This document shows positions 1 through 35,325 of a stretch of 35,325 bases of DNA, one piece after another. How positions within the stretch are numbered: position 1 is the stretch's first letter; each line of letters opens with the position of its first letter. The DNA lies in contig JAZNQU010000110.1 in NCBI GenBank assembly GCA_045590315.1, forward strand, positions 1 through 35,325, in the 5' to 3' direction. The DNA is from Eubacteriales bacterium. Lineage in GTDB: Bacteria; Bacillota; Clostridia; Oscillospirales; CAG-272. Under the pieces are notes generated by a model, which saw nothing but the letters and a program-made list of their open reading frames with translations, was not told the DNA's origin and made no database searches. A program made the translations under genes and the position numbers.

Positions 1-402
1 CTTGAAAGCGAAGGAAAGAAGATTGACATCGACAAGCTTATAAAGCTTCACTCTCTTAAAACGGGCGCGCTTATGAGATGCGCGGCACTTATGGGTGCCG
101 TGGCGGCAGATGCTGACGATTCTTCGCGCAGGCAGGTAGACGAGTACGCAAAGAAGATAGGCCTTGCTTTTCAGATAGCCGACGATATACTTGACGTAAC
201 GGCTGACGAAAAGGAGCTTGGAAAGCCTGTCGGAAGCGATGCGCAAAACGGCAAGGTCACGTTCTTGTCATTTATGAATATTGAAAAAGCCGCAAAATAC
301 GCTGAGTCGCTTGCAGGCGAAGCGAAAGCAAGTATCGCTTGCTTTGAAAATGCTCAAGTGCTCACGTCTCTTGCCGATTACATCGTAAACAGAAGAAAAT
401 AA
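1..402 (+). CDS. ispA: polyprenyl (farnesyl/geranylgeranyl) diphosphate synthase, C-terminal part; 5' end lies outside the window
   Basis: Frame 1 is open from base 1. The translation carries the second Asp-rich motif of trans-prenyltransferases (FQIADDILDV) followed by GKPVGSDAQNGKVT. It heads the Firmicutes-type ispA-tlyA-nadK-argR-recN gene order. Confidence 0.85.
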   Translation, partial: LESEGKKIDIDKLIKLHSLKTGALMRCAALMGAVAADADDSSRRQVDEYAKKIGLAFQIADDILDVTADEKELGKPVGSDAQNGKVTFLSFMNIEKAAKYAESLAGEAKASIACFENAQVLTSLADYIVNRRK

Positions 403-429
403 GTGGTTGTACACTAAAAGGGAAAATAC

Positions 430-879
430 ATGGAATATATAAAAGAACTACTTGCCAATAAAGCACTCCTTGCCGCGCTTGTTGCGTGGTTTACAGCGCA
501 GTTTATAAAAATAATTATAAATCTCGTGCAGGAAAAAAGACTTGATTTCGGCCTGATAATGTCATCAGGCGGTATGCCAAGCTCCCATTCGTCAACGGTC
601 AGCGCTCTATGCGTAATGATATGGAGAATATGTTCTCCTGCATCAATTGAGTTTGCAATAGCCGTCGTATTTGCGTTTATCGTAATGTATGACGCGGCAG
701 GTGTAAGACGCGCCGCCGGAGAGCAGGCAAAGGTGCTTAACAAAATAGTAGAAGACCTTGCCAACAGGAAGACCGAGTATATGGAGAAAAATCTTAAGGA
801 GCTTATCGGACACACGCCATTTCAGGTTATAGTTGGATCGGCTTTAGGCATTCTTATCGGCTGTGTTTTCCCTATGTAA
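430..879 (+). CDS. divergent PAP2 / DUF212 (YuiD-like) membrane protein
   Basis: 149 aa with hydrophobic segments and family-typical motifs GGMPSSHSS, MYDAAGVRR and GHTPFQV. Confidence 0.7.
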   Translation: MEYIKELLANKALLAALVAWFTAQFIKIIINLVQEKRLDFGLIMSSGGMPSSHSSTVSALCVMIWRICSPASIEFAIAVVFAFIVMYDAAGVRRAAGEQAKVLNKIVEDLANRKTEYMEKNLKELIGHTPFQVIVGSALGILIGCVFPM

Positions 880-897
880 AAACAAGGAGCAAAAGTT

Positions 898-1689
898 ATG
901 AGGCTTGACTTATATCTTGCCGAAACAAAAATGGCGGCAAGCCGCACAAAAGCGCTCGACCTTATAAAAAAAGGAGCTGTTGCCGTTAACTCAAAAGCGG
1001 TAACTAAACCGTCGTATGACGTAACAGACGGCGACGCGGTAAAAATCTTGTGTGAGACAGACAAATACGTGAGCCGCGCGGCGCACAAGCTCTTGTATGC
1101 CGCAAAGCGCTTCGGGATAGATTTCACGGGACTTACGGCAGTTGACCTCGGCGCATCAACGGGCGGATTTTGCCAGGTGATGCTTGAGGGCGGAATAAAG
1201 GAAGTCTTTGCCGTTGATATAGGACACGGTCAGCTTCATAACAGTATTTCATCTGATGAGCGCGTAAGGGTGCTTGAAGGGGTAAATGCACGTTATATAG
1301 ATATGGACACGATAGGCAAAAAGGCCGATATCGTAACGGCAGACTTGTCCTTTATTTCACAGACACTCGTGCTTGAAGCTGTAAAGCGCATACTCAAAGA
1401 TGGCGGTATTTACGTAGGACTTATAAAGCCTCAGTTTGAAGCAGGCAGAGAGAATATAGGCAAGCGCGGTATTGTAAAAGACAAACGCGTGCACGCAGAC
1501 GTTATAGAAAAAATCATATTGTGTGCAAATTCCCATAACCTTGTGTGTCGCGCTATAACGACCTCGCCGATACTCGGAGGGGATGGGAATAAAGAGTTCC
1601 TTGCTTATTATGTTGCAGAAGAAAAGCCGGGGGCGATCCCGGACAGAGCAATGATAGAGAGCATTGTAAACAAAAGCGGAGGAGAATGA
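898..1689 (+). CDS. tlyA: TlyA-family rRNA 2'-O-methyltransferase (S4 domain + FtsJ-like methyltransferase)
   Basis: N-terminal S4-like MRLDLYL, SAM-binding DLGASTGGF, and the conserved position before nadK. Confidence 0.85.
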   Translation: MRLDLYLAETKMAASRTKALDLIKKGAVAVNSKAVTKPSYDVTDGDAVKILCETDKYVSRAAHKLLYAAKRFGIDFTGLTAVDLGASTGGFCQVMLEGGIKEVFAVDIGHGQLHNSISSDERVRVLEGVNARYIDMDTIGKKADIVTADLSFISQTLVLEAVKRILKDGGIYVGLIKPQFEAGRENIGKRGIVKDKRVHADVIEKIILCANSHNLVCRAITTSPILGGDGNKEFLAYYVAEEKPGAIPDRAMIESIVNKSGGE

Positions 1690-2552
1690 TGAATAATATT
1701 ATCATAATTCCAAACGAATATAAGGACGAAGAGCTTCATTGTGCAAGGCAGATTGCAAAGAAGGTGCGATCTTGTGAAAAAAACGTGTACCTGCCTGAAA
1801 AATACAAAAAGTATTTTTCCGATATAGAGGGCGTTTCGTTTTGCAGGGAAGATAAGCTCTTTGAGCTTGCAGATCTGGCGCTTGTGCCGGGAGGAGACGG
1901 CTCGATAATACATACGGCAAGAAAAGCCGCGCTTAAAGGGGTGCCGATAGTAGGAATAAACCTTGGCAGACTCGGGTATCTTGCAGAGCTTGAGCTTGAC
2001 GACATACACATGCTTTCGGACGTTTTTGAAGGCAAATATACGCTTGAAAAACGTATGATGCTTTCCTATGAGATTGTAAAAGCAGACGGACGGGTGCTCA
2101 AAGGAGACCCTGCTCTTAACGATATAGTCCTCACAAGCCTTGGTAACACAAACAGGGTTGTGGATATTGAAATTTACGCAGGAAAAGAAGAAGCGCACGC
2201 AGGCGCGTTCAAGGGAAACGGAGTTATCGCTTCAACACCCACGGGCTCTACCGCGTACGCCCTTGCGGCAGGCGGGCCGATTGTGGACCCCACTCTTGAC
2301 TGTATAAATATCGTGCCTGTATGCACGCATTCGCTTATGGCAAGACCGATGCTCTTCTCGCCTGAAAGCGAACTTAAGCTTGTGAACGCAGGCAGGGTAA
2401 TTATAAACGTTTCGGCTGACGGAAGCGACGAATATCCGCTTGAGCCGGGCGAATACGTGATTGTTAAAAAATCAGAGCACACGGCGCATTTCTTACGCGT
2501 AAGAAACAGCTCGTTTTACGAGGTGCTTCGTAAAAAAATGGCGGACAAATAA
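1686..2552 (+). CDS. nadK: NAD(+) kinase
   Basis: GGDGSIIH motif and STPTGSTAYALAAGGPIV motif. A 4-nt ATGA overlap with the tlyA stop suggests translational coupling. Confidence 0.9.
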   Translation: MMNNIIIIPNEYKDEELHCARQIAKKVRSCEKNVYLPEKYKKYFSDIEGVSFCREDKLFELADLALVPGGDGSIIHTARKAALKGVPIVGINLGRLGYLAELELDDIHMLSDVFEGKYTLEKRMMLSYEIVKADGRVLKGDPALNDIVLTSLGNTNRVVDIEIYAGKEEAHAGAFKGNGVIASTPTGSTAYALAAGGPIVDPTLDCINIVPVCTHSLMARPMLFSPESELKLVNAGRVIINVSADGSDEYPLEPGEYVIVKKSEHTAHFLRVRNSSFYEVLRKKMADK

Positions 2553-2573
2553 GAATCTTATAAGAGGAACGGT

Positions 2574-3026
2574 TTGATTATGAAAAATGCCAGACAGGAT
2601 AAAATCATAGAGCTTATATCCGAAAGAGTAGTGGAGACACAGGAGGAGCTGTCCGAGCTTCTCAAGAAAAGCGGATTTAATGTAACACAGGCGACGGTTT
2701 CGCGCGACATACGCGAGCTTAAGCTTGTAAAGACTCCAACCCACGACGGCAGAAGCAGATACAGCCAGGGCAAAGAAAGCCATGATGCGAAGGCGTCGAT
2801 ACAGAAAAATTTGCTTGCGGCATCCGTAAGCAAGGTCGATTTTGCCGGAAACATTACCGTTGTCAAGACGATAACGGGAATGGCGCAGGGCGCAGCGGCG
2901 GCTATTGACGTTATGCACTTTGACGGGATAGTCGGATGCGTTGCGGGAGACGATACCATAATTATCGTAATGCGCACAGAGGACGCGGCAAAGCGCTTAA
3001 AGGAAGAAATAGAAAATCTTAAGTAA
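2574..3026 (+). CDS. argR: arginine repressor ArgR/AhrC
   Basis: Winged-helix segment TQEELSELLKKSGFNVTQATVSRDIRELKL and C-terminal oligomerisation segment GCVAGDDTIIIV. The start is ambiguous: TTG 2574 has better SD spacing than ATG 2580. Confidence 0.85.
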   Translation: MIMKNARQDKIIELISERVVETQEELSELLKKSGFNVTQATVSRDIRELKLVKTPTHDGRSRYSQGKESHDAKASIQKNLLAASVSKVDFAGNITVVKTITGMAQGAAAAIDVMHFDGIVGCVAGDDTIIIVMRTEDAAKRLKEEIENLK

Positions 3027-3076
3027 AATTAAGACTATCGTTTAAAACACCTGAGCGAAAGGAAAGGTTTAACAGT

Positions 3077-4780
3077 ATGCTTTCATTTCTGCATATAGAA
3101 AACATTGCTGTAATTAAAAAAACAGATATAGATTTTTCCGAGGGTTTTACCGCGCTTACAGGTGAAACGGGTGCAGGAAAGTCTATTATCATAGACAGTA
3201 TTTCTCTGCTTATGGGCGCAAGAAGCTCAAAGGAGCTTATCAGAAGCGGCGAAGACTTTGCAAAGGTAAGCGCGCTTTTTGAAAAGCTTGACAGCGAAAC
3301 GGTAAGCGAGCTTAAAAAGCTTGATATTGAGCCTGATGAGGACGGCGTGATATCAATTTCGCGTACGATATATGCTGATGGAAGAACACAGGCAAAGATA
3401 AACTCGCAGTCGGTACAAGTCTCTGTACTGAGAGAAGCCGCAAAGCACCTTATAAACATTCAGTCGCAGCACGAAAACCAGATACTTCTTGACATATCAA
3501 ACCATATAAAATATCTTGACGCATTTGCCGCAGCTATGGGTGAAATCGGCAAGTGCAAGGCAGAATACGGCGCTCTTTATGAAGAATACAGAGCGTGTAA
3601 AAAAAGACTTGACGAGTTACTGTCGCTTGGAAGCGACAAACAGCGTATGCGCGATCTTCTTGAATACCAGATAAAGGATATCGATGCACTGTCTCTCAAA
3701 TCAGGAGAGGACGAAAAGCTTGAAGAGCGCAGACTTAAACTTCAGAATGCCGAAAAGCTTATAAAAGGCTCTGATTTTGTGTACAGAGCGCTCGCAAGAA
3801 ATCCGGGCGGCCTTTGTGCAAGCGACCTTATAGACAAATCGGTCTCGGCGCTTGAAAAGCTTGCCGGATACGTACCTGAGGCAGCAGAGCTTGTCGAAAA
3901 GCTCAACGAATATAAATATGAGATTGCCGATATAGGAGAGCGCGTACGTGATTTCGTCCCCGACGATATTGACGACGCAACGCTCGAGCTTGACAAGATA
4001 GAAGCAAGGCTTGACTCTATTTCAAAGCTTAAGAGAAAGTACGGTCAGACACTTGATGAAATACTTGCGTTCAGAGAACGCGCCGCACAACAGCTTGAAG
4101 AATTTGATAATAACGAAGAGCTTGCAGAAAAAGCGAAAGAAAAATGTAAAGAGACGGGCTTGTTACTTATAAAAGCCGCAAAGAAGCTTCACGAAATAAG
4201 AAAAGCTGCGGCAGAGAAGTTTGAAGGGGGAATACTTGACGAGCTTGAATACCTTGATATGAAGGGAGCCCGCTTCAAGATAAAGACAGAGCTTGCAGGT
4301 GAGATTGAAAAGTACACTAAAGACGGAGCTGACAGCGTAGAATTTTTGATTGCGGCAAACCCGGGCGAAGAATTAAAGACGATGTCGAAAACAGCATCGG
4401 GCGGAGAGCTTTCGCGCGTTATGCTCGCGCTCAAGAGCGAGCTTGCCGGAGCTGAGAAGACAGATACGCTCATATTCGATGAAATAGACACGGGCGTGTC
4501 GGGCAAGACCTGCGAGAAGATAGGAAGACGGATAAAGAGTATCTCTAAGAATTCACAGGTCTTCTGCATTACACATTCCGCACAAATCGCGGCACTTGCC
4601 GATACTCATATGCGTATTTCCAAGGTCGAAAACAACGGAAGAAGTGAAACTTCTGTTGAAATACTCGATTTTGACGAGCGTGTTCTTGAAACTGCGCGCA
4701 TAAACTCGGGCGTATCCATAAGCGAAAAGCAGCTTGAAGCGGCGCGCGAAATGGTACTTGCCGGAAGTATAAAGGAATAA
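3077..4780 (+). CDS. recN: DNA repair protein RecN (SMC-like ATPase)
   Basis: Walker A GETGAGKS, long central coiled coil, signature SGGELSR, Walker B LIFDEIDTG. Confidence 0.92.
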   Translation: MLSFLHIENIAVIKKTDIDFSEGFTALTGETGAGKSIIIDSISLLMGARSSKELIRSGEDFAKVSALFEKLDSETVSELKKLDIEPDEDGVISISRTIYADGRTQAKINSQSVQVSVLREAAKHLINIQSQHENQILLDISNHIKYLDAFAAAMGEIGKCKAEYGALYEEYRACKKRLDELLSLGSDKQRMRDLLEYQIKDIDALSLKSGEDEKLEERRLKLQNAEKLIKGSDFVYRALARNPGGLCASDLIDKSVSALEKLAGYVPEAAELVEKLNEYKYEIADIGERVRDFVPDDIDDATLELDKIEARLDSISKLKRKYGQTLDEILAFRERAAQQLEEFDNNEELAEKAKEKCKETGLLLIKAAKKLHEIRKAAAEKFEGGILDELEYLDMKGARFKIKTELAGEIEKYTKDGADSVEFLIAANPGEELKTMSKTASGGELSRVMLALKSELAGAEKTDTLIFDEIDTGVSGKTCEKIGRRIKSISKNSQVFCITHSAQIAALADTHMRISKVENNGRSETSVEILDFDERVLETARINSGVSISEKQLEAAREMVLAGSIKE

Positions 4781-4812
4781 AATTTACCGAAATACTTGTC
4801 GGAGGCATTTTT

Positions 4813-5721
4813 GTGATTGAAACAATACTTAAAAGCATAAGTGAAAAACATCCGTGCACATATAAACGCGACTGCGAAATGAAGTCCTATACCACCTTTA
4901 AAATAGGCGGCAGTGCAGATTTTGTCGTGTTCCCCGAATCTGCAGACGCGCTTGTCTGTCTTTGCACTGAGCTTGACAGAGAAAATATCCGCTATATTGT
5001 TGTCGGCAACGGCTCAAACCTTTTGTTTCCCGATGAAGGCTTCAGGGGAGTCGTTATTCTGACAACGGCTATGAAAAATATCCGTATCGGCAAAAATATT
5101 ATCTCTGCCGAATGCGGTGCGTCTCTTATAAAGGTGAGTTCTTCTGCGTATGAAGCGGGACTCAAAGGCTTTGAGTTTGCATACGGCATACCTGCAAGTG
5201 TGGGCGGCGCAGTATATATGAATGCGGGCGCATACGACTCGGAAATATCTGCGGTACTCAAAAGCTGCAGATGTTACGACAGAGAAAAGCGTGAGGTTAC
5301 AAAGCTTGACAACGCAGACTGTGACTTTTCATACAGAAACAGCCTGTTTGAAAAAAACGGCGACCGTTTTGTAATACTCGAAGCAGAGTTTGAGCTTGAG
5401 TTCGGCGATAAAAGCGAAATCAGAGCGCTTATGGACGATTATATGTCAAGACGGCGCGAAAAACAGCCGCTTGAATATCCGAGTGCCGGAAGCGCTTTCA
5501 AGAGAGCGCCGGGATATTTCACGGCAAAGCTTATTGATGAAGCAGGACTTAAAGGCTATAAGATAGGCGGCGCACAGGTGAGCAAGAAGCACGCAGGCTT
5601 TATAATAAACGTCGGCGGAGCGACGGCAAATGATGTAAAGTCACTTATAGAACATATAAAAAAGACCATAAAAGAAAAATTCGGAGTTGATATTGAGGGA
5701 GAAATCCGGATTATAGGATAA
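4813..5721 (+). CDS. murB: UDP-N-acetylenolpyruvoylglucosamine reductase
   Basis: FAD-binding N-terminus (TFKIGGSADF, VVGNGSNLL), YRNS motif, C-terminal GSAFK...GGAQVS..HAGFIIN. GTG start. Confidence 0.9.
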   Translation: MIETILKSISEKHPCTYKRDCEMKSYTTFKIGGSADFVVFPESADALVCLCTELDRENIRYIVVGNGSNLLFPDEGFRGVVILTTAMKNIRIGKNIISAECGASLIKVSSSAYEAGLKGFEFAYGIPASVGGAVYMNAGAYDSEISAVLKSCRCYDREKREVTKLDNADCDFSYRNSLFEKNGDRFVILEAEFELEFGDKSEIRALMDDYMSRRREKQPLEYPSAGSAFKRAPGYFTAKLIDEAGLKGYKIGGAQVSKKHAGFIINVGGATANDVKSLIEHIKKTIKEKFGVDIEGEIRIIG

Positions 5722-5756
5722 CTCTTTTAATAAAATACCGTAGGAGCGGATTTGAA

Positions 5757-6614
5757 ATGGAATTTACAATTATTACGGGAATGAGCGGCGGAGGAAAATC
5801 CCAGGCGGCAAATATACTTGAGGACGCGGGATATTATTGTATCGACAATATGCCTGCAAAGCTTATGCCTGAGTTTGCCACTCTGTACAGCAGGGCGGGC
5901 AAGGACAGCGCGGTTGCTTTTATAATTGACGCGAGAGGCGAAAACGATTTCAACAATCTCTTTTTGAGTATGAAGGACCTCTCGGATAAAGGGCATAACT
6001 TTAAGACGGTTTTTATTGAGTGCAGCGACGAAGTGCTCGTTAACCGTTATAAAGAAACGCGCAGAGTGCATCCCCTTGCAAAAGAAAGCAATATGAATAT
6101 AAAAGAAGCGATACAGAGAGAGAGGGATATGCTTTCTGCTGTAAAAGAACGCTCCGATATAGTTATAGATACTTCAAAAACAACACTTGCACAGCTTCGT
6201 GAGCAGGTGTATACGGCTATCAAGCAAAGCACGGAAGCAAAAATATTTGTAAGCTGTACGTCCTTCGGCTTCAAGTACGGAAGCCCCGTAGAAGCAGACC
6301 TGATATTTGACGTAAGATGCTTCCCGAACCCGTTTTACATACCCGAGCTTAAGCACCATACGGGACTTGATGATGACGTGCGCGATTTCGTTTTTTCAAG
6401 TGACGAGACGAACACTTTTGTAAATAAGCTTTGCGATATGATAAATTTTCTTTTGCCGCTTTACATAAAAGAGGGAAAGAGACACCTTACCGTTGCTATA
6501 GGATGCACGGGCGGCAAGCACCGCTCGGTTGCAATAGCTGAGACACTCTCTTCTCACGTTGTAAAAAGCGGATACAAAGCGGCAGCTTTCCACAGAGACA
6601 TAAACAAGGAATAA
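5757..6614 (+). CDS. rapZ: RNase adapter / nucleotide-binding protein RapZ (YvcJ)
   Basis: P-loop GMSGGGKS at the N-terminus, C-terminal CTGGKHRSV motif, about 285 aa. Confidence 0.9.
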   Translation: MEFTIITGMSGGGKSQAANILEDAGYYCIDNMPAKLMPEFATLYSRAGKDSAVAFIIDARGENDFNNLFLSMKDLSDKGHNFKTVFIECSDEVLVNRYKETRRVHPLAKESNMNIKEAIQRERDMLSAVKERSDIVIDTSKTTLAQLREQVYTAIKQSTEAKIFVSCTSFGFKYGSPVEADLIFDVRCFPNPFYIPELKHHTGLDDDVRDFVFSSDETNTFVNKLCDMINFLLPLYIKEGKRHLTVAIGCTGGKHRSVAIAETLSSHVVKSGYKAAAFHRDINKE

Positions 6615-6638
6615 AGTATTTCGAAAGGAGGAGTGCGG

Positions 6639-7556
6639 ATGTCTTTTGCTACGCACGCAAAGCAAAGCCTGTGCTCAATGAACGTCAAAAAAGACTGTTG
6701 CCGCCGCGCGCTTCTTTACGGAATATTACTTTTTGCAGTCAATTTTGATGAAAACAAAGTAAGGCTCATAACCGAAAGTGAGGCAACTGCCGCTCTCACG
6801 CTTAAATTGCTTTATGACCTTTATAAAATAGAGGGCAATTTGTACGTTACAGAGAAAAAGCAAACGGACGAGGACGGAGAGACTTTAAAAAGTAATAAGA
6901 TAACCGTCTCGGCAAAGAGCGACGTAAAAAAGCTTTTGTCAAAGTTCGGCTATGATGAAGCTGTAGGGCAGGGTATCAACAAAGACTTATTTACCTGCGA
7001 AAACTGCCGTGTGTCATTTTTAAGAGGCGTTTTTCTCTCGGCAGGACTATTAACAAACCCTGAGTTTTCTTATCACCTCGAAATACCTGTAAGAAGCGAA
7101 GCGATTGCAAAAGAGCTTCTTGAAATGCTTCTTGAAGCAGACGTTGCGGCAAAGTACGGAACGCGCCGCAATCAGAGTATGGTTTATATAAAATCAAGCG
7201 AGCAGATAGAAAATTTTCTTGCATATATAGGAGCGTCGGCTGCACTTTTTGAAATGATGAACAGCCGTATACTCAAGGGCGCGAAGAACGATGCAAACAG
7301 ACTTAGAAACTGCGACACGGCGAATCTTACAAAGATTGTGTCCGCGTCAAATGCACAGACAGACGCGATACAAAAGCTTATTGATACCGGAAGGCTTGAG
7401 CTTCTTGCGCCCGAGCTCAGAGAAACGGCGCTTAAAAGACTTGAGTTTCCCGAGCTCTCAATTAAGGATTTCGGACTTATATTCAATCCTCCGATATCCA
7501 AATCGGGAATAAATAACAGACTTAAAAAGATAATGGAATTCTCAAAAAAAGAGTAA
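6639..7556 (+). CDS. whiA: DNA-binding sporulation/cell-division regulator WhiA
   Basis: N-terminus MSFATHAKQSL...KDCCRRALLYG, a degenerate LAGLIDADG-like core, and a C-terminal HTH (SKSGINNRLKKI). AAGGAGG lies 7 nt upstream of ATG 6639; the ORF track starts at an upstream GTG (6633). Confidence 0.9.
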   Translation: MSFATHAKQSLCSMNVKKDCCRRALLYGILLFAVNFDENKVRLITESEATAALTLKLLYDLYKIEGNLYVTEKKQTDEDGETLKSNKITVSAKSDVKKLLSKFGYDEAVGQGINKDLFTCENCRVSFLRGVFLSAGLLTNPEFSYHLEIPVRSEAIAKELLEMLLEADVAAKYGTRRNQSMVYIKSSEQIENFLAYIGASAALFEMMNSRILKGAKNDANRLRNCDTANLTKIVSASNAQTDAIQKLIDTGRLELLAPELRETALKRLEFPELSIKDFGLIFNPPISKSGINNRLKKIMEFSKKE

Positions 7557-7560
7557 AGGA

Positions 7561-10500
7561 GTGATGACTGTGGGCAAATTTGTACATCTTCATTTGCACA
7601 GTGAATACAGTTTGCTTGACGGCGCGTGCCGTATAAGCGATATTCCTGCCGCAGCAAAGCGCCACGGTCATACTGCTGTTGCCATTACGGACCACGGTGT
7701 CATGTATGGTGCTGTCGATTTTTACAAGGCTTGCAAGGCGGAGGGTATAAAGCCGATAATAGGATGCGAGGTATACGTCGCACCGGACTCGCGCTTTGAC
7801 CGCGAGCGTATCAACAATACCATCGGATACCACCTCGTGCTTCTTGCCAAAAATGAAACCGGATATAAAAATCTCATATATCTTGTCACAAAATCGCATA
7901 CAGAGGGCTTTTATTCAAGACCGAGAATAGACTTGTCTCTTCTCAAAGAATACCACGAGGGACTTATTGCCCTTTCCGGATGTATCGCAGGATATATTCC
8001 GCGACTGATACTTGACGGTGATATACAAGGTGCAATCGCACACGCGCTTGAAATGAAAGCGCTTTTCGGCGAAGACTATTATCTTGAGCTGCAAAATCAC
8101 GGTATGCCCGAGGAAGAAAGAGTACTTTCAGGACTTAAGCGTATACACGAAGAAACGGGAATACCTTACGCGGCGACGGGCGACGTTCACTATATAAACA
8201 AGAGTGATGCCGAAAATCAGGCAATACTCATGTGTATCCAGACAGGCAACGTCATTGCCGACGGCAGACCTATCGGATTTGAAAATGATGAATACTACTA
8301 TAAGTCTACAGATGAAATGGAAGAGCTTTTCGGCGCTTACGAGGATGCTCTTGCAAACACGGTGAAGATTGCCGATAAATGCTTGTATGACTTTGATTTT
8401 GATTCAAGATTTCTGCCTACCTTTATCCCCGAAGACGGCAGTACACCCGAAGAATATTTAAAAAAGCTTACCTATGAAGGCCTTGAAAAGCGCGAGCGCG
8501 ACGGACAGATTCTTTACGACGGTAAGTACGACAGACAGGTTTATATTGACAGAATAGAGTACGAGCTTGACGTTATAGGCTCAATGGGCTTTGCCGAATA
8601 CTATCTTGTTGTGCGCGATTTTGTCGGCTTTGCCAAGGGCGAAAATATACCCGTCGGACCGGGGCGCGGATCGGGCGCCGGAAGCCTTGTCGCATATCTT
8701 AACTATATAACGGACGTAGACTCGGTAAAATACGAGCTCCTTTTCGAGCGTTTTCTCAACCCTGAAAGGGTGAGTATGCCCGACTTCGATATAGATTTCT
8801 GCTATAACAGACGCGACGAGGTCATACAGTATGTAAAAAGGCGGTACGGCGAAGAGCGCGTGTCGCAGATAATAGCGTTTGCAACGCTTGCCGCACGTGC
8901 GGCTGTAAGAGACGTTGGACGAGCTCTCGGTATGTCCTATGCGGATGTAGACAAAGTGGCGGCACTTATACCGCGGGACTTGAACGTTACGATAAAAGGG
9001 CTTCTTGACGGCACGGTAAAATTAAAGCAAGACAAGCTTGCCCCTGAATATATAAGCAAATTCAGACAGGCGTACGAATCGGACGCACAGATCAAAAAGC
9101 TTATCGACGTGTCTGTAGCGCTTGAAGGAATGCCGAGGCACACGCAGGTGCACGCCGCAGGCGTGGTGATTACAGACAAGCCTGTGTCAGACTACGTTCC
9201 GCAGGCATTAAGCAAGGGTTCGGTGGTCACACAGTATGACATGGACAAGGTGTCGTCTCTCGGACTTGTGAAATTTGACTTCCTTGCCTTAAGATACCTT
9301 ACGATAATATCGGATGCCGAAGCACTTGTAAAAAAATTCGATCCTGATTTTGATATAGAGAAAATCCCTCTTGATGACGAAAAGACGTACAAGTTCATTT
9401 CAGAGGGAAATACAGACGGGCTTTTCCAGCTTGAGTCAGCCGGAATGAAAAGACTTCTGACTCAGCTTAAACCCCGCAATATTGAGGATATAACCGCGGC
9501 GATATCGCTTTACAGACCGGGTCCGATGGACAGTATACCCGAATATCTCAAAAACCGTGAAAATCACGATAAAATAGAGTACAAAATCCCCGCCTTAAAG
9601 CCGATACTCGACGTTACCTGCGGATGTGTTATTTATCAAGAGCAGGTTATGAGCATATTCCGTGAGGTCGCAGGCTACAGCCTTGGAAAAGCTGATATCG
9701 TGCGGCGAATGATGGCTAAAAAGAAAAACGCAGAAATGGAAAAGGAGCGCGAGAATTTTATACGCGGCGCGCTTGAGCGCGCTGTGGATGCCGACGCGGC
9801 AAACGAGCTCTTTGACAGGCTCGTTGCGTTTGCAAGCTATGCGTTTAATAAAAGCCACGCGGTAGCCTACTCGCTTCTTGCGTACCGCACAGCATACTTG
9901 AAGTGCAGATACACGGGCGAGTATATGGCGGCACTTCTCACTTCCGTTCTCGGAAATATTGCAAAAACAGCCGAATATATTGCTCAGGCGGAAAAGTACG
10001 GCGTTAAGATACTTTCTCCCGACATCAACGAAAGCTTTACCGATTTTACAGTATCAGACGGTAAGATACGCTTTGGTCTGGCGGCTATAAAGAACGTCGG
10101 CCCCGGCTTTATTGATGGGATAATAGAGGAGCGCAAAGAGGGAAAGTTTGCCTCCTTTGAAGATTTTGCCGCGCGCATGAGCAAGAGGGACATGAACAAA
10201 CGTCAGGTAGAATCGCTGATAAAATGCGGCGCGTTTGATTCTTTTGGCGTATACAGAAGCCGGTTGCTTGTTTCATATGAAAACATAATAGACGAGTTTG
10301 TAACAAGCGCACGCGAAAACGCAGAAGGTCAGCTTGATTTGTTTGGGGACATTGCTATGTCGGGTATTAAAGGCAGTGGTGTCGAGTACCCCGATATACC
10401 CGAGCTTGATTTGCGCGAGATGCTTCGCTTTGAAAAGGAGTGTGCAGGACTTTATTTTTCCGGGCATATTCTTGATGGTTACTTGGAGCATACAAAAAAG

Positions 10501-11151
10501 CTTTCTGCCGTCAGGGCTTCACAGCTTTCTGTGTCGGTTGCAGAAGATGAAGCTGAAGAAAACGAGAGCGATACAATAGCAGAAAACGGCAGAGAAGTTG
10601 TAGTCGCGGGAATAATAACCTCTCGCAGTATAAAGAACACGAGAAGTAAGGAAAAAATGATGTTTCTGACGCTTGAGGACGCAAGCGGAGAATTAGAGCT
10701 TATCGCTTTCCCGAAAATCCTTTCACAGTACGCGCACTTGTTGACAGTTGACAGCGCGGTAGGAGTACAGGGAAAAATATCGGTAAGAGACGATGAGCCG
10801 GCTAAGCTTATAGTAGAGCGTATGCTGCCGCTTGTCAGAAACGGATCGCCTCAGGAGAGCTTTGCGGTGTTTGAAAAGAAAAGAGAGTATCCGCAGATTG
10901 AAAACAAAACAAAAACAGCCGACATTCCAAAGGAAAAGCGACTGTTTTTAAGAGTAAGCTCCACTGACTGTGAAGAATATAAGAAAGCTCTTGTGTTAAG
11001 TTCAATCTTCTCCGGAAGCACTCCGGTTATATTCTATGACCGTTCTGCCGGCACGTATCTCGGAAAAGAGCGCATTTCGGTAGAAATAAGCGACTTTCTT
11101 TTAGGCGAGTTCAAAAGCTTTCTCGGTGAAGAAAACGTTGTTTACAAATAG
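7561..11151 (+). CDS. dnaE: DNA polymerase III alpha subunit (DnaE-type)
   Basis: PHP domain (HLHLHSEYSLLDGA), palm motif PDFDIDF, HhH/OB regions, about 1190 aa. True start uncertain: GTG 7561, ATG 7564, or GTG 7570, which has the best spacing from AAGGAG 7556-7561. Confidence 0.92.
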   Translation: MMTVGKFVHLHLHSEYSLLDGACRISDIPAAAKRHGHTAVAITDHGVMYGAVDFYKACKAEGIKPIIGCEVYVAPDSRFDRERINNTIGYHLVLLAKNETGYKNLIYLVTKSHTEGFYSRPRIDLSLLKEYHEGLIALSGCIAGYIPRLILDGDIQGAIAHALEMKALFGEDYYLELQNHGMPEEERVLSGLKRIHEETGIPYAATGDVHYINKSDAENQAILMCIQTGNVIADGRPIGFENDEYYYKSTDEMEELFGAYEDALANTVKIADKCLYDFDFDSRFLPTFIPEDGSTPEEYLKKLTYEGLEKRERDGQILYDGKYDRQVYIDRIEYELDVIGSMGFAEYYLVVRDFVGFAKGENIPVGPGRGSGAGSLVAYLNYITDVDSVKYELLFERFLNPERVSMPDFDIDFCYNRRDEVIQYVKRRYGEERVSQIIAFATLAARAAVRDVGRALGMSYADVDKVAALIPRDLNVTIKGLLDGTVKLKQDKLAPEYISKFRQAYESDAQIKKLIDVSVALEGMPRHTQVHAAGVVITDKPVSDYVPQALSKGSVVTQYDMDKVSSLGLVKFDFLALRYLTIISDAEALVKKFDPDFDIEKIPLDDEKTYKFISEGNTDGLFQLESAGMKRLLTQLKPRNIEDITAAISLYRPGPMDSIPEYLKNRENHDKIEYKIPALKPILDVTCGCVIYQEQVMSIFREVAGYSLGKADIVRRMMAKKKNAEMEKERENFIRGALERAVDADAANELFDRLVAFASYAFNKSHAVAYSLLAYRTAYLKCRYTGEYMAALLTSVLGNIAKTAEYIAQAEKYGVKILSPDINESFTDFTVSDGKIRFGLAAIKNVGPGFIDGIIEERKEGKFASFEDFAARMSKRDMNKRQVESLIKCGAFDSFGVYRSRLLVSYENIIDEFVTSARENAEGQLDLFGDIAMSGIKGSGVEYPDIPELDLREMLRFEKECAGLYFSGHILDGYLEHTKKLSAVRASQLSVSVAEDEAEENESDTIAENGREVVVAGIITSRSIKNTRSKEKMMFLTLEDASGELELIAFPKILSQYAHLLTVDSAVGVQGKISVRDDEPAKLIVERMLPLVRNGSPQESFAVFEKKREYPQIENKTKTADIPKEKRLFLRVSSTDCEEYKKALVLSSIFSGSTPVIFYDRSAGTYLGKERISVEISDFLLGEFKSFLGEENVVYK

Positions 11152-11523
11152 TCAGCTTGTATATGCCTTAAGAGTAGATACAAGCTCGGCTATTGAAGTT
11201 ATATATATCCCGTTTTCAAGCGCGGACCTGTCTTCTTCGGGCAGAGTATTTACGTATAAATCGAGTACTTCTATAATACTGCCGTCGTAATAATCGCACA
11301 CGGCAACGCGACCGTCTGAATTTCTCAGCATATATGCATTTATTTTCGCGGAAGCATAGACGTATTCGCCGGGAAGAGAGTTGGTGTCTGCTTCTACAGG
11401 CTTATTTTCACTAAACAGCACGGTGAGAGTGCACAAAAGGCAAAAGGCGCAGACCATTAAAAGAGAAGCGAAAAAGGTTTTTCGCGAAACGTATTTATAC
11501 ATATCATTGTACGATTCATTCAT
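11152..11523 (-). CDS. hypothetical small membrane-anchored protein (one N-terminal TM helix)
   Basis: Open frame with ATG at 11523 preceded by AAAGGTG. There is one hydrophobic helix (FFASLLMVCAFCLLCTLTVLF) and no recognisable family motif. Confidence 0.45.
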   Translation of the reverse strand: MNESYNDMYKYVSRKTFFASLLMVCAFCLLCTLTVLFSENKPVEADTNSLPGEYVYASAKINAYMLRNSDGRVAVCDYYDGSIIEVLDLYVNTLPEEDRSALENGIYITSIAELVSTLKAYTS

Positions 11524-11571
11524 GTACAAAGGACACCTTTCGTTGGTTTTTTGGCATTTATCGGGGGAAAC

Positions 11572-12297
11572 ATGGAAGCATTAAAAAATATAATAGAATT
11601 TGTTGCAGATTCGTCGATGCTCGGAGTATTTGTGAATTTCATTACGGTGTTTATCGGCGCAAGTCTCGGGCTTTTGCTCAAAAAGGGTATACCGGACAGA
11701 ATAGGCGACACGATAATGAAGGGCCTGGCGCTTTGTGTGTTGCTTATAGGCGTTCAGGGCATAATGGAAGGGCAGAATACCCTTGTTACTATACTGTCGA
11801 TTGTTGTCGGCGGACTATTCGGAGAGCTGTTAAGACTTGATGATGGCATCAAATGGCTTGGAAATTTTGTGGAGAGTAAATTCAAGGGCAACGGTGAAGG
11901 AGTATCTGTTGCAGAAGGATTTGTCAGTTCAAGCTTGCTCTTTATAGTCGGTGCCATGGCGGTGGTAGGCTCACTTCAAAGCGGTCTTACCCATGATCAC
12001 AGTACAGTGTTTGCAAAAAGCACAATTGACTGTGTGTCAGCCGTCATCTTTGCTTCCTCTATGGGTGTCGGAGTGCTCTTTTCTGCATTTGCAGTACTCA
12101 TATACCAGGGAGCGCTTACATTGTTCGCGGGATTCTTAGCCCCTGTATTGAGCGACGTTATAATTGCAGAAATGACAGCGGCAGGGTCGCTTCTTATTAT
12201 AGGACTTTCCCTTAATATGCTCGGACTTACAAAGATAAAGGTAGTAAACTATCTGCCGGCGATATTTTTGCCGATACTCTTCTGCACGTTCATGTAA
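11572..12297 (+). CDS. DUF554 (YqgA/YdfK-like) integral membrane protein
   Basis: Multi-pass hydrophobic profile with a DUF554-like N-terminus (NxxTVxxGxxLGxLLKKGIPxR). GGGGGA SD lies 5 nt upstream of ATG 11572; the ORF track starts earlier at 11551. Confidence 0.7.
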   Translation: MEALKNIIEFVADSSMLGVFVNFITVFIGASLGLLLKKGIPDRIGDTIMKGLALCVLLIGVQGIMEGQNTLVTILSIVVGGLFGELLRLDDGIKWLGNFVESKFKGNGEGVSVAEGFVSSSLLFIVGAMAVVGSLQSGLTHDHSTVFAKSTIDCVSAVIFASSMGVGVLFSAFAVLIYQGALTLFAGFLAPVLSDVIIAEMTAAGSLLIIGLSLNMLGLTKIKVVNYLPAIFLPILFCTFM

Positions 12298-12459
12298 TAT
12301 TTACCTGTGTTAATAATACTGTAATTTTATTATCGCCAAATATTCATAAAGTATTCAAAAACAAGAGCTATACTTTATGTGGTATGTTTTGAAAAAGATT
12401 ATAAAATCCTCCTTAGCGAAAATAATAACTGATATACTTGAAAGGAAAGATGCTGAGAA

Positions 12460-15198
12460 ATGAGCAGACTGGCAAGCCAAACCAACAAAGCAAATAAAAG
12501 AACAGGCGTTGCAGGCAAGGTCTTCACCTATATCCTTAACACGCTTTTGACTTTATTTCTTATTTTATTTATTACCGGTATAATCGTCGGATGTACCTTT
12601 GCTGTGTATATAAACCGGCATTTAGATCCCGAAATAGACGAATCTCTGCTTATGGTAGGACAGAGCCTTACATCAAAGATATATTACTACGATTATGAAA
12701 ATCGTGAATACAGAATAGGTGAGGCTGTCGAAATAGAGGACCAGCGTCTTTACGGCGCGCAGAATAATATCTGGGTAAGCTACACGGATATTCCCGAAAA
12801 CTTAGTTGACGCCTTTGTTTCGATAGAGGACCACCGTTTCTGGGAGCATAGCGGAGTAGACTGGTACAGAACTGCCGGAGCCGTTGTTAATTTCGCAACT
12901 TCATACACAAGCCGTTACGGCGGCTCGACTATCACCCAACAGCTTATCAAGAATCTTACCAAAGACGATGACGTTACCATACAGCGTAAGGTCCAGGAGA
13001 TACTTCGCGCGCTGAATCTTGAAAAGAAAAAAGAAAAATCTGAGATAATGGAAATGTATCTCAATACGATATTCTTATCCCAGAACTGTAACGGAGTACA
13101 GGCGGCAGCGTACACTTATTTCGGCAAGGACGTGTCTGAGCTGACTCTTATCGAGTGCGCGGCAATAGCAAGTATTACAAACGCTCCCACGAAGTACGAC
13201 CCCGTTATCAATCCCGATAACAACAGGGAAAGACGTAATACTGTTCTTGATATGATGCTCAAGTATGAGAAAATAACAAAAGAAGAGTATGACGAGGCTT
13301 ACGACAAGGAGCTTGAGCTTAATTATAAGGGACGTGCCGTAACAACGGCGAATACCTCTAACAGCTGGTATACCGACGCAGTTATAGACGACGTAATAGA
13401 CGCATTGGCACGTGAATACGGCTTTACAAGCGAATATGCTTCAAATCTCGTCTGGTCGGGCGGACTTCAGATATATACCCTTATGGATCCCGAAATCCAG
13501 AAAATTCTTGAAGAAGTATACGAAGACGAAAACAGCTTCCCGAAGGCAAACAATGCCGTACAGCCTGAGTCGGCAATGACAATCATTGATCCCAAAACGG
13601 GCGACGTGCTTGCGCTTGTCGGCGGAAGAGGCGAGAAGGTAAGCAACCGTATTCTCAACCGCGCAACGCATACGACGCGCTCACCCGGTTCGTCGATAAA
13701 GCCATTGTCTGTTTACGGACCCGCGCTCGAATACGGCCTTATAACCTACGGAAGTGTATTTGACGATGTTCCCGTAACCTTTAATTCAAAAGAATATACG
13801 GAAAAGCAGCTTGAAGCACTTCCTAAGGATGAAGAGGGTAAAACTATATTCCCCAATCCGACTCCGTATCCTAAAAACCTGCCGTATGTGTACAACGGAC
13901 TTACGACGGTGCACGATGCGCTTCGCCGTTCTGTCAATACGATATCGGTCAGAATACTTGACAGACTCGGCATTGAAAATTCGTTTGACTTTGTAAAAAA
14001 TAAGCTTCATATGGACAGCTTTATAGAGTATACCGATGTAAACGGAAGAATACTTTCCGATAAAACGGTGTCCTCTCTTGCGATGGGCGGTATGACTTAC
14101 GGTGTGACTGTGCTTGAAATGACCGCCGCATATCAGATATTTGCAAACAACGGCGTTTACAATAAGCCGAGAATGTGGGACAAGGTCGTTGACAGCCAGG
14201 GCAACGTTATACTCGAAAACAAGCCCGAAAGCGAAGTTATAATGAGCGAGCAGAACGCTTCAATTATGGTAAAGATGCTCCAGGATGTTGTAACAAGCGG
14301 TACTGCAGCTGACATTACTCTTAAAAACAAGATCAACACGGCAGGTAAGACCGGTACGACAAACGACGACTATGACCGTTGGTTTATGGGCTTTACCCCG
14401 TATTACGTTGCGGGAATATGGTTCGGTTATGACATTCCCCAATCGCTTGACAACCTTTCCTTCAGCCCCACGACCGCACCGTGGGATAAAGTAATGACAA
14501 AGCTTCATGAAAATATTATAGCAGAGGCAGCAAACGGCGGAGAAGCTATTAAAAAATTCAATATTGCCGACGGCGTTACAACAGCCGAATACTGCCGTGA
14601 TTCGGGCAAATTGTTGACCGAAGCGTGTATGAATGATCCGAGAGGAAGCCGCAAGGAAACAGGTTACTTTACAAACTCAACAGTTCCGACGGAGTTTTGC
14701 GATTGTCATATTCTTGTCGAATATGATAGCATAACGGGCGGTGTTGCAGTTGACGGATGCCCTGAAGAAAACATTGTTAAAGTAGGTATGATTCAGGCAG
14801 ACAGAAGCTTCCCGATAGAAGTTACTGTCACAGACGCTCAATATGTTTACAAGACTCTTCCCAAGGGACTTAAACCGGGAGGATGGTGGGGCGTGCCTTT
14901 CTTTGAAAATGCAATACCCGAGGGTACGTTCGTAGGTACGACCAATCTCAACGGCGGGCGACAGTTCAACGCTGCCTGCTACGAGCACTATAATGAAAAC
15001 CCCGAAGACGAAATCGGCGAAAATGACGCAGAGGACGGCGAAATAACAGAAGACGAGACGATAGAGCGCGATCCCGACAATGAAGTGTTTGAGGACGAAA
15101 CGTCAGAGGATATCACAGACGAAGAAAGTGAAGACGGTATTGAAACTGACGAGCCTGAAAACGAGTCGGAGACTATGCCGCCGTGGCTCGGAGTATAA
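12460..15198 (+). CDS. class A penicillin-binding protein (bifunctional GT51 transglycosylase / transpeptidase, PBP1A-like)
   Basis: N-terminal TM anchor. GT51 motifs EDHRFWEHSGVD, GGSTITQQL and RKxQE. Transpeptidase motifs SPGSSIKP (SxxK) and KTGTTND (KTG). D/E-rich C-terminal tail. Confidence 0.9.
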   Translation: MSRLASQTNKANKRTGVAGKVFTYILNTLLTLFLILFITGIIVGCTFAVYINRHLDPEIDESLLMVGQSLTSKIYYYDYENREYRIGEAVEIEDQRLYGAQNNIWVSYTDIPENLVDAFVSIEDHRFWEHSGVDWYRTAGAVVNFATSYTSRYGGSTITQQLIKNLTKDDDVTIQRKVQEILRALNLEKKKEKSEIMEMYLNTIFLSQNCNGVQAAAYTYFGKDVSELTLIECAAIASITNAPTKYDPVINPDNNRERRNTVLDMMLKYEKITKEEYDEAYDKELELNYKGRAVTTANTSNSWYTDAVIDDVIDALAREYGFTSEYASNLVWSGGLQIYTLMDPEIQKILEEVYEDENSFPKANNAVQPESAMTIIDPKTGDVLALVGGRGEKVSNRILNRATHTTRSPGSSIKPLSVYGPALEYGLITYGSVFDDVPVTFNSKEYTEKQLEALPKDEEGKTIFPNPTPYPKNLPYVYNGLTTVHDALRRSVNTISVRILDRLGIENSFDFVKNKLHMDSFIEYTDVNGRILSDKTVSSLAMGGMTYGVTVLEMTAAYQIFANNGVYNKPRMWDKVVDSQGNVILENKPESEVIMSEQNASIMVKMLQDVVTSGTAADITLKNKINTAGKTGTTNDDYDRWFMGFTPYYVAGIWFGYDIPQSLDNLSFSPTTAPWDKVMTKLHENIIAEAANGGEAIKKFNIADGVTTAEYCRDSGKLLTEACMNDPRGSRKETGYFTNSTVPTEFCDCHILVEYDSITGGVAVDGCPEENIVKVGMIQADRSFPIEVTVTDAQYVYKTLPKGLKPGGWWGVPFFENAIPEGTFVGTTNLNGGRQFNAACYEHYNENPEDEIGENDAEDGEITEDETIERDPDNEVFEDETSEDITDEESEDGIETDEPENESETMPPWLGV

Positions 15199-15218
15199 AG
15201 AAACAGAATAAAAACAAA

Positions 15219-15252
15219 AATCACCTCATACGATGATATGAGGTGATTTTTT
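15219..15252 (+). terminator. Rho-independent terminator after the PBP gene
   Basis: Perfect stem ATCACCTCATA (15220-15230) / TATGAGGTGAT (15237-15247) followed by a T-run to 15252. Confidence 0.7.
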
Positions 15253-15780
15253 ATGGGTAAGAGGAGAAAATGCTCACTGAAAAACAAGATCCGCAGTGAG
15301 ATATGTTCACTTGATTTTAAAATAGTAATAGCAAGCGCCGTAGTCTGCTTGCTGTTAGGCGTGGTTTCGGCATTCATAGCCGGCGGTTTTGAATTGTACG
15401 GCTCTCTTTGCCTTCCGGCATCTGCTCCGCCGTCGTTCGTGTTTCCCATAATATGGAGTATTCTCTACCTTCTGATAGGAGGAGCGAGCGGCATAGTTAT
15501 TTCCTCGTGCGACAAATGCGTTTCGGTGTCAAAATCAAGAGGACTTTTGTATTTTATCGTGATGTTTGCGCTTAATTTCATATGGGCGCCGCTGTTTTTC
15601 GGTGCTGAGCTGTTTTTTGTTGCTTTTGTAGTTGTTTGTGCTATGATCGTTCTCACGTTTTTCGTTATACTGTGTTACAGCAATATAAGCTTTATAAGCG
15701 CATTTATAATGTTTGTCTATTGGCTGTGGCTTTTGTTTGCCGCATACCTTAATTTGGCTATTATATTTCTTAACCCTTAA
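15253..15780 (+). CDS. tspO: TspO/MBR family tryptophan-rich sensory protein
   Basis: Five hydrophobic helices and family-like PPSFVFPIIWSILY and NFIWAPLFFG segments. This is the only in-frame ATG upstream of the first TM. Confidence 0.65.
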   Translation: MGKRRKCSLKNKIRSEICSLDFKIVIASAVVCLLLGVVSAFIAGGFELYGSLCLPASAPPSFVFPIIWSILYLLIGGASGIVISSCDKCVSVSKSRGLLYFIVMFALNFIWAPLFFGAELFFVAFVVVCAMIVLTFFVILCYSNISFISAFIMFVYWLWLLFAAYLNLAIIFLNP

Positions 15781-15795
15781 AAACGGTTAAATATA

Positions 15796-15824
15796 TTGAC
15801 AAATCATAAAAAAAATAGTATACT
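15796..15824 (+). promoter_or_regulatory. sigma-70/SigA-type promoter for the lipoprotein gene
   Basis: TTGACA (15796-15801), 17-nt spacer, TATACT (15819-15824). Confidence 0.5.
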
Positions 15825-15908
15825 TTTGACAGGATGTGAAAGCAAAAATAGATATGCTTTCAAACCGGGAATTATGAAAAAACGCAAAGCAAAAAAATGG
15901 AGGCACAT

Positions 15909-16652
15909 ATGAAAACAACGAAAATTATCGCTCTTGTATTACTTACTTTTGTTATGGCTCTTTCGCTTTTCTCCTGCGGAAAAGACGATACTGTTGCAGA
16001 AGGCGATACAAGCGTAAACATTATCATCAGCTCTGATGAATACGGCGTACTTGCAGAAGGTGCAGTCGGTGTTGATGACGGCGCTACTATCATTGACGCT
16101 ATGGTTGCTTATTGCGACAGAGAAGGTATAGAATATAAGCTTAATGCAGAACTTGATACTATCGAAGCTCTTGGCGACTATAAGGAAGTTGAGCGCAATA
16201 AGCTCAGCTATTACTGGCAGTATACACTTAATGGCAAGGAGCTTGTCGGACGCGCAGGTGAAAATACCGTTGCCGAGGGAGACGAGATTGTGTATAACTA
16301 CACCTTCATTCCCACGGGTGATTTTGTAACAGTAAGCTTTGAAGCGGAGGGCAAGGTTATAGTTGAAGATACAATAGTTGTATTCAGCGAAGGCGACACC
16401 CTTCTTGATTCTGCTCTTGACGCACTCAAGAGAACTGATCTTGATTACGAAGAGACTGAAGACGGCACGAATATCCAGTATGTTGACGACTATATTGCAA
16501 AGGTTACTCCTATTTACGACGAAGTATGGGACGTTACAGTAAACGATAAGCCTATATCCGGTAACCCCTGCGACGTTATTTCTGCAAGCAATGATAAAAT
16601 CGTATTTACCTTTAACAGAATTGAAAAGGAAGTAGCAGAAACACAGGCATAA
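15909..16652 (+). CDS. lipoprotein with two tandem DUF4430-like (transcobalamin-beta-like) domains
   Basis: Signal peptide with lipobox LSLFSC-G. Two roughly 100-aa repeats each end in a GDxIVxxY/F-type strand (GDEIVYNYTF; NDKIVFTFNR). GGAGG lies 5 nt before ATG 15909; the ORF track starts at 15897. Confidence 0.6.
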   Translation: MKTTKIIALVLLTFVMALSLFSCGKDDTVAEGDTSVNIIISSDEYGVLAEGAVGVDDGATIIDAMVAYCDREGIEYKLNAELDTIEALGDYKEVERNKLSYYWQYTLNGKELVGRAGENTVAEGDEIVYNYTFIPTGDFVTVSFEAEGKVIVEDTIVVFSEGDTLLDSALDALKRTDLDYEETEDGTNIQYVDDYIAKVTPIYDEVWDVTVNDKPISGNPCDVISASNDKIVFTFNRIEKEVAETQA

Positions 16653-16657
16653 AATTA

Positions 16658-16690
16658 TTTCTCCGCTCCGGTATGGGGCGGAGAAAATTT
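16658..16690 (+). terminator. probable Rho-independent terminator
   Basis: Stem TTTCTCCGCTCC / GGGGCGGAGAAA with a GTAT loop, followed by a weak, interrupted T tract. Confidence 0.45.
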
Positions 16691-16715
16691 ATTGTTGGGA
16701 ATATGCTTCATTAAC

Positions 16716-16744
16716 TTGACAAAACAGGAAATAATTTGTATAAT
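16716..16744 (+). promoter_or_regulatory. consensus SigA promoter upstream of fba
   Basis: TTGACA (16716-16721), 17-nt spacer, TATAAT (16739-16744). Confidence 0.6.
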
Positions 16745-16825
16745 AATCATTGGAATAAAACGTATAATTAACATACAAGTCTTAAATAAGCTTGTTTGTT
16801 AAATAAGAAAGGAACGGTAACAAAA

Positions 16826-17605
16826 ATGTTAGTATCAGCAAAGGAAATGTTATTAAAGGCAAAGGAAGGAAAGTATGCAGTAGGTCAGTTCAATATAAAC
16901 AACCTTGAATGGACCAAGGCAATACTTCAGACTGCCGAAGAATGCAAGTCTCCTGTAATTCTCGGCGTATCCGAGGGCGCAGGCAAATATATGTGCGGAT
17001 ATAAGACCATCGTTGGAATGGTAAAGGGCATGATCGAAGAACTTGGTATCACAGTACCCGTTGCGCTTCACCTCGATCACGGTAGCTATGAGCATGCATA
17101 CAAGGTAATGGAAGCAGGATTTTCGTCTGTAATGTTCGACGGCTCTCACTATGCAATAGACGAGAACGTTGAAAAGACAAAGGAGATCATCAAGGTAGCT
17201 CACGAAAAGGGCATCTCTGTTGAAGCAGAGGTTGGTTCTATCGGCGGCGAAGAAGACGGTGTTGTTGGCGGCGGCGAAGTTGCTGACGTTAACGAGTGCA
17301 AGATGATTGCAGACCTCGGCGTTGATATGCTTGCGGCAGGTATCGGTAACATCCACGGTAAGTACCCTGAAAACTGGGCAGGACTTCGTTTTGACGTTCT
17401 TGAAGAGATCTCAAAGGCAACGTCTCCCATGCCCCTCGTTCTTCACGGCGGTACAGGTATTCCCGAAGATATGATCAAGAAGGCGATCTCTCTTGGCGTA
17501 TCCAAGATCAACGTTAACACAGAATGCCAGCTTTCTTTTGCAAATGCAACAAGAAAATATATTGATTTTGGGAAACAAATGTGGTATAATAACGTTGCGA
17601 GGTGA
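16826..17605 (+). CDS. fba: class II fructose-1,6-bisphosphate aldolase, apparently 3'-truncated with a non-homologous 13-aa tail
   Basis: MLVSAKEMLLKAKEGKYAVGQFNINNLEW, HLDHG, LVLHGGTGIP and SKINVNTECQ are all typical. Family similarity stops after ...ATRKYI, and the frame ends 13 codons later. Confidence 0.85.
   Translation: MLVSAKEMLLKAKEGKYAVGQFNINNLEWTKAILQTAEECKSPVILGVSEGAGKYMCGYKTIVGMVKGMIEELGITVPVALHLDHGSYEHAYKVMEAGFSSVMFDGSHYAIDENVEKTKEIIKVAHEKGISVEAEVGSIGGEEDGVVGGGEVADVNECKMIADLGVDMLAAGIGNIHGKYPENWAGLRFDVLEEISKATSPMPLVLHGGTGIPEDMIKKAISLGVSKINVNTECQLSFANATRKYIDFGKQMWYNNVAR
17562..17590 (+). promoter_or_regulatory. near-consensus extended -10 promoter inside the fba 3' end, driving the ATPase gene
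   Basis: TTGATT (17562-17567), 17-nt spacer, TGgTATAAT (17582-17590). GAGGTGA SD at 17600-17606, ATG at 17612. Confidence 0.55.
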
Positions 17606-17611
17606 TTTTCT

Positions 17612-18805
17612 ATGAAACTGATTGAAAGAAAACAATACTTAGATAAAATGATAGGTGTTATTGGAACTCCCGATATTAAAGTTCTAACAGGTGTACGACG
17701 TTCAGGAAAATCCAAGCTGTTGGAAGCTTTCAAAGCCTATGTACAGAAAAACATTCCTGATGCTAATATTATCCATATTAACTTTAATCTGTCTAAGTAT
17801 GATAAGTTTAAAGAATACAAGGCTCTTAACGAATATATTGAAAATAACTATGCAGAAGGCAAGGAAAATTTCGTTTTAATTGATGAGATTCAAATGTGTG
17901 ATAATTTTGAACTGTGTATAAACAACTTGCATGCAACCGAAATGTATGATATTTATATTACGGGTTCTAATGCTTTCTTGCTCAGTTCAGACTTAGCAAC
18001 ATTGTTTACTGGCAGAACCTTTGAAATCAAGGTATATCCGTTTTCCTTTGCCGAGTATGTTCATTACTTTGAATTTACGGACAAATATCCTGCTTTTGAT
18101 AACTATATGCTTGAAGGTGGTATGTCCGGTTCTTATCTGTATAAGGAAAAGGAAGATAAATACGATTATATCGAAACTGTTTTTGATACTTTGATTTTAA
18201 GAGATATAAGGCAAAAGTATAAGATTAAAAATCCTGCTTTGATGGACAGAATTTCACAATTTTTGATGGATAACGTCTCCAACTTAACCTCAGCAAGAAG
18301 TATTACCGATACACTCACATCAAACAAGGATAAAATCAATCATAAGACTGTTGGTAATTATTTGAATTATCTTTGCAACGCTTTTGCCTTCTATAAGTTC
18401 CGCAGATATGATATTAAAGGCAAAAAGTATCTTGCTTCTAACGACAAGTATTATTTGAGTGACCATACTTTCCGTTATGCCAAACTCGGTACAAAAAACC
18501 TAGATAATGGCAGAGTGATTGAAAATATTGTTGCAATGGAATTGCTCAGACGAGGCTACGAGATTTATGTCGGTGTCTTGTATAAAAAAGAGATCGACTT
18601 TGTTGCTTTGAAAAGAAATGAGAAGATTTATATTCAAGTTTCGGACAACATCACCCATCCCGATACTTTTAATCGAGAAGTGGAGCCTCTGCTTAAAATT
18701 AAAGATGCTTATCCTAAAATGGTAATAGCACGAACAAGAAATCCCGAGTATCAATATGAGGGCGTTAGAATTGTTGATGTTGCAGATTGGCTGTTGAATA
18801 AATAG
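17612..18805 (+). CDS. AAA-family ATPase of the COG1373 type (AAA_14 + DUF4143 + C-terminal nuclease-like module)
   Basis: Walker A GVRRSGKS, Walker B VLIDEIQ, and C-terminal EIDFV...IYIQVS resembling a PD-(D/E)xK core. Strongly AT-rich; one hand-counted 60-nt line had 13 G+C. Confidence 0.75.
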   Translation: MKLIERKQYLDKMIGVIGTPDIKVLTGVRRSGKSKLLEAFKAYVQKNIPDANIIHINFNLSKYDKFKEYKALNEYIENNYAEGKENFVLIDEIQMCDNFELCINNLHATEMYDIYITGSNAFLLSSDLATLFTGRTFEIKVYPFSFAEYVHYFEFTDKYPAFDNYMLEGGMSGSYLYKEKEDKYDYIETVFDTLILRDIRQKYKIKNPALMDRISQFLMDNVSNLTSARSITDTLTSNKDKINHKTVGNYLNYLCNAFAFYKFRRYDIKGKKYLASNDKYYLSDHTFRYAKLGTKNLDNGRVIENIVAMELLRRGYEIYVGVLYKKEIDFVALKRNEKIYIQVSDNITHPDTFNREVEPLLKIKDAYPKMVIARTRNPEYQYEGVRIVDVADWLLNK

Positions 18806-18974
18806 GCTATTCTCCAAAAATAAAAATTAAATGGTTTTGGATAATAAATTCTGCTTTAAACAATTTGAAGTGTTTCATACAAAGTGCAAGGTGGTGAAAA
18901 AATATGATATGGATATTTTTTCAAACTGAATTTAATTAAAAACGGCGTAGTTTACGCTAATATAAAGGGGTATT

Positions 18975-19481
18975 ATGAAAAAGTATTTAACAATAGGAGT
19001 AGCTTTTTTGTTGCTCGTTGCTCTGATTCTGATTATTACTGTTTGCATAAATCAAAACGAGAGCGTTTATTTAAAAATGGCTGAAAAGTATGTTAACAGT
19101 CAAATAGTCTCCGTTCAAAATGAACAGAATTTATTCATAGAAGCAGGACTTCCGCAAAAAAACGGTGGAAGTAATCAGAATGGATTGGTTATAGAAAAAG
19201 CAAGAATCGATGATCTTGAAGAAACAGTAACTTACAAGGGATATAAAGCATTTCGATATAAATGCAGTTATTTACCAAATGATGCAGGCCTTGTTGTAGA
19301 GGTCGGCTCATGGCAAATAACCGAAGACGAATGGCTCTGCAATAATAGCTCTGTTTATTTGATTTTTTCTGATACCGATACTCCGCAGCTTCTTGGAGAG
19401 ATGGTTTGCGAGTTTTCACCCGCCGGTTATTCCGAAGGCTTTTATGAAACGTTTGATTTGTGGCTCTCAGAACAAAATTGA
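18975..19481 (+). CDS. hypothetical secreted or membrane-anchored protein
   Basis: N-terminal signal/TM segment (KKYLTIGVAFLLLVALILIITVC). No recognisable domain. AT-rich. Confidence 0.45.
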   Translation: MKKYLTIGVAFLLLVALILIITVCINQNESVYLKMAEKYVNSQIVSVQNEQNLFIEAGLPQKNGGSNQNGLVIEKARIDDLEETVTYKGYKAFRYKCSYLPNDAGLVVEVGSWQITEDEWLCNNSSVYLIFSDTDTPQLLGEMVCEFSPAGYSEGFYETFDLWLSEQN

Positions 19482-19495
19482 ATTTCAAAATATAG

Positions 19496-19526
19496 AAAAG
19501 CAGTATGAATTTTTCATACTGCTTTT
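19496..19526. terminator. bidirectional Rho-independent terminator
   Basis: AAAAGCAGTATGAA (19496-19509) / TTCATACTGCTTTT (19513-19526). A/T runs on both sides, lying between convergent genes. Confidence 0.7.
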
Positions 19527-19528
19527 AC

Positions 19529-19894
19529 TTATATTGCTTCAATCGTTGTGTTATAATACTTTTCCTGAAAAGCAATCGCTTCTGCCATTTCTTTCCCTGT
19601 AAAGCTCATACCGTCGGGCGCGCCGATAAGCTTGTCTTCAACGTCGTTTTCACGGTGTGCAATACCGATTATGCGGACTGTGCATTTTTGCACAGGCTCG
19701 TTTATACCAAGAACGTATACGTCAAGCTCCTCGCCGTCACCGCCTAAAACGCCGGGGATATAACCGTAGTTTATTGGATACACGAGATCATACAGGGGCT
19801 TGTGGTGAACGTAGCCGATCGGGCGGTCAATCTCAATATCCACAAGCTTGTTAAGATATGATCTTACCTGCGCTTTTCTTTCTTCAAACGTCAT
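19529..19894 (-). CDS. small inorganic pyrophosphatase-like protein
   Basis: 121 aa with YPxNYGYIPG....GDGEELDVYVL and DxKLI motifs, resembling the family I PPase core. Confidence 0.55.
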   Translation of the reverse strand: MTFEERKAQVRSYLNKLVDIEIDRPIGYVHHKPLYDLVYPINYGYIPGVLGGDGEELDVYVLGINEPVQKCTVRIIGIAHRENDVEDKLIGAPDGMSFTGKEMAEAIAFQEKYYNTTIEAI

Positions 19895-19908
19895 AATATG
19901 TCCCTCTG

Positions 19909-21360
19909 TCAGAACTTGTTTACAATATCCTTAAAGAAGTTTCCGCGTACTTCGAAGTTTTTGAACTTGTCAAAGCTTGCTGAAGCAGGGGTGAGAACAA
20001 CGGCTTCACCCGACTTTGCTATACTGCGCGCTTTATTTATAGCTTCTGTAAAATCGTCGATAACGTAAATTTCGGGCAAATTCGCTTTTGCTTCCGCGCA
20101 GTTTTCAATCGCCGCCTTTATCTTTTCGGCGGTGTCACCAGTGAGAACGACGGCTCTTGTGTGCCTGCAAACGCAGTCACCCATAACGTCATATGGAATA
20201 TGCTTGTCATATCCGCCCATAATTGCGATAACTTTTTTGTCAAAGGATTCAAGTGCCGCCATCGTACGCGTGGGACTTGAATCTATTGAACTGTTGTAGT
20301 ATTTTGCGCCGTCAAGCTCACGTACAAATTCAATTCTGTGCTCAACGCCGCCGAAGCTTTCGGCGATTTTTTTGAATACCGTGCTGTCAACTTTTTTATA
20401 AAGCAAAGCTATCGCCGTCATGTAGTTTTCAACGTTGTGCTTGCCGGGTATGATTATGTCCGACTCGTTCATAATAAAGACACTTTCGCCCGCTTGAGCA
20501 TCGCGCACGTATATGCCTCCGTCCTTTTTATATACGGCTGTATACTTTTCGGGAATGTTGTTTATATCTCCCGACGTGAAAAAGCGCACATCTGTACCTG
20601 ACGGAGTATCGTCTGCCAGAGAACGGGTTATGTCATTTGTAAAGTTGAGAACGACTGTACCTGTATTCATAAAAGAGAATATACGTCTTTTTGAGTCGAT
20701 ATACTCGTTGTAATCGGTGTGCCAGTCAAGATGATTGGGAGAGATGTTGGTTATTACCGCGCCGGAAGGTGATACAGCCATAGCATGAAGCTGGAAGCTT
20801 GAAAGCTCGAGTACCGCGATATCGGTATCCTTTATTTCTTCCACACAAGAGAGCAGCGGCTTGCCGATATTACCGCCCACGTATACGGTCTTTTCGGTGT
20901 TTTTATAATGCTCTCTGAGCATAAGGTGGGTGAGCGTTGTTGTAGTCGTCTTGCCGTCACTTCCCGTTATGGCAAGCTTTTCGCAATCGGAAATTTTAAA
21001 GAAAAGCTCCATTTCAGAGGTGAGAATCGCGCCTCTTTCAACAGCTAAGGGAATCGCGCCGGCATCTTTTCTGATACCGGGGGCTTTTATAATTATATCC
21101 TCGTCAAAAGAGTCAAGATATCCTTGCCCGAGAAAGAGCCTGACACCTTTGTCTTCAAGAGACTTGATAAAATCAGAGTCAAATTCGGAAGCTGTTTTCT
21201 TGTCGTGTGCCGAAACAACAGCATTGCCCTTTAATAAAAAATCAATAAGCGGAGTGTTTGAGATGCCAAGACCTACAAGTGCTATCTTTTTGTTTTTGAT
21301 ATAGTCAAAGAATTGTTCTGTTTTTTTCAAGATGTCCTCTTTTCCGACCGTAAAGGTCAC
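19909..21360 (-). CDS. murD: UDP-N-acetylmuramoyl-L-alanine--D-glutamate ligase
   Basis: N-terminal Rossmann VGLGISN, Mur ligase P-loop GSDGKTTTT, and C-terminal domain motifs. Confidence 0.8.
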   Translation of the reverse strand: MTFTVGKEDILKKTEQFFDYIKNKKIALVGLGISNTPLIDFLLKGNAVVSAHDKKTASEFDSDFIKSLEDKGVRLFLGQGYLDSFDEDIIIKAPGIRKDAGAIPLAVERGAILTSEMELFFKISDCEKLAITGSDGKTTTTTLTHLMLREHYKNTEKTVYVGGNIGKPLLSCVEEIKDTDIAVLELSSFQLHAMAVSPSGAVITNISPNHLDWHTDYNEYIDSKRRIFSFMNTGTVVLNFTNDITRSLADDTPSGTDVRFFTSGDINNIPEKYTAVYKKDGGIYVRDAQAGESVFIMNESDIIIPGKHNVENYMTAIALLYKKVDSTVFKKIAESFGGVEHRIEFVRELDGAKYYNSSIDSSPTRTMAALESFDKKVIAIMGGYDKHIPYDVMGDCVCRHTRAVVLTGDTAEKIKAAIENCAEAKANLPEIYVIDDFTEAINKARSIAKSGEAVVLTPASASFDKFKNFEVRGNFFKDIVNKF

Positions 21361-21395
21361 AGATTCTTTTTACTAAAAGCATATGCAAAGTGAAA

Positions 21396-23147
21396 TTATT
21401 TGTAAATATCTCCGTTGAAAACTATACCTTTTTTGCAGTCAAGGGTGACTGCAGTGCCGCTTTTTAGGATTTTTGTTGCACCTGCAGCGCCGACAATGAC
21501 GGGAATGCCCAGCGCACGCCCGATAATTGCGGCGTGAGAGTCAGCACCGCCCTGTTCGCATATAATGCCGACGGCACTTCTTGCAAGTTCAATTATTTTG
21601 TTAGTAGTAAAGGGAACAACGAGAATCGTTCCGCTTTTAAAGTTCTTAAGAGCGTCGTCATCGCTCTTGCATACGCAAAGCTCTCCGCATACAGAGTCGC
21701 TTCCGATACCGACACCCGTTGCAAGAGTGTCACCGATGATGGCTACCTTTATCATATTCGTAGTGCCCGAAATTCCGAGCGGAGTACCCGCAGTGAGAAC
21801 GGCAAGGTCGCCAAGAGAGACGAGCCCGGTTTCAACAGAGCGTGCAACTGCGTGGTCAAAGAGCTCGTCTGTGTTCTCGCGCTCTTCCATCACAAGAGGG
21901 TAAACACCCCAGGAAAGCATGAGCTGACGGCAGGTCTTTTCGACGGGTGTACAGCCGATTATCATCGTTTTCGGTCTGAAACGGCTGATCATTCTCAGAG
22001 TCTTTCCCGATTTTGATACTGCAATAATAGCCTTCGCATTAAGATCAAGAGAGGTAGTGCAGGCAGCGTGTGACACTGCAGTCGTCACGCCTAAAAATCC
22101 GTGGGGAGCAAGGCGCGAAAATCTGCTTGAATAGTCAATATCGCTTTCCGTGCGCTCGGCAATCTTTACCATTGTGCGCACGACTTCGACGGGATGCTTG
22201 CCTATCGCAGTTTCGCCCGAGGTCATAATCGCGCTCGAGCCGTCGTATATAGCGTTTGCAACGTCGGTTATCTCCGCACGTGTCGGGCGCGGATTGTGAG
22301 TCATACTTTCAAGCATCTGAGTTGCCGTGATAACCGGCTTTCCGGCGGTGTATGCCTTTGAGATAATACTTTTCTGAATAACGGGAATCTCTTCAAGGGG
22401 AATCTCAACGCCGAGATCTCCGCGCGCTACCATAACGCCGTCGGCAACGCCGAGGATTTCATCAATGTTGTCAACGCCTGCGCCGTTTTCAATCTTGGCG
22501 ATAATGAGTATATCGTGGCAGTTGTGGCTCTCAAGGAAACGGCGTATCTTCAGTATGTCGTCCGCGCACTGTGTAAATGACGCGGCGATAAAATCAAAAT
22601 CCTCTTTTATACCGAATTCAATGTCAGACTTGTCGCGCTCTGAGAGAAAATCAAGCGACAGATGTACGCCCGGAACGTTTACGCCCTTGTTGTTTGAAAT
22701 TTTTCCTCCGTTGATAACACGGCAGATTATTTCGCGGGGACTCTTGTTTTCAACGCTCATTTCGATAAGTCCGTCGTCAATAAGTATACGGCTTCCGATA
22801 TTTACGTCATTGTAAAGTCCCGTGTGGGTAACGGAAACCTTCGTTTCGTCGCCCTCGGTGTCGTACATACACAGAGTAAAAACTTGTCCTTCTTCAATAG
22901 TAACAGGAGAATTTTTAAAGCTTTTGATACGCACCTCAGGCCCCTTTGTATCAAGAAGCAGGGGAGTGTGAGAGCCAAGCTTTTCGCGAAGAGCTTTAAA
23001 TCTGTCAATCGTTATTTTGTGCTGTTCGTGCGTGCCGTGGGAGAAATTTACTCTTGCCACGTCCATTCCCGCACGCATCATTTCTTCAAGTACCTTGTCG
23101 GACTCGCAGGCGGGTCCGAGAGTACATACTATTTTAGTTTTTTTCAT
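21396..23147 (-). CDS. pyk: pyruvate kinase with C-terminal PEP-utiliser mobile domain
   Basis: MKKTKIVCTLGPA, NFSHG, MVARGDLGVEIP, plus a roughly 100-aa C-terminal extension (GGADSHAAIIGRALGIPVIVG) as in Bacillus-type Pyk. Confidence 0.92.
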   Translation of the reverse strand: MKKTKIVCTLGPACESDKVLEEMMRAGMDVARVNFSHGTHEQHKITIDRFKALREKLGSHTPLLLDTKGPEVRIKSFKNSPVTIEEGQVFTLCMYDTEGDETKVSVTHTGLYNDVNIGSRILIDDGLIEMSVENKSPREIICRVINGGKISNNKGVNVPGVHLSLDFLSERDKSDIEFGIKEDFDFIAASFTQCADDILKIRRFLESHNCHDILIIAKIENGAGVDNIDEILGVADGVMVARGDLGVEIPLEEIPVIQKSIISKAYTAGKPVITATQMLESMTHNPRPTRAEITDVANAIYDGSSAIMTSGETAIGKHPVEVVRTMVKIAERTESDIDYSSRFSRLAPHGFLGVTTAVSHAACTTSLDLNAKAIIAVSKSGKTLRMISRFRPKTMIIGCTPVEKTCRQLMLSWGVYPLVMEERENTDELFDHAVARSVETGLVSLGDLAVLTAGTPLGISGTTNMIKVAIIGDTLATGVGIGSDSVCGELCVCKSDDDALKNFKSGTILVVPFTTNKIIELARSAVGIICEQGGADSHAAIIGRALGIPVIVGAAGATKILKSGTAVTLDCKKGIVFNGDIYK

Positions 23148-23216
23148 TCTGAAACCGGTCCATATAATAAAGGTGTTTATATAATTATTTACAGTTATTC
23201 ATAAGTTAATGTGGGT

Positions 23217-24551
23217 TTAATTTGCTTTAAGCGCTTTAAGGGCAAAATAAACACCAACGTTTGCTTCAGCGTCGCTTGATGCACGGTGAACTTCTTTTTG
23301 CTTTACTCCGAAAAGCTCGCTTAAATATTCAAGCTTTATTTTCTGCCAGCCGTATTTTTCTTTAAGCCCTGCCGCAAAGTCGCAGGTGTCAAAATACTCA
23401 TTTTTGAATTCTATTCCTGCGCGTGACGCCGCACGGCAGATAAACGGCAAGTCGCTTGTCTTTATACTGTGACCGACAAGGATATTATCGCCTGCAAATT
23501 CAACGAATTTTCTTACAACTTCGTCAACGCTCGGCTTGTCGGCTACCATTTCATCAGTAATGTGGGTAAGCTTAACAACGTGAGGAGTAATGCTTCTTCC
23601 GGGATTTGCAAGCATGGAAAAACGGTCTGTGATAACACCGTTTTCGACCTTGACGGCACCTATCTCGGTAATTTCGGCAGGCTTGTCTCCGCTCGCAGCA
23701 CCGTACGAGCCTGTGGTTTCAATATCGAGTGCAACGAAAGAGTCAAAATAAGGCTCTTTTATCTCGTGCAAAACAGTGGGATATGAGCAGGATTTTACAT
23801 GAAAATCGACGTTCATCAGCTTTAATTGGTCAAGTGTGCGTAAGAACGTATCCTCGCCGCAGTGGAGAACTATCTCACCGCAGCCGCTTGCGTCGTCCGT
23901 GGTGCGTACAATTCCGGGCATACGACCGTTCGCCGCTTTAACGATAGAGTCTCTGAATCTGATAACATCGTCAATCTCAAGCGTTTCAAAGTATCTTGCA
24001 AGCATAACGGGTGCAAGGCTCTGAGTAGTAGTCTCAATTGAAGAGATATCCTTTGCTGTGCGGCTGATTTTATCAAGCAACGCGTGCTTTGTGCTCATAT
24101 TAAGGCTTGATGCGTCAAGCCATTTTTCTTCGATAAAGGCAGGGCTGTCAATCACGCTGTCTGCATAATCGCCCAAAGGCGCACAGTTTGCTTCAAAAAA
24201 CGCTTTTATCGATTCAAGTATCTTACTGCGGCTTTTGATTTTGCGGGTATGTTCATCCTCTTCAATCGCCGCAAGCGGAGCATCGATAATGCTGTAGAGC
24301 TTCATCAGAGAAAATTTCACCTGTTCAAGCGGCGCACTGTACACGCTTATTGCCTCTTTCATGCCGCTTTCAAGCTCGCCTTTGAGCTTTATGAGCATTT
24401 TCTTGCAGTAAGCGGCCTTTGAGGAGTTTTTGCTATAGTCATCACGGATATATGGTTTTACTGCTTCTGTTATATACTCTTTGACTTCATCAAAATTATC
24501 TATCGTTATCTTGCCCGGCTTGCGGGAAAGTTTAAGTTGAACTTTTTTCAT
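23217..24551 (-). CDS. DEDDh 3'-5' exonuclease domain protein (DnaQ/epsilon-like C-terminus) with an unassigned roughly 265-aa N-terminal region
   Basis: ExoI ALDIETTG, ExoII VGHSIKTSDLPF, ExoIII HRASSDAEA. No motif recognised in the N-terminus. Confidence 0.7.
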   Translation of the reverse strand: MKKVQLKLSRKPGKITIDNFDEVKEYITEAVKPYIRDDYSKNSSKAAYCKKMLIKLKGELESGMKEAISVYSAPLEQVKFSLMKLYSIIDAPLAAIEEDEHTRKIKSRSKILESIKAFFEANCAPLGDYADSVIDSPAFIEEKWLDASSLNMSTKHALLDKISRTAKDISSIETTTQSLAPVMLARYFETLEIDDVIRFRDSIVKAANGRMPGIVRTTDDASGCGEIVLHCGEDTFLRTLDQLKLMNVDFHVKSCSYPTVLHEIKEPYFDSFVALDIETTGSYGAASGDKPAEITEIGAVKVENGVITDRFSMLANPGRSITPHVVKLTHITDEMVADKPSVDEVVRKFVEFAGDNILVGHSIKTSDLPFICRAASRAGIEFKNEYFDTCDFAAGLKEKYGWQKIKLEYLSELFGVKQKEVHRASSDAEANVGVYFALKALKAN

Positions 24552-24708
24552 TTGAAAGGGCGCTCCTTTGATGATACAAATCTAAATAAGTATAGCATAT
24601 TATAAAGTTTTTTGCAATAGCAACTCTCTTATTTTGCGCATAAAAAATCCGCAAAGGTCAATGATAAATAACGCGGACACTGTCGGCGATATTATCGGCT
24701 TTGCGGGG

Positions 24709-25104
24709 ATGTTTATGTATAAAATAAGAGAATATATTCTTGTCTTGATGCTTGGAGCGATCATGTACGGTCTTATTGAAATAGTATGGAGAGGGTATAC
24801 GCATTGGAGTATGGTGATTACAGGCGGAATATGCTTTCTTTTGGTTTATAGGATTGCGATGCTTGACTCGTCTCTCTTGTTGCGCTCGTTTGCGGGAGCT
24901 GCAGTGATAACGGCAATAGAATTTGCAGTCGGTGTAACGGTTAATATCGTGTTCAAATTGGACGTGTGGGACTATTCTGATATGCCTCTTAATCTTTTCG
25001 GACAGATATGTCCTCTTTACAGTCTGTTCTGGTTTTTGCTGTGCCTTATAGCGATTCCGTTGTGTAAAAACCTCAAAAGCGGTTTTCGCAGGACTGATGC
25101 GTGA
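24709..25104 (+). CDS. small multi-pass membrane protein (PF06541-like, 'putative ABC-transporter type IV' family)
   Basis: Hydrophobic helices with EIVWRG..HWSM and LDVWDYS motifs. Start ambiguous (TTG 24634, ATG 24661, 24709 or 24715). Confidence 0.55.
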   Translation: MFMYKIREYILVLMLGAIMYGLIEIVWRGYTHWSMVITGGICFLLVYRIAMLDSSLLLRSFAGAAVITAIEFAVGVTVNIVFKLDVWDYSDMPLNLFGQICPLYSLFWFLLCLIAIPLCKNLKSGFRRTDA

Positions 25105-25107
25105 ATT

Positions 25108-27399
25108 CTATGGCGCAAAAGAGGCTATTTGCGTACAAGTGTGTGGTAAAAGAGTTTGCTTTAACAGCATCTTGTGCTCGTCGGCCTCTTTTTGTCTGAT
25201 GAAAAATCTGCACTCCGGCGCGATCAATGAAGAAAGCATTGCAGCATCATCGGCTTTTGGTCCGTGCGTGCCTTTGATTATATAGTCTGCATCTTTAAGC
25301 ATATTTGTAAACAGCTTGTATGCGCTGCATTTTTCGTTGTAAGCGGCAGTGTAAACTATGCGCTCTCCTGATTTTTCAATACTCAGAGCTATGCGCGGAT
25401 GAGTCGAGCCGGGAACTCTTTCAAGCGGCATCGGGGTAACTGAGACAGTGTTGAAATCAAGCGTCTTGCCACCATTATAATACTCAAAATCAATACCGAA
25501 TCTGTTTGCCGTAGACTCAAGCTCTGCGGCATATTCTTTGTCGGTGTCGTTTTCCGGGACAGGCAGAAGAAGTTTTCTTATGATGGTGTGCTCGCTTATT
25601 CGCTTCAGGGCAAAAATGTGGTCAAAATGATAGTGCGTGAGCATAAATACATCAATGTCTGAGTCGTTATAACTGCTGACGGCATCGGTAACAAAAACGC
25701 ACATATCCGATGTTGTGTTCGCGAAGTCGATATAAGTGCTGTGTCTGCCGTCGCTTATTATAATTCCGTCTTCGCTTTCGTTTGAGATGGTACATACGTG
25801 TGAGGATCCGGGAGTGTAAATTTGTATACCAACGATTACTGATGAAACAAGAGCGAAGCCGAAGCAGAAAACGGCAAAGCTTTCCGTGCGGACATTTTTG
25901 ATAACAGAGTAAGTAAAAGTGAAAATAAAGAGGAGCGCAAGAAATTTGACGGCAGGTATGCCCGTTGAAATAACAATACCGTCGCTATGTGAAAAATAAG
26001 AGGCAAGCTCGCCGGTTTTGTCGGCTAAGAACTCTGAGAGTGCGGTTAAAAGAGCTGATAATTTAGGAACCGAAGCAAAAATGAGCGAAAAGGCCGAAGT
26101 CAGCATAAAAGTTACGATAATCGGAGTGAAGATGAGCGTCGTGAGGGCAGAGATCAACGATATACTATCAAAAATAAAGACCGATGCAAGCATTACGAAT
26201 ACACCGGCGCAAAAGGATAGTAAAAGAGAATCAAGACAGTATTTGAATATTTTCTTGAAAGGGTTGAGTTCAGTGGGGTTGGCAAATATTCTGAGCGTGA
26301 TATTTCTTGATATGTTTGAAAAGAGAGCGATACCGAACGTAGCCGCAAAGGAAAGAATGAGTCCGGTGTCAAGAATGGCGTAAGGATCAAAGATTACGAT
26401 AATGGTGACTGTGGCAAAAAGAGCTGTAATGATGTCTGAGCGGTTCTTGAGAAGATAGCCTGCCTGATAATATATCAGCATCAGACCTGCCCGGAGAATA
26501 GAGGGAGATACGCCTGTAAGCAGTATAGTCAAGAGAGAAATAAGCGCAACGGTAATAAATCTGAGCTTGTCGCTTAGAATGATAAACTTCAAAAAGTACA
26601 TAATGAAGCCGACTATAAGCACCAAATGAGTACCGCTGAGGGCAAGTATGTGAGAAATACCGCTTCGGCGGAAGTCGCGGACAGTGACATCGGAGAGCTC
26701 ATATCGGTCGCCGAGCAAAAGCGCTTTTGCAAGAGCGGACGTGTCGCGAGAAAATATGCGGTCGAATTTGTATCCGATCTCGTTTGCGACGGCAGCAAAA
26801 TATGTAAGTGGAGACTCGCGTTTTCCGATAATTTCAAAAGAGTCTGCTGCATCTATTGTAGCGTTAAAAAGAATATTCTGACGCTTTAAGGTCGTGTCGT
26901 TATACCACAGGGAAAGCTCTGATGAATCAAGCAAAGCATCGCATACGAAGATGTCGCCGTCTGATATCTGAGGGGAGAATTTTGTAAATGCCGCAACCGA
27001 AAAATCCACTTCTTTTCCGTCTGCTTCGGTGACTCTTGCAACAAACGAAGCGTATTCGCTTTTCTCGGAATTCAGTTTTGTTACATAAGCACAGATACGT
27101 ACGGTTTTTGTGTCAAGCTCATTTGCATATGCGTTTTTGAAATTGAACATAAAAAGCGGCATAATTGCCGCGACAGAGGCGATTATCAGGCAGAAAATGC
27201 TAAAAGCAAATCTTGGTGTGAAAGGAGTGCGGCGAATCAACTTGTAAGAAAAGAGAAAAATGATGATTGATGCAATAAGGCAAACAAATAAAGAAATAAG
27301 AAAAGGGCGCTGCTCGCTTGAAACATAACAGAAAATAGCGAGAGGCGCCAGAAATGAAAGGGCTGCACAGATAAGCGGACGGAAGTGAAAAATATTCAA
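25108..27399 (-). CDS. comEC: DNA internalisation competence protein ComEC/Rec2 (with C-terminal metallo-beta-lactamase domain)
   Basis: 763 aa, many TM helices, competence-domain motif SGISHILALSGTHL, MBL motif MLTHYHFDHI. Confidence 0.88.
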   Translation of the reverse strand: MNIFHFRPLICAALSFLAPLAIFCYVSSEQRPFLISLFVCLIASIIIFLFSYKLIRRTPFTPRFAFSIFCLIIASVAAIMPLFMFNFKNAYANELDTKTVRICAYVTKLNSEKSEYASFVARVTEADGKEVDFSVAAFTKFSPQISDGDIFVCDALLDSSELSLWYNDTTLKRQNILFNATIDAADSFEIIGKRESPLTYFAAVANEIGYKFDRIFSRDTSALAKALLLGDRYELSDVTVRDFRRSGISHILALSGTHLVLIVGFIMYFLKFIILSDKLRFITVALISLLTILLTGVSPSILRAGLMLIYYQAGYLLKNRSDIITALFATVTIIVIFDPYAILDTGLILSFAATFGIALFSNISRNITLRIFANPTELNPFKKIFKYCLDSLLLSFCAGVFVMLASVFIFDSISLISALTTLIFTPIIVTFMLTSAFSLIFASVPKLSALLTALSEFLADKTGELASYFSHSDGIVISTGIPAVKFLALLFIFTFTYSVIKNVRTESFAVFCFGFALVSSVIVGIQIYTPGSSHVCTISNESEDGIIISDGRHSTYIDFANTTSDMCVFVTDAVSSYNDSDIDVFMLTHYHFDHIFALKRISEHTIIRKLLLPVPENDTDKEYAAELESTANRFGIDFEYYNGGKTLDFNTVSVTPMPLERVPGSTHPRIALSIEKSGERIVYTAAYNEKCSAYKLFTNMLKDADYIIKGTHGPKADDAAMLSSLIAPECRFFIRQKEADEHKMLLKQTLLPHTCTQIASFAP

Positions 27400-27481
27400 G
27401 AAAACCGCCGCCTTTCTGCAGGAAAATATATTTAATAAAGTCAGATTGTATTAAAAATTGAATAAAGGACAAGAAAAATGC

Positions 27482-27510
27482 TTGACAAAATCTTTAGGGT
27501 GTGATATAAT
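27482..27510 (+). promoter_or_regulatory. consensus SigA promoter for tRNA-Trp
   Basis: TTGACA (27482-27487), 17-nt spacer, TGaTATAAT (27502-27510), about 20 nt upstream of the tRNA 5' end. Confidence 0.7.
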
Positions 27511-27529
27511 ATCGACCGTAGCGAAATAA

Positions 27530-27605
27530 AGGGGTATAGCTCAGTTGGTAGAGCAGCGGTCTCCAAAACCGCGTGTCCAGAGTTCGAGTCTTTGTGCCCC
27601 TGCCA
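27530..27605 (+). tRNA. trnW: tRNA-Trp (anticodon CCA), CCA-3' encoded
   Basis: Hand-folded cloverleaf. Acceptor AGGGGTA/TGCCCCT, D arm GCTC/GAGC, anticodon stem GCGGT/ACCGC with loop CTCCAAA, T arm CAGAG-TTCGAGT-CTTTG, 76 nt. Confidence 0.9.
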
Positions 27606-27609
27606 TCAG

Positions 27610-27654
27610 AAACACCGAAGATCCTTGATTTATAAAGGAGCTCGGTGTTTTTTG
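27610..27654 (+). terminator. probable terminator after tRNA-Trp
   Basis: AAACACCGA (27610-27618) pairs with TCGGTGTTT (27642-27650), followed by a T-run. The loop is unusually long. Confidence 0.5.
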
Positions 27655-27765
27655 ATTTCGGATAAGAATTAAAACGATCAATATAGCGTTTTTTGCTTGC
27701 TTTTACTCGTTTTTCTGACTCTATTTTGTAAAAAGACAATGCTGATATGCAACTTATAAAAATTT

Positions 27766-27801
27766 CTTGACTAATTATACTATCTTGACTAATTATACTA
27801 T
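27766..27801 (+). repeat. perfect tandem duplication of an 18-bp unit (CTTGACTAATTATACTAT x2)
   Basis: Read directly: 27766-27783 equals 27784-27801. Confidence 0.95.
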
Positions 27802-27933
27802 ATTGAGCGTAAAAATGTCAATAAGAAATATAAAGTTTAACAATGTAAAACAGCGAAATTTGTTAACAATGAAAGTTTTAGCCAACTTCAGTGACATATA
27901 ATTGCTTGTTTTTTTATTTTATAATAAAAAGTA

Positions 27934-27973
27934 TTGATATTTCGTCGGAATTAGTGTATAATATTTCCGACGA
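27934..27973 (+). promoter_or_regulatory. promoter of the abiE/hsd unit with a flanking inverted repeat (putative AbiEi operator)
   Basis: TTGATA (27934-27939), 17-nt spacer, TATAAT (27957-27962). A perfect 9-bp inverted repeat, TCGTCGGAA (27942-27950) / TTCCGACGA (27965-27973), brackets the -10 box. Confidence 0.55.
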
Positions 27974-27982
27974 GGTGATGAT

Positions 27983-28597
27983 ATGAAACGGAATATATCT
28001 TTAAATCGAATTGAAGAGAGAATTCGCAACTCGAAAAAGGGTACTATTTTTCTTACTTCTGACTTTGCGGATTTAGCATCATCGGATTCTGCCAACAGAG
28101 CGCTTCTGCGTCTTGAAGAAGCGGGACTTATTCGCAGGATCCTTTTCGGCGTTTACGAATACCCTGATTATAATGAATTTTTAAATGAATATATTGAACC
28201 TTCTCCCGATATGGTCGCACATACATTAGCAAGAAAATTTGGCTGGACTATCGTTCCCTGCGGAGATACTGCACTAAATATGCTCGGACTTTCTACTCAG
28301 GTTCCGGCAGTCTGGAACTATGTGAGCGACGGAACGTATAAAGAATATACTTACGGTAAAACAGTAATCAAATTCAAACGCACGACCAACAAAGAAATTT
28401 CAAAAATTTCATATAAAACCGCGCTTGTAATTCAGGCGTTGAAAGCGCTCGGTAAAGAAAACATCACAGGCGAGATTGTGGGTAAAATCGCAGCAAGTAC
28501 TACGAAAGATGAAAAATCAGCGATGTTCGCTGAAGCCAAATACTCAACATCGTGGATATACGATATTATAAAAGAAATTTGCGGAGGGGCAAAATGA
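27983..28597 (+). CDS. abiEi: AbiEi-like (DUF6088-type) type IV toxin-antitoxin antitoxin / transcriptional regulator
   Basis: N-terminal winged-helix-like segment (ANRALLRLEEAGLIRRILFGVYEYP). About 200 aa, immediately upstream of and overlapping (ATGA) an AbiEii toxin gene. Confidence 0.7.
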   Translation: MKRNISLNRIEERIRNSKKGTIFLTSDFADLASSDSANRALLRLEEAGLIRRILFGVYEYPDYNEFLNEYIEPSPDMVAHTLARKFGWTIVPCGDTALNMLGLSTQVPAVWNYVSDGTYKEYTYGKTVIKFKRTTNKEISKISYKTALVIQALKALGKENITGEIVGKIAASTTKDEKSAMFAEAKYSTSWIYDIIKEICGGAK

Positions 28598-29604
28598 GAA
28601 ATATAGCAACCATACCGGCTCGTGACCGTGAGGCGTTGTTCCGTAATACTGCCGCTAAAATGGGTATGAGCGAAGCAATAATTGAAAAAGATTTTTGGGT
28701 ATGCTATATGCTCGACTATCTTTTTCACCGCTGTGAGTGGAAGGAAAACCTTGCGTTCAAGGGTGGTACAAGCCTTTCCAAAGCATATGGGCTTATCGAG
28801 CGCTTTTCGGAAGACATTGACTTAATTCTCGACTGGCGCATCCTCGGCTATGATATTGACGAGCCCTGGGAAGAGCGCAGTAATACAAAACAGGATATTT
28901 TCAATAAAGAAGCAAACACAAAAGCGGAAGAATTCTTGCGTGAAACATTTTTGCCTGCTTTGTCTGCGGATCTTGTTGCCGAGCTTGGCGACGGTGTGAG
29001 GTGCTTCATCGACCCCGATGATGCACAGACGGTGAAGATTGCATATCCGAATAGCTTTTCGGATATGTCGATTCTTCAGGAGATTCGACTCGAAATCGGT
29101 GCGCTTGCCGCGTGGACCCCGGCAAAGACGGCTACTATCACACCGTATGCTGCGGAGAAATATGCGCGCGTATTCACACAACCGACTACCGAAATATTGA
29201 CCGTTCTGCCCGAGCGAACATTCTGGGAGAAGGTCACAATCCTACATAGAGAAGCATTCAGAGAAGAAAACAGAGCTTTCCCTACGAGGTATTCAAGACA
29301 TTATTATGACTTGTACCGTATGGCGCAGACAAAAGTCAAGGAAAACGCATTGGCAGATGCGGACCTGCTCACGCGGGTAGTAGACTTCAAGGATAAGTTC
29401 TATCGTTGCCCGTGGGCGAGATATGACCTCGCTAAGCGTGGCACAATGCGCCTGATGCCACCCGATTACAACCTTGATAAGCTCCGCGACGACTATGATC
29501 ATATGCAGAATATGCTCTTTGGAGACAAGCCGAGCTTTGAGGAGATTATGGACGGGATAAGGAAGCTTGAGCAAGAAATGAACAGTTTAGCAGAAGGTAG
29601 GTAA
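28594..29604 (+). CDS. abiEii: nucleotidyltransferase AbiEii/AbiGii toxin family protein (DUF1814)
   Basis: Hallmark FKGGTSLSKAYGLIERFSEDIDL motif. GGAGGGG SD lies upstream of ATG 28594, which overlaps the abiEi stop (ATGA). Confidence 0.85.
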   Translation: MRNIATIPARDREALFRNTAAKMGMSEAIIEKDFWVCYMLDYLFHRCEWKENLAFKGGTSLSKAYGLIERFSEDIDLILDWRILGYDIDEPWEERSNTKQDIFNKEANTKAEEFLRETFLPALSADLVAELGDGVRCFIDPDDAQTVKIAYPNSFSDMSILQEIRLEIGALAAWTPAKTATITPYAAEKYARVFTQPTTEILTVLPERTFWEKVTILHREAFREENRAFPTRYSRHYYDLYRMAQTKVKENALADADLLTRVVDFKDKFYRCPWARYDLAKRGTMRLMPPDYNLDKLRDDYDHMQNMLFGDKPSFEEIMDGIRKLEQEMNSLAEGR

Positions 29605-29609
29605 TAGAA

Positions 29610-32054
29610 ATGGCAATCAAAAAGAATGAATTATATAGCTCCTTGTGGGCAAGTTGCGATAAATTGCGCGGAGGTATGGATGCCTCGCAATACAAGGATT
29701 ACATTTTAACATTATTGTTCGTCAAATACGTAACCGACAAATTCAAGGGTGTAAAATATGCTGATATCACTGTCCCCGAGGGCGGTAGCTTTGACGATCT
29801 TGTTGCAATCAAAAATGATCCTAACATTGGTGAAAAGATGGATAAGGTTATTGCCAAGCTTGCAGAAGCCGGCAATAACAATTTGACAGGGGTTATTACC
29901 AACGCCCATTTCAACGACGAGTCCAAATTGGGTAAAGGTCAGGAAATGGTTGATAAACTCACAGGACTTATTGCGATCTTCCAACGTCCTGAATTTGATT
30001 TCAAAAACAACAAGGCAGCAGGTGACGATATTCTTGGTGATGCGTATGAGTATTTGATGCGCAATTTTGCAACCGAAAGCGGCAAAAGCAAAGGACAATT
30101 TTATACCCCTGCCGAGGTTTCCCGTATTCTTGCCAAGGTGATTGGTATTGACAAGGTGGATGATCCCAATACATCGGTTTATGACCCTGCGTGCGGTTCA
30201 GGTTCACTGTTGATTCGCGCGGCTGACGAAGCACCGATTGAGGTTGCTATTTACGGTCAGGAAAAGGAAATTACTACAGCCGGTCTTGCAAAGATGAACC
30301 TTGTTCTTCATAATAAGGCAACAGGTGAAATCTACGCAGGCAACACCTTCTCTGACCCTCACTATAAGGATGATAAGGACGATTCTGTTCTCCGCCGTTT
30401 TGACTTTGCGGTTGCAAATCCTCCGTTCTCACTTAAAAACTGGATGGACGGATTAAAGGATTATGGTCGATTCTCGGGCTACGGCGATACGCCGCCCGAA
30501 AAGAATGGTGACTTTGCATGGCTTTTGCACATTCTCAAATCCCTCAAATCTACAGGTAAAGCAGCGGTTATTCTGCCTCACGGTGTGCTGTTCAGAGGCA
30601 ATGCCGAGGCAACGATCCGCAAATCCATCATTGATAAGGGATATATCAAAGGCATTATTGGTTTGCCTGCAAACCTTTTCTATGGTACAGGTATTCCTGC
30701 GTGTATCATCGTTATTGATAAATCCGATGCGGACGAGCGTACCGGTATCTTTATGATCGATGCAAGCCATGATTACGTTAAGGACGGCAACAAGAACCGT
30801 CTGCGCGAGCAGGACATTTATAAGATCGTTACCACCTTTAACGAGCAAATTACCACAGACCCGAAGTATGCCCGTTTTGTCCCCAATGACGAGATCAAGG
30901 TAAAGAACGATTATAGCCTCAATATCCCTCGCTATATCGATAGCTCCACCCCCGAAGATCTTCAGGATATCGAAGCACATCTGCACGGCGGCATTCCTGC
31001 CGTTGACGTCGATTCTATGGAGAGATATTGGACTCTGTTCCCGAAGCTAAAGGACAAGCTTTTCTCCCCTCTGCGTGACGGTTATTACAGGCTTAACATT
31101 GATAAGGATGATGTGCGTTCCACCGTATATGCTGATGAGGAATTTTCCGCGTATGCCGAGCGCATTGATATGGCGTTCGATGCTTGGATGAACGATGTGG
31201 ACGAAGGTCTGCGCAGCATTGATGAATTCGTAGAACTCAAGAAATACATTGTTGAGCTTTCGGAAATCCTCATTGTCAAATATGCGGACATCGAACTTGT
31301 AGACAAATATGATGTTTATCAGGTTCTTCTTTCCTATTGGTTGGAAATAATGGCTGATGATGTGTTTGTGCTTGTGCAGGACGGATATGAGGCAGGCAGA
31401 GAAACCGAGGATATTTACGAGATTTCCGAGGATAAAAAGACCAAGAAGGAAAAGAAGAAATATAAGGGTTGGGAAGGTAAGTTGATTCCCAAAGCGTTGA
31501 TCGAAGCGGCATTTTTTGCGGCTGAACGCGCGAAAATTGACGAAGCACAGGCAATTTGTGATGAAACACAAGGCAAATTGGACGAGCTTGTTGAGGAGCA
31601 TACCGCAGATGGTGGAGTTCTTGCAGATTACTTGAACGACAAGGATGCGGTGGATGCCAAAGCGGTAAATGCCAAGATCAAGGAACTGAAAAAGACTGAT
31701 CCCAGGAGTGAGGAACTTGCCATTCTTTGCGAATATGCAGCTCTTTCTACCAAGGTTAAGGAATATACCAAGCTTGTCAAGGAGCTGAACGCCGCATTGG
31801 ACGAGGCTTGTAAGGCAAAGTACGCCGAGCTGACCATTGAAGAAATCAAGGAACTTCTCGTTAACCGTAAGTGGTACTATACCATTTTTGAGGGTATCAA
31901 AGCGCTCTACGTAACCACGTCTCACGAAATTGCGGGACGTGTTGCCGAGCTTGCAGAGAGATACGAAGATACGTTGCCGAGCCTTGAAAATGAAGTAGAA
32001 TCCTATGAAGCCAAAGTCAAGGCACATCTTGAGAGGATGGGATTTGTATGGTAA
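29610..32054 (+). CDS. hsdM: type I restriction-modification system methyltransferase subunit (long form, 814 aa)
   Basis: HsdM_N-like N-terminus (LWASCDKLRGGMDASQYKDYILTLLFVKY), SAM motif I DPACGSGSLL, catalytic motif IV NPPF (FAVANPPFS), plus a roughly 330-aa charged helical C-terminal extension. Confidence 0.92.
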   Translation: MAIKKNELYSSLWASCDKLRGGMDASQYKDYILTLLFVKYVTDKFKGVKYADITVPEGGSFDDLVAIKNDPNIGEKMDKVIAKLAEAGNNNLTGVITNAHFNDESKLGKGQEMVDKLTGLIAIFQRPEFDFKNNKAAGDDILGDAYEYLMRNFATESGKSKGQFYTPAEVSRILAKVIGIDKVDDPNTSVYDPACGSGSLLIRAADEAPIEVAIYGQEKEITTAGLAKMNLVLHNKATGEIYAGNTFSDPHYKDDKDDSVLRRFDFAVANPPFSLKNWMDGLKDYGRFSGYGDTPPEKNGDFAWLLHILKSLKSTGKAAVILPHGVLFRGNAEATIRKSIIDKGYIKGIIGLPANLFYGTGIPACIIVIDKSDADERTGIFMIDASHDYVKDGNKNRLREQDIYKIVTTFNEQITTDPKYARFVPNDEIKVKNDYSLNIPRYIDSSTPEDLQDIEAHLHGGIPAVDVDSMERYWTLFPKLKDKLFSPLRDGYYRLNIDKDDVRSTVYADEEFSAYAERIDMAFDAWMNDVDEGLRSIDEFVELKKYIVELSEILIVKYADIELVDKYDVYQVLLSYWLEIMADDVFVLVQDGYEAGRETEDIYEISEDKKTKKEKKKYKGWEGKLIPKALIEAAFFAAERAKIDEAQAICDETQGKLDELVEEHTADGGVLADYLNDKDAVDAKAVNAKIKELKKTDPRSEELAILCEYAALSTKVKEYTKLVKELNAALDEACKAKYAELTIEEIKELLVNRKWYYTIFEGIKALYVTTSHEIAGRVAELAERYEDTLPSLENEVESYEAKVKAHLERMGFVW

Positions 32055-33304
32055 AGCAAGGATATAAGCAGACCGAGATTGGTGTGATCCCGGAGGATTG
32101 GGATGTACGCACATTAGAAACTCTCTATAACATAACTTCGAGCAAACGCGTTTTCCAAAGTCAGTGGAGAAAAGGTGGAATTCCTTTTTACCGCGCAAGA
32201 GAAATTGCGGTTATGAGCGAAGGCAAGCCAGCTCCAGAAGATTTATACATCGATGTAATTCTGTACGATTTGTATACTCGTCAATATGGAAGTATAAAAA
32301 AGGATGATGTGCTAATTACCGGCGTTGGTACATTAGGAAAAGTCTATGTTGTAAAAGAAAACGACCAATTCTATTTCAAAGATGGAAATATTATTTGGCT
32401 TCAGTTTAAGGGTGGTTTTTCTTCTCAATATTTAAAGCATCAATACGATATGCCGGTATTGATAAATCAGGTGTTTGGCAATGCTGGCGGAAGTACGGTG
32501 GCAACATATACAATTACAAACGCAAAATCCACTAAAGTCCCCATTCCTCCTCTTGACGAACAAGAACGCATTGCCGAGGCACTTTCGGATGTGGACAGTA
32601 TGATATCCTCGCTTGAAAAGCTGATTGCAAAGAAAAAAGCCGTCAAGCAAGGCGCAATGCAGGAACTCTTGACGGGTAAAAAGCGATTGCCTGAATTTGA
32701 TGGTGATATAAAGTACAAATCATTAGCATCGTTGTGTACCGTATTTGCGGATGGCGATTGGATAGAGTCCAAAGACCAAAGTAATGATGGTATAAGACTT
32801 ATTCAAACAGGAAATATCGGTGTAGGTAAATACTTAGATAAAACCGACAAACAAAGATTTATATCAACGGATACTTTTGATCGTCTAAAATGTTTAGAAA
32901 TCTTCGAAAACGATGTAATTGTTTCTCGTCTTCCTGAACCCGCAGGCAGAGCATGTATTTTGCCGTATTCTAACAAGCGAAGAATTACGGCTGTAGATTG
33001 CACGATTATTAGATTTGCCGACTATAACCCTATATTATTTGTTGCGTATTCTCAAACAAAACAATATCAAGACAAAGTTGATATGGCGATGGCAGGATCA
33101 ACACGGCAGAGAATAAGCAGAAAAGAATTGGGAGAAATACCGATTCCTGTTTTCCCAACGATCGAAGAGCAAAACGCACTTGCTTCAATCTTTTCCGATA
33201 TGGATAGCGAAATTGATGCCTTGGAGCAGAAGCTCGAAAAAACGCGTCAGATCAAACAAGGCATGATGCAGCAACTGCTGACCGGAAAAATTAGACTTGT
33301 ATAA
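32048..33304 (+). CDS. hsdS: type I restriction-modification system specificity subunit
   Basis: Two variable target-recognition regions separated by conserved helices: PPLDEQERIAEALSDVDSMISSLEKLIAKKKAVKQGAMQELLTGKKRL and PTIEEQNALASIFSDMDSEIDALEQKLEKTRQIKQGMMQQLLTGKIRL. 7-nt overlap with hsdM. Confidence 0.9.
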   Translation: MVKQGYKQTEIGVIPEDWDVRTLETLYNITSSKRVFQSQWRKGGIPFYRAREIAVMSEGKPAPEDLYIDVILYDLYTRQYGSIKKDDVLITGVGTLGKVYVVKENDQFYFKDGNIIWLQFKGGFSSQYLKHQYDMPVLINQVFGNAGGSTVATYTITNAKSTKVPIPPLDEQERIAEALSDVDSMISSLEKLIAKKKAVKQGAMQELLTGKKRLPEFDGDIKYKSLASLCTVFADGDWIESKDQSNDGIRLIQTGNIGVGKYLDKTDKQRFISTDTFDRLKCLEIFENDVIVSRLPEPAGRACILPYSNKRRITAVDCTIIRFADYNPILFVAYSQTKQYQDKVDMAMAGSTRQRISRKELGEIPIPVFPTIEEQNALASIFSDMDSEIDALEQKLEKTRQIKQGMMQQLLTGKIRLV

Positions 33305-33315
33305 AGGAGAATGTT

Positions 33316-35058
33316 ATGGCACGTGTTAAATGGAAGAATCAACAAACTGGAGAAAAAGCACAGTTTATTGCAGAAACGCTTAACGAAGCACTATTTAATT
33401 ATTCATTCGACTCAAATAAAGCACCAACATTAAACACTCATTTCTTTTGCGAAGACTATTTGGCCACATATGCAATGGTAAATGAAGGTATTATGCAAGA
33501 AGGAAATATGGTGCCGCTTAATGAGGAGTTTGAGCATATAGTAACAAATTCTATTTGGATGCCTGCTTGCGTTTCGCCATCGGTTTTAAATTTTCGAAAC
33601 AAACAAGGATTCTTTTGCAACATAAAAGATGATAAAAATTGCAAAAATATAGAAACAGCTAAACGATCCGAATATTATAAAGATTCTGCCAATTACATAT
33701 GTCAACTTCTGTCTTCTGACCAAGATTATTTGTCCCTTATACTAAAAGAAATTAACAATATCCTTCTGTCTTCAACATTTACGTTGGAAGAAAAAACTGT
33801 TTTGTACTTCTGTGTGCGAGAATATGTAAGTGAATTAATAAATTTGGGATATAGCAAAACGCACTTATATATGCAAGTTCAAAATAAACTGTTTAAATAT
33901 AGAACTTCCAAGGATGATGTGAAATATATAATCAAATTTTTATCTTCTTTGCAATCTTCGGAAGAAAAATATTCTGTGATATTTGGCATTTCAGATAAAG
34001 CATATTCTGAATTTGAAGGGTTGATTAACTGCGTAAGAGAAGCAGCTGAGAATGAGAAAGCATCTTTGTCTGCGAATTATGTTGTCGACACAGATAAAAT
34101 AAGGGCTTCTGACCCGGTTTCAGCATTAGAAAGTGCCAAAAAAATGATGTCTACATTTATTGACATATATAATGCGGGAATTCATGATTGCAATATGAGA
34201 ATATTTGATAATGGATTGGTGAAAGCAGAGGAAGGCGAGAATTATGTGTTGATAAACGATTCGATTAACTTACTCACCAAAAATCCTATTAAAACCAAAG
34301 AAGAACGCCAAAAATGGATAAAAGTTGCTGTTCAAAGGAATATTACTCCTTCTGTAGTTGCAGCATTTGATTTGCATAATAATGCGTTACAAATATGTGA
34401 GCCAAGTACGCAATTACTATCTCTTTGGACAATAATCGAAGTGATCATAGAAACAAAGCAAAATTTTATGAGTCGCTCCAATTATATAACCAATATTTTA
34501 TGTGATATTTTGTGCAGTACATATTTTCACCGATGTATATCTGCACTACATACTCAAATTACTCATTTTCCTGGAATTAAAGCAATCATCGACTCTGAAC
34601 CTCGCGGTAATGATACTGTTGAAAAACTTGCTTTGATTTTGAAGGATAATACAGCATTACAAACATCCTTAATTTCAAAATTGAAAAAATATCCCTTAGA
34701 AGCATATAAAATCGAGCATTTCTCTAATTTGTTCGGAAGCAAAGAACGAATGGCATCAAATATTATTAGACACTCAAATCGTTTAAGATGGCAAATTATG
34801 AGAATATATCGAAACAGATGTATGATAGTACACAATGGTAGTAATTTTCCGTATATAAACAGTATTTTGGAAAATTTGCACTTCTATATTGATGAATTGT
34901 TTGATTATATTTTGCTCAAAACAGATGTCGGTCTAAAAGATTTAGAGGCAATATTTGCATGTGCAAGGATAAAACAAAGCGAAACAGTGTCGATTTTAAG
35001 TGATAAAAAAACTACACTTAGTGATGATGAATATATTGATATGATATTCAAGTATTAA
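33316..35058 (+). CDS. uncharacterised 580-aa protein with a C-terminal HEPN-like Rx4-6H motif (putative RNase), embedded between hsdS and hsdR
   Basis: Long uninterrupted ORF with AAGGAG 6 nt upstream of the ATG. C-terminal RLRWQIMRIY-R499-N-R501-CMIV-H506-NG. No P-loop and no other recognisable motif. Very AT-rich. Confidence that it is coding is high; confidence in the HEPN assignment is moderate. Confidence 0.6.
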   Translation: MARVKWKNQQTGEKAQFIAETLNEALFNYSFDSNKAPTLNTHFFCEDYLATYAMVNEGIMQEGNMVPLNEEFEHIVTNSIWMPACVSPSVLNFRNKQGFFCNIKDDKNCKNIETAKRSEYYKDSANYICQLLSSDQDYLSLILKEINNILLSSTFTLEEKTVLYFCVREYVSELINLGYSKTHLYMQVQNKLFKYRTSKDDVKYIIKFLSSLQSSEEKYSVIFGISDKAYSEFEGLINCVREAAENEKASLSANYVVDTDKIRASDPVSALESAKKMMSTFIDIYNAGIHDCNMRIFDNGLVKAEEGENYVLINDSINLLTKNPIKTKEERQKWIKVAVQRNITPSVVAAFDLHNNALQICEPSTQLLSLWTIIEVIIETKQNFMSRSNYITNILCDILCSTYFHRCISALHTQITHFPGIKAIIDSEPRGNDTVEKLALILKDNTALQTSLISKLKKYPLEAYKIEHFSNLFGSKERMASNIIRHSNRLRWQIMRIYRNRCMIVHNGSNFPYINSILENLHFYIDELFDYILLKTDVGLKDLEAIFACARIKQSETVSILSDKKTTLSDDEYIDMIFKY

Positions 35059-35070
35059 AGGAGGAACAAA

Positions 35071-35325
35071 ATGCCTCAAATTGACCAAATAGAAAAAGAA
35101 ACACAAAACCGTGTTATAAAATTCTTTGTGGACAAGCTCCATTATACATATCTCGGCGACCTGCACGATAGTGAAAACAGCAATATCATGCAGGAGCGTC
35201 TCTATGCCTATTTGACTAACAAGGGTGGCTATTCGGACAAACTGGCTCGCCGCGCGATTGATGAGCTTGTACGCACTGCGGGCAACCTCCAGCACGGTCT
35301 TTATGATGCCAATAAAGAGGTTTAC
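35071..35325 (+). CDS. hsdR: type I restriction endonuclease subunit R, N-terminal 85 codons (3' end outside the window)
   Basis: Not in the ORF track because there is no stop in the window. AAGGAGG lies 6 nt upstream of ATG 35071, and the frame is open to the window end. The N-terminus (EKETQNRVIKFFVDKLHYTYLGDL....NSNI....L...L...GY) resembles HsdR N-terminal regions, and it completes the hsdM-hsdS set. Confidence 0.7.
   Translation, partial: MPQIDQIEKETQNRVIKFFVDKLHYTYLGDLHDSENSNIMQERLYAYLTNKGGYSDKLARRAIDELVRTAGNLQHGLYDANKEVY

Follow-up and report, generated by a model that had tools for sequence, protein, structure and literature searches.

The closest precedent for the locus described here is RptR-RMS-DarTG-M48 (RRDM), an island of enteropathogenic E. 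coli (PMC12255303). Its 9-kDa regulator RptR acts at sites overlapping the -10 box to repress a type I restriction-modification (RM) island in which DarTG is embedded, so one regulator heading such an island together with its embedded cargo has already been demonstrated (PMC12255303). In the AbiE systems of Streptococcus agalactiae and Lactococcus, which are described as bicistronic operons, the antitoxin AbiEi acts on inverted repeats to repress P_abiE (PMC3985639). In the type Ic RM locus EcoprrI, prrC, a gene for a HEPN tRNA anticodon nuclease, lies between hsdS and hsdR, and PrrC is silenced by the RM complex. In type II RM units with C-proteins, a DNA-binding protein encoded upstream acts at a palindromic promoter site; it activates, then represses, and delays the nuclease relative to the methylase.

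The window, which is the whole 35,325-nt stretch of DNA that was analysed, ends in a string of co-directional defence genes with the following features.

27605-27660, + strand: intrinsic terminator after the tRNA-Trp gene (27530-27605); hairpin of -24.6 kcal/mol (z -5.1) with stem arms at 27610-27618 and 27642-27650, then UUUUUUGAUUU
27934-27962, + strand: P_abiE, a sigma-70-type promoter; -35 TTGATA (27934-27939), 17-nt spacer, -10 TATAAT (27957-27962), 11/12 match
27942-27973, no strand: palindromic operator, candidate binding site of AbiEi; arms perfect over 9 bp, extendable to 12 bp
27983-28597, + strand: abiEi, 204 aa; antitoxin, putative autorepressor
28594-29604, + strand: abiEii, 336 aa; DUF1814 nucleotidyltransferase toxin
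29610-32054, + strand: hsdM, 814 aa; type I methyltransferase of the long form
32048-33304, + strand: hsdS, 418 aa; specificity subunit, two target-recognition domains
33313-35070, + strand: apeA cassette, the apeA gene plus the trailing Shine-Dalgarno sequence for hsdR
33316-35058, + strand: apeA (ORF5), 580 aa; HEPN tRNA anticodon-nuclease homologue
35071-35325, + strand: hsdR, first 85 codons; the window end cuts the gene

As in the RRDM island, a regulator is followed by hsdM, hsdS, an abortive cargo, hsdR and, in relatives of the window, an M48/YgjP-type peptidase gene, with a single promoter in front and repressor sites (candidate ones here) that overlap the -10 box. On the other hand, a toxin-antitoxin pair of type IV, with two genes, stands at the head instead of RptR, one 9-12 bp palindrome takes the place of three TAGCTA repeats, the cargo is ApeA instead of DarTG2, and the host belongs to the gut Clostridia.

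The RM genes are readily assigned. HsdM matches N6_Mtase (1e-99), HsdM_N (8e-14) and, over its full length, PADLOC MTase_I, and its translation shows the motifs DPACGSG and NPPF; hsdM has 86% DNA identity to two related loci (L001 and L009), starting at 29601-29610. HsdS matches Methylase_S in two stretches and PADLOC Specificity_I (4e-89). Its gene matches relatives only at the central (~32546-32706) and C-terminal (~33161-33310) conserved regions, which is the pattern of recognition-domain shuffling. The N-terminus of HsdR matches PADLOC REase_I (2e-14).

The junctions measured from abiEi to hsdR are -4, 5, -7, 11 and 12 nt, exactly as given in a preliminary description of this DNA. The 4-nt overlap of abiEi and abiEii is ATGA, hsdM (end 32054) overlaps hsdS (start 32048) by 7 nt, and the gaps lie at 29605-29609 (abiEii-hsdM), 33305-33315 (hsdS-apeA) and 35059-35070 (apeA-hsdR). 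The abiEii ATG at 28594 is preceded by GGAGGGG, and relatives align from its residue 1. A Shine-Dalgarno sequence is present at each junction, that of hsdM being within the 3′ end of abiEii. The terminator behind tRNA-Trp forms the 5′ boundary, insulating the unit from upstream transcription. Inside the unit, two weak + strand terminator-like sites, at 30660 and 33125, are both within ORFs (7 sites on both strands, against 6.2 ± 2.4 in shuffles), and shuffled sequence folds as well as the four downstream junctions do (z +2.1, +1.9, -0.45 and -1.06).

Full-length HsdR homologues in relatives have 1031-1033 aa and are followed by a YgjP/M48-like peptidase gene. Because this gene overlaps the hsdR stop, the unit here probably has seven genes, with the window ending inside hsdR. 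Thus, the single six-gene unit proposed earlier stands in its tight head-to-tail packing and its freedom from a convincing internal terminator, but its gene count is probably one short.

No other + strand site in the unit or just before it matches as well as P_abiE, noted previously as the promoter upstream of abiEi; the best internal site reaches 10/12. In an alignment of 49 distinct relatives, the -35 TTG and TATAAT keep their register and vary little or not at all, and blastn homology to L025, L029 and L049 begins at 27926-27932, just before the -35 box. A repeat search gave the operator arms TCGTCGGAA (27942-27950) and TTCCGACGA (27965-27973), which are the only perfect half-sites in the window. 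Their centre coincides with the 5′ edge of the -10 box, and the right arm lies over the expected transcription start. Across the 49 relatives, with 29 distinct left arms, the palindrome arms co-vary with their register kept. Measures of this kind are confounded by shared ancestry; 90.1% of cells pair compared with 73.7% in shuffles (0/500) and 39-56% in slid controls, and 112 cells are changed on both sides compared with 31.6 in shuffles. The palindrome centre was picked per sequence, and the -35 and -10 boxes then fell in the same register in 49/49 retained sequences.

AbiEi matches Pfam PF19570 (DUF6088; 3e-39) and PADLOC AbiEi (5e-62), and carries a winged helix at its N-terminus, with a recognition helix at about residues 34-46. 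Its sequence has no match among PDB sequences, but its AF2 model (pLDDT 89.7) finds S. agalactiae AbiEi (6y8q, E 8e-5) and Mtb Rv2827c (1zel) as best PDB folds, supporting that this DUF6088 protein models as an AbiEi fold. Operator class tracks recognition-helix residues 39, 42, 35 and 40, which have the highest mutual information, a measure that ancestry likewise confounds. Because a co-varying palindrome is kept in register and its class is linked to the recognition helix, the predicted autorepression of P_abiE by AbiEi is well supported, and the conserved promoter and the modelled fold also agree with the role assigned to AbiEi in the preliminary description. AbiEii matches PF08843 (8e-39) and PADLOC AbiEii (2e-109), and its translation shows the Pol-beta nucleotidyltransferase motifs FKGGTS and EDIDL.

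The cassette therefore shares with AbiE of S. agalactiae and Lactococcus the 4-nt gene overlap, inverted repeats in the promoter, a winged-helix antitoxin of AbiEi fold and a DUF1814 toxin (PMC3985639). It differs in that AbiEi is of the DUF6088 family, the palindrome has shorter arms and its centre at the -10 box, and the genes continue into RM genes without a terminator. A 9-12 bp palindrome bracketing the -10 box and kept in register is new here.

Expression could also be partly independent. P_abiE would then drive abiEi-abiEii with some read-through, while internal promoters within coding sequence (candidates being the 3′ part of abiEii, hsdS and apeA) would be the main source of RM gene expression, of apeA expression or of both, and control by AbiEi would be slight. 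The top + strand promoter-like site inside the unit (34160-34188, 10/12) is within apeA, and others of 9/12 include 29474-29502 (108 nt before hsdM) and 31974-32001; the scan scores consensus match, which weak internal promoters can escape. AT-rich coding DNA frequently carries promoter-like sites, some of which may be active, and EcoKI-type systems have separate promoters for hsdMS and hsdR. Furthermore, about 8/40 hsdM relatives have a divergent gene upstream with 77-295 nt of free upstream DNA, so the RM family can use its own promoter. However, the 30 promoter-like sites are only about two standard deviations above shuffles (21.8 ± 4.2), and the 29474 site has a poor -10 box (GATCAT) in a stretch constrained by its peptide (DYDHMQNM). 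Head modules (AbiE, HTH_26 and PDDEXK_9 ATPase) and cargos differ among relatives with junctions of 0-25 nt in most loci and ≤53 nt overall, so that partly independent expression needs an internal promoter in each unrelated gene. We regard it as a tentative alternative, possible but unlikely.

In at least 17 of 77 genome loci, this AbiE clade is followed directly by an RM or defence gene, and no terminator was found in the AbiE-defence junctions of those loci. Twelve stand-alone copies, all of one subclade, have a terminator with a 13-14 bp stem ~20 nt past the stop. Of the 36 loci that lack a close co-directional gene downstream, 27 gave no hit with the simple terminator rule, so the contrast is clean only for this subclade. 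AbiE precedes this hsdM family in 3/80 AbiE-anchored loci (L025, L028 and L062), beside which the window is a fourth case, and in 3/40 hsdM-anchored loci, a minority in both directions that does not bear out the arrangement as a general rule. The distance from abiEii to long-form hsdM is 5-17 nt in these four; the abiEii-hsdM gap is 6 nt in L145 and 53 nt in L103 and L104. The layout is thus real and recurrent in relatives, while co-transcription is a proposal.

Such linkage might arise without shared regulation, if the toxin-antitoxin pair stabilises the island, packing aids joint mobility and co-transcription is incidental. AbiE stabilises plasmids (PMC3985639), and embedding has been proposed to link the horizontal transfer of systems (bioRxiv 10.1101/2024.01.29.577857). 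The unit is also mosaic, abiE-hsdM being ~80% identical to L025 and apeA-hsdR, apeA itself included, 97% identical to L001, with a GC step down to 0.31-0.35 at the apeA cassette. Taken as the explanation, this appears improbable, leaving unexplained why the AbiE clade always heads the string and brings its own promoter, why no terminator is found where a defence gene directly follows when the stand-alone subclade has one, and why the hsdM Shine-Dalgarno sequence is inside abiEii. It is compatible with our preferred reading, given below, not exclusive of it.

ORF5 was rightly called HEPN-like, and the label can be sharpened: by its sequence it is a full-length ApeA homologue, a predicted HEPN tRNA anticodon nuclease. 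Searches of Pfam, PADLOC, NCBIfam and PHROG models gave no match. Its similarity to Ec1-Ec4ApeA (PDB 9hxi, 9hxj; bioRxiv 10.64898/2026.01.26.701840) is full-length, with E-values of 5e-23 (Ec2ApeA) to 7.5e-25 (Ec3ApeA) over residues 16-578, at an identity of ~20-25% judged by eye from the alignment. The catalytic motif R501-x4-H506 lies in RIYRNRCMIVH, compared with RIYRTRNLIVH in ApeA, and 7/11 listed pocket residues of Ec2ApeA are identical. Studied ApeA proteins are treated as single-gene systems, whereas this one lies within a type I RM operon.

The slot between hsdS and hsdR accepts ApeA, GmrSD/HEC-06, DUF2971/PDC-S31 or PDC-M43 with the hsdR ribosome-binding site conserved, and transcription of hsdR from upstream is therefore the simplest reading. 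A metatranscriptome-library contig joins 33312 directly to 35071 in a relative whose slot is empty.

The slot is filled elsewhere by PrrC (EcoprrI) and DarTG (RRDM), ApeA homologues occupy it in two or more different type I families, and ApeA embedded in R-M operons was noted in 2013 (PMC3710099). These points suit a PrrC-like coupling, in which the type I RM complex restrains ApeA or ApeA senses the RM state; ApeA would be a back-up under restriction inhibition, and the layout would reflect stoichiometric co-production, not AbiEi control. We find this doubtful to a high degree. E. coli ApeA proteins are single-gene systems that small molecules activate, the ligand-pocket residues of Ec2ApeA are mostly retained here, close homologues stand alone without RM (L018-L021), and the same slot takes unrelated cargos. 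While PrrC has an ABC-ATPase N-domain, the N-terminal and middle domains of ApeA are unrelated to it, and ApeA has a small-molecule pocket. We know of no ApeA-Hsd protein interaction.

RNA-library contigs from relatives span hsdM/hsdS and the empty-slot hsdS/hsdR junction, although libraries labelled RNA may contain DNA. Among the RNA-library contigs searched, which are short and from relatives, none spans abiEii/hsdM, so that AbiEi controls the RM genes and ApeA is what we infer.

Our preferred reading, with a probability of about 0.6, is a chromosomal defence operon of three exchangeable modules, read from P_abiE and repressed by AbiEi. The first module would be the terminator-free AbiE cassette, with its promoter, the operator over the -10 box, abiEi and abiEii. 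The second would be the long-HsdM type I RM system (hsdM-hsdS and hsdR), followed in relatives by the M48-type peptidase gene. The third would be the ApeA cassette, its insertion point lying precisely between the stop of hsdS and the ribosome-binding site of hsdR, and its flanks leaving no room for a promoter or terminator. Transcription would most likely start at P_abiE near 27969 and read through all genes. Dimeric AbiEi on the palindrome would repress P_abiE, limiting the RM genes and apeA to low, self-limited expression; when AbiEi is lost or titrated, for example upon infection or entry into a naive cell, they would rise together. The steps that we infer are the binding of AbiEi, transcription continuing into hsdM and the genes after it, and any infection response.

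A C-protein-like delay of restriction, suggested earlier, does not follow from this operon. Like a C-protein, AbiEi comes from a gene upstream in its unit and has a candidate palindromic site at the promoter. It is known only as a repressor, and methylase and nuclease would share a promoter here. With an autorepressor at the head, entry into a naive cell would give a burst of all genes including hsdR, and so no delay.

The locus is thus a variant of a known design, in which a toxin-antitoxin pair, type I restriction and ApeA are placed behind one conserved, probably self-repressed promoter.

The six genes in question follow one another on one strand, from 27983 to the end of the window.

27983-28597, + strand, abiEi, overlapping abiEii via ATGA
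28594-29604, + strand, abiEii, with matches to PF08843 and PADLOC AbiEii
29610-32054, + strand, hsdM, a long-form type I methyltransferase by family scans
32048-33304, + strand, hsdS, the specificity subunit by family scans
33316-35058, + strand, ORF5 (apeA), matching ApeA in a PDB sequence search
35071 to the window edge, + strand, hsdR, first 85 codons present, PADLOC REase_I at 2e-14

Re-measured junctions are -4, 5, -7, 11 and 12 nt, all as in the preliminary description. AbiEi, AbiEii, HsdM, HsdS and the HsdR N-terminus were all recognised by family scans; HsdM has the AdoMet and NPPF motifs, and HsdS has two recognition domains (scans and translation). Exact-sequence contig look-ups with the window ApeA and AbiEii gave no match, and only relatives show hsdR at full length and how the unit ends on its 3′ side.

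Outside the unit the window is ordinary chromosome, encoding RecN, DnaE, a PBP, pyruvate kinase and ComEC. Upstream of the unit, a strong intrinsic terminator comes after tRNA-Trp (27530-27605), so transcription entering from that side is unlikely. An Rfam scan found this tRNA and no other family. The AT-rich spacer of 270 nt (27660-27930) between that terminator and P_abiE, the predicted sigma-70-type promoter of abiEi, contains CTTGACTAATTATACTAT duplicated in tandem (about 27767-27802) and a perfect 12/12 minus-strand promoter match (27821 to 27792) facing the tRNA. No gene and no Rfam family accounts for the spacer contents, and similarity to AbiE relatives begins no earlier than 27926.

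AbiEi matches PADLOC AbiEi (5e-62) and Pfam DUF6088 (3e-39), and weakly AbiEi_4 (residues 18-61). It has no PDB match by sequence alone; its AF2 model (pLDDT 89.7) finds 6y8q (S. agalactiae AbiEi) and 1zel (M. tuberculosis Rv2827c) as the best folds. AbiEii falls among the DUF1814/COG2253 nucleotidyltransferase toxins (PF08843 at 7.8e-39, PADLOC AbiEii at 2e-109), and its translation shows the Pol-beta NTase motifs GGTS and DIDL. The hallmark AbiE layout is present, with the antitoxin gene first, the ATGA overlap with the toxin gene and an inverted repeat in the promoter. By sequence and fold, abiEi-abiEii is an AbiE type IV toxin-antitoxin, with neutralisation, autorepression and phage resistance as predicted properties. 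Below E 1e-10, at least 8000 proteins belong to the AbiEii family. Some close relatives (L034, L049 and L060 at 68-81% identity, L096 at 63%) come from assemblies assigned by label to Akkermansia, Dehalococcoidia, Gastranaerophilaceae and Spirochaetes, which points to wide horizontal transfer or binning contamination.

A consensus scan scored P_abiE (TTGATA-17-TATAAT, 27934-27962) at 11/12. It had been described as the only consensus promoter of the unit; the best + strand site inside the unit reaches 10/12 (34160-34188), with several at 9/12. The absence of an internal terminator was likewise confirmed, as the terminator-like count equals the shuffle level and the RNA of the four downstream junctions shows no structure. 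Promoter-like sites are only about 2 standard deviations more numerous than in shuffles. Sites such as the one at 10/12 could favour expression of the RM and ApeA genes from internal promoters, a reading that we consider unlikely.

Transcripts bear on the same question. Public metatranscriptomes supplied short contigs from relatives only, and abiEi-abiEii, hsdM and apeA sequences all occur in RNA libraries. Among the junctions, contigs of relatives span abiEi/abiEii, hsdM/hsdS and an hsdS/hsdR junction with an empty slot (the hsdS|hsdR junction that can hold cargo genes), and none spans abiEii/hsdM, hsdS/apeA or apeA/hsdR. Since no contig covers abiEii/hsdM, we infer rather than observe co-transcription from P_abiE. 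RNA runs contain apeA fragments of 99-100% identity, with abiE and hsdM absent at 93% likeness. This apeA-only pattern was set aside as evidence for internal promoters because the source strain may resemble the relative L001, whose apeA is 97% and hsdM just 86% identical to those of the window.

The candidate AbiEi operator is a palindrome whose arms, TCGTCGGAA (27942-27950) and TTCCGACGA (27965-27973), bracket the -10 box and can be extended to 12 bp. These arms are the only perfect operator half-sites in the window; further half-sites sought within the unit were one-mismatch matches at chance level and were discarded. We fetched 80 loci, each encoding an AbiEii relative of 60-90% identity, and aligned 49 distinct promoter regions from them without gaps. 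The -35 TTG and TATAAT are invariant or nearly so, and the palindrome stays in place as its arms vary, with 29 distinct left arms. Pairing is found in 90.1% of palindrome cells vs 73.7% in shuffles (a level reached by 0/500 shuffles), and cells changed on both sides number 112 vs 31.6 expected from shuffles, these co-variation measures being inflated by shared ancestry. Slid palindrome controls pair at 39-56%. Because the left arm is upstream of the transcription start, the operator is a DNA site and not an RNA hairpin.

AbiEi is the sole DNA-binding protein common to all these AbiE loci. The 49 aligned relatives fall into 21 operator classes, and the AbiEi columns most informative on class (39, 42, 35 and 40, by a measure also raised by shared ancestry) are all within its predicted recognition helix, residues 34-46. 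In blastn, six relatives (L022-L024, L026, L028, L062) match only from 28109-28166, after about codon 56, with the rest of the cassette 70-78% identical; thus the operator and the winged-helix part (27942-27973, 27983-28148) are the most divergent in the AbiE cassette. The operator/recognition-helix pattern fits the autorepression established experimentally for AbiEi (PMC3985639), and AbiEi very probably binds the predicted operator at P_abiE. One complete Lachnospiraceae genome (AP025573.1) has two stand-alone AbiE copies (L074 and L080) with the identical operator ATGTCACGAAT, so operator diversity does not always insulate copies within one cell.

Our main reading, to which we give a probability of roughly 60%, is one polycistronic unit transcribed from P_abiE and autorepressed by AbiEi, in which AbiEi would control RM and ApeA expression at least in part. 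That P_abiE is the sole promoter is a more tentative claim, somewhat short of even odds. By analogy with islands regulated by the repressor RptR, the RM and ApeA genes would be kept at low basal expression and induced jointly on loss of the repressor; infection raises hsdM more than 15-fold in the RptR island (PMC12255303). The idea that AbiEi delays restriction as a C-protein does is rejected on mechanism, because with an autorepressor as the first gene all genes would start with a burst and hsdR would not be delayed.

ORF5 had been labelled HEPN-like. The label is right, and the protein can now be named a full-length ApeA homologue, identified only by PDB sequence search, with no match in Pfam, PADLOC, NCBIfam or PHROGs. 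It matches the structurally solved proteins Ec3ApeA at 7.5e-25 and Ec2ApeA at 5e-23, residues 16-578 aligning on 19-581. ApeA is a HEPN tRNA anticodon-loop nuclease that works by abortive infection; Ec2ApeA is activated by 5′-phosphorylated deoxydinucleotides, and its R502 is essential, R502A abolishing defence. The catalytic motif R501-x4-H506 of the C-terminal HEPN domain aligns with Ec2ApeA R502 and H507 (RIYRNRCMIVH in the window, RIYRTRNLIVH in Ec2ApeA). Among the 11 listed ligand-pocket residues, 7 are identical in the alignment (window/Ec2ApeA: E74/E71, R152/R168, Y401/Y403, H487/H486, R490/R489, Q494/Q493, Y525/Y524), two are conservative (T36/S33, Y469/H468) and two are changed (S40/P37, R148/L163). 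By HEPN motif, N-terminal and middle domains and pocket, ORF5 belongs to the ApeA family, and a doughnut-shaped oligomer, cleavage of tRNA anticodon loops and abortive infection are its predicted properties.

ApeA occupies the hsdS|hsdR slot as PrrC does in EcoprrI and DarTG in the RptR-RMS-DarTG-M48 island, and ApeA inside R-M operons was noted already in 2013 (PMC3710099). Within the same long-HsdM RM family, homologues of 98%, 58% and 55% identity are placed between hsdS and hsdR, one of 48% is in this slot of another type I family, and one of 43% is stand-alone. The shared slot could suggest that ApeA is coupled to the RM complex at the protein level in the manner of PrrC. The stand-alone homologue speaks for independence from RM, and we regard such coupling as quite improbable. 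PrrC or RloC identity of ORF5 was itself dismissed, as the protein has no ATPase or other Pfam domain and aligns with ApeA instead. AbiE-headed relatives carry other cargo in the slot, namely GmrSD/HEC-06 (L025), DUF2971/PDC-S31 (L028) or PDC-M43A/B (L062). A metatranscriptome-library contig of an empty-slot relative joins 33312 straight to 35071, which bounds the apeA cassette at 33313-35070, that is, the ORF with the trailing hsdR Shine-Dalgarno sequence. GC falls from about 0.45 to 0.31-0.35 across apeA.

The window is a mosaic. From the promoter through hsdM it is ~80% identical to L025, and its apeA-hsdR part shares 97% identity with L001; hsdM shares 86% with L001 and L009, in a match starting at or just before the hsdM ATG. 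In hsdS (32048-33304), relatives match just the centre (about 32546-32706) and the C-terminal part (about 33161-33310). Both target-recognition domains differ from those of relatives, the pattern expected of recognition-domain shuffling. Several metagenome contigs part from the window exactly at 32055. In five loci (L113, L116, L115, L131, L148) hsdM is in two frames or fused to the hsdR 3′ end, which looks like decay or deletion of the RM system.

Seen from the AbiE side, abiEii is followed directly, at -4 to 69 nt, by a co-directional RM or defence gene in at least 17 of 77 loci. The distance to a long-form hsdM is 17 nt in L025, 6 nt in L028, 15 nt in L062 and 5 nt in the window. Elsewhere the downstream genes include those for other HsdM and HsdR, N6 and N4 methylases, a type IIG-like enzyme, GmrSD, DruA, PLD-SNF2 and SNF2 helicases, GIY-YIG/RAMA, JetD_C and DUF4011. 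A terminator was found in none of the 17 junctions to these genes; in an AbiE subclade of 61-63% identity, 12 loci have, about 20 nt past the stop, a terminator with a stem of 13-14 bp. An apparent 126-aa ORF 20 nt past abiEii in the L072 subclade is not a gene and spans a 14-bp stem terminator. The linkage could be kept for stabilisation and co-transfer, as the mosaic make-up of the unit might suggest; next to the 17 junctions free of terminators, this explanation seems to us rather improbable. A 4.1-kb metagenome contig from sequencing run X35 matches abiEi-abiEii of L028 and turns unrelated 25 nt before the abiEii stop (L028:6917); thus the L028 cassette is joined elsewhere to another downstream partner, consistent with module exchange at the abiEii 3′ end.

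From the hsdM side, 40 of 50 metagenome loci had upstream sequence, and abiEii directly precedes hsdM in 3/40, ruling out abiE as its usual predecessor. From the AbiE side, the abiE-hsdM adjacency recurs outside the window in L025, L028 and L062; it is a minority arrangement. Among the loci counted from the hsdM side, a PDDEXK_9 ATPase gene precedes hsdM at 22 nt in 10/40 loci, a small Cro/C1 HTH gene at 0-42 nt in another 10/40, and a divergent opposite-strand gene with a 77-295 nt spacer in about 8/40. The hsdM Shine-Dalgarno sequence sits within the 3′ end of whatever gene precedes it. The PDDEXK_9 gene, encoding a 617-aa AAA-ATPase_like/PDDEXK_9 protein (L004:3722-5575 and nine metagenome loci, L106, L107 and L109 among them), represents a third type of head. 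In relatives without AbiE (L001:1185-1397, L009:3881-4096, L108, L120-L132), a gene for a 70-aa Cro/C1-type HTH_26 protein ends 0-42 nt, mostly about 25 nt, before hsdM. It has its own promoter, to which the L120 group adds a palindrome TCAAAGTT-N4-AACTTTGA over the -35, and it looks like another regulator-first head of the same RM family.

Judged by anatomy, the window resembles RptR islands in architecture only. There a small RptR repressor gene stands before hsdM, whereas the window has abiEi and abiEii at this place, and the TAGCTA repeats of RptR promoters are missing from the P_abiE region as read from sequence. Every component of the locus is already known: besides AbiEi autorepression, earlier work describes the embedding of genes in type I RM loci (bioRxiv 10.1101/2024.01.29.577857), and RptR is a demonstrated case of a repressor at the head of a type I RM island (PMC12255303). 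In the searchable, incomplete literature, we found neither AbiE as the head of an RM operon, nor a toxin-antitoxin cassette as a recurrent terminator-less head of diverse RM/defence operons, nor matched diversification of the AbiE operator and recognition helix.

A wider and speculative reading, which we think unlikely as it stands, is that AbiE cassettes of this clade are portable self-repressed promoter modules for immunity, each with a matched helix/operator pair, that front any downstream defence genes (type I, II and IIG RM, GmrSD, DruA, SNF2/PLD helicases); an infection in which the antitoxin is lost or titrated would then free AbiEii and induce the whole downstream arsenal. If so, the window locus would place AbiEii and ApeA, as two abortive effectors directed at tRNA, together with restriction under one input.

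Regulation of defence islands is far less understood than effector action. Should co-transcription be incidental, this locus simply adds to the cases of type I RM operons with defence genes inside them. Should AbiEi control RM and ApeA expression, the autoregulatory loop of a toxin-antitoxin pair would also govern unrelated immune systems, and the many natural operator/recognition-helix pairs would offer orthogonal repressors ready for use. In rumen genomes, AbiE and RM rank among the most abundant defence systems (PMC13356809), and therefore the arrangement could touch a sizeable share of gut Clostridia.
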